Of a stretch of 64,000 bases of DNA, positions 1 through 64,000 are shown piece by piece. The notes beneath the pieces are model-generated. The model was not told where the DNA came from. It made no database searches and saw nothing but the letters and a program-made list of their open reading frames with translations. The stretch is from Shigella phage Ag3, in sequence record FJ373894; one strand, written 5' to 3'. How positions within the stretch are numbered: the stretch's first letter is position 1; each line of letters starts with the position of its first letter. The translations under genes and the position numbers were made by a program.

Positions 1-2757
1 ATGAAAATGCGCAAGTCCGAGCACTTCATCCGCTCGTCGTCTTCCATTCAGGGGCAGGCGTTTAACGTCAAAATGAACGACAAGATGTTTGAGACTCTGT
101 TCTCATCATTGTATCGTTACAAAGAGGCTGCAGCCCTGCGTGAAACCACCTGTAACGCCATCGACTCCCATGGCATGCGTGATCGTATGCACCGCATGGT
201 AGCATCCCACTACGCGCCTCTCACTCCCCCTCCTGCCCGCCACAGCAAATACCTGGCACCGAAGGGCACACGAGTTGTTGTGCATTTGCCTGATGACTTT
301 GAGCCATGGCTGGAAATCCGTGATTACGGTATCGGTCTGCCGCTTGAGAAGATCATCGGTGAAGCCATCCCAGCGCAGGAAGATGAGGTGCTGCTGGAAG
401 GCAACATGGTCGTGAAGGAAGACGAGATCCCCGATTCGGCCGAAGTCATCGGTATTCCAGGGTTCTACAATGGGTCTTTGGTGTTCCGTCGTGAAGACGG
501 CGAGATCATTCGTACGCCTGGATTGTACACCACCCTCTTCCACAGTACGAAGGAAGAAGATGATGATCAGATTGGGGCATTCGGTCTTGGCTCCAAATCA
601 CCATTTGCGGTATCGGATTCGTTCACTGTGGAAAGCCGCATGAACGGTAAACTCCATCGCTTCCTGATGTACCTGAACGCCAAGCGCATCCCGACTGTTG
701 ATCTGATCACCAAAGATCTTGAAACCCGTGATCCTAAGCCGGAAGACACCGATGAGTTCAACGGCATGACGGTGAAGATCCCGGTGAAGAACGCTCGTTT
801 CTCTGCATTCTCCGATGAACTGGTCCGTCTTGGTCGTGTTATGCGCCCTGAACAACGCCCGGTTGTCGAGAACGCTTCATACCGCTTCAGCTGGGAAGAT
901 ATCAGTTATGATTTCAAGGTCAACAATACGTACATCCAGCCGAAAGGCCAGGGGAACACCCATTATGCTGTGATGGGCGGCGTGTCATACCCGATTGACC
1001 TGGATCAGCTCGACCCAGACACTGCTTCTATCATGAGCAAGTTCCCGTCGTCTTATACATTCTTTGAACTCGGCTCACTGAACGTACCACCGTCACGTGA
1101 AGACCTGTCGTATGACGAATTCACGCGTGAGACGCTCTCTGAGGAGTTTAAGGGCACCGCCAATGCAATCTTGGCAGAAAAGATGCGCGACCTGGAGTTG
1201 GCGTGTAAGCGTGGTCCTCTTGCCCTGTATATGGAGAAGGCAAGACTGAGCGAAATGTTCGGCAGCGGGTTCCGTAAGATGGTTGAAAAGGAATACCCGG
1301 CGGACAAGCGCTTCCACGATTCATATTATCGTTACCCTCTGCCTGTTGAGATTGATCGCGATTATGACCATACCGCTCCGTTCAATGAGCTGTCATCGCC
1401 GTTCTCTATGGAGATCTTCTATGACTGGGGTGAGTCCAGTACTTTGACCATTTCAGAAATCCAGAAGTGGATTGATCGTGGACAGCATGTTACTGTGGTG
1501 ATCGAAGATAGTGTTCGTGCTCGTAACCTGAAGATCAAGCAGCTGAAAGATACAGGGACGATGGTCATCGTGGCCAAGCCGAACACATCCTATGTCACCA
1601 AGCGCAACCAATCTAAGGACAACCCTGCGTTCAAGAATTCTCAGGCTCTCTATGATTTCTTTGAAACTTGGATTGGCAAAGAAGAAACGACAGTCGATTA
1701 TCTGTGCTTCGCTGACAAGTTCGTCGATTGGCTGAGTGCGGTGCTGGAGCCTGCTGAAGTCAAGTTCATGAACGAACTGACGTATGTCACGCCTCCGGTC
1801 ACCAAAGACCCTGGCCTGTTTCCGTTCACGTCCAGCAACTTCGACATAAAACAGTATGAAGAACTGACGGGCGACCAGATCTCAGATATTATCAACAAGG
1901 GCGAGCGCATCGTCTATATCGAAGTGTCTGGGCACGAGTGTATCCACCAAGTAATGGACAGAACGTTGACAGCTGCGGCGGCGCGGGGTATTCGTAAATC
2001 TCTGTATGAGCACGCAGTCAGTGTTGACGATGAAGGCAAGCCAGTGTATATCAGCGATATGTTGAATGTCCACAATAGGATCTTCCTGGCTCGCCGTAAA
2101 TCCGTGCCAATGATGAAGAAGTTCCCAGAAGTCTTCATCCCGATTGATGAAATCCTGAAGATCATGTTGGAAAACGTGAAGCCTATGATGGAGCGCGATA
2201 GCGCCAGGCGCATACTGGAATCATACCGCCGCATGCGCCTTGGGGCAGATCGTTTAAAATACGGGAGCCGTCTGGTTCACCAGGCGTTTGGTGTTGTTGA
2301 AGACGATCGTTATGGCAAATTGGTCAACCGTTACAACAAGTTAATGAAAGTCGTGGACGATATCTTGGATGAGCAGACTGTACGTCATTACCAAAGCCTG
2401 GCGAAAGCCCCGGTTTCAATCAATGACAAGCGTCGCTTTAGCCATTTCCAGGACACAATACATTCTCTTAACGTGAATTTGTACGCCAACGAGCGTGACG
2501 AAAAGATCTTCCGTTCAGAACATCAGATGCTACAGATCTTTGGCTACGCTTCGGATGTGTTGCGGTCTCATGGTTTTACGCCGTTTGATATATCGAGGAC
2601 TCCGTCATTGAAAGCAAGGCGGGAAAACCGATTGACCATCGAGCGCCACCGTGTTATCCGGTTCTTGAAAGAGAATTACAAACCAAGCGCCCTGAACCCG
2701 ATTGAAAATTCTTCGGATTACTTGGACGTTATTTCAAATTCCATCATCAGGGCATAA
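1..2757 (+). CDS. rIIA: rIIA-like protein with N-terminal GHKL (Hsp90/GyrB-type) ATPase domain
   Basis: 918-aa ORF; GHKL motifs in canonical order: N-box ETTCNAIDSHG, G1 IRDYGIGLP, G2 GAFGLGSKSPF; followed by rIIB-like gene. ATG at window position 1, so the true N-terminus could lie upstream. Confidence 0.55.
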   Translation: MKMRKSEHFIRSSSSIQGQAFNVKMNDKMFETLFSSLYRYKEAAALRETTCNAIDSHGMRDRMHRMVASHYAPLTPPPARHSKYLAPKGTRVVVHLPDDFEPWLEIRDYGIGLPLEKIIGEAIPAQEDEVLLEGNMVVKEDEIPDSAEVIGIPGFYNGSLVFRREDGEIIRTPGLYTTLFHSTKEEDDDQIGAFGLGSKSPFAVSDSFTVESRMNGKLHRFLMYLNAKRIPTVDLITKDLETRDPKPEDTDEFNGMTVKIPVKNARFSAFSDELVRLGRVMRPEQRPVVENASYRFSWEDISYDFKVNNTYIQPKGQGNTHYAVMGGVSYPIDLDQLDPDTASIMSKFPSSYTFFELGSLNVPPSREDLSYDEFTRETLSEEFKGTANAILAEKMRDLELACKRGPLALYMEKARLSEMFGSGFRKMVEKEYPADKRFHDSYYRYPLPVEIDRDYDHTAPFNELSSPFSMEIFYDWGESSTLTISEIQKWIDRGQHVTVVIEDSVRARNLKIKQLKDTGTMVIVAKPNTSYVTKRNQSKDNPAFKNSQALYDFFETWIGKEETTVDYLCFADKFVDWLSAVLEPAEVKFMNELTYVTPPVTKDPGLFPFTSSNFDIKQYEELTGDQISDIINKGERIVYIEVSGHECIHQVMDRTLTAAAARGIRKSLYEHAVSVDDEGKPVYISDMLNVHNRIFLARRKSVPMMKKFPEVFIPIDEILKIMLENVKPMMERDSARRILESYRRMRLGADRLKYGSRLVHQAFGVVEDDRYGKLVNRYNKLMKVVDDILDEQTVRHYQSLAKAPVSINDKRRFSHFQDTIHSLNVNLYANERDEKIFRSEHQMLQIFGYASDVLRSHGFTPFDISRTPSLKARRENRLTIERHRVIRFLKENYKPSALNPIENSSDYLDVISNSIIRA

Positions 2758-2788
2758 TAGTCCTGTTAACCAACGTGGGAACTACAAG

Positions 2789-4351
2789 ATGAACAAGATT
2801 GACGAAAAGATCCTCAAGCATTTGAAGGCAGGCATGAGCCAGAGCGCAATTGCTACTCTGTTGGGCATACCCCGCTCGACTGTACAACGTGTTGCAGACA
2901 CGGAACTCGGTGTTAACCCGTTATCGCTGAAATCTCTGACCACTGAAGAGATTCAGCAGATTCAGGTGAAGAGCAAGGCTGGTGAAAGCAACCGCGCCCT
3001 GGCTGAGTTCTTTGCTGTAAGCGCCAAGACCATTGCTCGCGCTCTGCTGGTCCGGATTACTGAGGAGGAAAACAAGGTAACTGTGATCTCTCCTATCAAG
3101 CAGGAAGAGCAGGAAGTATTCGAAGTACAGCCTGGTGGAACAGCCAAAGACAAAGATGGCTCAGAATGGTATGTTGGGGCATACCTACCGAACCACAACA
3201 AGTATCTGTGTCTCACTAACGACGGTAATTTCAAAGGGGCTTTCTTTGAAAAATCCGAAATGACTCCTGTGGAAGGTGATAGTCGCGCTTTCGGTGTTGA
3301 AGCTATCGGCAAGATGGCAGAAATTTCTGTGGCGCTGTCAGAAGGTGCGGATAAAGTTCCGAGCAACGTTGAAATCAGCGTTGTGGTTGATGGGGAAACC
3401 TATCCTATTCGTGGATCCTTGGATGCCCGTCGTCGTGTTGGTTACTTCGATGCCATCCTCGGCCGCACCCTGCGCCTGGCTCTGTCTTCTGTAGAATTCA
3501 CCGTCGCTATCAAAGACGTTGAAGAAGTGGCTGATGACAAGAAGACCAAGCAGGACTTCGGTGCGAAAGACCTGGACGTGTTCCTGAACGAACACCAGAT
3601 CCTGATTCTGCCTGACAGCGTTGTTATCGCGATTGATGGCAAGCCGGAAACGATCACCACTTCACATCCAGCATATGACCGCATCGTACAGGCGATCAAA
3701 GACAAAGACGTGAAGCTGGCTTACTCCCTGATGCGCCCTCGTGATGCCATCGCGAAGTACGCTGAAGGTCTGGTAGACGTGTCTGACAACCGTGTCCGCT
3801 GGTCTGGCCATGACATCACAGGCACATCCATCGCCAAGCGCGTACTGGCGCTGATGCTGAAGGGCGACTTCCACAACCTGGACCGCATGGCGAAGTTTAT
3901 GGACAAAATGTTCCAGAACCCGTCGGCTGCTCTGGTTCAGTCTGGGCGCATCTATGAGTTCATGGCGTACTCCGACATCGAAATTGACGACGATGGTGAC
4001 ATCATCCTCTACAAATCGGTGCGCGGCAACTACATGGACAAGCACAGCAACACGATCAGCAACGCCCCTGGCACTATCGTGCGGATGGCTCGCTCATTCG
4101 TGAACGACAACAACTCCGACCTGTGTTCATACGGTCTGCATGTGTGCTCCCTGGCCTACCTGAAACAGTGCTTCGGTTCTGTTGGCCAGCGCGTTGTTCG
4201 CTGTAAGCTGAACCCGAAAGATATCGTGTCTATCACCAACGATTACGGTTCCAGTAAAATCCGCTGCTGCGAATACCTGGTGTTGGATGACTACACTGCT
4301 GAGTACAACCGTCAGCACAAGTCTATTGACGTGACAGGTCTGTACAAGTAA
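2789..4351 (+). CDS. rIIB: rIIB-like protein with N-terminal helix-turn-helix
   Basis: 520 aa from ATG 2789 (GGGA upstream); HTH-like MSQSAIATLLGIPRSTVQRV; directly downstream of rIIA-like gene; assignment by position and size only. Confidence 0.4.
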   Translation: MNKIDEKILKHLKAGMSQSAIATLLGIPRSTVQRVADTELGVNPLSLKSLTTEEIQQIQVKSKAGESNRALAEFFAVSAKTIARALLVRITEEENKVTVISPIKQEEQEVFEVQPGGTAKDKDGSEWYVGAYLPNHNKYLCLTNDGNFKGAFFEKSEMTPVEGDSRAFGVEAIGKMAEISVALSEGADKVPSNVEISVVVDGETYPIRGSLDARRRVGYFDAILGRTLRLALSSVEFTVAIKDVEEVADDKKTKQDFGAKDLDVFLNEHQILILPDSVVIAIDGKPETITTSHPAYDRIVQAIKDKDVKLAYSLMRPRDAIAKYAEGLVDVSDNRVRWSGHDITGTSIAKRVLALMLKGDFHNLDRMAKFMDKMFQNPSAALVQSGRIYEFMAYSDIEIDDDGDIILYKSVRGNYMDKHSNTISNAPGTIVRMARSFVNDNNSDLCSYGLHVCSLAYLKQCFGSVGQRVVRCKLNPKDIVSITNDYGSSKIRCCEYLVLDDYTAEYNRQHKSIDVTGLYK

Positions 4352-4369
4352 TCTTCAGTAAACCTACAA

Positions 4370-4392
4370 GGGGGCTTCGGCCTCCTTTTCTT
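4370..4392 (+). terminator. intrinsic terminator after rIIB-like gene
   Basis: GGGGGC-TTCG-GCCTCC hairpin (one G-U pair, UUCG tetraloop) followed by TTTTCTTT, 19 nt after the stop codon. Confidence 0.6.
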
Positions 4393-4402
4393 TGAGGTCG
4401 AT

Positions 4403-4708
4403 ATGTTAACCACTGATGTCTACTTCAAATATGCCCAGCAAGCATATGGACCACACCGCCGGATAACGAAGTTCCTGATTGACTCTTTCCAATTCGAAGG
4501 AGAGACCAGGGAATACTCCCACAAACAATTCCCTCCCCGTGAAGTGCATGGCGACCAGTTCGTGAAGTTGTTCTGTCGCTGTGGTGGTTGTGACTTCACA
4601 GATGATGGGTATGCAATGCACGTATACTGCTGCAATTGCTGTGGTAAATACATAACAGTCTATAGGAGAACCAATCATGGCGAAGAAACCCGAAACCAAG
4701 AAAGTTGA
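4403..4708 (+). CDS. hypothetical Cys-rich protein
   Basis: 101-aa ORF with GAGG 5 nt upstream of ATG; Cys cluster CRCGGCDF...CCNCCGKY; overlaps next ORF by 32 nt, so uncertain. Confidence 0.3.
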   Translation: MLTTDVYFKYAQQAYGPHRRITKFLIDSFQFEGETREYSHKQFPPREVHGDQFVKLFCRCGGCDFTDDGYAMHVYCCNCCGKYITVYRRTNHGEETRNQES

Positions 4709-5102
4709 AACCGCAACTACAGCCCCCGTTGATGACATCCAGGCGAAGGAGGAAGGTGTGTTACCTACCTACCTGCAACGCGCTGTAGACAACATGCCTA
4801 CAGGCGGGGATGGAGGCGTCGTCTACGCTGGCGGGTACGGTTGGGTGTGCGAATACCAAGACGGCACCAAAGAACTCCTCCAGGAGCTTCCAGGGCTGGC
4901 GTCCACGCTGAAGCGTTATGGTCGCGACAAGTATGGCAAGCCGTTTGAGAAGGGCGCTGTCATCTCCACCAACATTACAGCAGATACTCTGAACCTTCTG
5001 GGTGTGGACGACCTGAAGCTGCTGGCTGAACCTTTGGGTATCACAGTAGAAGATCGCATTACGTTGATTGCTCAACTGATCGAAAAATTGCAGATTAAAT
5101 AA
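4677..5102 (+). CDS. hypothetical protein
   Basis: 141-aa ORF, AGGAG 8 nt upstream of ATG; no recognisable motif. Confidence 0.45.
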   Translation: MAKKPETKKVETATTAPVDDIQAKEEGVLPTYLQRAVDNMPTGGDGGVVYAGGYGWVCEYQDGTKELLQELPGLASTLKRYGRDKYGKPFEKGAVISTNITADTLNLLGVDDLKLLAEPLGITVEDRITLIAQLIEKLQIK

Positions 5103-5131
5103 AGCAGTGTACAACAGCTGAATTAATCTAT

Positions 5132-5524
5132 ATGGTTATCGTTGACGAAAGCAATCTGATAGAGTATGCCCTGAGGCATTACATTGTTGATTCTATCTCA
5201 CGGGATGAGTTGCTGACAGACATACAGCGAATTTCGCTAATTAACCAATCATTGAAGAGATTTGTGCCTGGCAAGAGTCCAAGGCTCATATTGAATCAGC
5301 TGATCACTCTCTTCAATACGTTCGAAGCAGAAGCAGTCTGTCGTATGCTTGTGTTGAAAACGGATAAGTCTCAGCTTCCGCGCCTCAAGGCTGCTTTGTT
5401 GACGTTAGGCGTATGGCGTGATGATTTATGTTCCGGTTCATACGAACCAGATAACGAGCTATTAATGGCTCTGAACAACGATTTGGGCGAGTGGAGGAAA
5501 CCATGCCAACAATCACTGTATTAG
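5132..5524 (+). CDS. hypothetical protein
   Basis: 130-aa ORF; weak RBS; no recognisable motif. Confidence 0.4.
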   Translation: MVIVDESNLIEYALRHYIVDSISRDELLTDIQRISLINQSLKRFVPGKSPRLILNQLITLFNTFEAEAVCRMLVLKTDKSQLPRLKAALLTLGVWRDDLCSGSYEPDNELLMALNNDLGEWRKPCQQSLY

Positions 5525-6312
5525 TAGCACCGGAAGTTGTTCGCAACAAACCGGAAACCGAGCGTCTGCACACCGTGACAGGCACTGCCAAGGGTTGGGA
5601 AAAGACCAGTCTTAACCAAGACCCTGACGAGATCCTGACCGAGTGTAAAGGCCTGGATGCACTTCTGACCAAGAGCAATCTTCAGGCTGATGGCGTGACC
5701 AAAGTTGATCCAACCAAGCCTATCGGCTTCGAGATCTCTTACGAAATCCACGACCCAAGCGCCGTGCTGACCACTGGCCTGACCATCACCCCTGCGACTG
5801 CTGGTGGTGAAGTCGGTCAGGTTGTTGAACTGCTGGCGACCGTCGCTCCGGCGAACGCGACCTACCAGGGTGTCAACTGGTACTCTGGTGACATCACCAA
5901 AGCTGTACACATCGGCGGTGGTAAATTCAAGCTGCTGGCTCCTGGTTCTGTGACTGTGTACGGTGTTACCATCGAAGGTGGTCACACTGACTCTACCGTC
6001 ATCACAGTGGCGGGTGCGCTGGCTCTGTCTACTGATCTGGCCGCTTCTCAGGATGTGACAGCAGGTGCTGACGCAACCTTCACCATCGCCGCTACAGGCG
6101 GCACTACCCCATACACATATGCTTGGTACTTCTCTGATGTCCCTGGCGGTGAAGGTGTGGTGATCGATGCTGGCGCTAACGCCACTGCTGCTACAGCAAG
6201 CCTGGTTATCACTGCCGTTGATGCCGCCGACGAGGGTGAGTACTGGTGCGTTGTTGAAGACGCCGACGGCCACTCTGTGACCTCCACCCGTTGTGAAATG
6301 GCTGTGGTCTAA
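5503..6312 (+). CDS. Ig-like domain protein (Big_2-like plus second Ig-like domain); possible virion decoration protein
   Basis: 269 aa from ATG 5503 (GGAGGAAA upstream); Big_2-like segment VVELLATVAPANATYQGVNWYSGD...TVITV; second Ig-like segment with TYAWYF and DEGEYWCVVED, as in phage Hoc-type proteins. Confidence 0.5.
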   Translation: MPTITVLVAPEVVRNKPETERLHTVTGTAKGWEKTSLNQDPDEILTECKGLDALLTKSNLQADGVTKVDPTKPIGFEISYEIHDPSAVLTTGLTITPATAGGEVGQVVELLATVAPANATYQGVNWYSGDITKAVHIGGGKFKLLAPGSVTVYGVTIEGGHTDSTVITVAGALALSTDLAASQDVTAGADATFTIAATGGTTPYTYAWYFSDVPGGEGVVIDAGANATAATASLVITAVDAADEGEYWCVVEDADGHSVTSTRCEMAVV

Positions 6313-6314
6313 TC

Positions 6315-6545
6315 ATGAAGGGCTTCCAGGACTTTCTTGAAGACTCGGCAGCCCCTGGCACCACTACCACCGATGTGGGGAAACCCGAAGGTGGTATGGT
6401 GAAAGAGCCTGTCAAGAAGCCCAAGGATCTTGAGGAAGAACAAGAGCAGACCCCCTTCCAAAAGATCTTTGGAAACATCTTCAAAGACCTGGATCTGAAG
6501 AATGCGCGAAAGTGGAACTTCAGGACAGGCAAATATGAAGACTAA
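6315..6545 (+). CDS. small protein with capsid-targeting-sequence-like N-terminus (candidate internal head protein)
   Basis: 76 aa; N-terminus MKGFQDFLEDS resembles T4 internal-protein CTS (MKTYQEFIAE, recalled); same N-terminal motif in ORFs 60863..61102 and 61112..61681. Confidence 0.4.
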   Translation: MKGFQDFLEDSAAPGTTTTDVGKPEGGMVKEPVKKPKDLEEEQEQTPFQKIFGNIFKDLDLKNARKWNFRTGKYED

Positions 6546-6546
6546 A

Positions 6547-6568
6547 AGAGGCTCCGGCCTCTTTTTCA
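6547..6568 (+). terminator. intrinsic terminator
   Basis: AGAGGC-TCCG-GCCTCT hairpin followed by TTTTTCATTT, starting 2 nt after the stop at 6545. Confidence 0.65.
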
Positions 6569-6633
6569 TTTCCAGCATTCGGTGTATAATGGACCCGTTC
6601 CCCATGAGCGGAACCTAACTGAGGATACACCAA

Positions 6634-7146
6634 ATGCAATCCATGATCAAACGTAAAGTAGAAATCTCCCTGAATGCCCATGTTGAAATGATCCAGCAGC
6701 TTGTGTCTGACGCATATGAGATACAAAAGGATCGCCAATCGAAGGGAGGCGTGATGGACCCCACCTGTCCCGGAAACATACTACACTATCGCATGCTGCG
6801 CTGGACTGGGCATACGGCTGCTCTGAAGAAACTGCTTTCTAAAAGATTCCAGGCCGAAAACGATGCCTATGTGTTTGGCGTCTTCCATAATTCGCGTGAA
6901 CGCGATGCGCTCTTCCATCCTTCCCGCAACCCACAGACAGGCGAAGAACTGCCTATCCCTGATGTCGACAAGAAAGAGAGCACGGCCACCATCGCTCATT
7001 TCATGGGCACGGATATCGATAAAGCAAACATCATCGTGTTCTCTGATACACTTCATGATCCGAAACGCTTGGCTGCCGCCCATGAAATGTTGCGTAATAG
7101 CCGCAGTGCTTTCACAAATTTGACTTTAGTAGTGTTTCTGGGCTAG
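6634..7146 (+). CDS. hypothetical protein
   Basis: 170-aa ORF; GAGGA upstream; TATAAT at 6585-6590 about 45 nt upstream. Confidence 0.45.
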   Translation: MQSMIKRKVEISLNAHVEMIQQLVSDAYEIQKDRQSKGGVMDPTCPGNILHYRMLRWTGHTAALKKLLSKRFQAENDAYVFGVFHNSRERDALFHPSRNPQTGEELPIPDVDKKESTATIAHFMGTDIDKANIIVFSDTLHDPKRLAAAHEMLRNSRSAFTNLTLVVFLG

Positions 7147-7195
7147 ATAGTTACAGGGGAGGAAACTCCCCTATTTCCCTAACAGGAGGCGCACA

Positions 7196-7393
7196 ATGTA
7201 CAAGTTCAGAATTAACAGAGAACGTAATTCGTTCAAGTTCGGTGTAGTCGCTGGAGTTTGTTTGTTCCTGGCGCTCGAAAGCGTTGTCAGCCTGCTTACA
7301 ACATCACAAATGCAGGTGACTCGTTACCTACTTGCCATTATATTTTCTGCTGTCGGTTTACTCTGCTCCTATTTGGGGTGTGTGAAGAAATAA
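7196..7393 (+). CDS. small membrane protein
   Basis: 65 aa, AGGAGG RBS; two hydrophobic segments (VVAGVCLFLALESVV, LLAIIFSAVGLLCSYL). Confidence 0.4.
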   Translation: MYKFRINRERNSFKFGVVAGVCLFLALESVVSLLTTSQMQVTRYLLAIIFSAVGLLCSYLGCVKK

Positions 7394-7435
7394 ACTGGCT
7401 GCACACAGCAATACTTTGATTTGAGAAACTACATC

Positions 7436-7924
7436 ATGATGCTGTTAATGAGCGTTCCACAGAACAAGATGACCCCTGAAACAGAGGGTAAGAATCACTT
7501 CAACATCTACAGCCAGAGCCAAACGGAACTCGGGCGCTTCCTCTCGCATTTTGCCCATCATCCAGTGACTACCTATGAGCACGGCGTGTTCAACTCCATG
7601 GAAGGCTACTGGTATTGGCTAAAGTACAGGGATGACAACCTGCGCTTGCTCGACGGCTACGAAGCCAAGCAATATGGGCAGGGGTTGGCGGCCACTCGCA
7701 TCGCTGTCCTTGATCCATCATCCGAAGAATTCAAGCGCGACATTCTGTTTGCCACCAGCATGAAACTCCAGACAATGCCCGACCTGCTGAAGATCAGATT
7801 GGCGTACAGTCGACTCCCTCTGATCCATGCATACGTTCGGAACGGGAAATATAGTTTTCAAAACTCTATGGACTTTATCATAGACCACATTAATCGTCTC
7901 CGCATACAAGGAACTTTGAAATGA
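7436..7924 (+). CDS. NADAR-domain (YbiA-like) protein, putative ADP-ribose/N-glycoside hydrolase
   Basis: Segment IYSQSQTELGRFLSHFAHHPVTTYEHGVFNSMEGYWYWLKY matches the YbiA/NADAR core pattern (FYS.S..G.FSNF...P.....G..F.SxEhYFQ..KF) recalled from E. coli YbiA; about 162 aa, typical domain size. Confidence 0.5.
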   Translation: MMLLMSVPQNKMTPETEGKNHFNIYSQSQTELGRFLSHFAHHPVTTYEHGVFNSMEGYWYWLKYRDDNLRLLDGYEAKQYGQGLAATRIAVLDPSSEEFKRDILFATSMKLQTMPDLLKIRLAYSRLPLIHAYVRNGKYSFQNSMDFIIDHINRLRIQGTLK

Positions 7925-8502
7925 AATTTCTACATACCATCATTGGCACTTCTTATGATTGCACTGCTCATTGCCCTGACCGTTCGTCTGTGTTCGTCCT
8001 AGGTAAACTGGTAGAAGAATTGTGTGAGCTGTCTGATGTCTACAATGGCCTGGCGGCGTCGGAACCCCTGAACGGTGAAATCGCTGATGTTATCATCTCT
8101 GCGATTGATTTGCTATATGTCGTGGAGTTTAACCCTCACCAAATCAATGGTTGCATGAACAAGGAAGAAATGATCGATTCTGTTATCTTCCGTCTTGCAG
8201 AATTGGGGGCGACAGAATCAAAAGATGTGGAGAGCCACTGGTTCCATGTGGGTGATCTGAAACCGGAGAAGCATCTGGCGCTGGCCTTGCACTATCTAGG
8301 CAGAACAACCCGCCTTTTGAACCAACCATACCGTTCAGAAGACGATCTGGCGTACCTGGTGGACAGGATCATCACCTTCGCGGCCAAAATGGCTTGCGCT
8401 GTTGGCATCGTCAACTCTGTGTCTCAGTCGGACACGCGAGTGAAGGTGGAACACGCTATTGAACACAAAGTTGAAAAGTGGCGCACTAAATTTGGTCTAT
8501 AA
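7921..8502 (+). CDS. putative MazG-like nucleotide pyrophosphohydrolase
   Basis: 193 aa; ATGA overlap with upstream gene; acidic helix pattern LGKLVEELCELSD...GEIADVIISAIDLL resembles MazG-type EExxE motifs; weak. Confidence 0.3.
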   Translation: MKFLHTIIGTSYDCTAHCPDRSSVFVLGKLVEELCELSDVYNGLAASEPLNGEIADVIISAIDLLYVVEFNPHQINGCMNKEEMIDSVIFRLAELGATESKDVESHWFHVGDLKPEKHLALALHYLGRTTRLLNQPYRSEDDLAYLVDRIITFAAKMACAVGIVNSVSQSDTRVKVEHAIEHKVEKWRTKFGL

Positions 8503-8551
8503 CCCAAGCCCATACATAATCTTGTGTGTTTACCATTGACGGGATAGACCG

Positions 8552-10465
8552 ATGTCTGATAAAATTGATATTGAACGCAAGTACAAGAAGCTCACGCACG
8601 TCGAGCATATCCTCCTTCGCCCAGAGCGTCATCTGGGCAGCATCCGTTCGTCTGTTGGTACGGTGTGGGTGTACGACCCAACCAAAGACCAAGTCATTTT
8701 CCGTGACAACTTTGAGTACTCCCCCGCCCTGATCAAACAGTTTGATGAAATCATCACCAACTGTGTTGACCACAGCAAGACGCCTGAGGGTAAATCCCTG
8801 ACGGAAATCACTGTCACGGTTTCCCCGATGAACGGTCAAATCATCGTTGCCGACAACGGGGGCATCCCTGTTGTGAAGCACGGTGTTACCAACGAGTGGT
8901 TGCCTGAGATGCTCTTCGGCTCCCTGTATGCAGGCAGCAACTTCAACGACGAAGACGAAGAGTACAACAACCAGAAGTCTGGTGGCCAGAACGGTGAAGG
9001 GGCTTCGCTCGTCAACGTGTTCTCCAAATGGTTCCGTGTTGCTACCAGTGATGGCAAGAAGTCTTATGCCCAGCTGTTTGAAGACAACATGAGCAAGAAG
9101 TCTAATCCGGTCATCAGCAATACGCCGAAAGAGTTCGGCACCACCATCGCCTGGATTCCTGACTATGCTCGCCTGGGTGTCAAAGGGCTTGACCAGAACA
9201 ACCTGCTGATGATCTATCGCCGCGCGTTTGAAGTGGCTGCGTGTAACCCGCGCCTGAAGGTTGTGCTGAACGGGAAGCAAATCCGGATTGACCGCTTTGG
9301 TCACTTCGTTGATTACTTCCATGCTGGTTCCGCTGTTGATGAATCTGGTGAATGGTCGGTTGCTGTAGCCCCTTCATCCGGTACGTTCATGCACGCATCA
9401 TACGTGAACTCTATTGCCACCCACATCGGTGGTCCTCACGTTGATTATGTCGCCGACCAGATCGTGGCTGCGATTCGTCCTCAGCTGGTGAAGAAGTTCA
9501 AGACCGAGCTGAAACCTGCCGTGATCAAGAACCACATGTCCTTGTTCATCGCCGCCGACATCAACAACCCGCGCTTTGACAGCCAGACCAAGGAGCGCAT
9601 GACCACTCCTGTAAGCCAGTTCGGTACGTCGTACAAACCGAGTGACAAACTCATCCGCAAGGCGCTTGAGTTCGTTATGGCTGGTCTGAGCAAAGAACTG
9701 GCTTCCCTGCGCAATGAGCAGGATGATGCTGAGTTTGAAAAGGCCAAGAAGGATATCAGCAAGCGGGATTATCGTGAGATTGAGAAGTATTACCCGGCGA
9801 CCGCCCGTGGTGACCGCAGCGGATGCTCCCTGTTGCTGACAGAGGGTGATAGCGCCTCCAATCCTATCCTGAACGCCCGTGACACCAAAAAGATCGGATT
9901 GTTCCCGCTTCGTGGTAAGTTCATCAACTGCCTGAACGCCCCGCGCACAAAGGTGATGAACAATGAAGAGTTCAAGAACCTGTGTACGATTCACGGCGGC
10001 GCAGTGCCCGGTCAGCCACTTGACATCAGCCGCTACCCACAGACTGTTGTGGCTACCGATGCGGACGATGACGGCATTCACATCCGTGGGTTGTTGATCA
10101 CCCTGTATTGCACCTACTGGCCGGAGTACGTCCGTCAGGGCAGGCTGAAGCTCCTGCGCACCCCTTACATGCGTGTATGGTGTGGTAAGGTGATGCATGA
10201 GTTCATGAACAACGCCGAGTATGAGGAGTTCCTGAAGACGCCTGATGCCAAGAAGATCACGAAGAAGAAATATCTGAAAGGTCTTGGCGGTAACAGCACT
10301 GAAGACTTCAAACGTATTCTAAACAACCTGGATGCGTATACTACGACGGTCACGCTGGACGATGGCTACCAACAGTCACTGAAGAATGGCTTCGGTGATG
10401 AGGCCGCCGATTACCGCAAAACCTGGTTTAGCGATGTTTGCCTGTTTGAAACTGAGGATGAATAA
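8552..10465 (+). CDS. DNA topoisomerase II large subunit (T4 gp39 plus gp60 equivalent, fused), GHKL ATPase plus TOPRIM
   Basis: 637 aa; GyrB-like ATPase motifs (NCVDHS, IVADNGGIP, GGQNGEGAS) and TOPRIM EGDSASNP; size fits fused gp39/gp60. Confidence 0.9.
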   Translation: MSDKIDIERKYKKLTHVEHILLRPERHLGSIRSSVGTVWVYDPTKDQVIFRDNFEYSPALIKQFDEIITNCVDHSKTPEGKSLTEITVTVSPMNGQIIVADNGGIPVVKHGVTNEWLPEMLFGSLYAGSNFNDEDEEYNNQKSGGQNGEGASLVNVFSKWFRVATSDGKKSYAQLFEDNMSKKSNPVISNTPKEFGTTIAWIPDYARLGVKGLDQNNLLMIYRRAFEVAACNPRLKVVLNGKQIRIDRFGHFVDYFHAGSAVDESGEWSVAVAPSSGTFMHASYVNSIATHIGGPHVDYVADQIVAAIRPQLVKKFKTELKPAVIKNHMSLFIAADINNPRFDSQTKERMTTPVSQFGTSYKPSDKLIRKALEFVMAGLSKELASLRNEQDDAEFEKAKKDISKRDYREIEKYYPATARGDRSGCSLLLTEGDSASNPILNARDTKKIGLFPLRGKFINCLNAPRTKVMNNEEFKNLCTIHGGAVPGQPLDISRYPQTVVATDADDDGIHIRGLLITLYCTYWPEYVRQGRLKLLRTPYMRVWCGKVMHEFMNNAEYEEFLKTPDAKKITKKKYLKGLGGNSTEDFKRILNNLDAYTTTVTLDDGYQQSLKNGFGDEAADYRKTWFSDVCLFETEDE

Positions 10466-10466
10466 G

Positions 10467-10913
10467 ATGGAATACCCGCTAACTCATCAAATGCAGCCAA
10501 CAAAAGACACGTGCATGTCAACGTGTCTGGCGATGTTGCTTGGTCGCCCGGTTGCTGAGGTTGCTGAAACATGGCATGAAAGTTTCGCAAATTGGGAAAC
10601 CACGATTGGTGACGTTCTTTGTATGGAAGGGGTTCCGTTCTTGTGTGGGAAGGGAGTCAACCAAACTGTCACCATCTATCATGATTATGTCTACCTTCTT
10701 TGCGTGCCAAGTCCAGCAACGCCAGGGATATTGCATCAGATCATTATGGATACCCGAGGCGACAAAGTTGTCATACATGACCCACTGAAGGGTACTGGCA
10801 AAAGATATTACACCCTAGATGAAGACGACAAATCTCCTCTGGCGGTAAAACTTGAAACTTGGATTGTAGACTACATTGTCGACCCGTATGAAGTGGGAGG
10901 TTATCGTGGGTAA
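10467..10913 (+). CDS. putative papain-like (C39-like) cysteine peptidase domain protein
   Basis: 148 aa from ATG 10467, one base after the topo stop; N-terminal Q-x5-D-T-C-x-S-T-C-L-A-M-L-L-G resembles the C39 catalytic Cys motif; downstream His candidates (GILHQII, VVIHDP). Confidence 0.4.
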   Translation: MEYPLTHQMQPTKDTCMSTCLAMLLGRPVAEVAETWHESFANWETTIGDVLCMEGVPFLCGKGVNQTVTIYHDYVYLLCVPSPATPGILHQIIMDTRGDKVVIHDPLKGTGKRYYTLDEDDKSPLAVKLETWIVDYIVDPYEVGGYRG

Positions 10914-10914
10914 G

Positions 10915-12246
10915 ATGGTTGCCAAGAGCATTACTGTAACGGACTTTGTCAACACTGACCATAAGCAGTTTTCTGTGGTCAACAGCATCCGTCAAATCCC
11001 TCAGCTGATTGACAGCCTCAAGCCGAGCCAGCGCAAGATCCTTTTCGCTGCTCTTGAGTACAACAAGGAGGAGATCGTTGACCGCCTTGGTATGTTCGCC
11101 GCCGCCCGGACCAACTACAAGTCTGGTGGTGAGAACATGAGCGGCACTATCGTGAACATGGCTCAGGGGTTCCCAGGCACGAACAACATCCCATACTTTG
11201 ACCGCGATGGCCAGTTTGGTTCTATCATGGGGCGCGACGCGTCGTCGGCACGTTACATTTCGGTGGCTGTATCTGATGTTATCCGCAAGATCTTCCGCAA
11301 GGAGGATGAGGGCATTTTAGAATACAATTACCTTGGTGAAGAAAGACTGGAGCCGAAGTTCTTCCTGCCCATCCTACCCATGTTCCTGGTGAATGGGATC
11401 AATGGTATCGGCACCGGATATTCCACCGACACCCCGTGTCATTGCGTTAAGTCCGTGCTCAGTGCCCTGAGAGCGCTTCTCCGTGGCGAAGACCCGAAAG
11501 ACTTAAAACCGTACTGGAACGGCTACAAAGGGGAGACAGGCTATACTGAGGAAGGAAGAGCATACAGTCGCGGCATCTTCCGTCGCGTCAATGCCACCAC
11601 CCTGCATATCACCGAAGTCCCAGTGGGTTGGTTCGCCAAGACCTATGAGACCAAGGTGTTGCTGCCTCTGTACAAGGCTGGTATCCTGACCGAGTACGCC
11701 AACGACACGACCGAAGATGGCTGGGATATCACGGTTGTATTCAAGCGGGGTGAACTCTCTAAGCTGAGTGATGAACAGGTTGAGCAGATGTTCAAGTTGT
11801 ACTCTGCTAACAAGCCTGTTTGGACAGCATGGGATGAAGACGGGGTAATCCATCGTTATGCGGGCTGGCAGGATATGTTGCTGCCGTTCTTCAATTATCG
11901 CCTGTCGCGGTATGAAGATCGTCGCCAGTATCTGTTGAAGGACATGGCAGACAGGATCCGCAAGCTGGGTGACCGGGCGGTGTTCATTGAATGGGCGACG
12001 CGTGTTGATCTCCGCCAAAAGATTGACGTGCTGAAGTCTCTGTTCATGCAGGACTATCCGGACTTTGGCGGTGATCTTGACGAGTTGTTCAAGATGCCGC
12101 TGTCGTCTATTACTCTGGACGCCCGTGAGCGCCTACTCAAGCAGATTGAGAACCTTGAAGCACAACACAAGGAATTAAGTAAGAAAGAGGACATCGATCT
12201 TTACACTGAAGACCTTGATGACCTTGAAAAGGCTCTTGGCCTATAA
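10915..12246 (+). CDS. DNA topoisomerase II medium subunit (T4 gp52-like, GyrA-type cleavage-religation)
   Basis: 443 aa from ATG 10915 (GGAGG upstream); GyrA-like N-terminus with SQRKILFAALE and active-site region SSARYISVAV. Confidence 0.85.
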   Translation: MVAKSITVTDFVNTDHKQFSVVNSIRQIPQLIDSLKPSQRKILFAALEYNKEEIVDRLGMFAAARTNYKSGGENMSGTIVNMAQGFPGTNNIPYFDRDGQFGSIMGRDASSARYISVAVSDVIRKIFRKEDEGILEYNYLGEERLEPKFFLPILPMFLVNGINGIGTGYSTDTPCHCVKSVLSALRALLRGEDPKDLKPYWNGYKGETGYTEEGRAYSRGIFRRVNATTLHITEVPVGWFAKTYETKVLLPLYKAGILTEYANDTTEDGWDITVVFKRGELSKLSDEQVEQMFKLYSANKPVWTAWDEDGVIHRYAGWQDMLLPFFNYRLSRYEDRRQYLLKDMADRIRKLGDRAVFIEWATRVDLRQKIDVLKSLFMQDYPDFGGDLDELFKMPLSSITLDARERLLKQIENLEAQHKELSKKEDIDLYTEDLDDLEKALGL

Positions 12247-12250
12247 CATC

Positions 12251-12268
12251 GGAGGGGTTCGCCCCTCC
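12251..12268 (+). terminator. stable UUCG-tetraloop hairpin after topoisomerase genes (terminator or RNA stability element)
   Basis: GGAGGGG-TTCG-CCCCTCC, perfect 7-bp stem, 5 nt after stop; no U-tract, so terminator function uncertain. Confidence 0.35.
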
Positions 12269-12288
12269 TCACCTGCGAGGGTTGTGCT

Positions 12289-12576
12289 ATGTTCTATCTC
12301 CGTTCTGCGGCACCTGTGGTATTCATCATTTTCCTATTTGATTTCCTGGTTCCTCGCTTTATCAAAGAAGAGGTGGCGTTTGGTCTCTATGGTGAGACGG
12401 AAGACCCAGAGGTCGATGAATATTACCCAATGTGCGCCCTGAAAGATATCGAGGAAGGAGAAGATGTTGCAATGGTCGGCACCATGCGTTCTTTCAACCT
12501 GTTTGGGCTTGCACTCTTTCCGAAGCTGGTTGGTGAATTGCGCCCATACGATCCTGATGCTACTGTAGAGGGTTGA
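12289..12576 (+). CDS. hypothetical protein
   Basis: 95 aa; GAGGG RBS; hydrophobic N-terminus. Confidence 0.4.
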   Translation: MFYLRSAAPVVFIIFLFDFLVPRFIKEEVAFGLYGETEDPEVDEYYPMCALKDIEEGEDVAMVGTMRSFNLFGLALFPKLVGELRPYDPDATVEG

Positions 12577-12578
12577 CC

Positions 12579-12890
12579 ATGTCACAGCTTCTGAGTCCTA
12601 AACTTCTGTCTATGGGTGATTCCCTGTATTTTCACTGCCCTGGATGTGATATGCTTCACCCATATCGCGTGAAGGGTGATGCCCAAGGTCCGATGTGGTC
12701 GTGGAACAACAATGTCGTTGCTCCTACGTTCACGCCGAGCCTGCTGGTGGATGCATCTGATCCAGCATCACGTTGCCATCTGTTCCTGACCGACGGCAAA
12801 ATACAATTCCTCGGCGACTGTTTCCATGATCTGAAGAACCAGACAGTGGATATGGTCGACATCCCTGAACCTGAAATTTGGATTGAATAG
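12579..12890 (+). CDS. hypothetical protein with putative zinc-binding Cys/His cluster
   Basis: 103 aa from ATG 12579 (GAGGG upstream); CPGCDMLH ... CHLF ... CFH. Confidence 0.4.
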   Translation: MSQLLSPKLLSMGDSLYFHCPGCDMLHPYRVKGDAQGPMWSWNNNVVAPTFTPSLLVDASDPASRCHLFLTDGKIQFLGDCFHDLKNQTVDMVDIPEPEIWIE

Positions 12891-12893
12891 ATT

Positions 12894-13304
12894 ATGAAAT
12901 TACTCGGTTATTTTCGCGAACTCCCAACGGGCACTGAAGGCAAGTTGTTCTCACAGGTGAAAGGGAATGACATCGGTGATACGATGGTTCCTCTGTACAC
13001 CCGTGACCTTCCTGCCGAAGGTGCCTGGGAGCGCCGTGTGGTCGCTGCTGCAAACAAGTATGGTGACGTGATCGTCGTTGCCGACCGTCACCATAGCAAA
13101 TTCATGAACAGTCAGCTCAAGATCCTGAAAGAGGCTGGTGTGATTAAATCCACCCATACCCGTGAACAGGGCTTTATCGACAATCAGGGCAACTTCCTCA
13201 CTCGTGAAGAGGCTTGCGTCGTAGCCCGTGAAGCCGGACAAATCAATCAGGTGCGCCTGAAGACAACCCCATTCCGTGAACTCTTTTCCGAAGACCTCTA
13301 TTGA
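12894..13304 (+). CDS. hypothetical protein
   Basis: 136-aa ORF in operon context; no recognisable motif. Confidence 0.45.
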   Translation: MKLLGYFRELPTGTEGKLFSQVKGNDIGDTMVPLYTRDLPAEGAWERRVVAAANKYGDVIVVADRHHSKFMNSQLKILKEAGVIKSTHTREQGFIDNQGNFLTREEACVVAREAGQINQVRLKTTPFRELFSEDLY

Positions 13305-13311
13305 AGAAAAA

Positions 13312-13329
13312 GGCGGTATCATTACCGCC
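13312..13329. terminator. hairpin, possible terminator
   Basis: GGCGGTA-TCAT-TACCGCC perfect 7-bp stem 8 nt after stop; flanked by AAAAA upstream and TTGACCCCTTGTTTGG downstream (U-tract imperfect on plus strand). Confidence 0.35.
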
Positions 13330-13354
13330 TTGACCCCTTGTTTGGTAAGACAAA

Positions 13355-13597
13355 ATGAACCCAGAATTTGAAAACCTGTTTGAGCGTTGTTTTGAGCCTG
13401 CGTCTGTTGCGGGTTACATGGACCGCCTCAGTAAAGAGATCATTGTCCGTCTGGCGGCGAAGGGTATCCATGTTGGTACGCTCGTGCGCAACGGTGACAA
13501 CTTCATCATACAGATGTCCGACTGTCGTCATCGTTCTGGCATCTTCTACGTTAAATGCATTGACAACAGCATTATTGAATGGAGACAGTACGCATGA
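13355..13597 (+). CDS. hypothetical protein
   Basis: 80-aa ORF; stop overlaps start of macrodomain gene (ATGA). Confidence 0.4.
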   Translation: MNPEFENLFERCFEPASVAGYMDRLSKEIIVRLAAKGIHVGTLVRNGDNFIIQMSDCRHRSGIFYVKCIDNSIIEWRQYA

Positions 13598-14193
13598 CCA
13601 CATATGTAATCAACGGCGGTGATTTACTGAAAGCCGCCTGTAGTTTCAACCTGATCGACATCTTCGCCCATGGTGCCAACTGCTGGTCTACCATGGGTGC
13701 GGGTATTGCTCTGCATATCGGCAACAACTTCCCCGCCCTGCGTGAAGCCGATGCGAACGATCCTCGTGGTCCAGAGCAACGCCTGGGTGGCATGTCCTAT
13801 GCATTCGACCACAGCAAGGGCGTTTGGGGCGCGAACCTCTACACTCAGTTCTATCCAGGTCCGAATGCCCGCATGCCGTCTGTCATCAGTTCTGTTCAGA
13901 CCCTGTTTGAGCAGGTTCACGAAATTGTGGAAGCAACTAAAGACGAAACCGTCTATGTCGGTCTGCCTGCTATCGGCTGTGGCATCGGTGGTCTGAAGCT
14001 CTTCAGCGTTGTCTGTCAGATCAACAAGGTGGCAGTATCCGTGTTTGAAGAAACGCGCCGCCGGGTTGTGCCTGTGTTCTACATCCGGGAGGAAGACGGG
14101 TTCGATGATGATCTGATGGATCTGTCAGATCTGATTGAAGATGGTATCATGATCGTCGAAGATGAACAAGAAATCATCGACGAGGAGGCGTAA
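13594..14193 (+). CDS. macrodomain protein (ADP-ribose binding/hydrolase family)
   Basis: 199 aa from ATG 13594 (GGAG 9 nt upstream); motifs HGANCWSTMGAGIALHI and GLPAIGCGIGGLK match macrodomain signatures (xNAAN..GGGV..AI and P.IS.G..G); acidic C-terminal tail. Confidence 0.65.
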   Translation: MTTYVINGGDLLKAACSFNLIDIFAHGANCWSTMGAGIALHIGNNFPALREADANDPRGPEQRLGGMSYAFDHSKGVWGANLYTQFYPGPNARMPSVISSVQTLFEQVHEIVEATKDETVYVGLPAIGCGIGGLKLFSVVCQINKVAVSVFEETRRRVVPVFYIREEDGFDDDLMDLSDLIEDGIMIVEDEQEIIDEEA

Positions 14194-14826
14194 ATGTACA
14201 AGTCTAACTTCCTTGCTGTGGCTGATAGCGAGACTCTGGGTCGCTGGGATGATGCTGTCGTGTTGTCCTGGGCGCATACCATCGCCGACCTGACCAAGCG
14301 TTATACTCTTCAGCAGCTGGTTGAGGAGCGCACGACGTTCATCAAGCTGAATGTCAAAGAGCAGATCGAACTCGGTCGCGTGAAGGACCAGGGGACGGTA
14401 GAATGGTGGTTGGGGACGGGTAAACGCAACCCGTGTGATGCGGCTCGCGCCGTCAGTCTATACCCGACTGAGCAGGACATCTCTATCTTCCAGCTGGCCG
14501 ATGAAATCCGCAAGGGTTGTCATCGCCTTGGTGTCGACCCGCGCTCGGTTGACTGGTGTGACCGTAACTTGTTCGATCTGCGCAAGGCTCAACACATCAT
14601 TGAGGTGACGTGTAAGCAGGACTCCAACGAGCCATGGAATTACCACCACACCTTCGACATCGTGAGCTGGCTGAAGGGTGTTGGGCAGCAGGATCGCTAT
14701 GCTGGTATCAAGGCATGGGAACTGGAAGGCATGGTCTATCATGATCCTCGTTATGACGCCGCGCTTGATTGGCTTCGCATTCAAAAGACTATGGAAGACC
14801 TGATGGGTCTGGAGGTGGTAGGATGA
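14194..14826 (+). CDS. DEDDh-type 3'-5' exonuclease (DexA-like)
   Basis: 210 aa; Exo I-like AVADSET, C-terminal YHDPRYDAALD (H-x4-D) typical of the DnaQ/RNase T/DexA fold. Confidence 0.5.
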   Translation: MYKSNFLAVADSETLGRWDDAVVLSWAHTIADLTKRYTLQQLVEERTTFIKLNVKEQIELGRVKDQGTVEWWLGTGKRNPCDAARAVSLYPTEQDISIFQLADEIRKGCHRLGVDPRSVDWCDRNLFDLRKAQHIIEVTCKQDSNEPWNYHHTFDIVSWLKGVGQQDRYAGIKAWELEGMVYHDPRYDAALDWLRIQKTMEDLMGLEVVG

Positions 14827-15128
14827 GCGCATTCTTCGAATTCGTCGGCGTCATAACAGTGACAGTATTCCTCGTGGTGACGTTGGGAGTTCTGTACTCT
14901 CTGTTTGTTCATCCTGTGTTCCAGGCCATCAGTATCATGCGTTGGATCACCGCTTGCTCCTTGTCGGTGGGTAACAAGCCGCCGACCCTGAAAGAGAGAT
15001 GGAGTTTCTTCAAATGGGGATATGAAATCGGTGGACCCAGAACAACCCGCTACTCTAACAACACCGGAGAATGGTGTGGGATAGGCCGATGGCAAGTATT
15101 CAAATCTGAAGAAGATGAAGCCCCGTGA
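14823..15128 (+). CDS. small membrane protein
   Basis: 101 aa from ATG 14823 (ATGA overlap); TM segment FFEFVGVITVTVFLVVTLGVLYSLFV. Confidence 0.4.
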   Translation: MSAFFEFVGVITVTVFLVVTLGVLYSLFVHPVFQAISIMRWITACSLSVGNKPPTLKERWSFFKWGYEIGGPRTTRYSNNTGEWCGIGRWQVFKSEEDEAP

Positions 15129-15140
15129 GGGGCTTTTCTA
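15119..15140 (+). terminator. intrinsic terminator
   Basis: AGCCCC-GTGA-GGGGCT hairpin (GNRA loop containing the stop codon) followed by TTTTCTATAT. Confidence 0.6.
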
Positions 15141-15192
15141 TATCCAGGATAGAGTATCATTGTTTCACCAATGAATCCTCGGGAGAGGCGAT

Positions 15193-15534
15193 ATGAAACC
15201 GTCTGTTGTGGTGAACGACATCACTATGTTGATAAACCTCGTCAAGGATGTGTTTCCACAACAGGTGGATGTCGAATATGTTGGAAAGAACGGGAAGTGC
15301 TATCAGGTTGCTCTGTTGTTGAAGCACGTGTACCCTCAAGCAGAGATCCATTACAGTCAGATTGAAGGCCACGTGTACACTCTGATTGATGGGAACTATT
15401 ACGACATCGACGGCATCCACTTCAGTGTCCCACCGGACACGTGTTTGCTCGAACACAACAGAGGCCACAAACCACATCGCTGGCATAAAGGATTTGTGAA
15501 CGTACCGATTTTAGAATGGTTGAGGAGACCATAA
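15193..15534 (+). CDS. hypothetical protein
   Basis: 113 aa; GGGAGAGG RBS. Confidence 0.45.
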
Positions 15535-16094
15535 TGGCAGGAATTGTGAAGTATCTGGGCGACACCCACCTTGGGCACAAGAAGATCTTCAAGCCCCGTG
15601 GGTTCGACACACAGGAAGCCCACGACGCTGCGGTCATTGACAGTATCTATCAGGGACTGAAGTCCCGAGACGTCCTTGAACTTGCAGGCGACATCTGCTT
15701 CATCGGGGCTGAGGGGTTCATTCGCCTGATGCGCGAGGGTGCCAAGCGGAACATTGATGAGTTCAAACGCCGCCCGGTTCCCGATGACTGGCGACCGAAC
15801 TTTATCATCAGGGTGGCGCAAGGCAACCATGACAGCTTCAAGATGTTGATGCAGCTGTATCAAGAGGGATGGATTAGCTCCTTCGGTGCCATGTATGAGC
15901 GTGACACTCCGGTTGGTCGTGTGCTGACCACTCACGTTCCTTATCAATTAGACCGCTGGGCGTATAATATCCATGGTCATCTTCACGGCGAAATGCGTGA
16001 AGAACGCGAATACCTGAACTGCAGCTGGGAACAATTCAAGCGCCCTGTGACATTGGCCGAGCTGCTCTATACCAATCTGGGGATTGAATTATGA
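15534..16094 (+). CDS. calcineurin-like metallophosphoesterase
   Basis: 186 aa from ATG 15534 (TAATG overlap, GAGGAG RBS); motifs GDTHLG, GDICF, GNHD, HGHLHG. Confidence 0.6.
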
Positions 16095-16128
16095 GGGACG
16101 TCGCTTTGGCTTTCTGTATGGGGGCTGT

Positions 16129-16542
16129 ATGCCTCCTCGTGTTAATCATTGTAAAAACGGTATTGTCATCATGATCATTGCAGTGGATTTTGATGGGACT
16201 TGTGTGACACATGAGTACCCAAAGATCGGGCGGGATATCGGTGCTGAAGACTGCCTGAAGAGGCTCGTTGCCAAAGGGCATCAACTGATTTTGTTCACGA
16301 TGCGTTCTGGAGCGGAATTGGAGCAAGCGAAAACCTGGTTCCATGTTCGTGGCATCCCTCTGTATGGGGTTAATACGAACCCATCACAGAAGACTTGGAC
16401 GGAGTCTCCAAAGGCATACGCTCAGGTTTACATCGACGACGCTGCTCTTGGCTGTCCTCTCGTGTGGGATGAAATTTCCAATCGCCCCTGCGTGAATTGG
16501 CCAGAGATAGAACGCATGTTAAAGAAGAGAGGCATCTTATGA
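16129..16542 (+). CDS. putative HAD-family phosphatase
   Basis: DxDGT-type motif IIAVDFDGT near N-terminus; start ambiguous (ATG 16129 or 16171). Confidence 0.4.
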   Translation: MPPRVNHCKNGIVIMIIAVDFDGTCVTHEYPKIGRDIGAEDCLKRLVAKGHQLILFTMRSGAELEQAKTWFHVRGIPLYGVNTNPSQKTWTESPKAYAQVYIDDAALGCPLVWDEISNRPCVNWPEIERMLKKRGIL

Positions 16543-16877
16543 AAAAGCCGCGTATTACAGGGCACCAACTCTTGGTTCTCTACGGAATAGAGAACTTTGA
16601 GAAAGGTCATCGCCGTTATGGTGAACGGTACTTGCATCCCAAATCCTGGGCCAATGACAAGGGCAACACCGTCTGGACGTTCCAGGTATGCCCGAACGCT
16701 GGTGGTTTCACCTCCGTCAAAGGCGACCCATGGGACACCCGCACAGGGGCTTCCCTGCTCGCCAAGGGGTTGATCGAACCAGCTGGCTCAATGGTTCATG
16801 ACGGTTCGTACGTGAACTGGCCGAACACTGAGGTGACGTTCTACCGCCTGACTGAACTCGGTAAGTCTTATCTCTGA
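16539..16877 (+). CDS. hypothetical protein
   Basis: 112 aa from ATG 16539 (ATGA overlap; AGAGAGG upstream). Confidence 0.4.
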   Translation: MKKPRITGHQLLVLYGIENFEKGHRRYGERYLHPKSWANDKGNTVWTFQVCPNAGGFTSVKGDPWDTRTGASLLAKGLIEPAGSMVHDGSYVNWPNTEVTFYRLTELGKSYL

Positions 16878-16899
16878 ATAAAGATTCAGCGGTTATTGA

Positions 16900-16933
16900 A
16901 GAAGGGGGAGTATATACTTCCCCTTAGTTTATT
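16900..16933 (+). terminator. intrinsic terminator
   Basis: Long hairpin AAGGGGGAGTATA/TATACTTCCCCTT (one G-U) followed by AGTTTATT. Confidence 0.5.
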
Positions 16934-16947
16934 AAGAGGAACCGGAA

Positions 16948-17262
16948 ATGACCCCATTAAAAGAAATGTATGAGCGCCTGGCTGAACTGCAGGCGAAGGA
17001 AAAGCGCTTCTCAGAAGATGAGTCTGAAATCGCCGAGCTGAACAACCTGATTGCCACTCGCGAGAAATACCTGCAGCGCTACATTAATCACCCGCCGCGC
17101 ATGGTAGACCGCGTCAGCACTATCATGGACCTGGATGAAGTTACTCCTGGTAAAGAAATCATTGCCAGAGAAGTTCACCAGATGGTCGCCATGGGTCAGA
17201 TCTTCGGTCGTGCAGACCAGGACGATATGATCTTCCTCCTTGAAAAGAAACTGGTGATGTGA
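16948..17262 (+). CDS. hypothetical protein
   Basis: 104 aa; AAGAGGAA RBS. Confidence 0.45.
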   Translation: MTPLKEMYERLAELQAKEKRFSEDESEIAELNNLIATREKYLQRYINHPPRMVDRVSTIMDLDEVTPGKEIIAREVHQMVAMGQIFGRADQDDMIFLLEKKLVM

Positions 17263-17768
17263 TGGCTATCAAACCCCGTATGTTGTTTGCGCATATGCGC
17301 TCGGCTCACGCATACGCTCTGTCCAGCTATGCACAACGCCTGAAGGTCGGCTGTGTTATCGTTGACCCGCGTGTTGACCAGCCCCTGTCTATCGGTTGGA
17401 ACGGGACTGCTCCTGGCGCTCCTAATGTCTGTGAGCAGGAAGTAGACGGTCAACTGGTATCGGTGGGTGTTATCCATGCCGAGGAGAATGCTCTAAGCAA
17501 ACTCCCCCAGCACACTGAAGACTGTTGTGGCCTGGTGATGTTTGTCACTCATAGTCCATGCCCAGAGTGCACCCGTCGTATTATCGACAGTGGCAAGATC
17601 GCTAAAGTGTTCTATGACCGACCATATCGTATCACAGACGGCATTATTGAAATGCTGGCTGCTGGAATTGAAGTGTACCGTATGTGTTATCAGCATACTG
17701 TTGTTCAGCATTCTGTGAAGAACGGTGAACTGGTATCCACCCCTGTTTTAGTGAACCCTGACAAGTAA
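17262..17768 (+). CDS. dCMP deaminase (cytidine/deoxycytidylate deaminase family)
   Basis: Zinc-binding motifs HAEENAL and PCPEC; 168 aa. Confidence 0.75.
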   Translation: MAIKPRMLFAHMRSAHAYALSSYAQRLKVGCVIVDPRVDQPLSIGWNGTAPGAPNVCEQEVDGQLVSVGVIHAEENALSKLPQHTEDCCGLVMFVTHSPCPECTRRIIDSGKIAKVFYDRPYRITDGIIEMLAAGIEVYRMCYQHTVVQHSVKNGELVSTPVLVNPDK

Positions 17769-17778
17769 GGAATTTATC

Positions 17779-18186
17779 ATGCGTTATGTAGATCGTATGC
17801 TCGGCAAAGACGAGCACGTTATTGCCTTCACCCGCCCGACTTGGTGGAGCGGCTTCTGGATGTATGTGTTGGTTGTGCTTCTGTTTGTGCCAACCTTCGG
17901 CGTCAGCCTGTTGTTCCTGATCCCGACTGTACTGAACGTCCTGACCACTGAATTCGCTGTGACCAACAAGCGTGTCATCGTCAAACGTGGTTTCATCCGT
18001 CGTGATGCTGATGAGTTGCGCATCGGCAAGGTGGAAACAGTGAAGGTCGACCAGTCCATCACAGGTCGCATCCTGGGCTTCTCTACCATCAGTGTCATCG
18101 GTACGGGCGGCACTCGCCTGCTGGCCACGGGTTGTGCTGGCGGCAATGCGTTCCGTCAGAAGATCTACGACCAGCTGGACGATTGA
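17779..18186 (+). CDS. membrane protein with bacterial PH-like domain
   Basis: 135 aa; AAGGAA RBS; TM segments WMYVLVVLLFVPTFGVSLLFLIPTVL followed by a beta-rich domain; pattern reminiscent of bPH domains. Confidence 0.35.
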   Translation: MRYVDRMLGKDEHVIAFTRPTWWSGFWMYVLVVLLFVPTFGVSLLFLIPTVLNVLTTEFAVTNKRVIVKRGFIRRDADELRIGKVETVKVDQSITGRILGFSTISVIGTGGTRLLATGCAGGNAFRQKIYDQLDD

Positions 18187-18188
18187 TT

Positions 18189-18401
18189 GTGATCACTTCA
18201 GGCTACACCATCGACCTGTATTGTGAATGCTCCGACTGCAAATCATGTAGTTGGGCTTGGGAAGAACACCACCCCAAATGCGGGTTCAAGCAGTACTCTG
18301 GTGAGACTTGGGGTGAGTGTGTCAAACAGGCGCGAGCAGACGGCTGGCAAATCGGGCGTGACAGATATACCTGCTACGCCCCTGGCCACAAAAGAAGTTA
18401 A
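18189..18401 (+). CDS. possible small Cys-rich protein
   Basis: GTG start 18189; CECSDCKSC ... C ... C; weak RBS; 4-nt convergent overlap with next gene. Confidence 0.2.
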   Translation: MITSGYTIDLYCECSDCKSCSWAWEEHHPKCGFKQYSGETWGECVKQARADGWQIGRDRYTCYAPGHKRS

Positions 18402-19012
18402 GGCAATAGAAGTCCATCATCCCGCTCCGTTGGGGCGGGTTTAATCTCCTTCCGCATCTGTTCCTTCAGCACCCTGACGCGTTCGGCATGTCGGCGGTCT
18501 TGCATCTCCATATCCCGTTTCTTCTTCGACTTCAGCTCAAACTGTTTGCGGACATCCGGATCTTCACCTGGAACAAGATGCTCTTCAGTCCAGATAATGA
18601 ACTTCCAGTTCTTCTTGGCACACAGTTCACGGGTAGCCTCCCACTTGGCAGAGTTGACCAGCCAGGTTCGCATCGCATTGTTGAATGTCGACTCCTTCAT
18701 GTTCGGAGTCTTCTTCGGCTGCTTGATCTGGTCTTTGGGCTTGATCTCAATGAGGGTGACCTGCAGTTCCTCTTGCCCTTCACGGCGCGTCCAGACCTTG
18801 AGGTCCATGAAGTAACGATGGGTGCGCCCGTCGACTGGGGAAATGTAAGGGATTACAGTCTCCTCGCTCGACCACTTCACTATCGCGGAGTTCATATCAC
18901 AGAACTTGAAAGCCACCAACTCCAGCGAAGAGCGGAAGATGATGTTGTTCACATTCCCCTGATACTTCTTGGGATTAACCGGGGTGTATTTCCCCTGAAG
19001 ATAGTTGCTCAT
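18398..19012 (-). CDS. gp4-like head completion protein
   Basis: 204 aa; N-terminal pattern GKYTPVNPKKYQGNVNNIIFRSSLE...VKWSSEETVIPY...RYFMD...EIKP matches the T4 gp4/gp2 family signature as recalled. Confidence 0.5.
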   Translation of the reverse strand: MSNYLQGKYTPVNPKKYQGNVNNIIFRSSLELVAFKFCDMNSAIVKWSSEETVIPYISPVDGRTHRYFMDLKVWTRREGQEELQVTLIEIKPKDQIKQPKKTPNMKESTFNNAMRTWLVNSAKWEATRELCAKKNWKFIIWTEEHLVPGEDPDVRKQFELKSKKKRDMEMQDRRHAERVRVLKEQMRKEIKPAPTERDDGLLLP

Positions 19013-19062
19013 AATTTAGTCCTAAATAGCCATAACACTCTATCTATTTAAGGGCTGAGACC

Positions 19063-20031
19063 ATGTCCGACTTCAAAAAGACAATCGATAAGATCAAAGT
19101 TCTGAACACGAAGGGATTGTCCCAGGCTCAGAAGCAATTGACTTATCCCCTGGACGTCACTGGGGGTAAGACCCTGGGACACTATGTCCTATTCAACATC
19201 AACCGCATCTCCGGTTCATCTTACGGTGACACGGCTACCCAGACTGTCGAGAACCCAATACAGAATCCTCTGGGGAATACTCCTGTGGTCTATGGGTCCA
19301 AGTCTGGTTCCATCACCAAATATGCATGGGCGCGTCACGTTCGCTCGAACGAATCTATTGTTCTGTGTATGCCAGAGTCCATTACAACCAACTATGGCGT
19401 TGGCTGGAATGGCAGTGAGCTGGGGCTGGCTGGAATGGGGGCACAGTTCCTTTCCCGCGCCGCCCAAGACATGACTCAGTTTAAACTGGGTGATGCGCTC
19501 AACGTCGGGAAGGAGATGGGGCGATTCGCTGCCACCAAGGCCATTCAGTCGGCCTCTGAGTCTATTCCGTTCCTACCGACCATCAACGCCCATGACACCC
19601 TTGAGTTGTTCACAGGCACCATGACCAACCCGTATGTGGAGATGATCTTCCAGGGCGTCCGCAACCGTGAGATTCCATTTACATTCAAATTCACGCCGCG
19701 ATCTCAGAAGGAAGCCAAGATGGTCCGTGAGATCATCCGTCTGTTCAAGATGCACATGTACCCTGAGTACAAGTACAACAAGAACTCCAGTGCCTTCTAT
19801 CTGCATCCATCGACCTTTGATATCACGTTCATGGTCAATGGTGAGCGTAACCAATGGCTCCACCGCATCTCCACTTGTGTACTTTCCAACATGTTCGTCA
19901 ACGAGACGCCGGACAGTTCATACGCGGTTCACAAAGATGATGGTATCGTGTCCACGCAGGTTGACATGACCTTCATCGAACTGGAGCCTCTGCATAAAGG
20001 GCGCTTTGAAACCGAAGGCGATAGCTTCTAA
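19063..20031 (+). CDS. putative baseplate/tail structural protein
   Basis: 322 aa; heads an operon ending in a tape-measure-like gene; call by context only. Confidence 0.3.
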   Translation: MSDFKKTIDKIKVLNTKGLSQAQKQLTYPLDVTGGKTLGHYVLFNINRISGSSYGDTATQTVENPIQNPLGNTPVVYGSKSGSITKYAWARHVRSNESIVLCMPESITTNYGVGWNGSELGLAGMGAQFLSRAAQDMTQFKLGDALNVGKEMGRFAATKAIQSASESIPFLPTINAHDTLELFTGTMTNPYVEMIFQGVRNREIPFTFKFTPRSQKEAKMVREIIRLFKMHMYPEYKYNKNSSAFYLHPSTFDITFMVNGERNQWLHRISTCVLSNMFVNETPDSSYAVHKDDGIVSTQVDMTFIELEPLHKGRFETEGDSF

Positions 20032-20042
20032 GAGAGGATGCC

Positions 20043-20597
20043 ATGAAATATTTTGAGAAGTTTCCCCTTGTTTGGCATCAATTGCAAGATGTCCAAGAGA
20101 ATGACCAGGTGCTGTTACAGAACTTAACGCGCCGGGTAATGATCTTACAGAAAATTAAGGACATCGAAGGGCTTCTCCTGCCGTATACGATCCAAGAGGG
20201 GGAAACCCCAAGGTCTTTCGCAGAACGCGTTTACGGATCCTTCGAGTTGTTTTGGATACCTTGTCTGATAAACGGCATCATGGACATCAATAAGGACTGG
20301 CCGAAACCGGAACGTCGTATTGTTGAAGAACTGACTGCAGACTATGGCATCGATGGTATGTGGGATACAGCCTATTATGTCGACCAGTTCAACAATGTGA
20401 CCGACGCCCGTGCGATCAAATTTGCGTATAACCTGGACCTGGATGAGCCGTCCATAATTGCTAACTATGGTCTGACGGCAGTTTCATATCATGATGATGC
20501 AATCAGTAAGAACGAAGCCAAACGGAACATCCAAGTACTCGACCCAGATTATGTGTCTTCGTTTGTCAATCAGCTGGAGCAGGAGTTGGCGAAATGA
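20043..20597 (+). CDS. putative baseplate hub subunit (gp28-like by size and position)
   Basis: 184 aa; AGAGAGGA RBS; context only. Confidence 0.3.
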   Translation: MKYFEKFPLVWHQLQDVQENDQVLLQNLTRRVMILQKIKDIEGLLLPYTIQEGETPRSFAERVYGSFELFWIPCLINGIMDINKDWPKPERRIVEELTADYGIDGMWDTAYYVDQFNNVTDARAIKFAYNLDLDEPSIIANYGLTAVSYHDDAISKNEAKRNIQVLDPDYVSSFVNQLEQELAK

Positions 20598-21982
20598 TCG
20601 AAAACAGAGAGACCCAAGACGGTATTGTAACACCGTCAACAACATTTGACCTGAAGTATATGGCGATCCTCCCTCATACACCCCAGGGCGGAACACCAAC
20701 GCCATATGACCTGACGGCGTTGTTTGAGGAGTTCAACGTCTTCCAGGATCTGGGTCTTGAAGGGAAGTCATCTCCATCGCTTACAGCCAATGTCTTGATA
20801 AAAGAGGGGTGGGACATTCTGGACACAATGCCTATCTTGGGTGGTGAAGAAGTTGTGGTGTCATTCAAGAGTCCGGCGGCCTCGGATTACACCACTCTCT
20901 CCCTGCGCGTGGCGCGGGTAGGGCGCGTGGCCGATGAGTCCAACAGCTCGTCCAAGAAAGCATTCTGGTTGCACATGGTGACTACCGATGCCTACAAGGA
21001 CAGCATGATCCGCTGCTCCCTCGGTCTTGACGGTTCGTACTCTGACATGGCAAAGGTAATCTTCAATCAGCTGGAGTCGCGCACCAAGTTCGAAGACATC
21101 GACCCGTCATATGGCATTCAAGAGCGATTCGCCACCCCGCTCTGGCCTGTGCTGCGATCTATCGATTATATGGCGAGCCGTTCTTATGACGAATTGTTCA
21201 TGCCATTCGTTTTCTATGAAGACTTCAATGGCTATCACTTCAAGAGCCTGACGACGTTGTTCAACCAGGGAAGCCAGTCATTGACGGCAGAAGAGAAGCA
21301 GGAACTGGCTCAGCAGAACAAGTTATTCCGTGATCCTCAGGACGCACCGCTCATGCAGGATAACAACTTCAACTCTGAGCGTTTCATGCGCACTATCATT
21401 AAGGCAGAGAAGAAGCTGGCGCGTGACCAGTTCATGGCAAACTACCGTGATGTCCTAGCGGTGAACGAGCGTGTCTACGACTTTGAGACCAAGACAGTCA
21501 CCCCAACACAGCGCATCTACACTGAGTGGTTTGCAGAGACGGCTCACCTTGACCCATTCCCGATGTTCTCAGATGAATTCGATCGTCAGAACGTCCGTTA
21601 TATTGAAGCCCAACCGGATGGAGCGGAGCAGATTGATTATGCTCGTCGTGTTATCAACTTCAGTCTTGCCAGTACTGTGATGCGCGTGTTGCTCGTTGGT
21701 GATAACCGCCTGAACGTCGGCCAGGTATTCTACATCGAAGACCAGTCCAACCGTCCTAAGAAGAACGAAAACCTGGCAGAGTTAAGTAAGCTATCGACAG
21801 GCCACTATATCGTGACCAAAGTACGTCACAAGATTTCCCGCCTGACCAAAGATTATCAGTGCATCGCTGAGATTGCCAAGGACAGTTTGCTGGAGCAGGT
21901 GCTTCCACCTCAGACCAATCAGACAACTGCTTCCACCACTACTCCTCAGGCGATTGAGAAAGGCCAAGCACAGAAGGTTTAA
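20594..21982 (+). CDS. putative baseplate hub subunit (gp27-like by position)
   Basis: 462 aa; ATGA coupling; context only. Confidence 0.3.
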   Translation: MIENRETQDGIVTPSTTFDLKYMAILPHTPQGGTPTPYDLTALFEEFNVFQDLGLEGKSSPSLTANVLIKEGWDILDTMPILGGEEVVVSFKSPAASDYTTLSLRVARVGRVADESNSSSKKAFWLHMVTTDAYKDSMIRCSLGLDGSYSDMAKVIFNQLESRTKFEDIDPSYGIQERFATPLWPVLRSIDYMASRSYDELFMPFVFYEDFNGYHFKSLTTLFNQGSQSLTAEEKQELAQQNKLFRDPQDAPLMQDNNFNSERFMRTIIKAEKKLARDQFMANYRDVLAVNERVYDFETKTVTPTQRIYTEWFAETAHLDPFPMFSDEFDRQNVRYIEAQPDGAEQIDYARRVINFSLASTVMRVLLVGDNRLNVGQVFYIEDQSNRPKKNENLAELSKLSTGHYIVTKVRHKISRLTKDYQCIAEIAKDSLLEQVLPPQTNQTTASTTTPQAIEKGQAQKV

Positions 21983-21993
21983 CGAGGTGACCC

Positions 21994-23940
21994 ATGGCAC
22001 AGGAAGCAACGAACAATGATGTTGTCAAAGTTCTAGACAAGATCAAGGCGGAGATGATGCAGCGCAAACAACTCCGCGCTCAGAATGAAACCAACAAACA
22101 GCTTGACCGGATGAACAAGAATCTGGCCAAGCTGGAATCTGCTGCTAAACAGGACACCAAGGCCGAGTCCAAGCCATTTGAAATCCGCATCCCGACGGTC
22201 AATGAGATCGTCATGGGATTCGCTCGCATGTCTCCGATCTTCACCCGCGACTTCGGCGTGTGGATGAAGGATACCGTCGATGTGGGCAACGAAGGCAATC
22301 GGGAACTGGAGAACATCGCAGGCAAGATTGACCGCCTCGGTGAGATCACCCGCATGCCAACAGATGACACGTCCCTGGAGTATCTGAACCTCATCTCAGA
22401 TCAGTTGAAGTCGGCCAATGATGACAGCCTCAAGCGCATGGACGAGCAGAGCGTGTCTCTGGTCCGCGTGGGATCATTCCTGAACATGATCGACGGAGTG
22501 ATGATCGAGGTTCGTGATGATGTTGCTGAACTGAAAAAGAACTCCGACGACAGCCTTACTCGCTTGTCTAGCATTGAAGACAAGATTGGGCGCACGGGTG
22601 GTCATATCGTTGGAGCGCTGACACGCATCTTTGATGAAGACCAGAAGTGGCGTGAGAAGGACGAGATGCGCCGTGGGGAAACCGACAAAGAAACGGGTGG
22701 TCATCCTCAGGCGAGTTCTGTTATACCCAAAGACGATGACCAGAAAGACGATTCCTCCGGTATCGGGGCGGCGGTGGCGGCCATGCTTGGCCTGAATGCA
22801 CTGAAGGGATTCCTGCTCAAGCCATTCAAGATCATCGGCGGCGTTGTCGGGGCTTTCCTCGGTATGTTCTCCAAGCTGGGAGAAGGTATCACCAAACTTC
22901 TGGGTCCATTTGGGAAGGTGTTCAAGTTCCTGAAAGTCGGTCCACTGGCTCTTCTGTCTATGATCTGGGACTTCGGTAAAGGCTTCATTGATGCGAAGGA
23001 GATCCTGGGTAAAGGTGCTGTCACGATAGTTGACCGGGTACGGGCGGGCATATCCGAGTTGGTTGGCGGCTTTGGTGATCTATTTGACTGGGTGTCCAAG
23101 ATCTTTGGCTTCGATACAGAGGCGGGAGAAACCCTGCGCAAATACACCCTCATGCTCACTGAGGCTCCCGCTCGCTGGCTGAATGGTATTGTAGACTGGA
23201 TTAGTAACGACTTGTTTGCAGGGATCGGGAGAGGCACGTCTCTTACGGATATCCCCGGCAAGCTGGCAGACAACCTTCAGTCGGAATTGATGAAGCTGGT
23301 CGACTGGATCACAGGGGGTATCGGTAGTGTGATCGACGAGGGCATGGGTGTGGCCAACAAGGTCATTGACGATATCAAGAAGGGATTTGCTGAAAACGTG
23401 AAGAAGCCTTTCTTCAACATGCTGAACGCTATCACCAACGCGATGTTCGATATCGTTGACAAATTCGTCAGTATCATCCCAGACGCTCTGGGTGGACAGG
23501 CTGCGAAGCAGAAGATGGATGAGGCTCGCCAGTCTATGCTGATTGGCACTGATGAGAATCCGTCTCCTAATACGACAGCGGCCTCGCAGCCACAGACGCC
23601 ACCACAACCGAACATTGATCCACAAACGCTGACTCCGATACCTTCTGGTGTGTCTTCAGATTACAAGAATGTGACTGATGACCGCACCTCTCAGCTGAAA
23701 GATGCGTATGGTTCTATTGGGGGTGGTACTCTGGGTGGGGCTATGCCATCACAAGGGAGGGCGCTGTCTAATATTGAACAAGTGCAAGGCGGCTATTCAC
23801 CGCCTCCAGCCAGCGTCGTAATGCCAGTGCAGCAGAATGTGGATGCTTCTAAGAAGATCAACACGACCAATAACTTCAACAGCTCATCCCTTGAGCCTGA
23901 GAACAAAACAGATAATTCCCGCATCCTGTGGGAATGGTAA
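21994..23940 (+). CDS. putative tail tape measure/baseplate hub protein (gp29-like)
   Basis: 648 aa; N-terminal coiled coil, Gly-rich hydrophobic middle (GIGAAVAAMLGLNALKGFLLKPFKIIGGVVGAFLGMF), Pro/Thr-rich C-terminal part. Confidence 0.4.
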   Translation: MAQEATNNDVVKVLDKIKAEMMQRKQLRAQNETNKQLDRMNKNLAKLESAAKQDTKAESKPFEIRIPTVNEIVMGFARMSPIFTRDFGVWMKDTVDVGNEGNRELENIAGKIDRLGEITRMPTDDTSLEYLNLISDQLKSANDDSLKRMDEQSVSLVRVGSFLNMIDGVMIEVRDDVAELKKNSDDSLTRLSSIEDKIGRTGGHIVGALTRIFDEDQKWREKDEMRRGETDKETGGHPQASSVIPKDDDQKDDSSGIGAAVAAMLGLNALKGFLLKPFKIIGGVVGAFLGMFSKLGEGITKLLGPFGKVFKFLKVGPLALLSMIWDFGKGFIDAKEILGKGAVTIVDRVRAGISELVGGFGDLFDWVSKIFGFDTEAGETLRKYTLMLTEAPARWLNGIVDWISNDLFAGIGRGTSLTDIPGKLADNLQSELMKLVDWITGGIGSVIDEGMGVANKVIDDIKKGFAENVKKPFFNMLNAITNAMFDIVDKFVSIIPDALGGQAAKQKMDEARQSMLIGTDENPSPNTTAASQPQTPPQPNIDPQTLTPIPSGVSSDYKNVTDDRTSQLKDAYGSIGGGTLGGAMPSQGRALSNIEQVQGGYSPPPASVVMPVQQNVDASKKINTTNNFNSSSLEPENKTDNSRILWEW

Positions 23941-24606
23941 TCAGATTCCGTGGGCTTGTATTAGCTCACGGAGTCTCTGTTTTGAATATGTTGTATCCTC
24001 ATCCGGAACTACAGCATTCGTCTTCCTGAGCAGGAAAGCCTCAGAGTTCCAGTAGACGTCCTCCCGCAGCTGGGTGTCATACAGGTGGATGAACCCCACT
24101 ATCTTGTTCAGACCAACCAGGAACCACATCGGGAACCGCTTGGTGATGATGTCTGTCAGCAGCGCCGGGTGCCCCTGGCCTGTACCCTTCACATAATCAA
24201 TGAACGTCAGGTTGCGCTCTTTGATGGCCGGGATCATCTCCCTCTCGAACTCCTCAAGGAAGTTGTATGTGAAGTTGTCGTATAGCTTGCGATATTCATC
24301 ATAATTCGATTGCGCCTGGCGGGTAAGCAATGTTGTTACCCAGGTCTTTGGTGATTTGATGAAGTTGGCGATGATGTAATTCTCTACCACTTCACCCTGG
24401 GATGTTTCGAACCGACGAGCCAGGCGAGCAAACTGTTTGCACACGGCTTCCTTCGCCAAGAAGGTTTCGAACTTGTAGTTCATCGGTCCATACAAACTGT
24501 AGTCGAAGTCCTTGGTGGTGAAGTGCAGCTTGATCGCCATGAAGACACAGTAAACGTTGAACGCCCGTTCAAACTGCATTTTTTCCCAATCGGTATACTC
24601 ACGCAT
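23941..24606 (-). CDS. gp59-like helicase loader
   Basis: 221 aa (T4 gp59 about 217); N-terminal hydrophobic/aromatic pattern similar to T4 gp59 as recalled; moderate. Confidence 0.4.
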   Translation of the reverse strand: MREYTDWEKMQFERAFNVYCVFMAIKLHFTTKDFDYSLYGPMNYKFETFLAKEAVCKQFARLARRFETSQGEVVENYIIANFIKSPKTWVTTLLTRQAQSNYDEYRKLYDNFTYNFLEEFEREMIPAIKERNLTFIDYVKGTGQGHPALLTDIITKRFPMWFLVGLNKIVGFIHLYDTQLREDVYWNSEAFLLRKTNAVVPDEDTTYSKQRLRELIQAHGI

Positions 24607-25294
24607 TTTTCATTTCCTCGAAAAACTTAACCCAATTCTCATCATTGTACGGCACCCATCCTTTTTGAAATCTTTGTATGCAACTTTTGGCGGTCATTTC
24701 GGCGCGATCTACCCCCAATTCCTTGGCCATCGTTACATTTCGACATATGCCCAACCTGGCACCATCGGCTACCCACCAATCATAGAATACTCCTGCCAAA
24801 GCCCAATATTTGCGGGTATGCTTCGCATTTGGACTCTCCCAAGGCTTTGAATGGATTTGTTTTAATTTGGAACGTTGTGAATCTGATTTGGGTCTGTCCA
24901 TCAGCGAATCGGAAATTTTCGATCTGTGTTCGCGGGATAACGCCACCCCCTTGAATCTTTCACTGCATTTTCGTTTAAACTCTGGAGTGCTGTTGGCTGC
25001 CTTCATCCTTTCCCATTTTCTGAGAGCAAACTCTTCATATTGGCGTGAAGTTTGTGATTTTGATCTATTTCTCATCAAAGAAAAGATTTTCACGTATGCA
25101 GGGGACATACTGAATATCTTGGCCAAAAGTTTGTGAACTATGAAATGCTCCCGAGCAGTTAGAACAGCAATATTCTCCGCAGTATCACTCCCTCCCAAGC
25201 TCCTGGGTTCTCTATGGTGTCTTTCTGAATACCCAATCAGATTGCGAGAATAAGACCTTTCAAGGATAGAAAACAACGCTCGGGTGTAGTTCAT
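24599..25294 (-). CDS. HNH homing endonuclease
   Basis: HNH motif ERHHREPRSLGGSDTAENIAVLTAREH; paralogous to ORF 55663..56355 (shared MNY.., GYSE.HH..P..GGSD, KPWESP, GWNP motifs). Confidence 0.75.
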   Translation of the reverse strand: MNYTRALFSILERSYSRNLIGYSERHHREPRSLGGSDTAENIAVLTAREHFIVHKLLAKIFSMSPAYVKIFSLMRNRSKSQTSRQYEEFALRKWERMKAANSTPEFKRKCSERFKGVALSREHRSKISDSLMDRPKSDSQRSKLKQIHSKPWESPNAKHTRKYWALAGVFYDWWVADGARLGICRNVTMAKELGVDRAEMTAKSCIQRFQKGWVPYNDENWVKFFEEMKNA

Positions 25295-25629
25295 TTGCGC
25301 TTCCTCTTATTTCGCCCAGCTTCTACATCATTTAGTTTCAGCCAGTTGGTCTCCTTGACGTCAGAAGACCCCCAGCCCTGGGATTCATGGTGTTTGATGT
25401 ATTTCATCAACTCTGGCATGAGGTCCAGTTCGTGAATAAACCGCAACACCAGCATGAACCGCTTGAAGGAAACAGGAATCTGTCGATACCCCATAGTCCA
25501 ATGGTTCACCACGTTAGAGCAAGACAGCACCCTTGTCAATGCGCTCTGGTTCATCCCCATCATCTTCAAGAATTTCAATAGGAACAGAGAGTCATTATTT
25601 TCCTTGACTTCTCGAAGTTTTGAAATCAT
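25291..25629 (-). CDS. putative XRE-type helix-turn-helix protein
   Basis: MNQSALTRVLSCSNVVNHWTMGYRQIP resembles Cro/C1-type HTH; start uncertain (25629 or an internal Met). Confidence 0.35.
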   Translation of the reverse strand: MISKLREVKENNDSLFLLKFLKMMGMNQSALTRVLSCSNVVNHWTMGYRQIPVSFKRFMLVLRFIHELDLMPELMKYIKHHESQGWGSSDVKETNWLKLNDVEAGRNKRKRK

Positions 25630-25852
25630 GATATTTGTCCGCTAATGTCTTGTAATGTTTGTCAGGATTATACTCCTGTTTGGAATAGTGAAGAGTAAGG
25701 GAAGCGCTCAGACCGAGGATCATCACGGCGATGAGAACCCTGTGGTTCTTGATGTCGGGAATAGCTATCCACACCAGCACCATCACAAGCGAGCTGACAA
25801 CCAAGGACAGCAAGAACGTTAATGTACACACCAATGCGAATAGCTCGTCCAT
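25595..25852 (-). CDS. small membrane protein
   Basis: 85 aa; two TM segments. Confidence 0.4.
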   Translation of the reverse strand: MDELFALVCTLTFLLSLVVSSLVMVLVWIAIPDIKNHRVLIAVMILGLSASLTLHYSKQEYNPDKHYKTLADKYHDFKTSRSQGK

Positions 25853-25853
25853 A

Positions 25854-26099
25854 TTACACCTCTTTGTGATTCTTCATCTTGCGAACAGTGCCCACAAATC
25901 CAAGATCCTTCCCACAGTGGGTGCAGATAGCATGGCAAGCACGGTTCTCGCGGTAGGTGCTGTGCTTACAGCGCCATTGCCTGAAAGCCGAACGGATAAC
26001 CGGAATCATGCCGATACAGAAGAGGACCAGGAACACGATACCGGATATCTGAAGTTCAACCAAGAACTTCGCCCACCAGAAACTCATATACTCGCCCAT
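25854..26099 (-). CDS. small membrane protein with C-terminal zinc-ribbon-like motif
   Basis: About 81 aa from ATG 26099 (GGAG upstream); TM helix, then C-x6-C-x2-H-C (CHAICTHC); overlaps the ligase 3' end by about 44 nt. Confidence 0.35.
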   Translation of the reverse strand: MGEYMSFWWAKFLVELQISGIVFLVLFCIGMIPVIRSAFRQWRCKHSTYRENRACHAICTHCGKDLGFVGTVRKMKNHKEV

Positions 26100-27522
26100 T
26101 ATCCGACTCCAACAGGAACACGATGTTTTCGATGTACGCTTTTTGAATCGCATAGACTTCATCCAGCGTGTTGGCCACTTTCTTGTCAATACGGATTTCC
26201 GCAAGGCGTGGCAGGAACAATGACTTCAGCGCATCATCTGTCTTATCCTGTACGCCATTGGAGAGCACTGCGGCAATCTTGCCAATGTAGTCGCCCTGGT
26301 TCTCCCACATCCGGAGCCTCAGCTCATCTGAGATCCCTGAGACGCCAACAACAAGCAAGCCATCGGAAGTCTTACACAGCAGGGAGCCAAAGGTCTTGGC
26401 GTGTTTGCCCTTCTTGTCCGCCTCGTTGAAGCCCACAATTTCAAGGTCACACTCAACCTCCATCTTCAGCTTCAGACCTTCGGAAGAAGTCCCATCTTCC
26501 CACGGCATGTCGGCGGCCTTACAGATCGTGCCTTCTTCTTTGCGAGCCAGCGCGTCTTTGAAGTGGTCGACAGCTTCGGCAAATGAGTGAACAACACGGG
26601 TTTCCTGGACCTGTACCAGCCCATCTTCTCCGTGGAACATTTGCATGATCATGTCGAAGCGGGTTTCATACGGTAGGTCTATGCGCTCGGCGTTGAACCA
26701 CTTCTCATAAGGTACGACATCCCACACCCGGTAGATCACCTGATAACGATCTTCCAGGGGTTCGCCAGTCTGAATCACGCTGTTGAGTTTGCCGTTGCCG
26801 ACAGCACGAGGTAGGATAGAATTCGACTTGAGGTCAACAACGAGTAGTTCGCCATGGAACACACTCTCACCAATCCCCGTATCATAGATGATGTCCTTGA
26901 ACACCAGTGACAGGTTATCAACCGAACCGCCTGCGATAAGGGAACCGGAGCGAGAGCGTATCTCAGGCGCTTTGTTGTAACGGCAGATGATATTGGCGAA
27001 CATACCGTCTGACTTCAGCTGGCTGTAGACGCCGCGCTTGAAGTCCATCTTCTTCAGCAGGTCAATCGTCATGTTGTCGTAACGATGATACGGAAGGATG
27101 TTGATCAGGCGTCCAGTGCCTCCGGCGGCGTTGAATGCAGCGTTGATGCCCTTCTCAGCAATACCCGCCTTGATATCACGGTCCAGGATCATCTGGATGA
27201 GTTCGTGATACTGTGGGTCCATCTTCAGGGCAACAGAGGCCAGCAGGGCATCAGCCTTTTGACCACCGACAAGGCGCTGCGCCATCTGGTCGAGGACGTC
27301 ATAGACTTCGCTGATGTCATCAGTCTTCTCACGGACGAGCATGCGAGGATACGCGCTGAGCTTCAACTCAGTCCGATAGAACGACGTCATTGGGTCATAG
27401 ACATACTGCAGGAAGTCTACCAAGTCTGGGTTGTTCTTGAATGCTTCAGTCAGCACGGCTTTCTTCGCATTGCTGCCTTTGGTTTCGCGAAGTCGGTGGA
27501 CTGTTTCGAGGATAGGGATCAT
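26056..27522 (-). CDS. ATP-dependent DNA ligase (T4 gp30-like)
   Basis: 488 aa (T4 ligase 487); adenylation motif region SQLKSDGMF (KxDG); GGAG RBS. Confidence 0.8.
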   Translation of the reverse strand: MIPILETVHRLRETKGSNAKKAVLTEAFKNNPDLVDFLQYVYDPMTSFYRTELKLSAYPRMLVREKTDDISEVYDVLDQMAQRLVGGQKADALLASVALKMDPQYHELIQMILDRDIKAGIAEKGINAAFNAAGGTGRLINILPYHRYDNMTIDLLKKMDFKRGVYSQLKSDGMFANIICRYNKAPEIRSRSGSLIAGGSVDNLSLVFKDIIYDTGIGESVFHGELLVVDLKSNSILPRAVGNGKLNSVIQTGEPLEDRYQVIYRVWDVVPYEKWFNAERIDLPYETRFDMIMQMFHGEDGLVQVQETRVVHSFAEAVDHFKDALARKEEGTICKAADMPWEDGTSSEGLKLKMEVECDLEIVGFNEADKKGKHAKTFGSLLCKTSDGLLVVGVSGISDELRLRMWENQGDYIGKIAAVLSNGVQDKTDDALKSLFLPRLAEIRIDKKVANTLDEVYAIQKAYIENIVFLLESDNGRVYEFLVGEVLG

Positions 27523-27531
27523 GCGGTGTCT

Positions 27532-27564
27532 CCAGGGTTATATGTGCTGCTATTATAACCCTGG
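27532..27564. repeat. 11-bp perfect inverted repeat with 11-nt spacer, immediately upstream of ligase start
   Basis: CCAGGGTTATA ... TATAACCCTGG; one arm overlaps the ligase GGAG Shine-Dalgarno sequence on the mRNA. Confidence 0.6.
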
Positions 27565-27577
27565 GGACTTCAATAGA

Positions 27578-27730
27578 TTATTGGCGGGTGCGGGATCTTG
27601 CCTGGCTGATAATGATGTCGACGTTCTTTGGGTGATGTTTCTTGGGCTTCAAGGAACGCACCGCAATACAGAACACCAGAACCCCGAATCCGAATAATAT
27701 ATTCGTCAGAAAAACATCAAAGAAAGTCAT
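27578..27730 (-). CDS. small single-pass membrane peptide, paralog 1 of 3
   Basis: 50 aa MTFFDVFLTNILFGFGVLVFCIAVRSLKPKKHHPKNVDIIISQARSRTRQ; ATGA overlap with upstream paralog; motif D-I-I-x-x-A-R-x-R shared with the other two. Confidence 0.5.
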   Translation of the reverse strand: MTFFDVFLTNILFGFGVLVFCIAVRSLKPKKHHPKNVDIIISQARSRTRQ

Positions 27731-27894
27731 TTCCGTCTTCCTCGAGCTTTGCTCACTATGTGGTCGATGCTTTCCTTCCGAAATTTCGATTTCAGAACAC
27801 CGATAGCCCCAGATGCGTGGAGTGCTATGGCGATCGCCACTAATATGGCCGGAGAAGCCCCGACCAGACCATTCAGAAAGTGTTCTAGCGTCAT
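27727..27894 (-). CDS. small single-pass membrane peptide, paralog 2 of 3
   Basis: 55 aa MTLEHFLNGLVGASPAILVAIAIALHASGAIGVLKSKFRKESIDHIVSKARGRRK; not in ORF track (under 60 aa); ATGA overlaps at both ends. Confidence 0.5.
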   Translation of the reverse strand: MTLEHFLNGLVGASPAILVAIAIALHASGAIGVLKSKFRKESIDHIVSKARGRRK

Positions 27895-28079
27895 TTGCGT
27901 CTCTTCCTGGCATTGTGAACGATGAGGTCAGTATGTGGAAGTCGGTCCAATTCCCTTCGGCGCTTGCGTTCCTTACGCCATTCATGGAATTTTTCGTCTA
28001 ACATTTCTGTGTTGATTATCGTTGCAATGATGCCAAATGCTCCAACAAAGGTCAAGATCATTTTGATCGAGTCCATCAT
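27891..28079 (-). CDS. small single-pass membrane peptide, paralog 3 of 3
   Basis: 62 aa from ATG 28079: MMDSIKMILTFVGAFGIIATIINTEML...HTDLIVHNARKRRK; ATGA overlap with upstream 180-aa gene. Confidence 0.5.
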   Translation of the reverse strand: MMDSIKMILTFVGAFGIIATIINTEMLDEKFHEWRKERKRRRELDRLPHTDLIVHNARKRRK

Positions 28080-28618
28080 GAACCCTCCGCCCAAACAAAG
28101 CCGTATTTGTTCAGTAGATCCACAGTTTCACCACGGGCGCGAGCCACGATGGATTCTACTGTTTCTTCCACCTCGAGTGGCGGGCAACCAGCCTTTTCGT
28201 ACGTGTTAAGCAAGAGAGCAAGTTCTTTTACGAACCCCTTTTGTTCCTCTCTTCCAAAGAACCACATCCGCAGATCGTCACGTTCCCCGTGCTTGTTCAG
28301 AGAAGCCATATTCGCGTACACGTAATCGTTTTTCTGAACAACGCCATTTATCTCCGGCCAATGCAACCCAGTCATCGCATAATTGAAGAATTCCGAAGGG
28401 GTGACTTCATCCGACAAATAATACAAACGGAAGTCACCGCTGGGACCATGTTTGCAAGTTCTATCCAGCATTATTGTGTGGATGTCCACGCGATTGCGGT
28501 AAGATATGAATTTCCGTTTTCTTCTACGTAAAAATTTCAGAGTAAAGTGGATTGTGCCGATCGTTACCATGGCTTGTATGGTGTACGCGAGGATGTCGTA
28601 TTTGTCAAGAATGATCAT
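28076..28618 (-). CDS. membrane-anchored protein (N-terminal TM helix plus globular domain)
   Basis: 180 aa; TM AYTIQAMVTIGTIHFTLKFL then RRRKRK; GGGGGA RBS; first gene of a four-gene translationally coupled chain. Confidence 0.45.
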   Translation of the reverse strand: MIILDKYDILAYTIQAMVTIGTIHFTLKFLRRRKRKFISYRNRVDIHTIMLDRTCKHGPSGDFRLYYLSDEVTPSEFFNYAMTGLHWPEINGVVQKNDYVYANMASLNKHGERDDLRMWFFGREEQKGFVKELALLLNTYEKAGCPPLEVEETVESIVARARGETVDLLNKYGFVWAEGS

Positions 28619-28629
28619 AAGATCCCCCG

Positions 28630-28655
28630 AAATGAATGAGGGGCTTTCGCCCCTC
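28630..28655 (-). terminator. terminator-like hairpin downstream of 28661..29269
   Basis: GAGGGGC-GAAA-GCCCCTC (GNRA loop) on the minus strand followed by ATTCATTTC. Confidence 0.45.
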
Positions 28656-28660
28656 CAATG

Positions 28661-29269
28661 TTATTTGCTCAGGCTGGCGAGGTAGTTGTCAGCTTCGATA
28701 GACGACGGGCTGTTAGCTGAGTAGCTCGAATCAGCGATTTCGGTTTCGCGCAGGATAGCATCAATATCGATGGTGGTCATGCCAGCGGCATAATCGATAT
28801 CTTCAGGGAGCACCAGACCCAGGTCGTTCGTCTCTTTTTGAACACGAACCAGCTCGAGGTTGGACTTCACTTCGTCCAGTTTGTCACCCAGCTGGATGAT
28901 CGCACCGTTCAGTTTGTCGCTGCTTGCTTCGATGTCCTTCACCTGAGCCAACAGGGCTTCGCCAATACGACGGCGATGCAGGACAATCAGGGCGTCGGCG
29001 CGGGTTGGCGTGACACCGCGAGCGATGGCGTCCTTCAGAACCTGCTCGCGCTTGGCGGCTTCGCCCAGGTTCTGTTCTGCGGTCTTCTTCAGCTTGACGC
29101 CGTTGCGAACGTTGGCGACACGGGCTTCTTCCAGGCGGCGGATTTCATCAGACAGCTTGCGAGCAGCCAGGTTCAGGCGCTTTTCGGTGCCGGTCAGTTT
29201 GTCCAGGCCTGTAGTGACGTTGGCTTCAACAGTGGTGAAGATGCGTTTCAGTAAATTTTTCAGTGACAT
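28661..29269 (-). CDS. coiled-coil protein, possible PspA/IM30-like
   Basis: 202 aa; N-terminus NLLKRIFTTVEANVTTGLDKL and extended heptad-like coiled coil resemble PspA ([22 protein letters not shown]) in pattern only. Confidence 0.3.
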   Translation of the reverse strand: MSLKNLLKRIFTTVEANVTTGLDKLTGTEKRLNLAARKLSDEIRRLEEARVANVRNGVKLKKTAEQNLGEAAKREQVLKDAIARGVTPTRADALIVLHRRRIGEALLAQVKDIEASSDKLNGAIIQLGDKLDEVKSNLELVRVQKETNDLGLVLPEDIDYAAGMTTIDIDAILRETEIADSSYSANSPSSIEADNYLASLSK

Positions 29270-29284
29270 TAGTGTAATCCTCAG

Positions 29285-29626
29285 TTATTTCTTCGGGGGT
29301 TTAATTGAGGTGAAAGAATCCTTCCAACTCTTGAATTGTTCAACCAGGGCTTCTTTACCCAGCTCGCCATTTGACACGCTGTGAACGTAGGCGAATGCTC
29401 CATAGCCGGATCCTGGCATAGCCTTGCAGATGCGCAGACTGACCAAAGACTCGCCCACAGAAACAAGGTAATGGTCGCGGCGATTGTTCATGGCATAGTG
29501 GTTGTCGTGAAACTTGTCGATAACAACACAGTTCTGAGGTTCGACGTCAATCGGTAGCCCGTTGGCTTCGGATCCACCGCGCCCAAGCACGCAGCCTGGG
29601 AATAATGTTTCTACGAGTGTGGTCAT
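29285..29626 (-). CDS. hypothetical protein
   Basis: 113 aa; TATAAT about 30 nt upstream; AAGGAAC RBS. Confidence 0.45.
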   Translation of the reverse strand: MTTLVETLFPGCVLGRGGSEANGLPIDVEPQNCVVIDKFHDNHYAMNNRRDHYLVSVGESLVSLRICKAMPGSGYGAFAYVHSVSNGELGKEALVEQFKSWKDSFTSIKPPKK

Positions 29627-29654
29627 GGTCTGTTCCTTCTGTAAGTTCCCATGT

Positions 29655-29660
29655 ATTATA
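29655..29660 (-). promoter_or_regulatory. sigma70-type -10 element (TATAAT) for 29285..29626
   Basis: Exact TATAAT on minus strand about 29 nt upstream of ATG, inside near-palindrome CCCATATAATACATGGG; -35 weak. Confidence 0.3.
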
Positions 29661-29680
29661 TGGGTGAATCGTTTAATGAA

Positions 29681-30031
29681 TTATTTGTTATGAAATCCCA
29701 AAGCCTTGCGGACTTCTTCACGGTGTTTCTGCTCTTTCTGAGCCTCTGTGCGATTAATCCGGCGATTGTGATGTCGGACGAGAGCTTTGTACACAGCCTT
29801 GGCTTCATGGTGAGGCAGGCAATCTGTGTGATAACCAATATCGACTGTGTAGCCTGAACAGCTGTTGACCGTGTAAGCATACACTTTGACGCCGTTATAG
29901 ATCACAGCATCGATCCCAACCAGTCGCTCTCCGTTCCATTCAACGTCATCGGCGTCAATGGCATCGATTAGACAACGGATTTCGGCGCTCAGTGGTGGTA
30001 TACAGAACAACCAGTTGATAAACTTGATCAT
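29681..30031 (-). CDS. hypothetical protein
   Basis: 116-aa ORF in operon context. Confidence 0.45.
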   Translation of the reverse strand: MIKFINWLFCIPPLSAEIRCLIDAIDADDVEWNGERLVGIDAVIYNGVKVYAYTVNSCSGYTVDIGYHTDCLPHHEAKAVYKALVRHHNRRINRTEAQKEQKHREEVRKALGFHNK

Positions 30032-30032
30032 G

Positions 30033-30248
30033 TCACTTCCTCATCAGTGAGAGCAGGTTGACCGCAGCCGGACGCGCATCAGGGGCGTAGAAGACGTCCT
30101 GAGAGTGCCTCTTACAGCACGGGCAGTCCTTCGTGGCGATTACACAGGGAGCCTTGCTTACGGCAAATCCGGCGGCTTCGGCTTCCTTCACGGTGGTGAA
30201 TGGCAGGTAAGCACTTGTACCCTGCCCTCCGCATGAACATTCCATCAA
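30033..30248 (-). CDS. small Cys-rich (putative zinc-binding) protein
   Basis: 71 aa; CSCGG ... C ... CPCC; start ATG 30245 or TTG 30248. Confidence 0.4.
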   Translation of the reverse strand: MMECSCGGQGTSAYLPFTTVKEAEAAGFAVSKAPCVIATKDCPCCKRHSQDVFYAPDARPAAVNLLSLMRK

Positions 30249-30361
30249 CGTTTCCTCTTAAAGGGGATGATCAGAGCTATGATGACAAGCATAGCTGTAA
30301 TCACCCCGCATGCTATCAGACCAAAGGCGAACGACTTCAGAACAAACTCAATCAAATTCAT
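30245..30361 (-). CDS. possible 38-aa membrane peptide
   Basis: MNLIEFVLKSFAFGLIACGVITAMLVIIALIIPFKRKR; ATGA overlap with upstream gene stop; not in ORF track. Confidence 0.25.
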   Translation of the reverse strand: MNLIEFVLKSFAFGLIACGVITAMLVIIALIIPFKRKR

Positions 30362-31563
30362 AACTTCCTCAATTTGGCTCTGGTGACCTGAGTTTGTTTA
30401 ACGCCATTATACTCGGTCAGTTCTTTGACACGACCACGGATGATCATGTCGCCCTGCAGGAACTCGGTATCCATGTACGAGGTCTTCCAGGTAATTGTAT
30501 TACCTTCTGCTGTTTTGAAAGTGAACAGGTAGCTGTCGCCGTATTCATTAGAGAAGAGGAAGGTACGCTTGTCAAACGTGACGCGGACTTCCAGCATTTC
30601 ACCGACTTCTGCTACCCACTTGTTCTCCGTCTTGCGGTCGGTGCGAGGACGATGGATGTAATCGTAATACTTCTTGGCACCCCAACGGACTGTGTTATTG
30701 TCCTTGATGAGGTGATAGCCAGGTTCACACATGCGTTTCAAGCGAACATTGAATTCGTTGGATTCAGACAGCGCGCTGATGAAGAGCTTCATGTGGTACA
30801 TTTCTGACTCGGCGTCTTCGCGATATTCACGTGCCTTAATCAGAAACATCTCGGCATCAGAACCCGCCTTTGGCTTCTGCCCAGCACGCAGGTAGCCCAG
30901 CACCTGGTCAAACAGTTCTGATTTGATGTCCACTCCGGCCAGCAGCACCTGGAAGCATGCACGCAAATAACCGTGGGTGTCCACGAAGCGTTCATTCCGG
31001 ACGCGATAGATCCCCTCTGGGTCGTCTTCATCCGGAATGAAGAATTCGGTGATACCCAGATAGTAGGACATAATCGCATCAAGCGATTTCTGATGCGGTA
31101 CGTAGTGATGCATGCAGGTGCTACCAATCAGCATCTGGGTGTGGGTCTGCTCATTCTCAATCACATATGTGTTCTTGCGATTGATGAGCAGATTGCAGTG
31201 CTGGCACCAAGAGACGTTCTCTCCCTCGAAGCGACGGATGAAGTCGGCATTGATGTTGTCAGACAGTTTGTTCAGGATGACCTTTGGGTATTCGTGATTG
31301 AACTGACCGATAATCTTCCACCCGCCGTAAGAAACCGGGCGGTCAATGCCTTCTCCTTCGAGGGTGACGGGTTTCCACCAGTGAGTGAGAATCTCACCAG
31401 TGATGTCACGGGTGTGGGTCTTGAAGGGTTCACCATAAGTCACAGTCGGGAACGGGACACCCAGCCTTTCGGCAGTGCGCTCGAGCTTCTTCAGCCGCTC
31501 AACGACCAGTTCTTCATTGTCGATCGGAATGTTGAATGTTTTGGCGTTCATTTCCAGCCTCAT
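30358..31563 (-). CDS. hypothetical protein
   Basis: About 400 aa (ATG 31563 or better-placed ATG 31551 with GAGG upstream); C-terminal beta-rich segment; no catalytic motif recognised. Confidence 0.5.
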   Translation of the reverse strand: MRLEMNAKTFNIPIDNEELVVERLKKLERTAERLGVPFPTVTYGEPFKTHTRDITGEILTHWWKPVTLEGEGIDRPVSYGGWKIIGQFNHEYPKVILNKLSDNINADFIRRFEGENVSWCQHCNLLINRKNTYVIENEQTHTQMLIGSTCMHHYVPHQKSLDAIMSYYLGITEFFIPDEDDPEGIYRVRNERFVDTHGYLRACFQVLLAGVDIKSELFDQVLGYLRAGQKPKAGSDAEMFLIKAREYREDAESEMYHMKLFISALSESNEFNVRLKRMCEPGYHLIKDNNTVRWGAKKYYDYIHRPRTDRKTENKWVAEVGEMLEVRVTFDKRTFLFSNEYGDSYLFTFKTAEGNTITWKTSYMDTEFLQGDMIIRGRVKELTEYNGVKQTQVTRAKLRKL

Positions 31564-31635
31564 GATTCAGTAACAACTCTTCAATAGAGATTAAATATTA
31601 GGCGCTTTATTCTTGAAAGTAAAGTTATTGAAATT

Positions 31636-31665
31636 AAAAAGCCCAGTACTTGACTGGGCTTCTTG
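31636..31665 (-). terminator. intrinsic terminator
   Basis: GCCCAGT-CAAGT-ACTGGGC on the minus strand followed by TTTTT, 14 nt after the stop of 31679..31999. Confidence 0.6.
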
Positions 31666-31678
31666 GTGTTCGGTCCGT

Positions 31679-31999
31679 TTATTCTTCAGCAGAATCAACG
31701 TTCGGGTCACGATCCGGCTTGGCGTTCGGGAACAAGGATTCATAAAGATCCTGATACTTCTCGCTCGTTTCGATCGTTTTCTGGTAGGTGCCATTCGCGC
31801 GGTCAGACACAACCTTACGCAGGTCGCTGGCCTTAATGCCCGTGTCTTTCGCCAGCTCGGCCAGAGTCTCAGTAATGAAAGTCTGTTCCGATTTGATGCG
31901 GACCTGGGCGGCGCGGCAGTTTTCAATCGCGCCCATCAGCTTGCGGCGAGACTCAGGATCAGACGGTAGTGCATAAAAGCCGATTTGTTCTACAGACAT
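31679..31999 (-). CDS. hypothetical protein
   Basis: 106 aa; last gene before the terminator in the helicase operon. Confidence 0.45.
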   Translation of the reverse strand: MSVEQIGFYALPSDPESRRKLMGAIENCRAAQVRIKSEQTFITETLAELAKDTGIKASDLRKVVSDRANGTYQKTIETSEKYQDLYESLFPNAKPDRDPNVDSAEE

Positions 32000-32014
32000 T
32001 TGTTGTTCCTCTTG

Positions 32015-32371
32015 TTAAGATCTCATGCCTTGTGGGATCAGATTAGCCCCACGGCGGCGTAAAAAGAAGTTTACGATGGAGTGATATTGGAACTTCGGGA
32101 TGATCTCTACACCGTCTTCCGTCGTATACCATTCCACTGTGTTGGTGCGCACTGGAAGGGGGAATGACGGCAGATCCAGCTGTACGAGTTCACCCTCTTG
32201 GCAGATCATGCCGATGCCATATTCCTCCCAGATTTTACGATTGTCAAAGAACTCCAGAGTCTGCTCCGGACTCAGCTCAATCGCTTGTTTGGTGTGGCAC
32301 ACCTGTTTGGCGGCCTGCACCAGGCCAGCCATAAAATCATTGTGTAACATGATGTGCTCCTGGTTTAACAT
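32015..32371 (-). CDS. hypothetical protein
   Basis: 118-aa ORF directly downstream of the helicase gene. Confidence 0.45.
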   Translation of the reverse strand: MLNQEHIMLHNDFMAGLVQAAKQVCHTKQAIELSPEQTLEFFDNRKIWEEYGIGMICQEGELVQLDLPSFPLPVRTNTVEWYTTEDGVEIIPKFQYHSIVNFFLRRRGANLIPQGMRS

Positions 32372-32412
32372 TCAGATCATAGAATTATACCCTATGACCC
32401 ACGGTATTGAAT

Positions 32413-33846
32413 TTAACCGAAATTCCAATTATTGACTGTTTGGGCTTTCTGCTCATCGCTCGCCGCCGAACCTGACTTGTTGAGGTCATGTTTGATGTGT
32501 ACATTCTCAACATATTTGGCCTCAGCCTCAGTCAGGTCCTTCTTAACTTCATTCCAGTCCAGGTCAAACAGGATCTGTTTGTCTTGGTCCATACCAAACA
32601 GGAATGACTTGAGCTTCTGCTTGTTGGCATAACGGTTCTTGAGTATTGAGGCTCGGGCTTTCTTGACCGCCGCCAGTTCGTCAGGAGCATAGAATGCCAT
32701 GATGAAGTCGGCCACCTTCGGGATACCGATAGCATCTGCCAGATCACTGATTCCACCGTCAGTGCTATTCTGATTCTCACGGTTGAACTGCATACCAGTC
32801 CATACAGGGACATCAAACTCAAATCCCAGCGCACGAAACTCACGAGCCACAGACGTGTAATAGACGTTCGTGTTCTGCATCAGGTGGGCAGGCAGGCGCG
32901 AGGAAGCAGCTTCACCAAGGTAGTCAATGATGATGACGTCAGGGGCGCGGCCTGTTGCTTGGATGTACTCAAGGATGTCGCGGCGGAATAAACCTGTGTG
33001 CCCAGCGCCGGACGGATATTCCTTGATGACGATATCACCCTTGGGTGCACCATCTTGGCGACTGCGGAGCTTCTCTATCGTGGCGATGTACTCGTGCCTT
33101 GTGAGTTTCTCTAAAGACTCAAAGTCGCGACGCATGATACGGGCATCAAGACGGTGTCGCCAGACGTTCTCGGCCACTTCGAGGGTGAATACAAAGACGT
33201 TCAGCCCCTGCTCCGAGTACCCTGCGGTCAGGTCAATCAGCGTTGTGGTCTTACCTGCGTTGATCGCGCCTGTTACGATGTTCAGTGTCTTCTTACCAAC
33301 GCCGCCGCGCGTCGCCTTGTTGAAGATCTCAACCGCGAACGGGATCTTGGCCTCGTTGGAGTTCATATGGTCATACTGCTCTGCCGCCATCTCCCAATAG
33401 ATGTGGCCGAGGTATGAATCAAACCGGATCGCCAGGGCTTCCTGCAACAGGGTCGGGATGTTGTTCATCTCGTCCTTGCGCTTCTCATCCCCATAGATGT
33501 TGACGGCGGTCTTGATTGCGTTATGTACAGCCTTTTGCCGCGCCCAGGTCTCTGTTTCCTTCGCCAGCCACTCTTCATTGAAGGTGTTGTCGTTGATGTT
33601 CTCCAGGGCAGATACCGCCTGGTCAAACACATATTCGTTCAGCTTTGTCCGTTCAAGAATGATAGACAGTGCTTCGATAGACGGGCGGGCATTGTACTCT
33701 GCGGCATAACTGTCAATCAGGCCAAAGATAACCTTTTCGCCTTCGTTGTCAAAATAATCGGCTTTCAGGTACGGCAGGATCTTTCTTTGATAATCTTCAT
33801 TGTAAATCAACTGTGAAAGCACGACAGATTCGAGTAACATTGGCAA
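32413..33846 (-). CDS. replicative DNA helicase (T4 gp41-like, DnaB family)
   Basis: 477 aa; Walker A GAINAGKTT; DnaB-like N-terminal region; downstream of UvsX as in T4. Confidence 0.85.
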   Translation of the reverse strand: MPMLLESVVLSQLIYNEDYQRKILPYLKADYFDNEGEKVIFGLIDSYAAEYNARPSIEALSIILERTKLNEYVFDQAVSALENINDNTFNEEWLAKETETWARQKAVHNAIKTAVNIYGDEKRKDEMNNIPTLLQEALAIRFDSYLGHIYWEMAAEQYDHMNSNEAKIPFAVEIFNKATRGGVGKKTLNIVTGAINAGKTTTLIDLTAGYSEQGLNVFVFTLEVAENVWRHRLDARIMRRDFESLEKLTRHEYIATIEKLRSRQDGAPKGDIVIKEYPSGAGHTGLFRRDILEYIQATGRAPDVIIIDYLGEAASSRLPAHLMQNTNVYYTSVAREFRALGFEFDVPVWTGMQFNRENQNSTDGGISDLADAIGIPKVADFIMAFYAPDELAAVKKARASILKNRYANKQKLKSFLFGMDQDKQILFDLDWNEVKKDLTEAEAKYVENVHIKHDLNKSGSAASDEQKAQTVNNWNFG

Positions 33847-34176
33847 CTACCCCACCAAAAATTTATTGTATTCCTGAGCATTACGCTGCATGAGGGTTAC
33901 AAGGATATCCCCTGTCACCTCAGTGAACAAGTCATTTTCTTTCAAATTCACAAACATCAGACGTAATGGTTTCTTCAATATATCGGTCACGAAAGACAGG
34001 CGGGGTTCGCCGTCCACTTCGTTGATGGCAACCTTGCCGAACCGGAATTGAACGCCACGGAATTTGCCAGAAGTGATCTTGATGATCGCCAGCTGATCAG
34101 CACCAGGGTCGATGATTGTGTAGTTATTGGGGGAGTTGCCTCCCCCTCCGTTGTCACTCGGATGTGTTGATAACAT
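33847..34176 (-). CDS. small protein in the gene-40 position
   Basis: About 109 aa from ATG 34176; call from uvsX-40-41 synteny only. Confidence 0.25.
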   Translation of the reverse strand: MLSTHPSDNGGGGNSPNNYTIIDPGADQLAIIKITSGKFRGVQFRFGKVAINEVDGEPRLSFVTDILKKPLRLMFVNLKENDLFTEVTGDILVTLMQRNAQEYNKFLVG

Positions 34177-35239
34177 GGTCCATTTGCTCCAGCATGTTCG
34201 CAGGCATAACAGTACCGTTAGAAACACCGAACATCTTCTTCACGTCATCGGCGAAGTCGACATTCTCCAGCAGCGGATACCAGAAATCATCATCCATCTG
34301 ACGCTTCTGATATTTCTTTTCCTTCTCAGGATCGAAGCCGCCCTTGGCTGTACGCACATACCAGCCGGAAGACGGCATATCAACGTAACCCAGAGCACGA
34401 GCGATCTCAAGTAGACCGCTCCAACGGTCAATACCGCCGTCGTACAGCACTGTCACAGGGAGTTTGGCTTTCTCTTTGACATGGCGACCTTTCATGATGC
34501 CGATGTTGAAGTTCCAGCCCAGCAGATCTTTGTCTTCCTTCACCTGAGAACGGGTGATGAACCAGATCAGGTTAGACGACAGGAAGCCCTGCTTGCCGCC
34601 TTTGATGTTAGGCTCGGCATACTGGTTGCCGATCTCGTCATAGTAGGAGTTGATCCACACCAGCACGAGGTCTTTGCTGTTGATTTCAGGAGTGATGACG
34701 CGCCAGAAGCTGTTGAGGGCACGGGCACGGGTCATGTCTTGGGTGTCGTTGCCTTTGATCGCATCTTCAACTTCCTTAGTGGAGGGAAGCTGGCTGATAG
34801 AGTCAATAAAGATGATGACATGGTCACCCTTCTTAACTTCCTGAAGGATTTGTAGTAGGCGGATCTTAGTCTGCTCAACGTTGTCAATCGGTACGTACAG
34901 GACGCGGTCCATGTCAATGCCCATGGAGGTCCAGTAATCGGCGTTGGCACCTTTTTCCGAATCCGCGAAGATACACAGGGCATCAGGGAACTTGTCCATG
35001 TACGCCTTGACATCTACCAGACCGAACATCGTTTTGAAGGTACGGGAATCACCCACCATCATCTTGATACCGGAGATCAGGCCACCGTCAATACGCCCAG
35101 ACCAGGCGATGTCGATCAGGGGAATACCAGTAGAACAGATGATAGACGGTTCCAGCGCGTCGGATTGGGACAGCACTGAAGCCTGGTCGTCATGTTTCTT
35201 GGCAACCTTCAGCATGCGGTCCATTAATGAACTGGCCAT
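34154..35239 (-). CDS. uvsX: UvsX recombinase (RecA family)
   Basis: 361 aa; extensive pattern match to T4 UvsX (GDSRTFKT Walker A-like, FIDSIS, DMTRARA, VKEKAK, DGGIDRWSGLL). Confidence 0.9.
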   Translation of the reverse strand: MASSLMDRMLKVAKKHDDQASVLSQSDALEPSIICSTGIPLIDIAWSGRIDGGLISGIKMMVGDSRTFKTMFGLVDVKAYMDKFPDALCIFADSEKGANADYWTSMGIDMDRVLYVPIDNVEQTKIRLLQILQEVKKGDHVIIFIDSISQLPSTKEVEDAIKGNDTQDMTRARALNSFWRVITPEINSKDLVLVWINSYYDEIGNQYAEPNIKGGKQGFLSSNLIWFITRSQVKEDKDLLGWNFNIGIMKGRHVKEKAKLPVTVLYDGGIDRWSGLLEIARALGYVDMPSSGWYVRTAKGGFDPEKEKKYQKRQMDDDFWYPLLENVDFADDVKKMFGVSNGTVMPANMLEQMDHVINTSE

Positions 35240-35766
35240 TTCACTTCCTCTTTATTGTTGATCGTCGTTAATAATTCTACACCCATAACCTTCTGGGACA
35301 AAATGTTAACCGCCTCTTGGATGCTCTTCAGGGACATCATCTCAACAGGAGACGGTGCGTCATTATGTCGGTCGGTTAGGTACATATTGCGCAGATTGTT
35401 GTAGTTCGTGCGGTTGATGCACGCAGCGTTCAGCGCAATATTCAGGATATACATCATCTGTTCAATGGTTACATCCTTCGGCATGGCGTGGATGTAATAG
35501 ATCGAGCCTTCGAAGTAGACGTCCACCAGTTCATCTGGTATCTCGACGCCACCACTGGCATACTCTTCGATCATCCTGAACAGAGACTCTGGTTGCTCGC
35601 TGGCGATCTTATGCGTGACAGTCGCCGAAAGACCATCACCCAGTTTAACAGGCCTGGTGTATTCAGTGAGGAATACATTATGACCGCCGCCGATGATGTG
35701 CTCGGCGAAATTAGCGGATGCGTTCGCCGCGTTGTCTGCATGATATGAAACGACGACTGTAAACAT
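35224..35766 (-). CDS. hypothetical protein in nucleotide-metabolism operon
   Basis: 180 aa; TAATG coupling to upstream NTP-PPase-like gene. Confidence 0.45.
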   Translation of the reverse strand: MFTVVVSYHADNAANASANFAEHIIGGGHNVFLTEYTRPVKLGDGLSATVTHKIASEQPESLFRMIEEYASGGVEIPDELVDVYFEGSIYYIHAMPKDVTIEQMMYILNIALNAACINRTNYNNLRNMYLTDRHNDAPSPVEMMSLKSIQEAVNILSQKVMGVELLTTINNKEEVKWPVH

Positions 35767-36320
35767 TAGAACTCCAGGGTCAGAGGGGTTTCTGTGGACT
35801 TGTCGTAATCCGCGCCGCCAGCAGCACGCAGACGATTGCGATCGTTCTTGCGCTTGTGTGCCAGCATGTAAGTCTCAATATCGATCTCCATGTAAGAACA
35901 CGCAGCCGACAGGAAGAACATGAGGGTCTCGACACAAGGTTCGTTCATGAACTGCCCAAGGCGATACGTCACACCGCGATGCCCAACAGCACCCAAAGCA
36001 GATGGGGTGAATTCGCGACCACCGAGGATTTCGAATTCTTCTTCGATCTCGCCTTTGGTGCGGTCCATAAGGATGAAGCACAGCATGAAGTGTACCACGT
36101 CCACCAGTTCATAGACTGCGTTCGCATGGTGAAACCCGACGTCGTTGCCATAGACCTTCCAGTCGCGACTGGTTTCGTCAAGGAACTCTGCCCATTCACG
36201 ATAGATGGAGTTGATGACTGCGTTCTGACTCCATACATTCTTCCACTCTTCCCCAAAGTAGGCCACGTTGGTGGCCTTTTGGAGTTCGAGCAGGCTTTTG
36301 ATATGCCCTGCTGTGATCAT
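35766..36320 (-). CDS. putative all-alpha NTP pyrophosphatase (dCTPase/dUTPase-like, gp56-like)
   Basis: 184 aa; acidic helix motifs YREWAEFLDETSRDW and ELVDVVHF typical of MazG/dimeric dUTPase-like enzymes; between dNMP kinase and UvsX. Confidence 0.4.
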   Translation of the reverse strand: MITAGHIKSLLELQKATNVAYFGEEWKNVWSQNAVINSIYREWAEFLDETSRDWKVYGNDVGFHHANAVYELVDVVHFMLCFILMDRTKGEIEEEFEILGGREFTPSALGAVGHRGVTYRLGQFMNEPCVETLMFFLSAACSYMEIDIETYMLAHKRKNDRNRLRAAGGADYDKSTETPLTLEF

Positions 36321-36886
36321 TTACGTTCTCCGTAGAATTTAACGAACGGTGCCCAACCATCAAATGGATTGAGGAATTCGTAGTCCACTTCCATCTTGTC
36401 AATGAAAGCCTCTATATCGTCCTCTATGATACCAGCGCGGTCGGCCTTTGAAATGCGGGTGATAGGACATTTCGTACTCAGCGCCCATTCATATTCCTGA
36501 GGGGTACGCAGGTCACTCACGATGTAATGGACGTGAGGGTTCTGCTCTACCAGAGGAAGCTGGAAGCGCTTGAAGAACGCCAGGAACAGATCGGGCTGTA
36601 CATAACGCAAGCCCGTATCGCTGCCGAGATGGAGCCAGATCTGCCTTGGGGTTAAGCCCTTGGGGTTATCAGGGTGGACGTAAGGAACGTCCTTCACGGC
36701 ATCCTCTACCTCCGCTGGCAGCCATGGGTAGATGTAGTTGGCAACCCGGCGCAGTTCGTCTGAGAAAGAAAGACGCTGGATATCCATATCGCCCTGTAGA
36801 TGGTGATAGCTGATGAGGGACTCCAAACAGAAGTCCTTACCGGAGCGCTTGCGCCCCGTAAAGAATTCGAGGTTCGGGTACATCAT
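36317..36886 (-). CDS. deoxynucleoside monophosphate kinase (T4 gp1-like)
   Basis: P-loop FFTGRKRSGKD matches T4 gp1 FLSGVKRSGKD; HYIVSDLRTPQEY matches gp1 YYIVPDTRQDHEM. Confidence 0.8.
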   Translation of the reverse strand: MMYPNLEFFTGRKRSGKDFCLESLISYHHLQGDMDIQRLSFSDELRRVANYIYPWLPAEVEDAVKDVPYVHPDNPKGLTPRQIWLHLGSDTGLRYVQPDLFLAFFKRFQLPLVEQNPHVHYIVSDLRTPQEYEWALSTKCPITRISKADRAGIIEDDIEAFIDKMEVDYEFLNPFDGWAPFVKFYGERK

Positions 36887-37932
36887 ACCACACCTTCCAG
36901 GAACTTAGGATCAACAATCTTGCGGTCAACTGGAGAATGGGTGAGCGCAATGTTCAAACCATGATCCTGAATCCGGTTCATGTTGATGAGCTTATCGTTC
37001 AGTTTGCAGTACAGGCAGTATGCCATTTGCATGATCAAGCCACGATCAGCATCATATTCCTTCAGGTGAGCAACCAAAGTTTCCCACGGGCTACCGATAT
37101 CACAATGATGGAGCACACCAGTGAACAGATTGCGGATATGGTTCTGGTTGGTCACGTTCTTGAAGTGAATCATGGAGTTGATGAACCCAGCTTCTACTTT
37201 GGTGTCCTTCGTGATCTTGCCCAGCTGCTTCTGGCTGACTTCATTGTTGTAGTAATGAAGATTGTTGGAGAAGAGCTTGTACTGGCCGACATCAACATCC
37301 AGCACCTGAGCAATCACTTCCTGAAGAATAGAGAACTCAATGAAGTTGATTGAACTCATCCCCCACAGAACATCCTGTGAGCGGTTGATGACCGTCAGGT
37401 TCAGGCGACCGTCAACGATGGCGAACAACAGAGCCAGGTTACACACCATGTCTTTAGTCTTCGCTTCGCCACTCTCGCTGAACTTCGCCAGGCCAGCATC
37501 TGAATCCAGAGCCGGATCATAGATGGTGAGGTACGCCTGACGGGTGTTTGGGTTCTTGCGCAGGCGGTTGATGACGCTATCCAGCTGGCCATGGGCGTAC
37601 AGACGCGGACCATAAGCGGCTCGCCATGTTACCCCATCATCCGAAAAGTTAGCAGCGCGAGGCAATACGCGTGACAGGAACTTTATGTCGTTGCGGCCTG
37701 ACAACACCCAGAAGGTCTCCCCAATAGCTGCGATAGCCGATGAGTTGCGACCTTCAACGGAGAGCCAGCGGTCACGAATATCGGAAACAGTGATCGTCAC
37801 ACCATCAAGGAATCGGGTGCCGTCCGTGTTGATCTCCGCGTTACCAGGGTCCGACTCAATTCCGTATTCGCGGATAGCCAAGACAGCCTGCTTCAGCATG
37901 TCATTGTTGTTAATTGCTTTGATTTCCATCAA
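36883..37932 (-). CDS. thymidylate synthase-fold pyrimidine hydroxymethylase (dUMP/dCMP hydroxymethylase-like)
   Basis: 349 aa; ThyA-superfamily motifs in order: FWVLSGRNDIKFL, catalytic Cys in DMVCNLALLF, INRSQDVLWGMSSINF, NNLHYYNN; occupies the gene-42 position near uvsX. Confidence 0.8.
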   Translation of the reverse strand: MMEIKAINNNDMLKQAVLAIREYGIESDPGNAEINTDGTRFLDGVTITVSDIRDRWLSVEGRNSSAIAAIGETFWVLSGRNDIKFLSRVLPRAANFSDDGVTWRAAYGPRLYAHGQLDSVINRLRKNPNTRQAYLTIYDPALDSDAGLAKFSESGEAKTKDMVCNLALLFAIVDGRLNLTVINRSQDVLWGMSSINFIEFSILQEVIAQVLDVDVGQYKLFSNNLHYYNNEVSQKQLGKITKDTKVEAGFINSMIHFKNVTNQNHIRNLFTGVLHHCDIGSPWETLVAHLKEYDADRGLIMQMAYCLYCKLNDKLINMNRIQDHGLNIALTHSPVDRKIVDPKFLEGVV

Positions 37933-38591
37933 TCAATACTCCCAAAATCACGACAGAGGAATGCCATTACAGCCTGGTCTACTGTTAGACCGTGAGACTT
38001 CATCATACCTGCGGCCACCGTAGGGAACAAGCCTTTATGGCGCTGGCGATGGTCTTGAACACGCTCCCACTTCTCTACCACGAGGCTCTCATTGAAGTCC
38101 GCACCGCCGTTGCGTGATTTCACACGGGCGATGCACGTTTCAAGAGGGGTGTCCATGAAGAGAACAACCAGTTCGCGCGGTGGGCGCGTCAGGCGGGGGA
38201 TCCAGGAACTCAGTAGAGTTGAAGGGATGATGCCTTCGAAGATCACATCGTATACCTGATATTCAGGTAGATCAGCGATGCTCAGGGCGAAGAGCATTTG
38301 TTCAGTGTCCTTCAGTGAATCAACCCCCTTGGACTTTGACTTGTCATATTTGCCGATACACACCACGTTGAATGACGGGCAGACCGTCAACATAATCTTG
38401 CCGTCATGTGTCACAACATACGCCTGAGGATCCCTCTCCGCCAGCTGAGACGGTACGGTGGATTTGCCGCTACCATTGGAGCCTTTGACGTAATAGAGTT
38501 GCCCTCGTGCTGGGTAGATCCCCTTTACGACGGGTGGTTTAATGAATGTGTGGACGGGGCGCTTGAGCAACCCCTTGAGGGAGTAGGACAT
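37929..38591 (-). CDS. P-loop kinase (candidate 5-hydroxymethyl-pyrimidine DNA or nucleotide kinase)
   Basis: Walker A GSNGSGKST; about 220 aa; translationally coupled upstream of the hydroxymethylase; specific substrate is inferred. Confidence 0.45.
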   Translation of the reverse strand: MSYSLKGLLKRPVHTFIKPPVVKGIYPARGQLYYVKGSNGSGKSTVPSQLAERDPQAYVVTHDGKIMLTVCPSFNVVCIGKYDKSKSKGVDSLKDTEQMLFALSIADLPEYQVYDVIFEGIIPSTLLSSWIPRLTRPPRELVVLFMDTPLETCIARVKSRNGGADFNESLVVEKWERVQDHRQRHKGLFPTVAAGMMKSHGLTVDQAVMAFLCRDFGSID

Positions 38592-38603
38592 AGACTGCTC
38601 CAA

Positions 38604-38635
38604 TAAACAAAAGGAGCTGCTATTATAGCAGCCCC
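38604..38635 (-). terminator. intrinsic terminator upstream of kinase gene
   Basis: GCTGCT-ATAAT-AGCAGC hairpin (extendable with GG/CC) on the minus strand followed by TTTTGTTTATT. Confidence 0.5.
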
Positions 38636-38665
38636 TTCATCTATTGAACAGCTTCTGAACTTAAA

Positions 38666-39532
38666 TTACGCGGCGGCTTTCGCTTCGGCCAGCGCCTGAG
38701 GCAACCATGCGTTGATTGCTTTGACCAGAGACTCAGCATCGGCCTCTTTGATCTTCTGGCGTTTGGTGAAGGACTTGCCGTTCACGTACAGACTGAAGCC
38801 CCAGCCGCCGGAAACGATAGGCGCGACGTCAACGTATGTGTTGGTGCGGGCGTGCAGGTTTTCAGGGTTGGCCAGTTCGGTGACCGGGAACTGGAACCAG
38901 CGCATGTCTGGGTTCACGTAGCTCAGGAACACACCTGGGACAACTCCTGCTTCAATCGCAGCCAAGACCGGACCGTGGGTAGATGCACGGGCGGCGTCAA
39001 CCATTTCTTCACGTTTGGTATGACGGCGTTTACGCTCTTCCAGCGCCGCCTGCGGGGTCAGGGTCTTACCCTTCGCCGCTTCTTTCAGCATAGAAGACGC
39101 CAGGGAACCTACTTTCGCGTCGGACGGCTGATTACCTTCTTCCAGCGCTGCGTTGACTGCGTCTTTAACCGCGTCTACCGGGGCGTCAGACACTGGGGCT
39201 TCACCTGCGTCGGCGTTACCAGCACCAGCGGTTGCGTCGGCAGAGATCGGCGCTTCAGCATCAACGGTTTCAGCGTCTTTCAGGGATACTTCAGCGTGGG
39301 CTTGCTCTTGGGCTTGCGCCAGAGCCTGCTGAGTTTCTTCCTTCTCTTCAGCGCTCAGACCTTCAATCAGTTCGAAGCCGTTGGCGGACTGAAGAACGCC
39401 TTCCACCATACGGCGCAGGGTAACGTTGCCGATCATCAGGCCTGCTTCTTTGATTTCAGCCTGGATAGCAGTAACGTCTTTGCCTTCAATTTCAATTTTG
39501 GTACCAGAATCTACATGAAGAATATATGACAT
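38666..39532 (-). CDS. hypothetical two-domain protein with Ala/Glu/Asp-rich linker
   Basis: 288 aa from ATG 39532 (AAAGGG upstream); low-complexity linker AEAPISADATAGAGNADAGEAPVSDAPVD between two globular parts. Confidence 0.45.
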   Translation of the reverse strand: MSYILHVDSGTKIEIEGKDVTAIQAEIKEAGLMIGNVTLRRMVEGVLQSANGFELIEGLSAEEKEETQQALAQAQEQAHAEVSLKDAETVDAEAPISADATAGAGNADAGEAPVSDAPVDAVKDAVNAALEEGNQPSDAKVGSLASSMLKEAAKGKTLTPQAALEERKRRHTKREEMVDAARASTHGPVLAAIEAGVVPGVFLSYVNPDMRWFQFPVTELANPENLHARTNTYVDVAPIVSGGWGFSLYVNGKSFTKRQKIKEADAESLVKAINAWLPQALAEAKAAA

Positions 39533-39602
39533 AATAAAAACCCTTTCGTTATTAAGACCGTCTTCGCGGCATATTGCTGTTCTGACTGTGTAGTGAGAAC
39601 AT

Positions 39603-39630
39603 AATATACTGCATTTTTCATAAATGTAAA
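39603..39630 (-). promoter_or_regulatory. sigma70-type promoter candidate (TTTACA-16-TATATT)
   Basis: On minus strand: -35 TTTACA, 16-nt spacer, -10 TATATT, about 70 nt upstream of ATG 39532, in a 176-bp AT-rich intergenic region. Confidence 0.35.
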
Positions 39631-39708
39631 CCACTTTTTATTGAAAAGAAGTTTACACCTTAGTGTTACATGGTGCCCCGCCAAGCGGAGCGCGAACTTG
39701 CGTGAATA

Positions 39709-40002
39709 TTAACTTTCTACGTCAATATTGAAAACCATTTCCGGCGGCCAACAAGTTGTTAGCTCGACTTTTGCGAACCGTGGTTGGCAGTACGCATCAA
39801 CTGACTCATCAAACAGACAGTGTTCTACATTTGCGACCATCAGATCATCATCCAGCACTTCAACAGAATGGACAATGATCTTGTGGTCATACGTCAGGCA
39901 ACCGTCTAAATGCATGTTGTCGGCGCGGAGGTGTTGCATGATGAAATACTCTATGATCGACTCAAGGACAGTCGTCATCTTCAGATAACGTTTCATACAC
40001 AC
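39709..40002 (-). CDS. hypothetical protein
   Basis: 97-aa ORF in operon context. Confidence 0.4.
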   Translation of the reverse strand: MCMKRYLKMTTVLESIIEYFIMQHLRADNMHLDGCLTYDHKIIVHSVEVLDDDLMVANVEHCLFDESVDAYCQPRFAKVELTTCWPPEMVFNIDVES

Positions 40003-40016
40003 CTCTCACAGTGGGG

Positions 40017-40766
40017 TTATTTGGACAGGTAGAAGTTTGGAACTTCAGGGAAATGCTCTGGTAGATATTCCCCCAGAATATCCTGCTTCACCTTCCCTTC
40101 GATATCTTCGCGGATCCGACGAATTACGTCTTCCTGTTGTTCTATCGCCATCACTTCTTCCATAGCGGAGTACAAGTTGTCTAGAATGACACCTACGTAG
40201 TTGTGGATGGCACGACAGGAGTTCTGGTCATACTCCATATCTGGATGAATCGCCAGGTCGACCTGATCACGCCCTACCAGCAGATGCCCAGACACCAGAT
40301 TTATCGGGTATTGGAATACTTCACCAGATTTGACAGCAACCCCGTCGGCTTGCTTCAGCAGGAATTCGGTTTCAGAGAAGCGTTCAAGTAGTTCCGATGG
40401 GAATACCATATCGAGATTCTGACGCTTGCGACTAAAGAAGTACAGACAATGCGCCAGTTTCAGGCATGCATCGGTAGCCATCTTCATGTGTGCTTTAGCG
40501 TGTTCATAACCAGCGATCACATCACGGACATAATCGTACAGGTCGGCATGACCAAAACGGATGTCCTCTTCGAAGCGGATTGCCGCCTCGCTGTCTGATT
40601 TCAAACCCAGCACGTCAAAGATGTTGTGTTCACGGACGGATCTGCCTTTGCGATCAAAGCCCAGAACACAACCGACTTCGAATCCACTCTTTTCAAAATT
40701 TGGGAGTTTCATATCAAGGCGAGCTGGGGTGAATTCCAACCCGAACATACGATAAAATTGTGACAT
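40017..40766 (-). CDS. hypothetical protein
   Basis: 249-aa ORF; no recognisable motif. Confidence 0.45.
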   Translation of the reverse strand: MSQFYRMFGLEFTPARLDMKLPNFEKSGFEVGCVLGFDRKGRSVREHNIFDVLGLKSDSEAAIRFEEDIRFGHADLYDYVRDVIAGYEHAKAHMKMATDACLKLAHCLYFFSRKRQNLDMVFPSELLERFSETEFLLKQADGVAVKSGEVFQYPINLVSGHLLVGRDQVDLAIHPDMEYDQNSCRAIHNYVGVILDNLYSAMEEVMAIEQQEDVIRRIREDIEGKVKQDILGEYLPEHFPEVPNFYLSK

Positions 40767-40828
40767 GTTATAGCCTCATTGTTTAGGTTTACCCGTTCAC
40801 GAATTATCCCTCGGAACGGGTTATAGAA

Positions 40829-41533
40829 CTATTTCTTCTTATGCATCCGACGCGCATCTTTCCAAACAGACATCTGACTCTGTTTCTGGAAGCGAGCGGT
40901 GCGCATGAAGAGGACGATCTCCCAGTACTGTGGCTCGATCTCATAGAGCTGAGTTCGGAAGCGGTCGGCGCGGTACAATTTCACACAGTGATTGTACAGC
41001 GGGTGGTTGGCGAACCGCTTCAGAGCATCCCAAGTGAGCTTCAGTCGCGTCTTTGAGCGGTACGCCCGTTCGTTGCGCAACTTGATGAGATCTTCGAACA
41101 CTAACAGCCTGAGCTTCGGTGGCAGGTAATGCATGTTCAGTCCCCAGAGGTATGTCACGCCCTTCTCTCCAAAGGTGATCCCATCACCCTGAGCGAAGTT
41201 GAAGAAGAACACCAGAGGATACATATCCCAGTACGGCAGTTCGTCCTTCGTCAGAGCGTCGTATTTGAAATAGAACATGCGCCCGACCATATACCGCACA
41301 CCCTGTACGGGGCGCTTGTGATCAGCGAACGCCTGTTTCATATGGTTGGGAGTCAGGTTGGCGTCCTTAGACACACGCTCCATGAACCACACATGCGAAC
41401 GGCGGATGTTGCGCTTCGCCTCTGGACCGAAGTGTTGGCGGTACTTTCGGATGTATCGCTTGACGAGTTCAGGGGCGTCCATCTCGGCCGGAAACAGCAA
41501 CGGATCTTCTTCGCCAGCTGCATTCTTTGCCAT
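40829..41533 (-). CDS. hypothetical protein
   Basis: 234 aa; basic C-terminus; no recognisable motif. Confidence 0.45.
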   Translation of the reverse strand: MAKNAAGEEDPLLFPAEMDAPELVKRYIRKYRQHFGPEAKRNIRRSHVWFMERVSKDANLTPNHMKQAFADHKRPVQGVRYMVGRMFYFKYDALTKDELPYWDMYPLVFFFNFAQGDGITFGEKGVTYLWGLNMHYLPPKLRLLVFEDLIKLRNERAYRSKTRLKLTWDALKRFANHPLYNHCVKLYRADRFRTQLYEIEPQYWEIVLFMRTARFQKQSQMSVWKDARRMHKKK

Positions 41534-41544
41534 TTGTCAACTCC

Positions 41545-41552
41545 TATAAATA
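41545..41552 (+). promoter_or_regulatory. T4-type late promoter-like element TATAAATA
   Basis: Exact TATAAATA on plus strand 35 nt upstream of the GTG start of 41587..42531, in a 53-bp divergent intergenic region; GGAG RBS 8 nt before start. Confidence 0.45.
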
Positions 41553-41586
41553 ACAACAGTTATCTTATTTAAGTGGAGTCCTCACC

Positions 41587-42531
41587 GTGGAAGACTATCG
41601 CAATTTTATCACACAGATGTTACAGCGGGGCTTGTCGCGCAAGAACCGCTTCAGAGTGACCATCCCTCTGCCACCAGGGATCTTTGACTCCAATGCCACT
41701 CTGGCTAATGACGGAAAGGCGTATAGCACCAATTCATCTTTCGGCGACTTGTTTAAGCAGTCAGCCCGTATTGTAAACGCTTTCTTTGGAGGGACAAACC
41801 AGACGTCCCGTTCGCTTCAGATGATGTGTATGGTTGCCTCATTGCCGGGGGTTGGTATCGACACCACCCCAATGACGAACAACGGCAACCACATCAAGAT
41901 GCCGAACAACAAGTCCAACGTCGACCTCGACCTGTCATTCTTGTTGGCTAATGACTATTACGAGAAGTCTGTGATGGACAAGTGGAAGAGTCTGATCTTT
42001 GATCCATACACGACCAAGATGGGCTATTACGAAGACTTCGTCACCGACATCTGCATTGAACAGCTTGACACCGAAGATCAAGTGGTCCACCGCGTCTACA
42101 TCGTCGAGGCTCATCCGATCAACTTCAGTTCCATCGAGCTGGACAAAGGTGCCACCGATCAGTTCAACCAATACAACATCTCTTTCTCTTACAACAAAGT
42201 GCTCTCGGAGACAGAATATGAAACACGCAGCCTCGCCAGCGACTTTCTTCCTCTCGGTATTACTGACGCTCTTGCCAGTGGTGACTGGGAAACTGCGGCC
42301 TCAAAAGCCGGACAGCTTTATCGGAAAGTCAAAGAAGGAAACTTCACAGGAGAGGCTCTCCTGGCTTACAAACAGCTTGACCAACTTGTAAACAACCTGG
42401 CTGGGATCAGCCTACAGGACTTCGAGCGCATCTCAGTGGGTATCTCTCGTGACATCATGGGCAACGATAACCTGACGGCGGCGGAGAAGACAAACCTGTT
42501 GGGGATATTGCAAGACGTGATGGGCAAATAA
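41587..42531 (+). CDS. putative late protein (possible virion component)
   Basis: 314 aa, GTG start; sole plus-strand gene in a long minus-strand early block; N-terminal RKNRFRVTIPLPPG faintly resembles the tail-tube family motif (RxNxFxVxI). Confidence 0.5.
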   Translation: MEDYRNFITQMLQRGLSRKNRFRVTIPLPPGIFDSNATLANDGKAYSTNSSFGDLFKQSARIVNAFFGGTNQTSRSLQMMCMVASLPGVGIDTTPMTNNGNHIKMPNNKSNVDLDLSFLLANDYYEKSVMDKWKSLIFDPYTTKMGYYEDFVTDICIEQLDTEDQVVHRVYIVEAHPINFSSIELDKGATDQFNQYNISFSYNKVLSETEYETRSLASDFLPLGITDALASGDWETAASKAGQLYRKVKEGNFTGEALLAYKQLDQLVNNLAGISLQDFERISVGISRDIMGNDNLTAAEKTNLLGILQDVMGK

Positions 42532-42532
42532 A

Positions 42533-42552
42533 AAGCCCTCCGAAGAGGGCTT
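42533..42552. terminator. bidirectional intrinsic terminator between convergent genes
   Basis: AAGCCCTC-CGAA-GAGGGCTT perfect 8-bp stem; A-run upstream (U-tract for the minus-strand gp32 transcript), T-containing tract downstream. Confidence 0.55.
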
Positions 42553-42557
42553 GTTCA

Positions 42558-43589
42558 TTAGTTAGACTTGAGGTACTGCTCGAAGTCGTCGATGGAAGCC
42601 GTGTTCTTGGCGTCCGGTGTAGACTGAGACTGAATTTGAGTCTGAGTCTGTGACGGCGCGGCCTGCTGTTGTTTCAGGCTGTCTTGAGCAGTTGGCTGCT
42701 GGTGAGCAGTCTGGGTGTTAGGGGCATGTGCCATCGTGGCCGCACCACCTTCAACCAGAGGCTGGTCATCAGGGATTGCCAGAACTTTACGCAGGCGCTT
42801 TTCCAGAGAGTCGTAGTCTTTGAAGTTAGCCGGATTGAAGAATTCAAACAGGCTGTGTTCACGAGACCAGACGTCTTCCATATACGCTTCGTCATCACTC
42901 AGCGGGGCAGGATTCTCCCACACCACCTTACTGAAGTTGGCCACCAGACCTTCCCAGTTCCCAAACTTCTTCTGCTCACCAAAGAGCTTCAGGTTCAGGT
43001 TGGCACCTTCCCACAGATCGAACGGATCGAATTTAGGGTCGGTTGGGAATTTCGGGTTCTGCGCCTGATCCAGGATTTTCTTGATGGCGTTACCAAACTC
43101 CAGCAGGAAGACCTTGCCGTTGTTTTCTGGTACGTTGACATCGTTGATCACCAGGATGTTGGCGTAGTATTTGGTGTCAGGCAGACGTTTCTTCAGGATG
43201 TCCTTCAGCTTTTCGTCGTTCGTTTCTTTCTGTTGCGCCCACAGCGGACGGTCATGGTCGCGCACCGGATCGTCGTTGCCGAACGTCTGAGGTGAGTTCT
43301 CAATGTACCAACCACCAGGTCCCTGGAACTGATGCTTCATGATCATGGCGCAAGGGGTCAGGATCTGATCTTTATCGATCGTTCCTTCTTCCTGTGCCTT
43401 GAGGTCTACCAGCGGGACTGGCAGGAAGCGGATGGTGTTCTCGGAGATGCCATCTTTGTTCCAAGTCCATTTCCAGATGCGAGGATCCTTCTGGAAGCCG
43501 GACTTCTGGCCTTGCTGTGCAAGACGCGCCTGCATTGCGTCAGTTTGCTGGCCACGGGACGCTTTCAGACGATCGAATAAATTACCCAT
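42558..43589 (-). CDS. single-stranded DNA-binding protein (T4 gp32-like)
   Basis: 343 aa; TIRFLPVP, YYANILVINDVNVPENNGKVFLLEFG, LWEGANLNLKLFG match gp32 signatures (IRFLP, YWANILVVKD..PENEGKVF, WEGANF.LK); acidic C-terminus. Confidence 0.8.
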   Translation of the reverse strand: MGNLFDRLKASRGQQTDAMQARLAQQGQKSGFQKDPRIWKWTWNKDGISENTIRFLPVPLVDLKAQEEGTIDKDQILTPCAMIMKHQFQGPGGWYIENSPQTFGNDDPVRDHDRPLWAQQKETNDEKLKDILKKRLPDTKYYANILVINDVNVPENNGKVFLLEFGNAIKKILDQAQNPKFPTDPKFDPFDLWEGANLNLKLFGEQKKFGNWEGLVANFSKVVWENPAPLSDDEAYMEDVWSREHSLFEFFNPANFKDYDSLEKRLRKVLAIPDDQPLVEGGAATMAHAPNTQTAHQQPTAQDSLKQQQAAPSQTQTQIQSQSTPDAKNTASIDDFEQYLKSN

Positions 43590-43687
43590 TTCTTAATTCC
43601 TCTGTTTCCGCCCCTCAGGGCTATTCTGTTACATGTATTTTCAGTTTGCTACAAAGCGGGGTAATTATACCCCGATACTACATTGAT

Positions 43688-43927
43688 TTAACCTTTAAGC
43701 ACTTGATTTGCTGGGTCAATTTCAATAATGTCGAACACGTCCGAAAACGTCTTCTTGCCTTCCTCGTGGGTATGGTACTCAACGACATATGAGCGACCAT
43801 CAGGGGTAACGTAACGAATACGATCTGTCTGGTCGGCATGCTCGTTCAGGCTGCCCACTCGCCAGCGCATTGCGCCAGGAAGAAACTCGGCAGCTTTCAT
43901 TGCGCTGTAAATTGATTCTTTGCTCAT
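43688..43927 (-). CDS. hypothetical protein
   Basis: 79-aa ORF. Confidence 0.4.
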   Translation of the reverse strand: MSKESIYSAMKAAEFLPGAMRWRVGSLNEHADQTDRIRYVTPDGRSYVVEYHTHEEGKKTFSDVFDIIEIDPANQVLKG

Positions 43928-43934
43928 AATAAAC

Positions 43935-44180
43935 CTACACTAATTTCTTGGACTTCAGCGTGTCTTTGATCAGGCGCGCATCGGAGCACTCAGCTGTCAG
44001 TCGCGACAACAACGGTGCTGTGATCATCTTTCTGACTTTGGTTTCGTCTATGTCGTTCTCTTCACAGACAGCAGCCAGAGTCTCAAGGATACTATCCTTG
44101 GTTTGGGCGGCGCGCAGTAGGACAATTTCAGAAAATGATTCTGGTGTCATTACAAGCGCTGGTAGTTTTTCGTCAGACAT
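43935..44180 (-). CDS. hypothetical protein
   Basis: 81-aa ORF. Confidence 0.4.
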   Translation of the reverse strand: MSDEKLPALVMTPESFSEIVLLRAAQTKDSILETLAAVCEENDIDETKVRKMITAPLLSRLTAECSDARLIKDTLKSKKLV

Positions 44181-44418
44181 CGATCGTGTTCCCCTTGCCC
44201 GAACCCTTCTTTATCGTGCGCAAGACGTCCTTGAAGCCGTCTGGAGCCGATTGTGGTCCCTTCACCCCAGAGACAATCTTGGGAGCACCCACCACCATTT
44301 TAATCTCCCCTCCGCACTCAGTGCAGGGGTTGGATTCAGGCTCATGGCGATCTGCAATAGATTTACGCAGTGTCAACGCGTTACCGCAGCCCTTGCATTG
44401 ATAATCATACAGCGGCAT
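44173..44418 (-). CDS. FmdB-family zinc-ribbon protein
   Basis: N-terminus MPLYDYQCKGCG and second CTECGG pair match the FmdB-type Zn-ribbon pattern. Confidence 0.5.
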   Translation of the reverse strand: MPLYDYQCKGCGNALTLRKSIADRHEPESNPCTECGGEIKMVVGAPKIVSGVKGPQSAPDGFKDVLRTIKKGSGKGNTIDV

Positions 44419-44716
44419 GGAACACCCCCACAGTTGTCAGTACAAACCGAACCATAATGATAACCAGCAGCAACACTGTAGAAAACACAATGCGCTTAAT
44501 CATTTTGTCACGGATCTGAATGAACTGATATGAGAGGATAGCCTCGGCCTGTTGATCGGCACGAACGTTCGTGTCACGATGTGGTGACAGTGTGTAGAAG
44601 TTGATCTGGTACACATACGCATGAACCAGAGTGAAGAACGACTTCACCCAGACCAAGACAACCACTAACAACAAAGCGAACGTCAGGAAGTTCGCCAACA
44701 ACCAGTAATCTACCAT
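44405..44716 (-). CDS. membrane protein
   Basis: 103 aa; hydrophobic segments at both ends. Confidence 0.4.
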   Translation of the reverse strand: MVDYWLLANFLTFALLLVVVLVWVKSFFTLVHAYVYQINFYTLSPHRDTNVRADQQAEAILSYQFIQIRDKMIKRIVFSTVLLLVIIMVRFVLTTVGVFHAAV

Positions 44717-45306
44717 TATACACCTCTGTTGAAGTCTGGATTATTCTCAATGAAGTAAGAGCCACAAGCCATTATCGCAAACGAATCTACGAGGTCATCG
44801 ATTGGCTTAGGATCCTTAACTTCCAACATGTCCATTATACCGCGCATATTAACATTGAACAGCGACTCGAAGTGAGCGATCATGGCGTGTTTATCCGCGT
44901 TGCCCTTGTCGGTGAACATCTTCTTCACATGGGATGGCGTCACGATCTGGAAGTCGAAATTGTTACGGCGCAGGGCTTGCTTCAACAGAGAGGTATTCTC
45001 TGCGGTCTGGCAGATGTTGTTGGAGTTCTTAGAGTTGCCCATGGCATACCCTTCAAGAGTGATCGCATCCGGCTTCTCGGTCAACAGGACAGCCTCAGCC
45101 CATTTACAGATGTTATAGAAGCGCTCTTCTGGGGTCTCCCACTTCGGCTGCTTCATGATGAGGATGTTCTGGCGAATCTGAGTGCAGTACTTTTCCACAG
45201 TATAATATGCGTAGAAGCGCAGATGATCAAAATCAAGAGGGTCTTTGTCATCCCAGAAGCACAGGGATGGGCAACCATAGGAGTAGTCGATTCCGCAATA
45301 TTTCAT
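44716..45306 (-). CDS. putative RuvC-like Holliday junction resolvase
   Basis: 196 aa; N-terminal GIDYSYG (RuvC GIDPG-like), acidic LEGYAMG, C-terminal IDDLVDSFAIMACG (D..DA.AIA-like). Confidence 0.4.
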   Translation of the reverse strand: MKYCGIDYSYGCPSLCFWDDKDPLDFDHLRFYAYYTVEKYCTQIRQNILIMKQPKWETPEERFYNICKWAEAVLLTEKPDAITLEGYAMGNSKNSNNICQTAENTSLLKQALRRNNFDFQIVTPSHVKKMFTDKGNADKHAMIAHFESLFNVNMRGIMDMLEVKDPKPIDDLVDSFAIMACGSYFIENNPDFNRGV

Positions 45307-45357
45307 GTAAATAGCCCATAACGAAGTTTCATTGGTGTATGGGCTATTTACGCCGGG

Positions 45358-45849
45358 TTAACGGGTGATGATTTTACCTTCAGGCAGAATCAGGCCTGGA
45401 TGATCCAGGTTCTTCTGCATCTGCTGGATGCTCTGCAGGATCACGGTGGTGTCAATGTGGCGCTTCACTTTGCGAGCCTCATCGCCATAAGAGATCTGCC
45501 CCTGAGGATCGATATAATGAGCCGACACAACCTGCAGATCATACCCGCATTTCATCAGGTACTTGGCGATGTTGCTGACTTCCAGCGACAGGGATTCACC
45601 GTCAACGCCGATGTTGGCTGAGTAGACGATAGCGCCGTTTTCTGCTGCTGTCGGGTCAAACAACACCATACCAGCGATCGTCTGGATCAAAGGAACTCCC
45701 TCTGTATCGAAAGCCACCTGATCGAACGCACCGATGAACTCATCCGGCACTTTACCTTCGGCATCAGAAACTGTATGTTTCATAAGGTCCAGGACGTGTT
45801 GTTGTACTTCCTCAATCGGAGCACGTTCAACGGGTTTTTCGTTTTGCAT
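45358..45849 (-). CDS. hypothetical protein
   Basis: About 163 aa from ATG 45849; longer ORF to 45960 overlaps upstream gene by 134 nt. Confidence 0.4.
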   Translation of the reverse strand: MQNEKPVERAPIEEVQQHVLDLMKHTVSDAEGKVPDEFIGAFDQVAFDTEGVPLIQTIAGMVLFDPTAAENGAIVYSANIGVDGESLSLEVSNIAKYLMKCGYDLQVVSAHYIDPQGQISYGDEARKVKRHIDTTVILQSIQQMQKNLDHPGLILPEGKIITR

Positions 45850-46357
45850 TACTTTTCTCCAGTTCATAATCGCGCTCCACAACATATTGGTAGACACGCA
45901 TCTTAATATAGTCGGCACCACCTGCTGAAGACAGCACCCTCCATCCACTACTGAGGGCATTCATCTTATATTGACCAACCCCCTCTTGAAAATAACTTTT
46001 AATCTGTTCCAGCTTTCGCCCACGATGATAATAAGAGATGAGTTCACCGATAACAATACAATCGGGATAATGGTTGTCAAGGGTGTCAATATTGCGGTGG
46101 ACGTAGACAGGCAACACTTCTTCATCGTCGATAGGGCTGTAGTGCGGGTCTACGATGACCACCTGTAGGCCATACGACAATAAATCCTTGACACCCAGAC
46201 GACAGAACTTATAATCTTCGTGCTTCATTGCCACCTGGAGGATATTCTCTTTCTTGGCATAATCGGTCAGGAAGATAAAGAAGTCTGTGTTGGGATCGGG
46301 ATATTGTATAGACAGTTCTTTGCCTATTTCACTAAAACAAAATCCGCGCATTTTCAT
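45827..46357 (-). CDS. hypothetical protein
   Basis: 176-aa ORF diverging from the plus-strand structural genes. Confidence 0.4.
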   Translation of the reverse strand: MKMRGFCFSEIGKELSIQYPDPNTDFFIFLTDYAKKENILQVAMKHEDYKFCRLGVKDLLSYGLQVVIVDPHYSPIDDEEVLPVYVHRNIDTLDNHYPDCIVIGELISYYHRGRKLEQIKSYFQEGVGQYKMNALSSGWRVLSSAGGADYIKMRVYQYVVERDYELEKSNAKRKTR

Positions 46358-46400
46358 TCCTCGTTATAATTACTCTTACAATATACCGTGGAGATACATT

Positions 46401-47207
46401 ATGAATTTGCCATCATTGCCCAGAACAGAAAAGACATATAAAAGCGACTTTTGGCCTACTGTGATCAAATATCGCGCCTTTACTGCGGGGCAACAAACTT
46501 TATTACTTCAGGTGTCAGATCCGCAAACGCCGATTGAAGAACGCGCGGCCATGATGGAGAGCCTCTTCAGCGAATGTGTAAATGCAGGTGCGCCTTTCAG
46601 CAAACTGCCAATCGGTGTTGTTGAGGAAGTGTTCATCCGTATGCGCATGATCGCCATCGGCGAATTGATGAAGATTCGCTACAAGTGCAATAATCAGGTT
46701 GAAGAAACGATCGATCTGGGAGATGGCCAAGAAAAGCGCCAGATGGTTCCCTGTGAGCAGGAACTGACTCTGCCTATCCCGCTGAACAATGTAAAATGCA
46801 TTGCTCAGGACGGCTTCCAGGAGACGTTTGACCTGCCAGGCGGATATCACCTCAAGATGCGCCAACCTTCCTTCTCGGACGCCACGGCGCTGTCTGATGC
46901 TGCAAGTGTTGAGATGATGCTGGCCACCTTTATCGACTGTCTGTACGACGATGACGGTCAGGTGTGGAAGGTTGAGAATCCTGAAGAAATCGGCATCACT
47001 CCGGAAGAGGCTACCGAGCGCCGCCGTGTGAAAGAAGCGTTTGTTGGGTGGGTGAAGGATAACATCGAATCAGATGTCATCGACAGCATTACGAAGAACT
47101 TCTTCCACAAAATACCGCGCATCCACTACAAGAGTTCAATCAAGTGTCCGAAGTGTGGTAAGGAACACAAGATCGAATTCAATAGCATTAATGAAATTTT
47201 CATCTAA
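46401..47207 (+). CDS. putative structural/baseplate-associated protein with C-terminal zinc ribbon
   Basis: 268 aa from ATG 46401 (GGAGA upstream); C-terminal CPKCGKEH; directly upstream of the gp5-like gene. Confidence 0.3.
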   Translation: MNLPSLPRTEKTYKSDFWPTVIKYRAFTAGQQTLLLQVSDPQTPIEERAAMMESLFSECVNAGAPFSKLPIGVVEEVFIRMRMIAIGELMKIRYKCNNQVEETIDLGDGQEKRQMVPCEQELTLPIPLNNVKCIAQDGFQETFDLPGGYHLKMRQPSFSDATALSDAASVEMMLATFIDCLYDDDGQVWKVENPEEIGITPEEATERRRVKEAFVGWVKDNIESDVIDSITKNFFHKIPRIHYKSSIKCPKCGKEHKIEFNSINEIFI

Positions 47208-47356
47208 TGTTTGAAACTGATTTACTATCCTACTTCGTGATGTGTGATGAATTGAAGTTACACGGCTATAGCATATTTGAAATCAACGAGTCGATGCCGT
47301 GGCATCTTGACTTGTTAACCGAAGCCCTCAAGGTCAGGTTGTCTAAGAAACAGTAA
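47207..47356 (+). CDS. possible 49-aa protein
   Basis: ATG overlaps upstream stop (TAATG); ends 1 nt before a strong terminator; not in ORF track. Confidence 0.25.
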   Translation: MFETDLLSYFVMCDELKLHGYSIFEINESMPWHLDLLTEALKVRLSKKQ

Positions 47357-47380
47357 TCCCGCTTCGGCGGGATTTTTATT
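47356..47380 (+). terminator. intrinsic terminator
   Basis: ATCCCGC-TTCG-GCGGGAT hairpin (UUCG loop) followed by TTTTTATT. Confidence 0.65.
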
Positions 47381-47426
47381 GGCTTAACTGTAAAACAGGT
47401 TAACGCGTGCTCTCTTTACCTGAAAT

Positions 47427-47435
47427 TGTTATAAT
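47427..47435 (+). promoter_or_regulatory. extended -10 promoter candidate (TGtTATAAT)
   Basis: TG-n-TATAAT on plus strand within the 360-bp non-coding stretch upstream of the gp5-like gene. Confidence 0.35.
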
Positions 47436-47717
47436 GGGCTTGTTCCTGAGTCATTTGTTGGGGATCGTCTATTTTGAATCAGATTGTCAGTAAAATACCA
47501 TTTTTCAAGGAGTGTTCTGAGGTGTACAGTTATTGCCTCGCTCTTATGCCTCCATGGCATTGGAATGGTGCTGCCTGCATAAGGCGGTGTGATGAGCGAA
47601 GCGAATAGGATCGAATAACAAATAAAATGAACGGAAGCAGAGCTTCCTATAGTATATAAGGCAAAATCCGCTGCGCATAAATACCTTCAAATCCTTGTTT
47701 GACAACCGGAACTCAAT

Positions 47718-49328
47718 ATGTTAGACAATATGAGATGGTTTTATGGCACCGTTGAAGATGTCAACGATCCAGACCAAAACGGGCGCGTCGCCGTCCGCAT
47801 CTATGGCGTCCACACTGATGACACCGTCCTCCTGCCTACGGACAAACTCCCATGGGCGAAGGTGCTGATGCCTGCTTCAAACGCCTCCTCTGCTGGTTTA
47901 GGTTGGTCTCCAACGGGTATCATTCCTGGCACTGAGGTTATGGGGTTCGCCCTTGACGAAGCATACCAGAACCTGCGTATCACTTGGACTTGGCCTGGGG
48001 CAAATCCCACTGATGGAGCTGACACGAATCCGCTGGCTCTCGGACAGGTCGTTCAATCTGTAGAACGTCAGGCGTACAACGCTGTCACTGACGTTCCTGT
48101 GAAACAAGAAGACGAACCACAACCAGATCCACAACCACCTGTTGGCGGGTATGATCCTGAAAAATGGATGACCATCGCTCGCGGCGAGCTGGGTGTCAAG
48201 GAGTACGCCGGAAAGTTCAACAACAACCCGCGCATTATAGAATATCACAAGACAACCTCCCTTGGCGCTTCTGAAGATGAAGTGTCATGGTGTGCGGCGT
48301 TCGTGGGCTGGGTTATGTTGCAGGCTGGATACACGTCTACGCGCTCCGCTCTTGCCCGATCTTACCTTACATGGGGTAGTGCACTGTCAGCACCACAATA
48401 TGGTGCTATCGTAGTCTTCCGGCGCGGTAACAACCCTACATTTGGACACGTGGCGTTTGTACAGAAGTTCGATGCAAACTATGTCTGGTGTATCGGTGGC
48501 AACCAATCCGATTCAGTGAAGGTCAGCCGCTTCAGCCGTTCGTCAGTCCTGGGCTACCGCTGGCCTGGTCCGGCGAATACAGCTTCAGCCGCCCCAGCGC
48601 AACAGAACGGGAAATGGTCTGAGCCTATCCCTGATCGTACCCCAAAAGAGCAGGCAACTCCGGCTCCTACAGGGCGCGTACAGGATATTGATAACACGGG
48701 CGAAACTATGGTTCCGGCAGCGGGTGGCTCCAAGTACCCGTACAACAACGTCATGGCATCCCGAGCAGGTCACATAATGGAGGTGGACGACACTCCTGGT
48801 GGTGAGCGTCTTCATTGGATGCACATGTCCGGCTCCTACAAACAGATGCTCCCGAACGGCGACGTCGTCAACAAGTCAGTGAAGGATCATTATGACCTGA
48901 CCATGTTTGACAAGCGCTATTATGTCGGCGGGGACCACAACCTGACGGTCAAAGGAACTGAAGTGCAGCGCAAGACTGGTGAGGTCTATCACCTTCACTC
49001 CAACAACTACTCCAACGTGGTTGCAGGTACAGCGCTGATGAAATTCAGTGACCTGGCTGAGTTGCAAGCGCAGAATATTCTGCGCATCATCTGCGAGACT
49101 CTGGAGGTCGGCGGGACGTTGAAGGTTCCTAAGATTCTGGCAACAGAGATCATCGCCGACAAACTGACGGTTGCTCAGACGATTAATGGTAACATCATAT
49201 ATGCCGAAGGTGCTGGTCGCGCTTCTTCTCTGTCAGGTGCAACCCCTGCATCCCCTACGGGACCAGGTGAGATTGATATCAAGGCAGAATTAAAAGACAA
49301 TGGTGGTAATTTCGGCACCGAAGAGTAA
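47718..49328 (+). CDS. baseplate central spike/hub protein (gp5-like) with cell-wall hydrolase domain
   Basis: N-terminal OB-fold pattern WFYGTVEDVNDPDQNGRVAVRIYGVH...LPWAKV as in gp5; central CHAP/NlpC-P60-like motifs WCAAFVGWVMLQAGY, GHVAFV, GGNQSD; CATAAATA 26 nt upstream. Confidence 0.7.
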   Translation: MLDNMRWFYGTVEDVNDPDQNGRVAVRIYGVHTDDTVLLPTDKLPWAKVLMPASNASSAGLGWSPTGIIPGTEVMGFALDEAYQNLRITWTWPGANPTDGADTNPLALGQVVQSVERQAYNAVTDVPVKQEDEPQPDPQPPVGGYDPEKWMTIARGELGVKEYAGKFNNNPRIIEYHKTTSLGASEDEVSWCAAFVGWVMLQAGYTSTRSALARSYLTWGSALSAPQYGAIVVFRRGNNPTFGHVAFVQKFDANYVWCIGGNQSDSVKVSRFSRSSVLGYRWPGPANTASAAPAQQNGKWSEPIPDRTPKEQATPAPTGRVQDIDNTGETMVPAAGGSKYPYNNVMASRAGHIMEVDDTPGGERLHWMHMSGSYKQMLPNGDVVNKSVKDHYDLTMFDKRYYVGGDHNLTVKGTEVQRKTGEVYHLHSNNYSNVVAGTALMKFSDLAELQAQNILRIICETLEVGGTLKVPKILATEIIADKLTVAQTINGNIIYAEGAGRASSLSGATPASPTGPGEIDIKAELKDNGGNFGTEE

Positions 49329-49400
49329 GTTGGTATAGTTTAGTGGCAGAGGGGCAGCATGCCTCTCTGCTCCTTATAGGCATCCTGAGAGGATCGCGAA

Positions 49401-49781
49401 ATGAAAGAGTACAAAGATGTCGATCTGAAGTTCGGCATGCACCCGGTGACCAAAGATGTCACCATGAAATCAGGCGTATACGCTGTCTTGCAATCTGTGC
49501 GGAATATTGTCATGTCTTCAGTCGGTGACTGGCCCACTTATCCTGGGATCGGCGCAGGGCTGTATAATCTCCTTGGAGAGAACACCACCCCAACGATTCA
49601 GGTAGATGTGAAGAACAAAGTTGAAGATGCTATTGCTCTGTATGAACCGCGAGCCGAGGTAGAAGAAGTCACGGTGAGTCTGTCAGAGGATTACCATTCT
49701 CTGGGTGTGACCATCACATTCTATGTGGTCAACAATCCAGATCCAATAACAGACACCGTGTGGTTGAAAAGGACGAATTAG
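49401..49781 (+). CDS. baseplate wedge protein (gp25-like)
   Basis: 126 aa; YEPRAEVEEVTVSL...GVTITFYVVNNPDPI matches gp25 pattern (YEPRI..L.V.V...Y.L.V.I.F.VIDNPD). Confidence 0.7.
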   Translation: MKEYKDVDLKFGMHPVTKDVTMKSGVYAVLQSVRNIVMSSVGDWPTYPGIGAGLYNLLGENTTPTIQVDVKNKVEDAIALYEPRAEVEEVTVSLSEDYHSLGVTITFYVVNNPDPITDTVWLKRTN

Positions 49782-50128
49782 AATTTCGTCCTGAATGCCG
49801 GAGCCACGACCAGCATAAAGTGGCTCAATAACCTGAACATCTCTTTACCGTTGAAGTGGTAGAGGATAATCATCGGTCTGACGTCAACCACTGATCCCTC
49901 CAGCTTCTTGTTCAACACAAATCTGGAACCGACACTGACCTTCCCACGCTCTTCGTCTCCTGGTTTGTCGTAGACCACGCAACTGGTGGCATAACCGATC
50001 TGAGTTCCATCCTCAGACCGCAATGGTAGCATGTGCCCTTCAGACATCAGATGATGCAGGTTCTGGTATAAACCTTTGTCTGGTATGGGGACTGCCAGCT
50101 GCATTCTCAACTCTTTGTAATCTTGCAT
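49778..50128 (-). CDS. hypothetical protein
   Basis: 116-aa ORF, convergent with the gp25-like gene (4-nt overlap). Confidence 0.4.
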   Translation of the reverse strand: MQDYKELRMQLAVPIPDKGLYQNLHHLMSEGHMLPLRSEDGTQIGYATSCVVYDKPGDEERGKVSVGSRFVLNKKLEGSVVDVRPMIILYHFNGKEMFRLLSHFMLVVAPAFRTKF

Positions 50129-50133
50129 GAGGT

Positions 50134-50595
50134 CTACTCCGCCAGGGTGATCACAACCATATTTAAGACTGTGTCGATAGCTTGGCCTGTTTCCTCTTCA
50201 TGGAGGGTTTCGGCGCGGAGGTGTACGTCGGTGATGAAATTGTCGATGTGCATTGACGTCAGGTACGGGCGGTGCTGGCTGACCGGACGGTTGATCAGTA
50301 CATAGTTGCGCAGTGTGTTGAAGTCCTGCTGAGAGCACCCTGTGGTGTCGATACGAAGGAAGCGTTCATTGTGGCTTGTCTTCAGTTCAGTTACTTTGCC
50401 GAGGTAGACCAGAGGTCCATTGCGACCGATACGGAACATAACATCAACAACAGACTTGAAGATTTCGCGTTCAATCAGTGCGGTGGGTGACCAGCAGATC
50501 TCTTCTTTGTCGTCGGCGTACAGGGTGTCGATCACCAGAGGGAGTTGAATGTAACCGAAGTTGTGCAGTGGGTTGGTGAGTACTTTGTTTGTCAT
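50134..50595 (-). CDS. hypothetical protein
   Basis: About 153 aa from ATG 50595 (GGGAA upstream); the longer ORF begins with TTG. Confidence 0.4.
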   Translation of the reverse strand: MTNKVLTNPLHNFGYIQLPLVIDTLYADDKEEICWSPTALIEREIFKSVVDVMFRIGRNGPLVYLGKVTELKTSHNERFLRIDTTGCSQQDFNTLRNYVLINRPVSQHRPYLTSMHIDNFITDVHLRAETLHEEETGQAIDTVLNMVVITLAE

Positions 50596-50661
50596 GATAT
50601 AGTTCCCGCTTTCAATTTGTGGCGAATGCCAATGAATTACTGGGAAGTATAGGGGAGGGTG

Positions 50662-50692
50662 TTTCAAAAGTAAAGCCCCTCAATGAGGGGCT
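50662..50692 (-). terminator. intrinsic terminator after nrdH-like gene
   Basis: AGCCCCTC-ATT-GAGGGGCT hairpin on the minus strand followed by TTACTTTTGAAACA. Confidence 0.5.
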
Positions 50693-50700
50693 TTGACAGA

Positions 50701-50925
50701 TCAGCGTTTGAGGCTGGCGGCGAGTCCACTAACGTCGGTCACGGTCTGGTCAGCGAGGACGATAACAGGCATAGACATGCGCTGTTTACCAGTCAACTTC
50801 TGAAGTTCTTCCAGCTGGTAGTCTTTGTCCAGCTTGAGGATCTTGTGTTCCATCCCTTTCATCTTGCACAGATTTTCGGCTGTTACACACTGAGCGCAAC
50901 CTTGTTTGGAATAGATCGTAATCAT
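50701..50925 (-). CDS. nrdH: glutaredoxin-like protein (NrdH-type)
   Basis: 74 aa; N-terminal MITIYSKQGCAQCV with CxxC redox motif; immediately downstream of nrdB. Confidence 0.6.
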   Translation of the reverse strand: MITIYSKQGCAQCVTAENLCKMKGMEHKILKLDKDYQLEELQKLTGKQRMSMPVIVLADQTVTDVSGLAASLKR

Positions 50926-50934
50926 TTCTCACCT

Positions 50935-52038
50935 TTAAGCGAATTTGAGGCCGTCGGATACTGAACCAGTCAGTACACCCATCAGATAATCGGGAGCTTC
51001 AGCTTCCTGCAATGCGTATTGCATTGTCTTATTATTTAGCCATTCGTTGATCCATGGCACTGGGCATTCCTTACGTGGTTCCCCAGGATATGGGTGTCCG
51101 ATAGCGCCCATGCGGTGGGTGAGCAACCAGTCTACCATATGGTGTAGGATCTTCGCGTTCAGACCAAGCATAGAGCCGTCCTGGAACAGATAGTCAGCCC
51201 ATTGCTTCTCCTGATTGCCCACGTCCAAGAACATCTGGGTCATCTCACCGCGCAGTTCCTCACGGATGATTTCGAAGTCAGGGTCCATACCAGGCAGGCG
51301 GTTCAGCAGCGTCTGGGTCAGGATCAGATGATCTTGCTCATCACGGGCGATCTGGCGGATGATTTTAGCATTGCCTTCCATCTTCTTCTGGAACTGTGTG
51401 AACGCCCAAGAGCATGCAAAGGACACGTAGAAGCGGATACCTTCCAGTGTGTTGGCAGCAAACAGAGCACGCCAGAATGCACGTTTGGCATTCATAATGT
51501 CTTCACGGGTAAAGGCACGACCAGCCATACGCATGCCGCTGTAACGAACCATGTCGTCATAGTGAGTACTAATCTGATGCGCGCAATCCACGATCTCTGC
51601 AACGTCCAACACGTGGTCAAACACGATGCCAGGATCGTTCACAGTGTTGCGCAGGATGTGGGTGTACGACAGAGAGTGAATGGCTTCCTGGCGTGTCCAC
51701 TCAAGGACGGCGAACTGCATTTCAGGGGTAGACGCCCACGGACCAAACGCCTCGAACGGAGCCGCACCCTGAATAGAATCCAGCATGGTCTGGCGCTTCA
51801 GGTTGCTCTCATAGATGCGCTTTTCAGCAGGTGTGAGGGTTGCATAGTCGGCCTTGTCCTTGGTGATGTCCACCTCTTCAGGACGCCAGAACTGGCTGAG
51901 ACCTTTCTCATACCACTTCTGTACGAATGGCCAGGCCACAATATCATAGCGCTGGATGCTCACTGGGTCACCGAAGAACGGCAGACCAGTGTTGTTCGAG
52001 CTTGGGTCGAATACGGAGAATTGTTTCTGTTCGCTCAT
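50935..52038 (-). CDS. nrdB: ribonucleotide reductase class Ia beta subunit
   Basis: Close pattern match to E. coli NrdB from FWRPEEVD through EAIHSLSYTHI and FYVSFACS; start taken at ATG 52038 by N-terminal alignment to E. coli NrdB. Confidence 0.9.
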   Translation of the reverse strand: MSEQKQFSVFDPSSNNTGLPFFGDPVSIQRYDIVAWPFVQKWYEKGLSQFWRPEEVDITKDKADYATLTPAEKRIYESNLKRQTMLDSIQGAAPFEAFGPWASTPEMQFAVLEWTRQEAIHSLSYTHILRNTVNDPGIVFDHVLDVAEIVDCAHQISTHYDDMVRYSGMRMAGRAFTREDIMNAKRAFWRALFAANTLEGIRFYVSFACSWAFTQFQKKMEGNAKIIRQIARDEQDHLILTQTLLNRLPGMDPDFEIIREELRGEMTQMFLDVGNQEKQWADYLFQDGSMLGLNAKILHHMVDWLLTHRMGAIGHPYPGEPRKECPVPWINEWLNNKTMQYALQEAEAPDYLMGVLTGSVSDGLKFA

Positions 52039-52039
52039 G

Positions 52040-52333
52040 TTATGCCTTGCCTTCGTGGAGTTTGATCTGTTCAGTGGTGATGTAATTCTTGATGTTAGCA
52101 ACAAAATCCTGGCGTTTGTCTTCAGGTAATTTGCTGAGGTCTAGAAGGAAGTGGGTACGGTTCACAGTATCCAATGGATCCGTGTAGTTCAACGGGATAG
52201 CCGTGACTTCGCCGCCGTTGTGCCAAGCAGCGGCCACCTTCACGTTGCGCAGAACATTCTCCGCTTCCATTTTGCTGTTGTGTTTGAGCAAGATACCTGG
52301 TTGACCAGGGACCAACAATAACGTCTGGAACAT
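52040..52333 (-). CDS. hypothetical protein between nrdA and nrdB
   Basis: 97 aa; AGGAG RBS; stop 1 nt before the nrdB start. Confidence 0.4.
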   Translation of the reverse strand: MFQTLLLVPGQPGILLKHNSKMEAENVLRNVKVAAAWHNGGEVTAIPLNYTDPLDTVNRTHFLLDLSKLPEDKRQDFVANIKNYITTEQIKLHEGKA

Positions 52334-52352
52334 ATAGAACTCCTGATGAATA

Positions 52353-52372
52353 AGGGGTGATATCTCACCCCT
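52353..52372 (-). other. stable RNA hairpin between nrdA and downstream ORF
   Basis: AGGGGTGA-TATC-TCACCCCT, perfect 8-bp stem; no U-tract on the transcribed strand. Confidence 0.3.
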
Positions 52373-52403
52373 GATGATATAACGGTAGCAGGTTTAGACC
52401 AAC

Positions 52404-54683
52404 TCACACCACACAGGTGTCACAAACTTCTTCAGCCTGTTTCAACTCTTCGTCTTCCTTGGCGTCCTTGTTCGTGTTGTAATACAGAGTCTTACCACCC
52501 CACATATAGAAGGACAGGATATCCTGCATCATCTTGGCGCGAGGGATCTTGCCATCTGGGTACTTCTCTGGGTCATACCACGTGTTGGTACTGATGGACT
52601 GGTCAACCCAGCGCTGGATGACAGCAGCGGTCTTCAGGTACTCAATGCAGTCCAGGTCCCACTTGAGGTCATACAGCGGTCCAAGGGTCTCAACATCCGG
52701 AACAACCTGCTTGTACGTGCCGTCCTTGCTGCCCTTAATGCTCACCAAGCCCTTCGGTGGCTCAATGCCGTTCGTTGCGTTGAGGACTTGTGAGGAGCTT
52801 TCGGTAGGGGCTACTGCCAGCAGGGTGGCATTGCGGATACCATAGGTCTTCAGGTCATCCTTCAGGTCATCCCAGTCCAGCCCATATGCCATGCCTTCCG
52901 GCTTCTTACCATTTGGCAGGATGTCAAGCGGAAGCGGCTGAAGATCGGCGGTGACCTGTCCCATACCATGGATGGTTCCACGTTTGCAAGCGCCGAACTT
53001 CATAGCCAGACGGTTGGATGCCTTGACCAGATAGAAGTGAAGGTGTGCCATCCATGCATCCAGCATCTCGAGGCCAGCTGGTGAGCCGTAGCCCGTGAAG
53101 TTCTTGGCCAAGAAGTGGGCCACGTTCACGATACCAACGCCCAGAGGACGATAGTCTTCAACAGCCTTGCGAGCCTGAATCGCTGGATAGTCCTGATATT
53201 CGAGCAGCATGTCCAGCGCAGACACCAACACGAACGCCACGTCTTCCATTTCGGTCGGGTCTTCGAATGCTGTCAGGTTGAAGGAAGCCAGGGTGCACAG
53301 AGCCACGCGCCCGTTTTCATCGTTGTACTGCTCAAACTCACGGGTCGGCAGGGCGATTTCAAGACACAGGTTGGAGCTGTAGATGGTGTCGAGGTTGAAT
53401 GGGCTGTATTCATTCATGTGATCGACGAATGCGATGTAGATGCGGCCTGTGTCTGAACGCTGGTCTAACAGCATCTGGAACACTTCTTCGGCCTGCAGCT
53501 TCTTAGAACGAACCAGGCCTGCATCGGCGGCCTTGATCATGTTCTCATACAGAGTACGGAACTTGTCAACGTCGGCGAAGTATGCTTCGTACATTTCGCG
53601 GTTGTCTTTCGGGTCGAACAGATACAGAGGCTGCTTGGCAACCAGGCGCTCAAACATCACGCGGTTGATCTGAATACCGTAGTCGATACGGCGTTCGCGG
53701 TTTTCTTCAGTGCCACGGTTATTCTTCAGTACAACGACGTCATCGAACTGGTAATGCCACAGAGGGATGTACGCTGTCGCCGCACCACCACGAATGCCGC
53801 CCTGGGAGCAAGACTTGAGCGCCCCAGTGAGATACTTGATGAATGGGATCAGGCCTGTGTGAACCATCTCTCCGCCGCGAATAGGACTGCCAATCCCACG
53901 GATAGCCCCGACGTCAAAGCCGATACCCGCACGTTTGGACACATAGTCAACGATGGTCTTGGCCGTTGCGTTGATAGAGTCCAGGGTGTCACCAGTTTTG
54001 ATCAGGACACAGGAACTGAACTGACGGGTAGGAGTACGAACACCTGCCATAATCGGGGTGGGAAGACTGAACTTGCCTGTGCTGGCATATTCATAGAACT
54101 TCTTCACCATCTCCAGGCGGCTGTCTTTGTCCCAGTTAGAGAACAACGCCATGGCGATTCCCATGTACATGACCTGTGGGGTTTCGTAGAAGATCTTGCT
54201 GTCTTTCTTGGAACGGTCGCGCAGCAGATACTTCTCTGTCAGCTGGCCCATGGCCGCCCACGTGAAGTTCTTATCGCGTTTGTGGTTAATGACATCGTTC
54301 AGCTCGTTGAACTCTTCTGTCGTGTAGAGATCAAGGAACTCACGATCATACACGCGCTGTTTGATGTTCTTGACGAAGATATCCAGCAGGTGAGGCGGCT
54401 TGTACTGGCCATAGACAGCCTTGCGCAGATCATATGACTTCAGACGAGCAGCCACATACTGGTAATTGGGTTTGTCTACAGAGATCAGTGAAGCCGCAGC
54501 CTGGATGAGGATATCCTGAATGCGATCTGTTCTCATGTTGTCGGTGAACTGAATCTTCGATGCAGCGATCACCTCTGACATTGATACACCAGTCAGTCCG
54601 TCACATGCGCGGTCTACGACTTCGTGTGGTTTCTCAATATCAAAGGGGACAGAAGATCCGTCCCGCTTAATGACGTTAATCAT
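52404..54683 (-). CDS. nrdA: ribonucleotide reductase class Ia alpha subunit
   Basis: 759 aa; N-terminal ATP-cone; active-site regions LCTLASFNL and PTESSSQ; contiguous, no intron or intein evident. Confidence 0.9.
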   Translation of the reverse strand: MINVIKRDGSSVPFDIEKPHEVVDRACDGLTGVSMSEVIAASKIQFTDNMRTDRIQDILIQAAASLISVDKPNYQYVAARLKSYDLRKAVYGQYKPPHLLDIFVKNIKQRVYDREFLDLYTTEEFNELNDVINHKRDKNFTWAAMGQLTEKYLLRDRSKKDSKIFYETPQVMYMGIAMALFSNWDKDSRLEMVKKFYEYASTGKFSLPTPIMAGVRTPTRQFSSCVLIKTGDTLDSINATAKTIVDYVSKRAGIGFDVGAIRGIGSPIRGGEMVHTGLIPFIKYLTGALKSCSQGGIRGGAATAYIPLWHYQFDDVVVLKNNRGTEENRERRIDYGIQINRVMFERLVAKQPLYLFDPKDNREMYEAYFADVDKFRTLYENMIKAADAGLVRSKKLQAEEVFQMLLDQRSDTGRIYIAFVDHMNEYSPFNLDTIYSSNLCLEIALPTREFEQYNDENGRVALCTLASFNLTAFEDPTEMEDVAFVLVSALDMLLEYQDYPAIQARKAVEDYRPLGVGIVNVAHFLAKNFTGYGSPAGLEMLDAWMAHLHFYLVKASNRLAMKFGACKRGTIHGMGQVTADLQPLPLDILPNGKKPEGMAYGLDWDDLKDDLKTYGIRNATLLAVAPTESSSQVLNATNGIEPPKGLVSIKGSKDGTYKQVVPDVETLGPLYDLKWDLDCIEYLKTAAVIQRWVDQSISTNTWYDPEKYPDGKIPRAKMMQDILSFYMWGGKTLYYNTNKDAKEDEELKQAEEVCDTCVV

Positions 54684-54716
54684 AGCGATCCTCGGTTTGT
54701 GTTATAAGCAGGTTTT

Positions 54717-54722
54717 ATTATA
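54717..54722 (-). promoter_or_regulatory. -10 element (TATAAT) candidate for nrdA
   Basis: Exact TATAAT on minus strand about 34 nt upstream of the nrdA ATG; preceded by a GC-rich hairpin. Confidence 0.3.
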
Positions 54723-54768
54723 CGCCGCCCTCGTAGATTGAAGGCGGCGGGGAGTGTTGGTGAGTTAC

Positions 54769-55641
54769 TTAAATGTCGTACAGATCGTTGACTTCCAGCA
54801 TCAGGCGGGTGAAGTCCCCGCGCCCGTTGCGGTCGGTCTTGTTGAATTCGATGATGCTGAACGGCTGAACCCATTCAGGATATTCATCACCGACACCAAC
54901 ACCATCGATCTTCAGAGTTCCGGCCTCCAGCTTGGCGTTGAAGTCGCGGAAGGAACCGACGTACTTTTCCAGGGCGCTATCACGCAGGCGCTTGTTGGAC
55001 TGTTTGATGTCACCGTTGACAAAGATGTAGGTTGAATCAGATGCGCGAGTCAGCAGGTTCTTCAGCTGCTCCATATCGCATTCTTGGGCTTCTTCGATGA
55101 TCAGGAAGGTGTCGTCAAAGGTCATCCCCTTGATGGTCTCCAGATCCTGGATCTCGATGATCCGCTTCTCCCACAGGTAGTTGAAGAAACCGTCGCTGCC
55201 AGTATCGGTCTTCAGCACCTTCTTCAACGTCTGAATCAGGGGCATCAGGTATGGCATGAGCTTTTCGTATGTGTCACCAGGACGGAAGCCTGCTGTCTGG
55301 CCTGTTGGCAGCGGAGAGCGCGTGATGACGATCTTGCTGACAACTTTATCGATCAGTAGCTTGGCGGCGGCTGAGGCACCACAGTACGATTTACCTGTAC
55401 CAGCAGGACCGATCGCGATGGTGAGGTTTTCTTCAAGAGCAGATTGATATGCGAGGTTCTGATTCTCTGAGAGGCCATTGAACGGAGCGATTCTGAAGTC
55501 ACCTTTGGAGAACTTCATCCAGTCATCTTCTTTCTGAACAGTCTCTTTCTTACGTGCTGACTTGGTCTTGCCCGCTGGCTTCATACTTACAACTTTGGTG
55601 GCAGATTGCATGGGAACCTTCCTATATCTCAGGGGTGTCAT
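54769..55641 (-). CDS. phoH: PhoH-like ATPase
   Basis: Walker A GPAGTGKS, Walker B-like FLIIEEAQ; 290 aa. Confidence 0.8.
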   Translation of the reverse strand: MTPLRYRKVPMQSATKVVSMKPAGKTKSARKKETVQKEDDWMKFSKGDFRIAPFNGLSENQNLAYQSALEENLTIAIGPAGTGKSYCGASAAAKLLIDKVVSKIVITRSPLPTGQTAGFRPGDTYEKLMPYLMPLIQTLKKVLKTDTGSDGFFNYLWEKRIIEIQDLETIKGMTFDDTFLIIEEAQECDMEQLKNLLTRASDSTYIFVNGDIKQSNKRLRDSALEKYVGSFRDFNAKLEAGTLKIDGVGVGDEYPEWVQPFSIIEFNKTDRNGRGDFTRLMLEVNDLYDI

Positions 55642-55662
55642 CTAATACTAAAGGACAAACAT

Positions 55663-56355
55663 CTATTGATTTACAAAACCTAACCATCCCGCGTCTTCTT
55701 TTGGGTTCCAACCATCTTTGAATTTATTGACCATAGTCCTCAATGAATTGTTCGGAGAGACGAAACCGAAATATCTACCGAGTCTGCAATATCCTTCTTG
55801 TTTTAATTTCCATTTCTCATAGTATTTATCGGCATCTTTCCATATCTTTAACGTGGTGGCGTTGGAAGCTGGGCTTTCCCAAGGAGGAACGCCTTTCATT
55901 TTGGAGTACATGTCTTTCATTTTATCCGGATAAAGTTTATGCATATTCTTCATTCTTTCCGAAGATTCTTTCCTTATATTTGGATTCTCTGAATTCAAAC
56001 GCTTCATCCTTTCCGATCTCATTTTTCTTAATTCAGGATCTTCTTTGCACCTCAGTTTGTGGGCAATTGAGGACTTCCTGCGAAGCCAACCATGAGTTTT
56101 GTTGTTTCTTCCGTTGTGTGGGTTGTAACCACCCATCATGTTGGCGGCGAATATCAATTTCCTGTTGTCTGGGTGCATCTTTACGAGCAAGAGATGAGCA
56201 ACATAATGTTCTTCCGGCGTCAGGCGAACAAGGTTGTCGGGGTTGTCCGAACCACCCATGCATTTCGGCACAACATGATGCAATTCGGAATATCCTTCTA
56301 TGGTTCTTTGTTTGGCTTTGTTGATTAGTGACTGATAGATATTGGCGTAGTTCAT
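55663..56355 (-). CDS. HNH homing endonuclease
   Basis: HNH motif ELHHVVPKCMGGSDNPDNLVRLTPEEH; paralog of ORF 24599..25294. Confidence 0.75.
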   Translation of the reverse strand: MNYANIYQSLINKAKQRTIEGYSELHHVVPKCMGGSDNPDNLVRLTPEEHYVAHLLLVKMHPDNRKLIFAANMMGGYNPHNGRNNKTHGWLRRKSSIAHKLRCKEDPELRKMRSERMKRLNSENPNIRKESSERMKNMHKLYPDKMKDMYSKMKGVPPWESPASNATTLKIWKDADKYYEKWKLKQEGYCRLGRYFGFVSPNNSLRTMVNKFKDGWNPKEDAGWLGFVNQ

Positions 56356-56441
56356 AGAGCACCTCCATATGCTCTAATTAAGGCGATAACCCAGCATACC
56401 CGAGGGGTGGATAAAGAAAAAGGCCGTTTCCGGCCTTTGAG

Positions 56442-57254
56442 TTAACTGAAACTCTTGTATGCAGCAGCGAGCTTCGTGTCGTACTGGTTCTTGGCATACG
56501 CCGGACCATTATAGCGCCGCGCAAACTCAGCCCAGTTCTTGTCCTTCAGAGCCTGCCAGAGCTTGACGTCGGCCTTGATGAACTTCACGAATGCCATCAG
56601 ATGAGCACGTTCGCCTGTCAGGAAGTCATTGAACATCTCCTTGGCGTTGGCGTACCCACAGACCTGGCAGTTGAAGCCCATGATCTGGAAGAGGCCGTAT
56701 GAAGCGCTCTCGTACGCACAATCCTCATCGATGTTGATGGCTGCGTGAAGTCGATCCAACTCCGCGTCGCCGCCCGTGTACCCGCCTGCCACTGGACTGA
56801 CAAGGGTTGGATACATCTGACCAGCAGCATTCGCCCGAGCCTGCCCGAACTTCGCCATCATCTTCTTGTACATGATGTGACGCTCAAACAACGTCTTGAT
56901 CTTACCAGACTTGGTGAAGCCAGTGCCACGGGATTCAACCTGATTGACTGCCTTCACAGAGGCGAGGTCAACTCCCAGCTGGTTGGCTGCGTCGATAAGG
57001 TCAGCCTCAGTCAGGTGATCCTGATGAGAGTCTCCGGCGTTGCGAATAGCATAGGAGGTCTTTGGACCCACAATACCATCAATGACAAGCCCCGCACCCG
57101 CCTGAACAGTCTTGACAGCGTTCTCTGTTGCCTTACCAAAGATGCCGTCAGCGACGAGGGTGAAGCCGATTTTGTTGAGGCTCTGCTGAAGTGATTTGAC
57201 TTCAGAGCCGCGTGTGCCAAGTTTTAGAATGGCCATAAGAAAATACCTCCGCAA
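56442..57254 (-). CDS. endolysin (peptidoglycan-binding domain plus muramidase/transglycosylase-like domain)
   Basis: N-terminal PG_binding_1-like repeat (LKLGTRGSEVKSLQQSLNKIGF...DGIFGKATENAVKTVQ); C-terminal catalytic signature ESASYGLFQIMGFN; start 57254 or ATG 57236. Confidence 0.65.
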   Translation of the reverse strand: MRRYFLMAILKLGTRGSEVKSLQQSLNKIGFTLVADGIFGKATENAVKTVQAGAGLVIDGIVGPKTSYAIRNAGDSHQDHLTEADLIDAANQLGVDLASVKAVNQVESRGTGFTKSGKIKTLFERHIMYKKMMAKFGQARANAAGQMYPTLVSPVAGGYTGGDAELDRLHAAINIDEDCAYESASYGLFQIMGFNCQVCGYANAKEMFNDFLTGERAHLMAFVKFIKADVKLWQALKDKNWAEFARRYNGPAYAKNQYDTKLAAAYKSFS

Positions 57255-57305
57255 TGAATGCGAAGGTATTTAAAGTGAAAGTGAACTACTTGAGGAACTG
57301 CCGTG

Positions 57306-57605
57306 TCACATATTATCGTGGATTTCTTTCAACTGGGTAATGTAATCTTCGACAGCGGACTTTAAACCTTCATATGCCATTATTGCAGAAGCAACATAAC
57401 GACTGGTAATACTATCATCATATTCTTTAAAACCAGAAAACCAAGATCCCGTGGTTAGTAGATGCTGAACGTAAACATCTCCGCAAGAAAGGATAACTTG
57501 GGAGAAAGAACATGTGTCTATTACCCAGGGTTTTGAAGTATGTGAAGCCAGCAGTTGTGCTGTTTCTTCCGCAATCTTGGTCGCTTCTGAGCTGCTCAGT
57601 TTCAT
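57306..57605 (-). CDS. hypothetical protein
   Basis: 99 aa; no TM segment. Confidence 0.4.
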   Translation of the reverse strand: MKLSSSEATKIAEETAQLLASHTSKPWVIDTCSFSQVILSCGDVYVQHLLTTGSWFSGFKEYDDSITSRYVASAIMAYEGLKSAVEDYITQLKEIHDNM

Positions 57606-57790
57606 CTTGCTACCACCACTGGCATGACTTCGTTGAAGGACGTACGAACTTCAGTGTCGTACCCATATTTTTCCAGGACTGCTAACATCGCCTGCTCGAG
57701 TTCCTCTTGGAACTGAGGGAAGACTTTGTTCGGAATGCGGTCGGCAACCCAGAGAGCGCCTGAAGAGGCTTGGATGACAGCGCGGGACAT
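57602..57790 (-). CDS. hypothetical protein
   Basis: 62 aa; ATGA overlap with downstream gene. Confidence 0.35.
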   Translation of the reverse strand: MSRAVIQASSGALWVADRIPNKVFPQFQEELEQAMLAVLEKYGYDTEVRTSFNEVMPVVVAR

Positions 57791-57844
57791 AATGGTCTCC
57801 TACCAAAAATCTGAATAAGGAGGGGAGTTTCCTCCCCCTTTCGA

Positions 57845-58333
57845 TTAAGCCAGTTTACCCACCAGGGTCTGAACGTCTTTGGCGGTCAGTTTACCCATTT
57901 TGACGTACTGAGCTTTTGCTTCACCACCAGCCGCTTTCACGATGTCTTCGTTTGCGTAGCCTTTCTTAGGGAAGACCATCACAGAGAAGGAACCGTTGTT
58001 CAGTGGGTTCAGCTGGATGCGACCTTTACCGACTACGATGGTGCCGTAAGTTTCGGTGTTCGCTTCGACAACGTGGATGTCGCGGCCCAGGTCTTTCAGC
58101 ATGCCAACTTTGTCGGCAGTCTTAGCAACCACAGCTTTGTCAACCACAACCTGCTCTACCAGGGTGAAGCCGTTGGTCGCTTTCACTTTGCCGTTCAGCA
58201 GGTTCATGAAGGAAGTTTTGCCACCAGTGAAGCCAGCTGCCTGAGCGATGCGGAACATTTCAACTTTAGCAACTTCGGTGTTCAGTTCGAAAGAGATGGT
58301 GCCGTTGGTGATCAGAGTTTTGGTAGTAGCCAT
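57845..58333 (-). CDS. hypothetical protein (probably highly expressed)
   Basis: About 162 aa from ATG 58333 (GAGGAA upstream); Val/Lys/Ala/Gly/Thr-rich; preceded by terminator and AT-rich region. Confidence 0.45.
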   Translation of the reverse strand: MATTKTLITNGTISFELNTEVAKVEMFRIAQAAGFTGGKTSFMNLLNGKVKATNGFTLVEQVVVDKAVVAKTADKVGMLKDLGRDIHVVEANTETYGTIVVGKGRIQLNPLNNGSFSVMVFPKKGYANEDIVKAAGGEAKAQYVKMGKLTAKDVQTLVGKLA

Positions 58334-58469
58334 GATGTAATTCCTCATAATGTAGTTGGTTCGTTTCACTTTTCATTCGGCGGTGTGTTGCCGCCCTATG
58401 TGAACTATAATAGTGCATCATTATTGAAGAGTAAAGTCTTTTTCAATAAATTTTTAAAATAATTTTGAA

Positions 58470-58500
58470 GTATTTTAAAAGGCCTCATTCGACGAGGCCT
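58470..58500 (-). terminator. intrinsic terminator
   Basis: AGGCCTC-GTCGAAT-GAGGCCT on the minus strand followed by TTTTAAAATA. Confidence 0.5.
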
Positions 58501-58528
58501 GGAGGGAGGTGATGTGAAGTAAAAAGTT

Positions 58529-58735
58529 TTAGCTCGGGCGAACTCTTACAAACTCGCGAGCCAATTCGGCCTGCTCAGCACTGATAGGAACCCCATGGAA
58601 GTCCACCTGGCCATTCTTCCAGCCGTGGATGAAACTCGGGGACTCTTCCCCAGATAGGACATACCCCTCACGAGATTTCAAGTATCCCCGCACGATCTCC
58701 CCGTCGTCCAGTTTGTTCAGTTCTTCTAACGTCAT
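58529..58735 (-). CDS. hypothetical protein
   Basis: 68 aa; ATGA-coupled to the primase gene. Confidence 0.4.
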   Translation of the reverse strand: MTLEELNKLDDGEIVRGYLKSREGYVLSGEESPSFIHGWKNGQVDFHGVPISAEQAELAREFVRVRPS

Positions 58736-59790
58736 TTCACTTTCCTCAGTTCAGCGAATTGCAATGAAGCGGCCATACCCTGGTAGACGTTCTTGGCGAT
58801 CAGCTTCAGGAGGTCTTGTATCGGCATGTTGCCCTTTGATGGCATGACCATGTCGTTGATATCCTTCCACGGAACGTCAGGCGGGAACAGCACGACCTTG
58901 ACACCTTTATCTATCATCTTCTGAATACCATCACAGACCTGCGGGTTCCGGTACTGATTATCAGGGATATAGATGTCGCCCTTCACGCTCAACAAGTCGG
59001 CATCTGCCGACGCCATACAATTCGGCAGGAAGAGGCTATCAATCGGACCTTCCACCACCAGCTTGGTCTTGTGAATGTTCACCCGGTCTTCCCCATAGAC
59101 TTTGGTGTCCTCGTCCTTGGGCTTGACTGTCGCGTATCGCAGGGTCGCGTTCTTGTCGAATGCACGCCCCTGAACGACCTTCATCCGCCCGTCTTGCGTC
59201 CAGAATGGAATTACCAGGCGCTCGTCATCAGGGATCTTCAGTTGCTTTTCGGGGTCTGTTTCAAACAGCTTCAGGTCTTCACGAAAGCGCTGTGTGTAGT
59301 ACAGTAAGGACCAAGTGCTCTCCGGCAGCCCTCGCCACTGTACGTACTGTCGAGCCTTATGGTCAGGCGGTAGTAGATCAAGCCGGAGCATATTGCCGAG
59401 GAGGCTTTCGTCGCGTTTTGCCGCCACTGAACCGATACGGGCGGTCTGTGTCAGCTTTGGCAACGGCTTCAGGGAAGGAAGTGGTCTGCCCGACGTATCA
59501 CCCAGCAGGCGGAACTTCTCCATGTTGTACTCTGTTGAGAGGCGTTCGTCGAACTTCTTCAGCCAGAACTCAAATGACCAGCCATTCATCTGGTTGCAGT
59601 TGTGGCACTTGAACCGGAAGCAGTCATGATCCCGATCATAGAAGAAGTATCCACGGCGCTTGTTAGCAGACTTCGTGGAGTCACCACACAGGGGACAACG
59701 GAAGTTTGCGACAGTACCAACGCGCTCCCACTTGAACTTGTCAAGGCGGGGCGACACGTTGTTGATAAATTGCTCGTCAAGAAATTTCAT
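58732..59790 (-). CDS. DNA primase (T4 gp61-like)
   Basis: 352 aa from ATG 59790 (T4 gp61 about 342); zinc ribbon CPLCGDS...CHNC; TOPRIM-type EGPIDSLFL. Confidence 0.8.
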   Translation of the reverse strand: MKFLDEQFINNVSPRLDKFKWERVGTVANFRCPLCGDSTKSANKRRGYFFYDRDHDCFRFKCHNCNQMNGWSFEFWLKKFDERLSTEYNMEKFRLLGDTSGRPLPSLKPLPKLTQTARIGSVAAKRDESLLGNMLRLDLLPPDHKARQYVQWRGLPESTWSLLYYTQRFREDLKLFETDPEKQLKIPDDERLVIPFWTQDGRMKVVQGRAFDKNATLRYATVKPKDEDTKVYGEDRVNIHKTKLVVEGPIDSLFLPNCMASADADLLSVKGDIYIPDNQYRNPQVCDGIQKMIDKGVKVVLFPPDVPWKDINDMVMPSKGNMPIQDLLKLIAKNVYQGMAASLQFAELRKVK

Positions 59791-60401
59791 TAGATCTTCG
59801 GCCTCTGGAACACTTCGGTCACAGTATAGTCTACACCACGACTTTGAGCTATACACAGTTGACGCCAAGCCCCATACAGGATATTCTGCTCCCCGGCAGT
59901 GTTGCGCTCAAAGTGGGCGAAGCCGTCCAGGAGTTCCATGTAGCTGCGCATGTGTCGGGTAACAGTCCTTCCTCTCTTGATCTGTTCATCAAGATACTTC
60001 TGATAATGCTCTGGTGATGACAATGAAGAGTACTGCATGTCTGGCACATGAACTGGCATCAGGGACTTGCGGGGTGTGAAGTAGAACAACCCCCACTTTG
60101 GTGGCAGGTCTTCAACCCTGATCACATCCTGAGGGCAGACATAAAAGCGGTATGCGCCCATCCCTGTTGTGGGGTCCATCCGATGGGGCTTCTTCTTGTC
60201 AGTGAGAAAGTCGGCGCGGGACACCTTCACTTCCATCAGGACAGAGCACCCGCCTGAACGAAACCCGATGGCATCAGGTGATTCTTTGTTGTCAAACGAA
60301 TTTGGCTCGATGAAGACAGCGCCGCAGTTCATGCGACCGCGCAGGTAGTTGGCCGCGATCTCACATCCTTCGCGGTGTGATGGGATAAAGATTTTGCTCA
60401 T
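59790..60401 (-). CDS. putative PD-(D/E)xK nuclease-fold protein
   Basis: 203 aa from ATG 60401 (AAGGAAAGGA upstream); motif PDAIGF...SVLMEVKVSRADF (D...E-x-K); TAATG coupling to primase. Confidence 0.35.
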   Translation of the reverse strand: MSKIFIPSHREGCEIAANYLRGRMNCGAVFIEPNSFDNKESPDAIGFRSGGCSVLMEVKVSRADFLTDKKKPHRMDPTTGMGAYRFYVCPQDVIRVEDLPPKWGLFYFTPRKSLMPVHVPDMQYSSLSSPEHYQKYLDEQIKRGRTVTRHMRSYMELLDGFAHFERNTAGEQNILYGAWRQLCIAQSRGVDYTVTEVFQRPKI

Positions 60402-60432
60402 TGTCCTTTCCTTTCGGTGAATAATGAGCAAA

Positions 60433-60438
60433 ATTATA
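60433..60438 (-). promoter_or_regulatory. -10 element (TATAAT) candidate
   Basis: Exact TATAAT on minus strand about 32 nt upstream of ATG 60401. Confidence 0.3.
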
Positions 60439-60458
60439 TGCCTTTATTTTGTATTGAC

Positions 60459-60866
60459 TTACGACAGCTGCTTCAGTTTGTAGATCGTCTGATAGCACAG
60501 CGTCTTGATTTCATCAAGCGTGTTCTGAAGGTGGGAGTCGCACTGCCTGTAGATGCCATCGACGTCTATCACCACGCTGTTGACATAGGAGATAGGGTCT
60601 GGGTTGTACAATTTGATGTTCTCAAACGACGGAACGTACTGGCCACCCGCACCGATGTATGCTTCGGTAAACGTGTCCAGCAAGTCCTCCAGTTCCCCGT
60701 AGAACTCCCCGAGTGCTTTGTGCTTGGCATAGGACGTTGTAACGAAGTGTAAGGCATGAGAGTGGGCTATAGCAAGCAGTCCACGGTTGATGAAAATACT
60801 CGCGTTAACCATGATTTGTTTCCTCAGAAAAAGAAATCCCCCTGTATTTAGGGGGATTGTAATCAC
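60459..60866 (-). CDS. hypothetical protein
   Basis: 135 aa from GTG 60866 (GTGA overlap) or 117 aa from ATG 60812. Confidence 0.4.
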   Translation of the reverse strand: MITIPLNTGGFLFLRKQIMVNASIFINRGLLAIAHSHALHFVTTSYAKHKALGEFYGELEDLLDTFTEAYIGAGGQYVPSFENIKLYNPDPISYVNSVVIDVDGIYRQCDSHLQNTLDEIKTLCYQTIYKLKQLS

Positions 60867-61102
60867 GGCTTGACCAGAGTCATCTTGACGGTTTCACCCG
60901 TGTCGGTGTCTGTCAGGGTCATGACGTCTTGCGCATTCACAGACTTCACTTTCCCTTGTCGTTTGTCGCCGTTGCGGTTGTAGTAGTCGATCAGCTCGCC
61001 TTTAGTTGGGCGACCAACATCAGTGATGTCATACTGTCCACGCTTACCCAGAGCACGATGGTCAACTTTCGCCTCTGCCAGGAAGTCTTTAAACCCTTTC
61101 AT
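60863..61102 (-). CDS. small protein with capsid-targeting-sequence-like N-terminus (candidate internal head protein)
   Basis: 79 aa; N-terminus MKGFKDFLAEAK resembles T4 internal protein CTS (MKTYQEFIAEA, recalled) including an L-A-E potential prohead-protease site. Confidence 0.45.
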   Translation of the reverse strand: MKGFKDFLAEAKVDHRALGKRGQYDITDVGRPTKGELIDYYNRNGDKRQGKVKSVNAQDVMTLTDTDTGETVKMTLVKP

Positions 61103-61111
61103 ACAACCTCC

Positions 61112-61681
61112 TTAGACAGGCTTGACGCCGAGGAACTTGGCGATATCAGCAGCCAGGTTTTTACCCTTGCTGATGTCCTGTTCCTTGCCATTGCATGTGA
61201 CGATCACATACGGGTCGTCTTCGCCGCCGAAGTTCACGGTGATCGCCTTGCCGATGCCAGGGATGCCAGAGTATTCGAACTCAGTGCGACCACTTTTGCG
61301 GGACTTGCCAACACCCAGTGCTTTGCCGATCATCTTGTCCATGTTCGCCAGTTCCTGAGCATAGGCTTCGGTCACCTGACCTTTGTCAGCAGACTTGCCA
61401 AAGAAGAATTCGAAACCGTCATGGACAGCAACGACTTCCTGACCTTGGGAGATACCGTGAGTCTGGTCTGGGGTCAGCTTCACCTTGATGGTATTGCCGT
61501 TGGTTAACTCCAGGTTGTAGACATCCGCCTGATTGTCAGGGGTAATCTGGGTCACGGTAGCACCTGAGCACCACTGAGTGCCGTCAGCTTGCTTGGTGAT
61601 GGATACGCTTTTGCCCTGGACACCAGCATGGGTCTGAGGCTGAGCAGCTTGTTCTTTAAAGTATTGAAGGAACGGTTTCAT
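61112..61681 (-). CDS. protein with capsid-targeting-sequence-like N-terminus (candidate internal head protein)
   Basis: 189 aa; N-terminus MKPFLQYFKEQAAQ; size similar to T4 IPIII. Confidence 0.4.
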   Translation of the reverse strand: MKPFLQYFKEQAAQPQTHAGVQGKSVSITKQADGTQWCSGATVTQITPDNQADVYNLELTNGNTIKVKLTPDQTHGISQGQEVVAVHDGFEFFFGKSADKGQVTEAYAQELANMDKMIGKALGVGKSRKSGRTEFEYSGIPGIGKAITVNFGGEDDPYVIVTCNGKEQDISKGKNLAADIAKFLGVKPV

Positions 61682-61738
61682 CTTGAATCTCCTCGGGGAT
61701 TTCAGTTATTTATAAGCCCCCGAAGGGGCTTTAGATGA

Positions 61739-63595
61739 TCAGATTTTAATCTGCATGTTGCCGCCCAGGGACTGCTCATACTCACTGTATGCGCTCTCCC
61801 CGTCGTCTTTCGCCCACTGGTCAGACTGCTGGGCGCGAGCCAGAGTCATCAGGTTTGGTTCAGTCGGGTTGTAACCCTTGGATTTCGCATCCTGGTACAG
61901 AGTCTGCAGGTACTGGTTGGCGCGGTCAATCTGAGCTTTGAACTCGCGATATGCACCTTCAGTTGTATTGCGGCGGAAGGTGATATCCCAGTCCACGTTC
62001 AGAGTCTGACCATCACGGCTTGCATAGATCTGCCAATCCAGGTCGCGACCTTTTGGAGCGTTGTCGCGGATGGAACCAGCGTATGTTGCAAGGTCAACAC
62101 CAGTCTTCTTAGCAGTATCCGGTTCTTTATCCAGGCGTTCTGTTTCTTTGGACAGGATACCCAACATAAATTCATTGGTGCGGCGATCCGCCATGTCGTG
62201 CCCGCGCCAAAGGACTGAACCGTTGTTGTCAACAAAAATGTCGTCCAAAAATACTTGTTTCGGATTATGTGACGTGCTGTTCAGAGTTTGCATATTCCGA
62301 GATATCATTTCCATTTTAGAAGAAATTTCATCGATCACGGCCTGAACAATATCTTTCTTCAAAGGAAGTTCATATGTCTTCGGATTGTTCAACAGTCGCC
62401 CTTTCTGAGAGATCATCGGCGTGAACGCGACTTTTCCTTTGTCGTAGTAATAGGTCACATTCGTGGTCAATACAGCACCATCATACTTCCCAGTTTTCGG
62501 GAAATTGACACCAGACCAAGTGATGGACATACCGTTGACAGTCTCACCAAACACCATGGCGTTGCGCGGCATCTTCAGGGTTCCAGAGTTGACCAGATCA
62601 GCGCCCTGGGCATTCAGGTCGATAGAACCATAGATGGTCCCGCTACGATCTTTCAGCATCAGGGTCTTGTCGCCCTTCTCTGGGATGATTTCCAGCAGGT
62701 GCTTGCCGCGCAGAGGCTCTTTGTTGAGTTCCAACAGAGCAGTGTTCCCTGGTTTCACACGATTCAGGACAGCGTCGGTCACTTTCAGAGTCCAGTTTGC
62801 GGTCTCAACATAACCCCAACCCTGAGAATGGCGAATACCCTTGATAGGGTAAGGGGCGCTCATCGGCACTGCGCTAATTTCCCATTCGCCGCGATACTGA
62901 TGTTCGGCCACGTATGTGATCGTTTCCATGATTTCGTTTGCCACCCGACGAGCATCGCCAGAGATGACACCAGGCTGAGTTTCGATTTCAGAGAACACGT
63001 TGTAGGTCAGATTCTTGCCATCGACTGAATCGAAGCTGACGATGATCACCAGACCACCTTTAGTTTGATAACGCGCCTGTCCGATCTTCTTAATGCTTTC
63101 CCCTGGGAGATAGCTTGCTTTCTGGTCAATGTTGGTATCAATGATACCCAGAACACGAGCGATGAAACCGCTGTCACGCAATTGATCGATACTGGTTGCC
63201 CCGATTGTGGTGTTGGAGTCAGCTGGCGCGGACTTCTGCTGAGAACCTTTCCAAAATTTTGTGGACGCCGTGGTGAAATCATTCAGGATACTGATAGGGA
63301 CTTGCGGTAATTTCAACTGACGAGCAATGAAATCAGCACTTTGCCCACGCACAGATTTCTCATTCATGTATGCGCCAACATACACGCCTGGCTCATTGTA
63401 GTGGGGAGCGATATTTGCCGTGTTCATGCGGCCTCTCTCCTTACCAACCCATATCAACATGGGTTGATCCCCGTTTGAAGTTAATTTCCATCCGTTGGAA
63501 TCATCAACAGAAGATGAAGCCCCCACATCTGGGGTATTGTCCTGAACCGGAACGTCGCCGACCTTGTCCGGGTCATCCCATGTGATGCCCTGCAT
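61739..63595 (-). CDS. large hypothetical protein
   Basis: About 618 aa from ATG 63595 (or GTG 63658, 639 aa); no catalytic motif recognised. Confidence 0.45.
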   Translation of the reverse strand: MQGITWDDPDKVGDVPVQDNTPDVGASSSVDDSNGWKLTSNGDQPMLIWVGKERGRMNTANIAPHYNEPGVYVGAYMNEKSVRGQSADFIARQLKLPQVPISILNDFTTASTKFWKGSQQKSAPADSNTTIGATSIDQLRDSGFIARVLGIIDTNIDQKASYLPGESIKKIGQARYQTKGGLVIIVSFDSVDGKNLTYNVFSEIETQPGVISGDARRVANEIMETITYVAEHQYRGEWEISAVPMSAPYPIKGIRHSQGWGYVETANWTLKVTDAVLNRVKPGNTALLELNKEPLRGKHLLEIIPEKGDKTLMLKDRSGTIYGSIDLNAQGADLVNSGTLKMPRNAMVFGETVNGMSITWSGVNFPKTGKYDGAVLTTNVTYYYDKGKVAFTPMISQKGRLLNNPKTYELPLKKDIVQAVIDEISSKMEMISRNMQTLNSTSHNPKQVFLDDIFVDNNGSVLWRGHDMADRRTNEFMLGILSKETERLDKEPDTAKKTGVDLATYAGSIRDNAPKGRDLDWQIYASRDGQTLNVDWDITFRRNTTEGAYREFKAQIDRANQYLQTLYQDAKSKGYNPTEPNLMTLARAQQSDQWAKDDGESAYSEYEQSLGGNMQIKI

Positions 63596-63626
63596 CTTCG
63601 GACCGTCGAATACCTGAGCAGGATCT

Positions 63627-64000
63627 TTACCCTTGCGAACCAGCCATACATAAACCACGGTCAGGGACAGGCGCGTAGGTCAGGTCCATGACGTTCAGCT
63701 TCTGCTTCAGGCCGGACTGGCGGATGATCTTAGGAATCAGGGTCATCCCGCGTTCCAGCGCTTTCTTAGAGAAGTTGACAGCATAACCATCGATGGTCTT
63801 GCCCAGAGGGGTCGCCAGGAACTGCTTGGTCGCTTCGATCATGGAAGCAATGACGCGCATTGGGTTCTTGAAGCGAGCGATAGCATCAGGATAGACGGAG
63901 CCGCGCTTCTGGCCGATGAAGACCTGACGAACGTTCTTGCCCAGCCCCTGAGGGGTATAGAACTGAATGCGGTATTCCTTTTCATCTTCGTCGATGAAGG
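63627..64000 (-). CDS. hypothetical protein, 5' part outside window
   Basis: Open reading frame continues in-frame to the window end; C-terminal 124 codons visible; ends at TAA 63627. Confidence 0.4.
   Translation of the reverse strand, partial: FIDEDEKEYRIQFYTPQGLGKNVRQVFIGQKRGSVYPDAIARFKNPMRVIASMIEATKQFLATPLGKTIDGYAVNFSKKALERGMTLIPKIIRQSGLKQKLNVMDLTYAPVPDRGLCMAGSQG

What the first reader, a model, noticed from the sequence alone, without database searches (positions are those of the whole stretch)
6315..6545. Third CTS-like small protein immediately downstream of the Ig-like (Hoc-like) gene
ORF 6315..6545 (76 aa) begins MKGFQDFLEDS, the same N-terminal motif as the two genes at 60.9-61.7 kb but at a distant locus, followed by a strong terminator. 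The remainder is Lys/Glu-rich and unlike the other two, suggesting a shared packaging signal on different cargo.
Basis: partly seen in the sequence, partly recalled or inferred. Interest (0 to 1): 0.55.

Follow-up and report, generated by a model that had tools for sequence, protein, structure and literature searches.

The report
Small capsid-targeting-like phage protein
A conserved 76-residue gene of Shigella phage AG3 starts with a tag like the one phage T4 uses to load proteins into its head, then copies the capsid protein's own cutting site, so it is more likely a short-lived head-assembly helper than delivered cargo.

Summary
The ORF is real. It is orf008 of Shigella phage PhiSboM-AG3 (Ackermannviridae): 76 aa, dN/dS about 0.03, found in at least 278 phage genomes. 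It always sits directly behind the Ig-like virion protein gene, with a 2-nt or overlapping stop/start, and a conserved terminator follows.

Its first ten residues, MKGFQDFLED, are far closer to the 79-aa gene at 60.9 kb (MKGFKDFLAE) than chance allows. The match to the 189-aa gene is only weak. Both resemble the T4 capsid targeting sequence MKTYQEFIAE, and the family has T4-type protease, scaffold and capsid genes.

First, residues 8-24 copy the major capsid protein's own maturation junction (LGE|SDAPGSVNNSVGKW). This is the most conserved part of the family. Second, orthologues of the 189-aa and 79-aa proteins were found in purified virions, but orthologues of this protein were not found in three virion proteomes.

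My best reading (confidence 0.42) is that the protein is drawn into the prohead, cut by the prohead protease after Glu9, and then lost or kept in few copies. That makes it a transient maturation factor, not a delivered cargo. Nothing about targeting or cleavage has been shown experimentally. Interest is moderate.

The parts
6315..6545 (+). orf008: 76-aa, 8.7-kDa protein of PHROG 4805, the object of the finding
   Evidence: ORF listing and sequence. AG3 Table S1 gives the same coordinates. PHROG 4805 match at E = 1e-46. 278 phage records hold a homologue. dN/dS is 0.03 against LIMEstone1 and Sajous1.
6315..6341 (+). Residues 1-9, MKGFQDFLE: CTS-like amphipathic N-terminal motif, M-K-x-F-x-[DE]-[FY]-L-E
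   Evidence: Top-ranked similarity to the 79-aa virion protein and to the T4 CTS. A PSSM built from three other virion-protein families ranks it first among non-training starts in the window, score 16.1, about 5 sd above the mean. AlphaFold2 places its only N-terminal helix at residues 4-9. Five codons in the first 30 nt differ synonymously from the 79-aa gene, so the peptide is conserved rather than the DNA.
6336..6386 (+). Residues 8-24, LEDSAAPGTTTTDVGKP: mimic of the capsid protein's maturation junction (LGE|SDAPGSVNNSVGKW). The protease cut is predicted after Glu9.
   Evidence: This is the most conserved segment of the family: mean top-residue frequency 0.94 for residues 11-29. BLASTP places it on capsid protein residues 49-64, E = 0.027. 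In an ungapped scan against all 1157 six-frame ORFs of SKML-39, the junction is the top hit for 5 of 6 family members, and 3 of them beat all 200 shuffles. A core HMM gives the junction as top non-self hit, E = 0.029.
6387..6542 (+). Residues 25-76: Pro/Lys/Glu-rich disordered linker and a C-terminal FxKIFGNIFKDL...WNFRTGKY segment. This segment is variable, and is absent in the Serratia phage 2050H1 homologue and metagenomic P0039.
   Evidence: Alignments. The 45-46-aa homologues lack it. AlphaFold2 gives pLDDT 52-78 and pTM 0.20.
6310..6317 (+). Stop/start junction TAATCATG between the Ig-like gene and orf008. There is no Shine-Dalgarno sequence, so translation is probably coupled.
   Evidence: Sequence. 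The arrangement is conserved: TAATTTATG in Sajous1, TAATCTATG in Vi01, overlapping GTGATGA in 2050H1. In metagenomic relatives the gene ends abut.
6544..6571 (+). Intrinsic terminator: AAAAGAGGC-TCCG-GCCTCTTTT followed by TCATTT
   Evidence: Fold at -15.6 kcal/mol. Conserved in other genera. Not listed in the published AG3 terminator table.
5503..6312 (+). Ig-like (Hoc-like) virion protein gene orf006, upstream partner in the same transcription unit
   Evidence: Pfam Ig_3 and Big_2, PHROG 215 'structural protein with Ig domain'. It is one of the six strongest bands of AG3 virions, with N-terminal peptides 2-14 and 35-49 observed. Found in LIMEstone1 virions and in Sajous1 virions, 43 spectra.
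4645..4650 (+). TAAATA, a weak late-promoter-like element 26 nt before the first gene of the block (4677)
   Evidence: Annotated as a putative late promoter in LIMEstone1. Sequence GGTAAATA. The motif is not enriched in the window overall. The assignment is inferred only.
60863..61102 (-). orf105, the 79-aa protein beginning MKGFKDFLAE|A: closest N-terminal relative of the target
   Evidence: The orthologue Sajous1 gp216 was found in CsCl-purified virions, 20 spectra.
61112..61681 (-). orf107, the 189-aa protein beginning MKPFLQYFKE|Q
   Evidence: Orthologues found in virions: Sajous1 gp215 (32 spectra), LIMEstone1 ORF80, Vi01_093c.
61707..61714 (-). TATAAATA, a T4-type late promoter 25 nt upstream of orf107
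   Evidence: One of only two exact matches in the window.

Best explanation
orf008 encodes a small, largely disordered late protein. It is made together with the Ig-like head protein because it is translationally coupled to that gene.

Its first nine residues form the amphipathic F-x-x-F-L-x-E helix that also heads the virion proteins of the 61-64 kb cluster, and that in T4 is the capsid targeting sequence. This helix most probably brings the protein into the scaffolding core of the assembling prohead.

Directly after the helix lies a copy of the major capsid protein's own maturation junction, E|(D)S-x-A-P ... V-G-K. The gp21-type prohead protease therefore most probably cuts the protein after Glu9, on the same schedule as the capsid protein.

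The released peptide of about 7.5 kDa is not seen in finished virions. It is probably degraded further, expelled, or kept in very few copies. That makes it a transient prohead or maturation factor rather than a protein delivered to the host.

Shown here: the gene is real and under strong constraint; the motif similarities; the gene context; the presence of T4-type head machinery in the family; and the absence of orthologues from published virion protein lists. Inferred: targeting, cleavage, and the fate of the peptide.
For: The gene is real and constrained: dN/dS 0.03, with 13 synonymous against 2 non-synonymous differences versus LIMEstone1.

The N-terminal motif scores 35 against the 79-aa virion protein, where the background has mean -10 and sd 6.7. 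It is among the top hits when the independent T4 CTS is the probe. T4 IPII and IPIII begin MKTYQEFIAEA.

The same motif heads the most abundant non-shell virion protein: Sajous1 gp214, MAIPSFLNFLEE, 196 spectra. It also heads the MAM1 and Ea2809 orthologues.

A PSSM built from those families, leaving out the target, ranks the target first among non-training starts in the window.

Peptidase_S77 protease, T4_CASP scaffold, Gp23 capsid protein and gp67/gp68-like core proteins are present in the relative SKML-39.

The capsid-junction mimic is supported by BLASTP (E = 0.027 and 0.049), by the ungapped whole-proteome scan (top hit for 5 of 6 members, 3 above all 200 shuffles), and by the core HMM (E = 0.029).

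AG3 virion mass spectrometry covers 64% of the capsid protein but shows no peptide N-terminal of residue 65. This fits removal of a propeptide at L-G-E51|S52.

T4's own capsid junction, AFGSFLTE|AEIGG, likewise resembles T4's CTS end, YQEFIAE|A.

Orthologues are missing from the virion lists of LIMEstone1 and Sajous1 and from the Vi01 particle-associated annotation.

The rIIA-rIIB-DUF7440-DUF7207-Ig-like-orf008 synteny, with abutting stop and start, holds in distant metagenomic relatives.
Against: There is no experimental evidence of prohead targeting or cleavage for this protein, or for any Ackermannviridae CTS-like sequence.

The putative site F-L-E9|D has Phe at P3, not the Leu or Ile of the T4 rule. 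The Glu is at position 9 rather than 10.

The capsid-junction similarity is short, about 14 residues. For AG3's own sequence alone it is only marginal (shuffle p about 0.10). It does not co-vary with the Serratia capsid junction.

The other genes of the same block (DUF7440, DUF7207) are also absent from virion lists. The whole block apart from the Ig-like protein could therefore be cytoplasmic.

Absence from proteomes is negative evidence. LIMEstone1 also missed the 79-aa orthologue ORF079. The Vi01 result is inferred from annotation wording. The AG3 study analysed only six gel bands, all of 17.7 kDa or more.
Confidence: 0.42

Rival explanations
1. True packaged cargo. The protein is loaded through its CTS-like tag, trimmed, retained inside the mature head in low copy number, and ejected into the host with the DNA.
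For: It has the same N-terminal tag as proteins proven to be in virions. T4 precedent: diverse internal proteins share only the CTS (PMC3012670). Small proteins can be missed; LIMEstone1 missed the 79-aa orthologue.
Against: Sajous1 in-solution LC-MS/MS listed proteins down to one spectrum, including obvious contaminants. It found the 79-aa protein 20 times but not gp82, although gp82 offers good tryptic peptides such as DLEEESGFK and IFGNIFK. The protein is not basic, pI 5.2. It has no folded cargo domain, pTM 0.20. The C-terminal half is dispensable in Serratia phages.
Confidence: 0.2
2. Cytoplasmic accessory of the Ig-like decoration protein, such as a chaperone, placeholder or assembly factor. 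It is made in fixed ratio with its partner through translational coupling. The N-terminal resemblance reflects shared ancestry with the 79-aa gene, not a working packaging signal.
For: The gene is invariably adjacent to the Ig-like gene with a coupled start, across genera and metagenomes. It is absent from virions. [quoted passage not shown] A peptide imitating the mature capsid N-terminus could occupy a capsid-binding site on the decoration protein.
Against: The N-terminal nonapeptide is held at the amino-acid level while the DNA has diverged synonymously. It remains conserved even in 45-60-aa distant homologues. That argues the motif itself is functional. The copied junction includes the P1 Glu and the P2 position of a protease site, not only the mature N-terminus.
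Confidence: 0.2
3. Pseudo-substrate, competitor or timer of the prohead protease, a functional analogue of T4 Inh. It enters the prohead through the tag and modulates when the capsid protein is cleaved by presenting the same junction.
For: The capsid-junction copy is the most conserved part of the family. In T4 the protease inhibitor gene inh lies next to hoc.
Against: There is no sequence similarity to T4 Inh; best BLASTP E = 1.6. T4 inh lies upstream of hoc rather than downstream, and encodes 226 aa. There are no functional data. The other tagged proteins are presumably cleaved without such a junction.
Confidence: 0.12
4. Chance ORF or chance motif with no biological meaning.
For: The protein is short and of low complexity. 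The 189-aa match alone is not distinctive.
Against: dN/dS is 0.03. 278 genomes hold it. The PHROG match is E = 1e-46. The N-terminal match is about 6.7 sd above background.
Confidence: 0.01

Closest known systems
Phage T4 internal proteins IPI, IPII and IPIII with the capsid targeting sequence MKTYQEFIAE|A
   Same: Both have an amphipathic motif of about 10 residues at the extreme N-terminus, M-K-x-[YF]-x-[ED]-F-[IL]-x-E, ending in Glu. Both are small proteins, and several unrelated proteins in one phage share only this tag. Partner machinery of the T4 type (gp21-like protease, gp22-like scaffold) is present. In T4, too, the tag resembles the capsid protein's own cleavage junction.
   Different: The target is not detected in virions. 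It is near-neutral rather than basic. Its Glu is at position 9, with Phe at P3. It carries a copy of the P' side of the capsid junction. It is disordered rather than a folded effector. It is encoded next to the Hoc-like gene rather than in the regB/lysozyme-side internal-protein cluster.
Ackermannviridae virion proteins of the 61-64 kb cluster: AG3 orf105, orf107 and orf109; Sajous1 gp214-216; LIMEstone1 ORF80-81; Vi01_093c and 094c
   Same: They share the N-terminal F-x-x-[FY]-L-x-E motif. orf105 additionally shares TDVG[KR]P. A late promoter and a terminator frame that unit, as a terminator closes the target's unit.
   Different: Those proteins were found in purified virions and the target was not. 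Their locus is hypervariable, with insertions, fusions and losses. The target's locus is invariant.
T4 prohead core proteins gp67 and gp68, and scaffold fragments, which are cleaved by gp21 and largely lost from the head
   Same: They are small, charged, targeted to the core, cleaved, and mostly absent from the mature particle. That is the fate proposed here.
   Different: Separate gp67-like and gp68-like orthologues already exist next to the protease gene (SKML-39 gp017 and gp018). The target has no sequence similarity to them beyond the F-x-D-F-L motif in the gp68-like protein.
T4 Inh, minor head protein and inhibitor of the gp21 protease, encoded next to hoc
   Same: The gene neighbours the hoc(-like) gene. 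A relation to the prohead protease is possible.
   Different: There is no sequence similarity. Inh is 226 aa against 76 aa, and lies upstream of hoc rather than downstream. No inhibitory function has been shown for the target.

Membership tests
T4-type CTS-bearing internal head proteins | A motif of about 10 residues resembling MKTYQEFIAE at the extreme N-terminus | tested here: met
   MKGFQDFLED is identical at 4 of 10 positions and keeps the same aromatic/aliphatic register. With the T4 CTS as probe it ranks 2nd of 2328 candidate starts in the window and 4th of 5623 in SKML-39. T4 sequences were read from the T4 record.
T4-type CTS-bearing internal head proteins | The tag ends in a gp21 cleavage site, (L/I)-x-E| (rule taken from established T4 knowledge) | tested here: inconclusive
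   The sequence is D-F-L-E9|D-S. P1 Glu is invariant, but P3 is Phe. The P' side copies the capsid junction E|SDAPGS, which favours cleavage. No cleavage data exist.
T4-type CTS-bearing internal head proteins | The phage encodes a gp21-family protease and a gp22-family scaffolding core | tested here: met
   Peptidase_S77 at E = 4e-31, T4_CASP at E = 4e-43, Gp23 at E = 5e-124 in the close relative SKML-39. These genes lie outside the window.
T4-type CTS-bearing internal head proteins | The protein is present inside purified heads or virions | tested here: not met
   From published proteomes of orthologues: LIMEstone1 ORF007 is absent; Sajous1 gp82 is absent while gp214-217 are present; Vi01_007 is not labelled 'phage associated'. 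The AG3 study examined only six bands. This is negative evidence only.
T4-type CTS-bearing internal head proteins | The tag is sufficient to package a foreign protein | not testable with these tools
   This needs reporter fusions expressed during infection.
T4-type CTS-bearing internal head proteins | Basic, Lys-rich mature protein associated with DNA (typical rather than strictly defining) | tested here: not met
   pI is 5.2 for the full protein and 5.4-6.2 after tag removal. Mature 79-aa protein has pI 9.35, and mature T4 IPII and IPIII have pI 9.6.
PHROG 4805 (Ackermannviridae orf008 family, function unknown) | Full-length profile match | tested here: met
   E = 1e-46 over residues 1-76. 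36 clusters and 278 phage records hold homologues, all Ackermannviridae-type.
T4 Inh (gp21 protease inhibitor) | Sequence homology to Inh | tested here: not met
   Best BLASTP E = 1.6. No Pfam hit.

The most novel reading that the evidence does not exclude
orf008 is a decoy of the major capsid protein's maturation junction that is delivered into the prohead by a T4-like targeting helix. It would act as a pseudo-substrate or timer for the prohead protease, or as a stand-in for the capsid protein's N-terminal arm that gates binding of the co-translated Ig-like decoration protein. Such a small regulator of capsid maturation has not been described in T4-like phages.
Probability: 0.12. Interest if true: 0.7.

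Novelty: new variant of a known kind. Interest (0 to 1): 0.5.

Why it matters
If the N-terminal helix is a working targeting signal, the T4 mechanism for loading proteins into heads extends to the Ackermannviridae. These phages are widely developed against Salmonella, E. coli O157, Shigella, Klebsiella and Dickeya. A 9-10-residue tag would then be available for packaging enzymes or reporters into them.

Full-text searches for 'capsid targeting sequence' together with Ackermannviridae terms found no paper making this link.

The copy of the capsid protein's cleavage junction in a separate, strongly conserved mini-protein is unusual. It gives a direct way to ask how the prohead protease recognises its substrates and how cleavage is timed.

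If the motif does not function as a signal, the gene remains an ordinary conserved hypothetical protein.

Tried and rejected
1. Pfam gave no hit for the target. PHROGs gave only a family of unknown function.

2. AlphaFold2 with a 17-sequence alignment gave a low-confidence, mostly disordered model (pLDDT 62, pTM 0.20). No fold search was run on it.

3. I tried to get peptide-level evidence of N-terminal processing from the Sajous1 raw table. The stored copy is truncated and holds none of the gp82 or gp214-216 peptides I searched for.

4. I considered that the Ig-like protein is itself cut at ILTE|C, which would explain its 21.9-kDa band against a 27.6-kDa prediction. This is rejected: AG3 peptides 2-14 and 35-49 span the N-terminus and that site.

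5. I considered homology to the T4 genes next to hoc (24.2, 24.3, inh). None is apparent.

6. I tested whether the target's junction mimic co-varies with the capsid junction. It does not: Serratia MAM1 capsid protein has SEGPSS while the Serratia target has SDAPSV.

7. I considered TAAATA at 60845-60850 as a late promoter. It is rejected because it lies in the loop of the published terminator Torf105.

8. The motif CTAAATAcCcc reported for relatives has no exact match in the window; the only two 1-mismatch hits (19022, 25225) are no more than chance expects.

9. A whole-library profile search found 12 proteins at E <= 0.001; the full-length matches are small proteins of the same family, and the only other hit is a 15-residue repeat match in a 1432-aa protein, taken as spurious. 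The two distant homologues whose contigs were checked (P0037, P0034) keep the same synteny.

Full report
**Identity of the window.** The target protein is 100% identical to a hypothetical protein of Shigella phage Ag3. The published PhiSboM-AG3 tables use the same coordinates as the window: orf008 at 6315-6545 (76 aa, 8698 Da, pI 5.1), orf105 at 60863-61102, orf107 at 61112-61681, and promoter Porf009 at 6563-6590. The window is therefore the first 64 kb of this Agtrevirus (Ackermannviridae). The nearest records in the phage collection are Gloob, ChubbyThor, MK-13 and SKML-39.

**The observation.** ORF 6315-6545 (+) begins MKGFQDFLEDS. Its ATG lies two bases after the stop of the Ig-like gene. 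There is no Shine-Dalgarno sequence, whereas orf105 and orf107 have strong ones. A 9-bp hairpin and U-run (6544-6571, dG -15.6 kcal/mol) follow the stop. A sigma-70-type promoter for the next gene comes immediately after.

The stop/start junction, the terminator and the promoter are conserved in Vi01, Sajous1 and Serratia phage 2050H1. Two distant metagenomic relatives keep the order rIIA-rIIB-DUF7440-DUF7207-Ig-like-orf008 with abutting genes.

The gene is under strong purifying selection. Against LIMEstone1 there are 13 synonymous and 2 non-synonymous differences, giving dN/dS 0.03. Against Sajous1 dN is 0.095 with dS saturated. Homologues occur in 278 phage records, all of Ackermannviridae type.

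**Is the shared N-terminus more than chance?** I scored residues 2-10 of the target against every candidate start (ATG, GTG or TTG followed by at least 40 codons). The 79-aa gene scores 35. The background mean is -10 with sd 6.7, and the next best score is 20. This holds in the window (2328 starts) and in the complete SKML-39 genome (5623 starts). BLASTP aligns residues 1-27 with residues 1-35 of the 79-aa protein at E = 6e-5; this alignment includes TDVGKPEGG against TDVGRPTKG.

Its Serratia orthologue reads MKKFSEFLIE, which fits the motif better.

The first 30 coding bases of the target and the 79-aa gene are identical at 21 of 30 positions. Five codons differ synonymously. The peptide is being conserved, not a recently copied piece of DNA.

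**Relation to the T4 capsid targeting sequence.** T4 IPII and IPIII both begin MKTYQEFIAEA in the T4 record. Reviews state that the roughly 10-residue CTS brings otherwise unrelated internal proteins into the scaffolding core, and that the head protease then removes it (PMC7697877; PMC3012670).

I used the T4 decapeptide as an independent probe on all SKML-39 starts. The four best hits are gp022 (MRTFSKFLAER, the gene just after the capsid gene), the 79-aa protein, one spurious internal start, and the target.

The same F-x-x-F-L-x-E motif, offset by two to three residues, heads the large virion protein of the cluster. Examples are Sajous1 gp214 (MAIPSFLNFLEES), SKML-39 gp077, MAM1 gp116 (MNITPFNTFLESS) and Ea2809_068 (MTPSFSGFLAEQ). 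A PSSM built from these three families, without the target, ranks the target first among non-training starts in the window (score 16.1, about 5 sd above the mean) and fourth in SKML-39.

The family has the partner machinery: a Peptidase_S77 (gp21-type) protease, a T4_CASP (gp22-type) scaffold, a Gp23 capsid protein, and gp67-like and gp68-like core proteins.

**Are these proteins in virions?** In CsCl-purified Sajous1, gp214 gave 196 spectra, gp215 (the 189-aa orthologue) 32, gp216 (the 79-aa orthologue) 20, gp217 10, and the Ig-like gp83 43. I confirmed the gene mapping from the Sajous1 record. LIMEstone1 virions contain ORF6 (Hoc-like) and ORF78, 80, 81, 82 and 85. Vi01 labels Vi01_092c, 093c, 094c and 096c as 'phage associated'.

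The target's orthologues are not on these lists. They are Sajous1 gp82, LIMEstone1 ORF007 and Vi01_007; the last is labelled 'putative uncharacterised'. Sajous1 gp82 would give good tryptic peptides, and that list includes single-spectrum contaminants, so a protein present in tens of copies should have been seen.

There are caveats. LIMEstone1 also missed the 79-aa orthologue. The Vi01 inference rests on annotation wording. The AG3 study analysed only six bands.

**A second, unexpected similarity.** The most conserved part of the family is not the tag but residues 11-29, with mean top-residue frequency 0.94 against 0.85 for residues 1-10. BLASTP of the target against the capsid protein puts its best local alignment at LEDSAAPGTTTTDVGK against LGESDAPGSVNNSVGK, capsid residues 49-64, E = 0.027. 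The Serratia homologue hits the same site at E = 0.049.

This site lies just before the Pfam Gp23 domain and contains the only L-x-E motif near it. AG3's own virion mass spectrometry covers 64% of the capsid protein, yet its most N-terminal peptide starts at residue 65. None of five good tryptic peptides from residues 5-64 was observed. This fits removal of a propeptide at E51|S52.

A whole-library profile search recovered more distant family members, P0037 and P0041-43. Their sequence, FLE-SEAPASVDSNVGKP, is even closer to the junction. I ran 16-17-residue segments from six family members, ungapped, against all 1157 six-frame ORFs of SKML-39 (121,981 residues). The capsid junction is the single best hit for five of the six. 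For three of them the score (40-45) exceeds the proteome-wide maximum of all 200 shuffled queries. For AG3's own segment p is about 0.10. A profile of residues 7-26 gives the junction as the top non-self hit at E = 0.029, with the next hit at 0.65.

The similarity does not co-vary with the slightly different Serratia capsid junction. T4 shows a parallel: its capsid junction AFGSFLTE|AEIGG resembles the end of its own CTS, YQEFIAE|A.

**Other properties.** AlphaFold2 gives pLDDT 62 and pTM 0.20. It predicts a helix at residues 4-9, short helices at 47-52 and 61-64, and disorder elsewhere. The protein is near-neutral, with pI 5.2 in full and 5.4-6.2 after tag removal. The mature 79-aa protein and mature T4 IPII and IPIII have pI 9.4-9.7. 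The C-terminal half is missing in the 45-46-aa versions in Serratia phage 2050H1 and metagenomic P0039. The conserved unit is therefore tag, junction copy and a basic/acidic tail.

**Interpretation.** The tag similarity, the protease-junction copy and the T4-type head machinery together make it likely that the protein enters the prohead and is cut after Glu9. Its absence from three virion protein lists, its disorder and its neutral charge argue against a retained, ejected cargo.

I therefore favour a transient prohead or maturation factor (confidence 0.42). The rivals are low-copy cargo (0.20), a cytoplasmic accessory of the co-translated Ig-like protein (0.20) and a protease pseudo-substrate or timer (0.12). 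All of these are inferences. No experiment has addressed targeting or cleavage in this phage family, and full-text searches found no paper linking a capsid targeting sequence to Ackermannviridae.

**Verdict.** The finding is a new variant of a known kind and of moderate interest.

Noticed in passing
window 61739-64000 (minus strand): The gene for the large virion protein (orthologue of Sajous1 gp214, Vi01_094c and SKML-39 gp077) is broken by a frame change near 63,620-63,660. The N-terminal part continues in another frame, as ORF 63627-63860 and beyond the window end. The published AG3 table accordingly lists a shortened orf109 (61739-63460) plus small ORFs. This is either a sequencing error in the deposited genome or a real split.
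   Followed up: partly
window 60863-61681 (minus strand); L004:10946-11428; L011:15937-16857; L018:3647-4204: The locus holding the two tagged genes is hypervariable between close relatives. Gloob gp90 has an 82-aa insertion right after the tag (MKGFQDFLTE-VKQVG...). SKML-39 gp078 is 306 aa rather than 189 aa. Erwinia phage Ea2809 fuses the two proteins. Vi01 and kage lack the 79-aa gene. This looks like cargo swapping behind a constant tag, reminiscent of the polymorphic T-even internal-protein genes.
   Followed up: partly
L010:25589-25909 (SKML-39 gp022, outside the window): The 106-aa gene immediately downstream of the major capsid gene begins MRTFSKFLAER. This is the best match in the whole genome to the T4 CTS. 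No protein attributable to its expected orthologues appears in the LIMEstone1 or Sajous1 virion lists, but that gene mapping was not checked.
   Followed up: no
L010:22161-22466 and L022:10154-10462 (gp68-like prohead core protein, outside the window): The gp68-like core protein carries ATF[AG]DFLA near its N-terminus, the same F-x-D-F-L core as the tag. T4 gp68 has LNEFIVKH. The tag may imitate a core-protein contact motif.
   Followed up: no
window 5491-6312: The real start of the Ig-like protein is ATG 5503, because the virion peptide begins PTITVLV, not the GTG at 5491. It is one of the six strongest virion bands. It ran at 21.9 kDa against a predicted 27.6 kDa, and all six peptides came from the first 49 residues. 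Its N-terminal region weakly resembles DUF7440, the product of the gene at 4677-5102 (E = 2.8e-4).
   Followed up: partly
window 6544-6571 and 61707-61714: Neither the terminator after orf008 nor the exact TATAAATA upstream of orf107 appears in the published AG3 lists of terminators and late promoters.
   Followed up: yes
window 4403-4708: A 101-aa Cys-rich ORF (CRCGGCDF...CCNCCGKY, zinc-ribbon-like) overlaps the start of the DUF7440 gene. It is annotated in LIMEstone1 (ORF003) and Vi01 (Vi01_003) but not in Gloob. SKML-39 annotates an antisense ORF there instead.
   Followed up: no
window 60459-60812 (minus strand): A DUF5856 protein lies next to the tagged genes; Phyre2 modelling of its Sajous1 orthologue suggested a ferritin fold. 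It is a virion component in Vi01, LIMEstone1 and Sajous1 but has no N-terminal tag (it begins MVNASIF...). A published 'ferrojan horse' tail hypothesis rests on it, and an internal head location seems at least as likely.
   Followed up: no

Follow-up and report, generated by a model that had tools for sequence, protein, structure and literature searches.

The NADAR-like locus

The DNA analysed here is a 64-kb stretch of Shigella phage Ag3 (FJ373894), referred to below as the window. By megablast, the Ag3 region is 99.6% identical to Shigella phage vB_SboS_Gloob (OL615011.1), an Agtrevirus of the family Ackermannviridae; the coordinates of the two coincide, and the window is the left end of the Gloob genome. 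A preliminary description of this DNA had placed an open reading frame encoding a NADAR-like protein between the rII and the topoisomerase genes (Table 1). The reading frame is real and its coordinates are correct: it runs from ATG 7436 to TGA 7922-7924, and the same 162-aa form is used in Ag3 and in most homologues. Its counterparts are Ag3 gp010 and GLOOB_7, the latter deposited in GenBank as 'hypothetical protein'. On the + strand, the genes are ordered rIIA, rIIB, a hypothetical gene, an Ig-domain 'tail' protein, a small hypothetical gene, a 'histone-like' gene, a 65-aa putative membrane protein, the NADAR-like gene, a MazG-like gene and the topoisomerase II large subunit. GenBank starts the Gloob and ChubbyThor proteins at TTG 7421 (167 aa), whereas Ag3 and most homologues start at ATG 7436 (162 aa); on the upstream side, ATG 7436 has only a weak GAGA.

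The stop codon of the NADAR-like gene overlaps the start codon of the MazG-like gene, which suggests translational coupling of the two. The MazG-like protein matched PHROG 1247 (E 7.6e-36), with no Pfam match and no PDB match by sequence. The abutting pair was kept in all Ackermannviridae loci examined and was absent in distant relatives of the NADAR-like gene; neither flanking gene accompanies the NADAR-like clade outside the Ackermannviridae. No ADP-ribosyltransferase gene was found at the window locus, where the neighbours are the histone-like, small membrane, MazG-like and topoisomerase genes. The preliminary description had put the gene in an early region. Our promoter and terminator scan gave counts not above those of shuffled sequence, so we make no claim on expression timing, and a literature search found no transcriptome bearing on 'early' expression.

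Several neighbours deserve a remark of their own. The 'histone-like' gene (PHROG 4164) had weak matches to WWE_5 (E 0.022) and IHF-alpha (E 0.014), and its family profile retrieved nothing from the PDB. A role for this protein as an ADP-ribose reader was considered and rejected, as the WWE_5 match was supported neither by the PDB profile search nor by the appearance of the alignment. Among Ackermannviridae, this gene is far more variable (27-97% identity) than the NADAR-like gene (49-98%). The 65-aa ORF has two hydrophobic stretches and belongs to PHROG 4835; tblastn found it in the five loci nearest to the window, including that of Limestonevirus LIMEstone1, and it was missing where the identity of the NADAR-like gene was about 60-67% or less. 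The 273-aa 'putative tail protein', whose Klebsiella phage counterpart is annotated as 'structural protein with Ig domain', has rII, replication and further non-structural genes around it at this end of the genome, an odd position for a structural gene.

Table 1. Genes, codons and motifs at the NADAR-like locus (positions in the window)
Feature	Position	Strand	Remarks
Ig-domain 'putative tail protein'	5491-6312	+	273 aa
'Histone-like' gene	6634-7146	+	PHROG 4164
65-aa ORF	7196-7393	+	putative membrane protein
Alternative start	7421..7435	+	5 additional codons if the GenBank TTG start is correct
NADAR-superfamily CDS	7436..7924	+	162 aa + stop; 19.0 kDa, pI 9.07; divergent, His-type, single-domain
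H21-F-N23-I-Y25-S26, first-strand motif	7496..7513	+	aligns with YbiA 'INFYS'
F35-L-S-H-F39	7538..7552	+	equivalent of the NADAR 'LSNF' motif
Glu56 codon, GAA	7601..7603	+	aligns with AdfN E36, YbiA E48 and P. nicotianae NADAR E43 (catalytic Glu)
Lys63 codon, AAG	7622..7624	+	aligns with AdfN K43, YbiA K55 and P. nicotianae NADAR K50 (phosphate-binding Lys)
Lys78 codon	7667..7669	+	'AK..G' motif common to NADARs; Lys in 191/199 relatives
Lys110 codon	7763..7765	+	in helix aligning with YbiA 'AKF' motif; Lys in 196/199 relatives
His131 codon, CAT	7826..7828	+	directly before predicted strand 132-135; His in 195/199 relatives
Stop/start overlap, ATGA	7921..7924	+	TGA of NADAR-like gene, ATG of MazG-like gene
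MazG-like NTP pyrophosphatase	7921..8502	+	193 aa; PHROG 1247
Topoisomerase II large subunit	8552-10465	+	3' of MazG-like gene

Assignment to the NADAR superfamily

Direct scans of the NADAR-like protein against the Pfam, NCBIfam and PADLOC libraries were empty even at a cut-off as loose as E<=1; its sole library match was PHROG 652 (E 1.2e-53), a group with unassigned function. Precomputed Pfam tags were likewise found on 0 of 48 homologues drawn from a collection of 5.8 billion proteins. The Pfam NADAR model PF08719 did not reach its gathering score on the protein and touched the domain in one relative only (E 0.0089). Similarly, PF08010 (Phage_30_3; gathering score 36 bits) had no match on the protein itself; in two relatives it reached 27.0 and 17.9 bits on this domain, both below gathering (best E 4.4e-6); by this cut-off, the NADAR-like protein is not a PF08010 member. 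Family models built from characterised NADARs were somewhat more informative. A YbiA-family HMM matched the domain in one relative, and with a locally built AdfN-family HMM the NADAR-like ORF was the sole pick in the six-frame translation of the window (16 bits, E 2.6e-4). A second NADAR paralogue was not found by the YbiA, AdfN or clade HMMs, either in the window or in the remaining genome.

Profiles were then built for YbiA relatives, for relatives of T4 gp30.3/AdfN and for the NADAR-like clade, and were compared by hhalign. The clade aligned with the AdfN family over its full length (residues 18-162) with a probability of 96.3% and E 1.9e-9, and with the YbiA family over the N-terminal two thirds only (75%, E 2.4e-5). 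As a calibration, the AdfN and YbiA families aligned at 97.7% and E 2.5e-12 over almost the entire gp30.3, and the control comparison of the clade with an unrelated alignment gave 0.07% and P 0.7 with no aligned extent. Searched against the PDB, the family profile had a NADAR, 8BAU, as its top sequence match, at a non-significant E of 0.27. By these profile alignments, the clade is separated from AdfN about as far as AdfN is from YbiA, which makes any transfer of substrate from AdfN uncertain.

The NADAR-like protein has the YbiA-like fold of the NADAR superfamily and is homologous to its members in profile-profile comparison; together with the catalytic residues described below, this places it in the superfamily. 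The preliminary description had claimed that the product fits the YbiA/NADAR core pattern, with an HHpred/Pfam search among the checks and a missing NADAR profile match among the grounds for refutation. Taken literally, that refutation holds for the curated Pfam model, to which the protein has no match at this threshold; the pattern claim itself stood on fold, profile-profile homology and catalytic residues. Because the fold and profile-profile evidence agree, we keep the negative Pfam, NCBIfam and PADLOC scans as a caveat and not as a refutation of membership.

Active-site residues

The core of the NADAR-like protein begins near residue 18, a position matched in the alignments by residue 1 in AdfN and by residue 15 in YbiA. 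Conservation was examined in 199 aligned relatives, and for some positions 196 of these have a residue in the column. In the first-strand motif, N23 and Y25 were found in 196 of the 196 relatives with a residue there (199 aligned), S26 in 194 and H21 in 187. The glutamate at the catalytic position, E56, was present in 196/196 on the same basis, and its counterpart position in the E. coli C7 protein is E88. Seven residues further on, the NADAR-like protein has K63 at the place of the phosphate-binding lysine (K95 in the E. coli C7 counterpart). This column carries Lys or Arg in only 36 of 199 relatives, the Ackermannviridae proteins included; a basic residue (K/R) occurs somewhere within columns 63-66 in 158. 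Both the glutamate and the lysine matter in T4, where E36A and K43A each abolish AdfN function (PMC11257639).

The residue in the last strand distinguishes the NADAR types: it is Glu in the YbiA type, Asp in the DarG1 type and His in the phage gp30.3 type (PMC11543638; PMC11125620). H131 stands at the place of this charged or polar catalytic residue in the NADAR-like protein and aligns with H123, which is invariant in the gp30.3/AdfN family; the Glu of the YbiA type is thus replaced by His. Taken across the 199 relatives, the invariant or near-invariant positions are E56, H131, K78, K110, N23, Y25, F52 and W59. In the structure of the P. nicotianae NADAR, the diphosphate of ADP-ribose is contacted by residues of the D-x-x-W motif (PMC11543638); the NADAR-like sequence has no counterpart of this motif, which is also missing from T4 AdfN.

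Distribution, fusions and neighbours of the clade

Among 1.84 billion representatives, a profile search found 1,906 clusters at E<=1e-3, and tblastn gave matches in 574 phage records; the clade is mostly phage-borne. The gene was present in every Ackermannviridae record that appeared in these searches. Other carriers include many jumbo phages of Erwinia, Ralstonia, Pectobacterium, Klebsiella and Salmonella, Vibrio phages of roughly 157 kb and Pseudomonas phiPMW. Bacterial genomes carry the clade rarely: a pattern-seeded scan of 185,579 species genomes located 17 loci, several of them on megaplasmids or phage-like MAG contigs. An antitoxin origin could not be traced in these 17 loci, many of which are phage-like.

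Sixty of the 574 records were sampled for annotation, and all homologues in them were hypothetical save one 'virion structural protein' (Klebsiella phage PP889479.1, 102229-102714). Elsewhere, the homologue of Salmonella phage FrontPhageNews (Kuttervirus; QPX74118.1) was deposited as 'putative N-glycosidase', and a cluster look-up of one fused relative gave a JGI name that appears to be a YbiA-family label. The NADAR resemblance has been glimpsed by some annotators and the label has not been propagated. Several Dickeya Limestonevirus records (e.g., KY942056.1, 7036-7449) have shortened versions of 108-119 aa; that of JA15 matches residues 25-162 only, so that the HxNxYS strand would be missing. 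These could reflect a mis-called start or a genuine truncation.

Many members of the clade are fused to other domains. Among 71 multidomain relatives, DUF4326 was found in 13, Macro in 10 and DUF488-N3a in 5, along with the SLOG-type domains DNA_processg_A (9), YAcAr (6) and YpsA (3); a metallophosphatase domain is also among the partners, and at least one multidomain relative has, in another part of its chain, a canonical NADAR domain as well. Architectures combining Macro, DUF4326, NADAR and SLOG have been described for phage NAD/ADPr systems (PMC9503650). The clade is thus associated with ADP-ribose-processing domains. Neighbours were scanned at 48 distant viral loci (131 neighbours) and at 16 loci in bacterial assemblies (75 neighbours). 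Those in distant phages were heterogeneous: ADP-ribosylglycohydrolase (two loci), Macro, NAPRTase, cREC, RNA ligase and SLOG, as well as the nucleotide-metabolism genes DHFR (three loci), thymidylate synthase, ribonucleotide reductase, thymidine kinase and 5-hmdU DNA kinase. An ADP-ribosyltransferase partner was not found among the best 25 families listed for each scan.

Outside the window, on the - strand of OL615011.1 (82780-85295), lie adjacent genes for a NAPRTase-family protein (PF04095, E 1.8e-31) and a PRPP-synthetase-like protein with Pribosyltran and Pribosyltran_N domains. In composition, the pair resembles NARP1, a phage NAD+ reconstitution pathway that draws on free ADP-ribose. If it is NARP1-like, the pair could consume the product of a NADAR hydrolase.

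Proposed function and alternatives

We propose that the NADAR-like protein is most likely an ADP-ribosyl N-glycohydrolase that counters DarT1-like DNA ADP-ribosylation in the manner of AdfN, and we put the probability of this reading at roughly one half. The preliminary family assignment is right, and the counter-defence function suggested with it is plausible, with strong published precedent. During infection, the phage would make a small, basic, single-domain His-type NADAR enzyme, which would bind ADP-ribose attached N-glycosidically to a nucleic-acid base and hydrolyse the bond; going by precedent, the expected substrate is guanine N2 on phage DNA that a host toxin of the DarT1 type has modified. 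Glu56 and His131 would flank the distal ribose, while Lys63 with Lys78 and Lys110 would hold the diphosphate. Cleavage would set ADP-ribose free and leave a template that can again be replicated, and the gene would in this way act in counter-defence as AdfN does.

The precedents are close at hand. DarTG1, to which phages such as RB69 are sensitive, is neutralised by members of three separate phage NADAR lineages: T4 gp30.3/AdfN, the Bas32 NADAR and the Bas60 NADAR (PMC11257639). Every NADAR assayed so far hydrolysed guanine-ADP-ribose in vitro (PMC11543638, PMC11125620), and some also hydrolysed cytidine-ADPr. In T4, a NADAR against DarTG1 is paired with a macrodomain against DarTG2, which offers a simple reading of the Macro fusions in the clade. 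However, de-ADP-ribosylation in vitro need not mean protection in vivo: in one study, T4 gp30.3 and YbiA failed to rescue DarT1 toxicity (PMC11125620). An AdfN-like function is also opposed by the missing match to a curated model, by the variable equivalent of K43 across the clade and the lack of a D-x-x-W counterpart, and by the absence of an ADP-ribosyltransferase, among the families listed, next to the clade members examined. In the literature, published experiments included, we found nothing connecting Ackermannviridae with NADAR or DarTG.

The fusion partners of the clade would suit the processing of small ADP-ribose molecules equally well. The enzyme may act on low-molecular-weight derivatives such as signalling nucleotides, toxic ADPr phosphates or RNA-repair products, and not on modified DNA, and would then serve, as one of several phage tools, to clear host signals based on ADPr. 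Fusions to Macro, SLOG (YpsA, YAcAr and DprA-like), DUF4326, DUF488 and metallophosphatase domains point in this direction, and Iyer, Burroughs and Aravind predicted small-molecule ADPr processing in phages from such architectures (PMC9503650). The cREC, RNA ligase, NAPRTase and SLOG genes near distant relatives are in keeping with it, and so is the pair of NAPRTase-family and PRPP-synthetase-like genes, which could recycle free ADP-ribose. On the other hand, the NADAR activities reported in the papers that we consulted concern base-linked ADP-ribose on DNA or RNA and the ribosylamines of the riboflavin pathway, and none of these papers describes signalling-nucleotide cleavage. Fusions of Macro with the NADAR-like domain are equally consistent with the dual reversal of thymine- and guanine-linked ADP-ribose. 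On balance we regard a small-molecule substrate as a tentative alternative, possible and rather unlikely.

A related and more doubtful view is that the whole PHROG 652 clade is a NADAR-fold enzyme for another ADP-ribose linkage, be it an immune signal, ADP-ribosylated RNA or another base, working with its Macro, SLOG, DUF4326 and DUF488 partners. The Ackermannviridae enzyme might then feed free ADP-ribose to the NAPRTase and PRPP-synthetase-like pair, rebuilding NAD+; if true, this would be a new branch of phage anti-NAD/ADPr immunity.

The conserved overlap with the MazG-like gene could instead point to a YbiA-like N-glycosidase of nucleotide metabolism or damage control, which would, for example, remove an unwanted ribosyl or deoxyribosyl nucleotide together with the coupled pyrophosphatase in a phage that hypermodifies thymidine. 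The overlap is kept in all Ackermannviridae loci examined, nucleotide-metabolism genes often adjoin distant relatives, YbiA is itself such a glycosidase (PMC9503650), and the Kuttervirus deposit carries this very name. However, the last-strand Glu of the YbiA type is His here, as in AdfN, and the D-x-x-W motif is lacking; the link to MazG is confined to one lineage; the clade occurs in many phages of other groups, jumbo phages included; and nucleotide-metabolism neighbours are common in large phages anyway. Such a role seems to us improbable. A non-catalytic protein of NADAR fold, for instance one that binds and thereby blocks a host ADP-ribosyltransferase or is packaged into the virion, is very improbable: it would accommodate the single 'virion structural protein' record, the packaging of NADARs proposed for some myoviruses (PMC9503650) and the variable equivalent of AdfN K43, but that record stems from automated-style annotation for which we found no experimental support, the NADAR-like protein retains all three key residues of AdfN, and the conservation of E56, H131, K78, K110, N23, Y25 and W59 at NADAR active-site positions argues for catalysis.

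Should the AdfN-like reading prove true, every Ackermannviridae phage examined and many jumbo phages would carry an unannotated ADP-ribosylation-reversing enzyme. The family includes phages for biocontrol or therapy against Salmonella, E. coli, Shigella, Klebsiella and Dickeya, and this reading would suggest why they might resist DarTG1-type defence; one member of the family, Kuttervirus S117, has already been engineered by CRISPR-Cas9 counter-selection. The reading would also bring a third NADAR clade, of the His type and beyond the T4 group, under the AdfN paradigm and give PHROG 652 a clear functional label. That orphan phage NADARs counter DarT1/DarTG1 has been known from publications since 2024, and phage NADAR fusions to Macro, SLOG and DUF4326 were catalogued in 2022; since the concept is already published, the gain lies in annotation and scope and not in principle. 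A widespread 'hypothetical' phage gene receives a concrete predicted function, while the concept stays as it was. In addition, the clade offers a natural experiment on NADAR specificity, with its variable Lys, its macrodomain fusions and the hypermodified thymidine of the phage DNA.

Comparison with known NADAR systems

E. coli YbiA (PDB 2B3W; PF08719) differs in several respects from the NADAR-like protein. Their sequence alignment is limited to the N-terminal two thirds; YbiA has Glu125 followed by D130-x-x-W133-G, whereas the NADAR-like protein has His131 and no such motif; and D130, W133, G136 and G137, all invariant in YbiA, are without a counterpart in its C-terminal sequence. Since Glu125 and D-x-x-W are both missing, the NADAR-like protein is not of the YbiA type. 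Moreover, the YbiA gene is one of the housekeeping genes of bacteria and lies in an operon under LexA control (PMC11125620). DarG1, the BC4488-type antitoxin associated with DarT1 (PDB 8BAT), has Asp in its last strand, is encoded beside DarT1 and has an N-terminal extension proposed to bind ssDNA (PMC11543638). In contrast, the NADAR-like protein has His131 and a core from about residue 18 onwards, and its gene has no transferase gene close by. As it lacks an adjacent toxin, a last-strand Asp and an N-terminal extension, the protein is not a DarG1 antitoxin.

The NADARs of Bas32 (T5-like) and Bas60 (Vequintavirinae) are alike in being orphan phage NADARs outside the T4 group, independently recruited, and both were shown to counter DarTG1 (PMC11257639). 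The difference, by description only, is that they were found by DELTA-BLAST conserved-domain searches and hence resemble canonical NADAR models; they were placed near archaeal and bacterial NADARs (PMC11257639). No T5-like or Vequintavirinae phages were visible among the 60 records sampled of the 574 tblastn matches to our clade.

AdfN (anti-DarT factor NADAR; T4 gp30.3; PF08010) is the most similar of these. The two are basic phage proteins with one domain and a length of about 150-160 aa (17.1 kDa and pI 8.97 for AdfN, against 19.0 kDa and pI 9.07); E56, K63 and H131 match E36, K43 and H123; and both lack the D-x-x-W of YbiA and finish in a short hairpin and a terminal helix. The differences are that PF08010 is silent on the NADAR-like protein and sub-threshold in two relatives, that Ackermannviridae DNA carries modified thymidine and not hydroxymethylcytosine, and that the clade has invariant motifs of its own (HxNxYS, EGYWYW and LPxxHYY) as well as the variable Lys position. 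In cells, AdfN activity depends on the DNA modification of T-even phages. Furthermore, the activity of AdfN is experimental, that of the NADAR-like protein predicted. Taken together, the NADAR-like protein is best described as belonging to a third NADAR clade, of the His type and carried mostly by phages, with AdfN as its nearest characterised relative.

Follow-up and report, generated by a model that had tools for sequence, protein, structure and literature searches.

A stand-alone C39-like cysteine peptidase predicted from an optional cassette between the topoisomerase II genes of Shigella phage Gloob

Why should a phage carry the gene for a small peptidase between the genes that encode two subunits of its topoisomerase II? 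The question is raised by the first 64 kb of the genome of Shigella phage vB_SboS_Gloob (OL615011.1), a member of the genus Agtrevirus (Aglimvirinae, Ackermannviridae). This stretch, referred to below as the window, is numbered by record coordinates. An initial annotation had placed a 148-aa reading frame one nucleotide past the stop codon of the large-subunit gene and one nucleotide ahead of the ATG of the medium-subunit gene, and the coordinates agree with that placement (Table 1). It must be asked whether the reading frame is a gene, whether its product could be a peptidase, how it came to lie where it does, and what it might cleave.

The reading frame and its family

Along its whole length the reading frame matches phrog_4049 (PHROGs v4, "unknown function"), residues 4-142 aligning with positions 2-142 of the 145-position HMM profile (E 4.5e-53). 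Homologues were found by tblastn in 151 phage records, and HMMER, run word-free against 1.84 billion cluster representatives, returned 719 clusters at 50% identity with E<=1e-3 and 375 with E<=1e-10. Nearly all the proteins in these clusters stand alone, with lengths of 135-160 aa. Comparison of the Gloob allele with that of Kuttervirus Se-J gave a dN/dS of 0.078 at a dS of 0.36; judged by this ratio, the gene is under purifying selection. Taken with the matches above, it shows that the frame did not arise by chance. No second copy was found in the window.

A search of the literature found no characterised member of the family. A few database records bear automatic labels ("Peptidase C39 domain-containing protein" or "ABC-type bacteriocin transporter peptidase domain"), searches of NCBIfam and of PDB sequences gave nothing significant, PADLOC and known anti-defence proteins gave no match, and a fold search of BFVD returned uncharacterised family members only. 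Within the protein, no transmembrane or hydrophobic segment and no signal-like N-terminus was found, so it is expected to reside in the cytoplasm.

The boundaries of the gene differ from those in the GenBank record, where the coding sequence (GLOOB_10) begins at an upstream ATG at 10386 and overlaps the large-subunit gene by 80 nt. Alignments of homologues, together with the curated starts in Kuttervirus Marshall and CRW-SP2, support a start at 10467 instead. Likewise, the start of the medium-subunit gene, to judge from relatives that begin at the equivalent ATG, is the ATG at 10915 and not the annotated TTG at 10876. A single nucleotide then separates the peptidase frame from its neighbor on either side. 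As read from the sequence, the Shine-Dalgarno-like GAGGA serves the peptidase gene in Gloob and the medium-subunit gene in relatives that lack the peptidase gene. A promoter-like site lies at 8536-8565, ahead of the large-subunit gene, and no terminator-like site was found on the + strand from 8552 to 12246; genes inserted here are therefore expected to ride on the topoisomerase transcript. The peptidase gene would share the transcript of the topoisomerase (DNA-replication) operon and would probably be coupled to that operon in translation as well.

Table 1. Features at the topoisomerase junction of phage Gloob, in record coordinates. Fractions are counts of conserved residues in the 218-sequence family alignment.
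Feature	Coordinates	Strand	Basis
Topoisomerase II large subunit (GHKL ATPase + Toprim), 637 aa	8552..10465	+	Pfam DNA_gyraseB, Toprim, TOPRIM_C, HATPase_c
Shine-Dalgarno-like GAGGA, 10 nt 5' of peptidase ATG	10453-10457	+	Sequence
Large-subunit stop codon TAA	10463-10465	+	Sequence
Left 8-bp direct repeat TAAGATGG (large-subunit stop + G + ATG + G)	10463..10470		Junction comparison
Stand-alone C39-like cysteine peptidase ORF (predicted), 148 aa, phrog_4049	10467..10913 (stop included)	+	ORF, phrog_4049 match, model, dN/dS
Peptidase start codon ATG	10467-10469	+	Sequence
Gln10 codon, predicted oxyanion-hole residue	10494..10496	+	213/213; aligns with LahT150 Q21; equivalent to StbD-CT Gln177
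Cys16 codon, predicted nucleophile	10512..10514	+	212/213; aligns with LahT150 catalytic C27
His90 codon, predicted general base	10734..10736	+	218/218; aligns with His of LahT150 and Cpe1 (profiles)
Asp105-Pro106 codons, predicted third catalytic residue and C39 "DP" signature	10779..10784	+	217/217 each
Peptidase stop codon TAA	10911-10913	+	Sequence
Right 8-bp direct repeat TAAGATGG (cassette stop + G + medium-subunit ATG + G)	10911..10918		Junction comparison
Medium-subunit start codon ATG	10915-10917	+	Sequence
Topoisomerase II medium subunit (GyrA/ParC-like), 443 aa	10915..12246	+	PF00521 (DNA_topoisoIV), E 4.9e-65

Predicted fold and catalytic center

Neither of the pertinent Pfam families claims the protein at its gathering threshold. 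PF13529 (Peptidase_C39_2) matches residues 2-26 only, with 13.2 bits where the cut-off is 24 (E 0.13), and PF03412 (Peptidase_C39) gives weak, sub-threshold matches in 10 of 78 homologues, the best with an E of 0.0028. Profiles of the family reach the PDB sequences of PeiR, Cpe1 (9l5u), LahT150 (6mpz), and PfhB2 with E of 0.05-0.5, and these weak alignments all fall on the same motifs. When a profile made from 128 family sequences was aligned by hhalign with a fragment of LahT150, the probability was 76% (E 2.3e-5) over 94 columns, and the alignment paired Gln10, Cys16, His90, and Asp105-Pro106 with Q21, the catalytic C27, the His, and the Asp-Pro of LahT150. The Asp-Pro aligns also with the DP of Cpe1, PeiR, and PfhB2.

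An AlphaFold2 model built from the 78 homologues (mean pLDDT 91.4, pTM 0.88) has its best fold matches among C39 domains, with PCAT1 the top match in Foldseek. In the model, Cys16 opens a helix (residues 16-25) and His90 opens a strand (residues 89-95), so that the hallmark of papain, an alpha+beta fold in which a helix begins with the nucleophilic Cys and a beta-strand bears the His, can be recognized. The order Gln-Cys-His-Asp, in general Q-x5-C ... H-x14-17-D, is also recognizable, taking here the form Q-x5-C ... H-x14-DP. The Cys that is lost from catalytically dead C39-like domains (CLD), such as that of HlyB, is retained.

The initial annotation had supposed a papain-like fold of the C39 type with a Cys-His center, and this is borne out, with the addition of an Asp, by the confidence of the model, by the hhalign match to LahT150, and by the near invariance of the catalytic tetrad among the 218 family sequences. 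The motif on which that supposition was based, HQMQPTKDTCMSTCLAMLLG, is present, but its register must be shifted slightly, as the conserved Gln is Gln10 (Q-x5-C, the Cys being Cys16) and not Gln8. Cys16 stands as the candidate nucleophile, absent from only one of the sequences aligned at that position, while the second Cys of the motif, Cys20, is found in 195 of 217 and replaced by Ser in 17. Among the downstream His residues that had been considered as candidates, His90 is invariant but the others are not. We suppose that Gln10 would provide the oxyanion hole and Cys16 the nucleophile, with His90 and Asp105 completing the catalytic center.

The protein is called here C39-like and not a member of the C39 family, because it falls below the Pfam thresholds and has no transporter context. 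That it is a divergent C39-like cysteine peptidase, and probably an active one, seems to us very likely, given the model and the conservation of the predicted catalytic residues.

A cassette at the topoisomerase junction

How did such a gene come to lie between the topoisomerase genes? The comparison of Gloob with Agtrevirus P46FS4 is instructive, as the flanks of the two are 98.6% identical and the difference between them is an exact insertion of 448 bp. In P46FS4 the site is empty, and a single nucleotide parts the two topoisomerase genes, as in Dickeya phage phiD3, Kuttervirus Sa157lw, and Klebsiella phage HMGUkp5. A search with the family HMM found nothing in phiD3, Sa157lw, HMGUkp5, or Vibrio phage BX-1. 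P46FS4 and HMGUkp5 have GAGGATGAATAAGATGGTTGCC at the empty site, where an 8-bp sequence occurs just once, whereas in Gloob (slashes marking the junctions) the left junction reads GAATAAGATGG/AATACC and the right junction GGGTAAGATGG/TTGCC. From the empty site and the two junctions it follows that an 8-bp direct repeat, TAAGATGG, encloses the cassette and restores the stop-G-ATG coupling signal at either end. The cassette (448 bp with one copy of the repeat included) would thus have dropped precisely into the stop-G-ATG junction of the topoisomerase genes.

The distribution of the cassette is patchy. With a megablast query consisting of the ORF and its 700-bp flanks, 270 Ackermannviridae records were matched by the flanks, and the Gloob allele was present in just 8 of them; the great majority gave an alignment in two pieces, spanning 1399 bp, exactly 448 bp less than the query. 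If any allele is counted, as recognized by protein identity, then about 37 of the roughly 270-274 flank-bearing records (~14%) carry the gene, and ~86% do not. Kuttervirus Marshall and CRW-SP2 have the peptidase gene in the same slot. The alleles of Gloob and Marshall are only ~60% identical, as against 96.7% for the large subunits of the same two phages.

The composition of the cassette sets it apart from its surroundings, its GC content being 46.8% and those of the flanking genes 52.5% and 51.9%. Moreover, the flanks in Gloob follow those of P46FS4 until 80 bp or less remain before the ORF; the cassette itself, by contrast, is 88-97% (91.4% nt) identical to that of Kuttervirus Se-J, and so the cassette has moved between genera by very short recombination tracts. 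Nor is it the only gene to have entered at this place. Kuttervirus KE28 carries a GIY-YIG homing-endonuclease gene at the same topoisomerase junction, and Dickeya phage RC-2014 carries there an insert of roughly 570 bp that contains HNH. The junction of the topoisomerase genes is an insertion hot spot in Ackermannviridae.

Precise presence and absence, foreign composition, and transfer are the marks of a mobile accessory cassette, and all are seen here. We regard it as nearly certain that the cassette is optional, accessory, and horizontally exchanged. The initial annotation had allowed that the gene might be the remnant of an inserted element; the polymorphism of the cassette upholds the insertion, but "remnant" ill describes an intact gene under selection. 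Absence of the ORF from close relatives, which had been named as grounds for rejecting it, is literally the case in most Ackermannviridae, and yet it marks the gene as accessory rather than unreal.

Might the gene be a selfish or decaying passenger, of no use to the phage? The use of the same junction by homing endonucleases and the absence of the cassette from most relatives are what one might expect of such a passenger. However, the low dN/dS, a catalytic tetrad that is invariant across 218 diverse sequences, an intact frame, and the retention of translational-coupling signals at both junctions make the idea barely credible.

The position of the gene bears also on the idea, raised in the initial annotation, that it processes a phage protein. 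The peptidase might mature a phage precursor, such as a protein with a leader of the Gly-Gly type, or perhaps a subunit of the topoisomerase itself. Canonical C39 enzymes do remove leader peptides, and in Gloob the peptidase gene is tightly coupled to replication genes. But the gene is dispensable in most Ackermannviridae, whose topoisomerases are near-identical, and no cognate substrate gene conserved near the family across lineages was found; processing of this sort we consider quite unlikely. The proximity of the peptidase gene to topoisomerase genes is best read as a matter of a slot for insertion and expression, not as the sign of a shared function.

Possible substrates and the relation to known peptidases

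The family is carried also by phages of other lineages: in Queuovirinae by Seurat, 9g, and Vibrio phage BP15, in Vequintavirinae by Mydovirus BIS47 and Henunavirus Hena1, among Pseudomonas phages by Samunavirus SM1 and Knuthellervirus PMBT14, and further by the jumbo Erwinia phage pEa_SNUABM_5, a T4-like contig, and assorted metagenomic phage contigs. Outside Ackermannviridae, the family gene lies almost always within runs of small, co-directional, unannotated ORFs, and to go by no more than the appearance of these arrays, it may be an early gene in those lineages. All-against-all BLASTP of the ORFs within 3 kb of the gene at 11 loci revealed no neighbor, substrate gene, or immunity gene conserved across lineages; what the loci shared was the family itself and the lysis genes of Seurat, 9g, and PMBT14. 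Domain fusions are rare and for the most part uninformative (zinc ribbons, a YunG-like domain, and one MazG-like N-terminus). In one fusion, the N-terminal domain is homologous to the MazG-like gp8 of the window.

In Seurat, 9g, and PMBT14 the family gene lies 0.1-2.3 kb from genes of the lysis cassette (holin, endolysin, spanin), which could point to a different role in these phages. Perhaps the enzyme is a cell-envelope isopeptidase that aids lysis, an analogue of the phage pseudomurein endoisopeptidases PeiP, PeiW, and PeiR, reaching the wall through lesions made by the holin, and the similarity to PeiR would accord with this. The peptidase, however, has no wall-binding domain, signal, or transmembrane segment; its gene lies among replication genes or small uncharacterized ORFs, not lysis genes, in Ackermannviridae, T4-like phages, Mydovirus, and Samunavirus; and the three siphoviruses probably do not provide separate cases, their lineages being probably related. 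A role in lysis strikes us as highly improbable.

A more specific idea comes from two toxins of the C39 type. Cpe1, delivered by a type VI secretion system (T6SS), cuts GyrB at G101/G102 and ParE at G97/G98, within the LHAGGKF of the ATP lid (PMC12136450). StbD-CT, a CDI toxin whose Gln177/Cys183/His258/Asp275 set has been shown by mutagenesis, cleaves GyrB and ParE in the same way (bioRxiv 10.64898/2026.05.07.723447). In both cases the cleavage collapses supercoiling (PMC12136450; bioRxiv 10.64898/2026.05.07.723447). One may imagine, then, that the phage peptidase cuts GyrB and ParE of the host at LHAG/GKF and that the T4-type topoisomerase II of the phage takes their place. The independent characterization of such cleavage for two C39 toxins speaks for this replacement, as does the finding that Cpe1 (9l5u) is the top PDB match of the family profile (E 0.21, which is not significant). 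So does the situation in Ackermannviridae, where the peptidase gene has phage topoisomerase genes on either side and LYAGSNF stands in the phage large subunit in place of the LHAGGKF of GyrB and ParE.

Several observations speak against it. By hhalign the family is no closer to Cpe1 (51% over 20 columns) than to LahT (76% over 94 columns), so special kinship to Cpe1 is unsupported, and a relationship to the clade of toxins is not seen. The large majority of Ackermannviridae possess the same topoisomerase genes without the cassette. Phages that have the cassette and phages that lack it share the identical LYAGSNF, and therefore there is no co-adaptation. Single G-to-S variants of GyrB are still cut by StbD-CT (bioRxiv 10.64898/2026.05.07.723447), and therefore AGS is no guarantee of resistance. 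In most carriers the gene is far from any topoisomerase gene, and in Seurat no type IIA topoisomerase was found either by annotation or by tblastn. We judge topoisomerase replacement to be very unlikely. As for a functional link to the phage topoisomerase extending over the whole family, it is rejected: most Ackermannviridae are cassette-free, the ATP-lid motif does not covary with the cassette, and Seurat lacks the enzyme.

Might the enzyme counter a defense of the host? It could be a deconjugase, a phage "DUB", an isopeptidase that strips ubiquitin-like or CD-NTase conjugates ending in Gly and so counters Bil/Bub-type systems or type II CBASS. Gly-Gly is recognized by C39 enzymes, and the pattern of the gene, accessory, patchy, and fast-diverging (alleles ~60% identical beside large subunits 97% identical), is typical of counter-defense. 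Against this, similarity to DUB families is weaker than that to C39 domains, no link was found in the literature, and the protein has no PADLOC or anti-defense match. We think a deconjugase unlikely.

The reading that we favor, with moderate confidence, is that of an active cytoplasmic peptidase of the C39-like kind with a preference for Gly-Gly-type sites, encoded by a mobile cassette and directed against a protein of the host. The enzyme would be small and soluble and would act as an endopeptidase or isopeptidase; within the papain superfamily (clan CA) it would belong to the C39-like branch. By analogy with every characterized C39 enzyme, cleavage would most likely take place at a Gly-Gly-type (small-residue) site, a specificity extrapolated from relatives of 10-16% identity. 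The patchy distribution of the gene, the rapid divergence of its alleles, and the company it keeps with small uncharacterized phage ORFs suggest that the target is a host protein, and the role of the presumably early-expressed enzyme would be in host takeover or counter-defense.

Hardly any proteases encoded by phages are known to act on proteins of the host. That phrog_4049 is the first family of phage cysteine proteases to cleave specific host proteins, whether housekeeping or immune, with the GyrB/ParE "topoisomerase swap" included among the possibilities, is a long shot. The fold and the chemistry are already known; what is new is the stand-alone member in phages. The family is a large one with a C39-type active site predicted to be intact, and it extends through Ackermannviridae, Queuovirinae, Vequintavirinae, and T4-like, Pseudomonas, Vibrio, and jumbo phages. 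Gloob and P46FS4 constitute a natural pair that differs at this locus by exactly the 448-bp cassette, a ready-made comparison for the finding of substrates. The C39 toxins that inactivate gyrase and topoisomerase IV provide one concrete hypothesis for the peptidase that can be tested cheaply. Even if the enzyme turns out to be a minor accessory peptidase, two start-codon annotations have been corrected and the topoisomerase junction has been documented as an insertion hot spot in Ackermannviridae.

Besides phrog_4049, the family to which the peptidase belongs, four groups of known systems invite comparison. The classical C39 peptidases (MEROPS C39, PF03412), such as PCAT1, ComA, and LahT, are 10-16% identical to the phage peptidase, which remains below the Pfam cut-offs. 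They are domains of ABC transporters, whereas the phage peptidase stands alone, with neither an ABC exporter domain nor a nearby gene encoding a Gly-Gly leader peptide.

The toxins Cpe1 and StbD-CT share with the phage peptidase their fold and catalytic residues (as predicted for the latter), and type II topoisomerases provide a thematic link. What these toxins cut are housekeeping proteins in the cytoplasm of the cell under attack, and not precursors of secreted peptides. The phage peptidase differs from them in having no delivery domain (PAAR, CdiA, or entry), no further domain being found in its 148 aa, and no immunity gene, the flanking genes in Gloob being those of the topoisomerase subunits. 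Most carriers of the phage family, moreover, have no topoisomerase context, and there is no specific kinship in sequence.

The enzymes PeiR, PeiW, and PeiP (MEROPS C71), from phages and prophages of methanogens, attack the pseudomurein of archaea and have repeats at the N-terminus that bind the wall. The phage peptidase, in contrast, consists of the catalytic domain only and comes from phages of Gram-negative hosts.

Finally, the free-standing homing-endonuclease genes inserted between conserved phage genes resemble the cassette in occupying the same junction and in being likewise patchy among close relatives. The cassette differs in that it encodes a peptidase, not a nuclease, with no mechanism for self-mobility evident. 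To judge from the sequences compared here, homologous recombination by way of the conserved flanks would suffice to move it.

Gene boundaries and product names

The peptidase gene, GLOOB_10, and the medium-subunit gene, GLOOB_11, are deposited in GenBank with starts (Table) that extend the first by 80 nt into the large-subunit gene and cause the second to overlap the peptidase cassette. To judge from sequence comparison, both starts appear to have been placed too far 5': homologues and relatives without the cassette support ATG 10467 for GLOOB_10 and ATG 10915 for GLOOB_11.

Within the region coding for the motif of the peptidase's catalytic Cys, the opposite strand also contains a terminator-like hairpin with a stem of 8 bp and a T-run behind it. 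Since no minus-strand gene is evident at the site, this is probably a chance match.

Further downstream, the 105-aa product of GLOOB_13 was deposited as a "putative anaerobic dehydrogenase". It matches Pfam DUF6527 (E 2.3e-13), and the deposited name looks unfounded.

Features of the Gloob window and of loci (L-numbers) from other phages
Feature	Coordinates	Strand	Remark
GLOOB_8 (gp8)	7921-8502		deposited as "viral tegument-like protein"
Large-subunit gene, Gloob	8552-10465	+	
GLOOB_10, deposited CDS	10386-10913		start ATG 10386
Hairpin	10505-10528	-	
GLOOB_11, deposited CDS	10876-12246		start TTG 10876
GLOOB_13	12573-12890		
Large-subunit gene, Marshall	L002:3074-4987		
Peptidase homologue and lysis genes, Seurat	L005:2980-5733		
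Peptidase homologue and lysis genes, 9g	L007:2983-6043		
Peptidase homologue and lysis genes, PMBT14	L010:3067-4408		
HNH endonuclease gene, phiD3	L015:278-1108		
Large-subunit gene, phiD3	L015:1101-2999		
segB-like endonuclease gene, phiD3	L015:7143-7329		
Endonuclease gene, KE28	L020:996-1697		
Insert, RC-2014	L021:1000-1580		

Associations of the peptidase family

For gp8, no Pfam match was found; the corresponding protein of Klebsiella phage HMGUkp5 carries the annotation "MazG-like pyrophosphatase". The metagenomic family member P0184 (272 aa) joins a gp8-homologous N-terminal domain (30% identical across 81 residues; pairwise E 5e-6) to a C39-like domain, an architecture that could be a genuine fusion or else an artefact of gene calling.

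Within three siphovirus lineages, represented by Seurat, 9g, and PMBT14, a peptidase homologue lies 0.1-2.3 kb from genes for holin, endolysin, and spanin. In PMBT14, the holin gene is followed by one further ORF and then directly by the homologue. This proximity to lysis genes may reflect either function or shared ancestry.

Recombination and insertion at the topoisomerase genes

The large-subunit protein of Gloob is 96.7% identical to that of the Kuttervirus Marshall, which belongs to a different subfamily, but only 92.4% identical to that of the Limestonevirus phiD3, which belongs to Gloob's own. The peptidase alleles of Gloob and Marshall, however, share only ~60% identity. Taken together, these identities suggest mosaic recombination in the topoisomerase/peptidase region.

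Insertions have recurred where the two topoisomerase genes meet, which makes this junction a hot spot. At the position occupied by the Gloob cassette, Salmonella phage KE28 (Kuttervirus) carries a gene encoding a 233-aa GIY-YIG homing endonuclease, and Dickeya phage RC-2014 (Limestonevirus) carries an insert of ~570 bp with a short HNH endonuclease ORF. Dickeya phage phiD3 provides further evidence that the topoisomerase region attracts mobile endonuclease genes: directly upstream of its large-subunit gene stands an HNH homing-endonuclease gene, and a few kb downstream of the same subunit gene lies one for a segB-like endonuclease.
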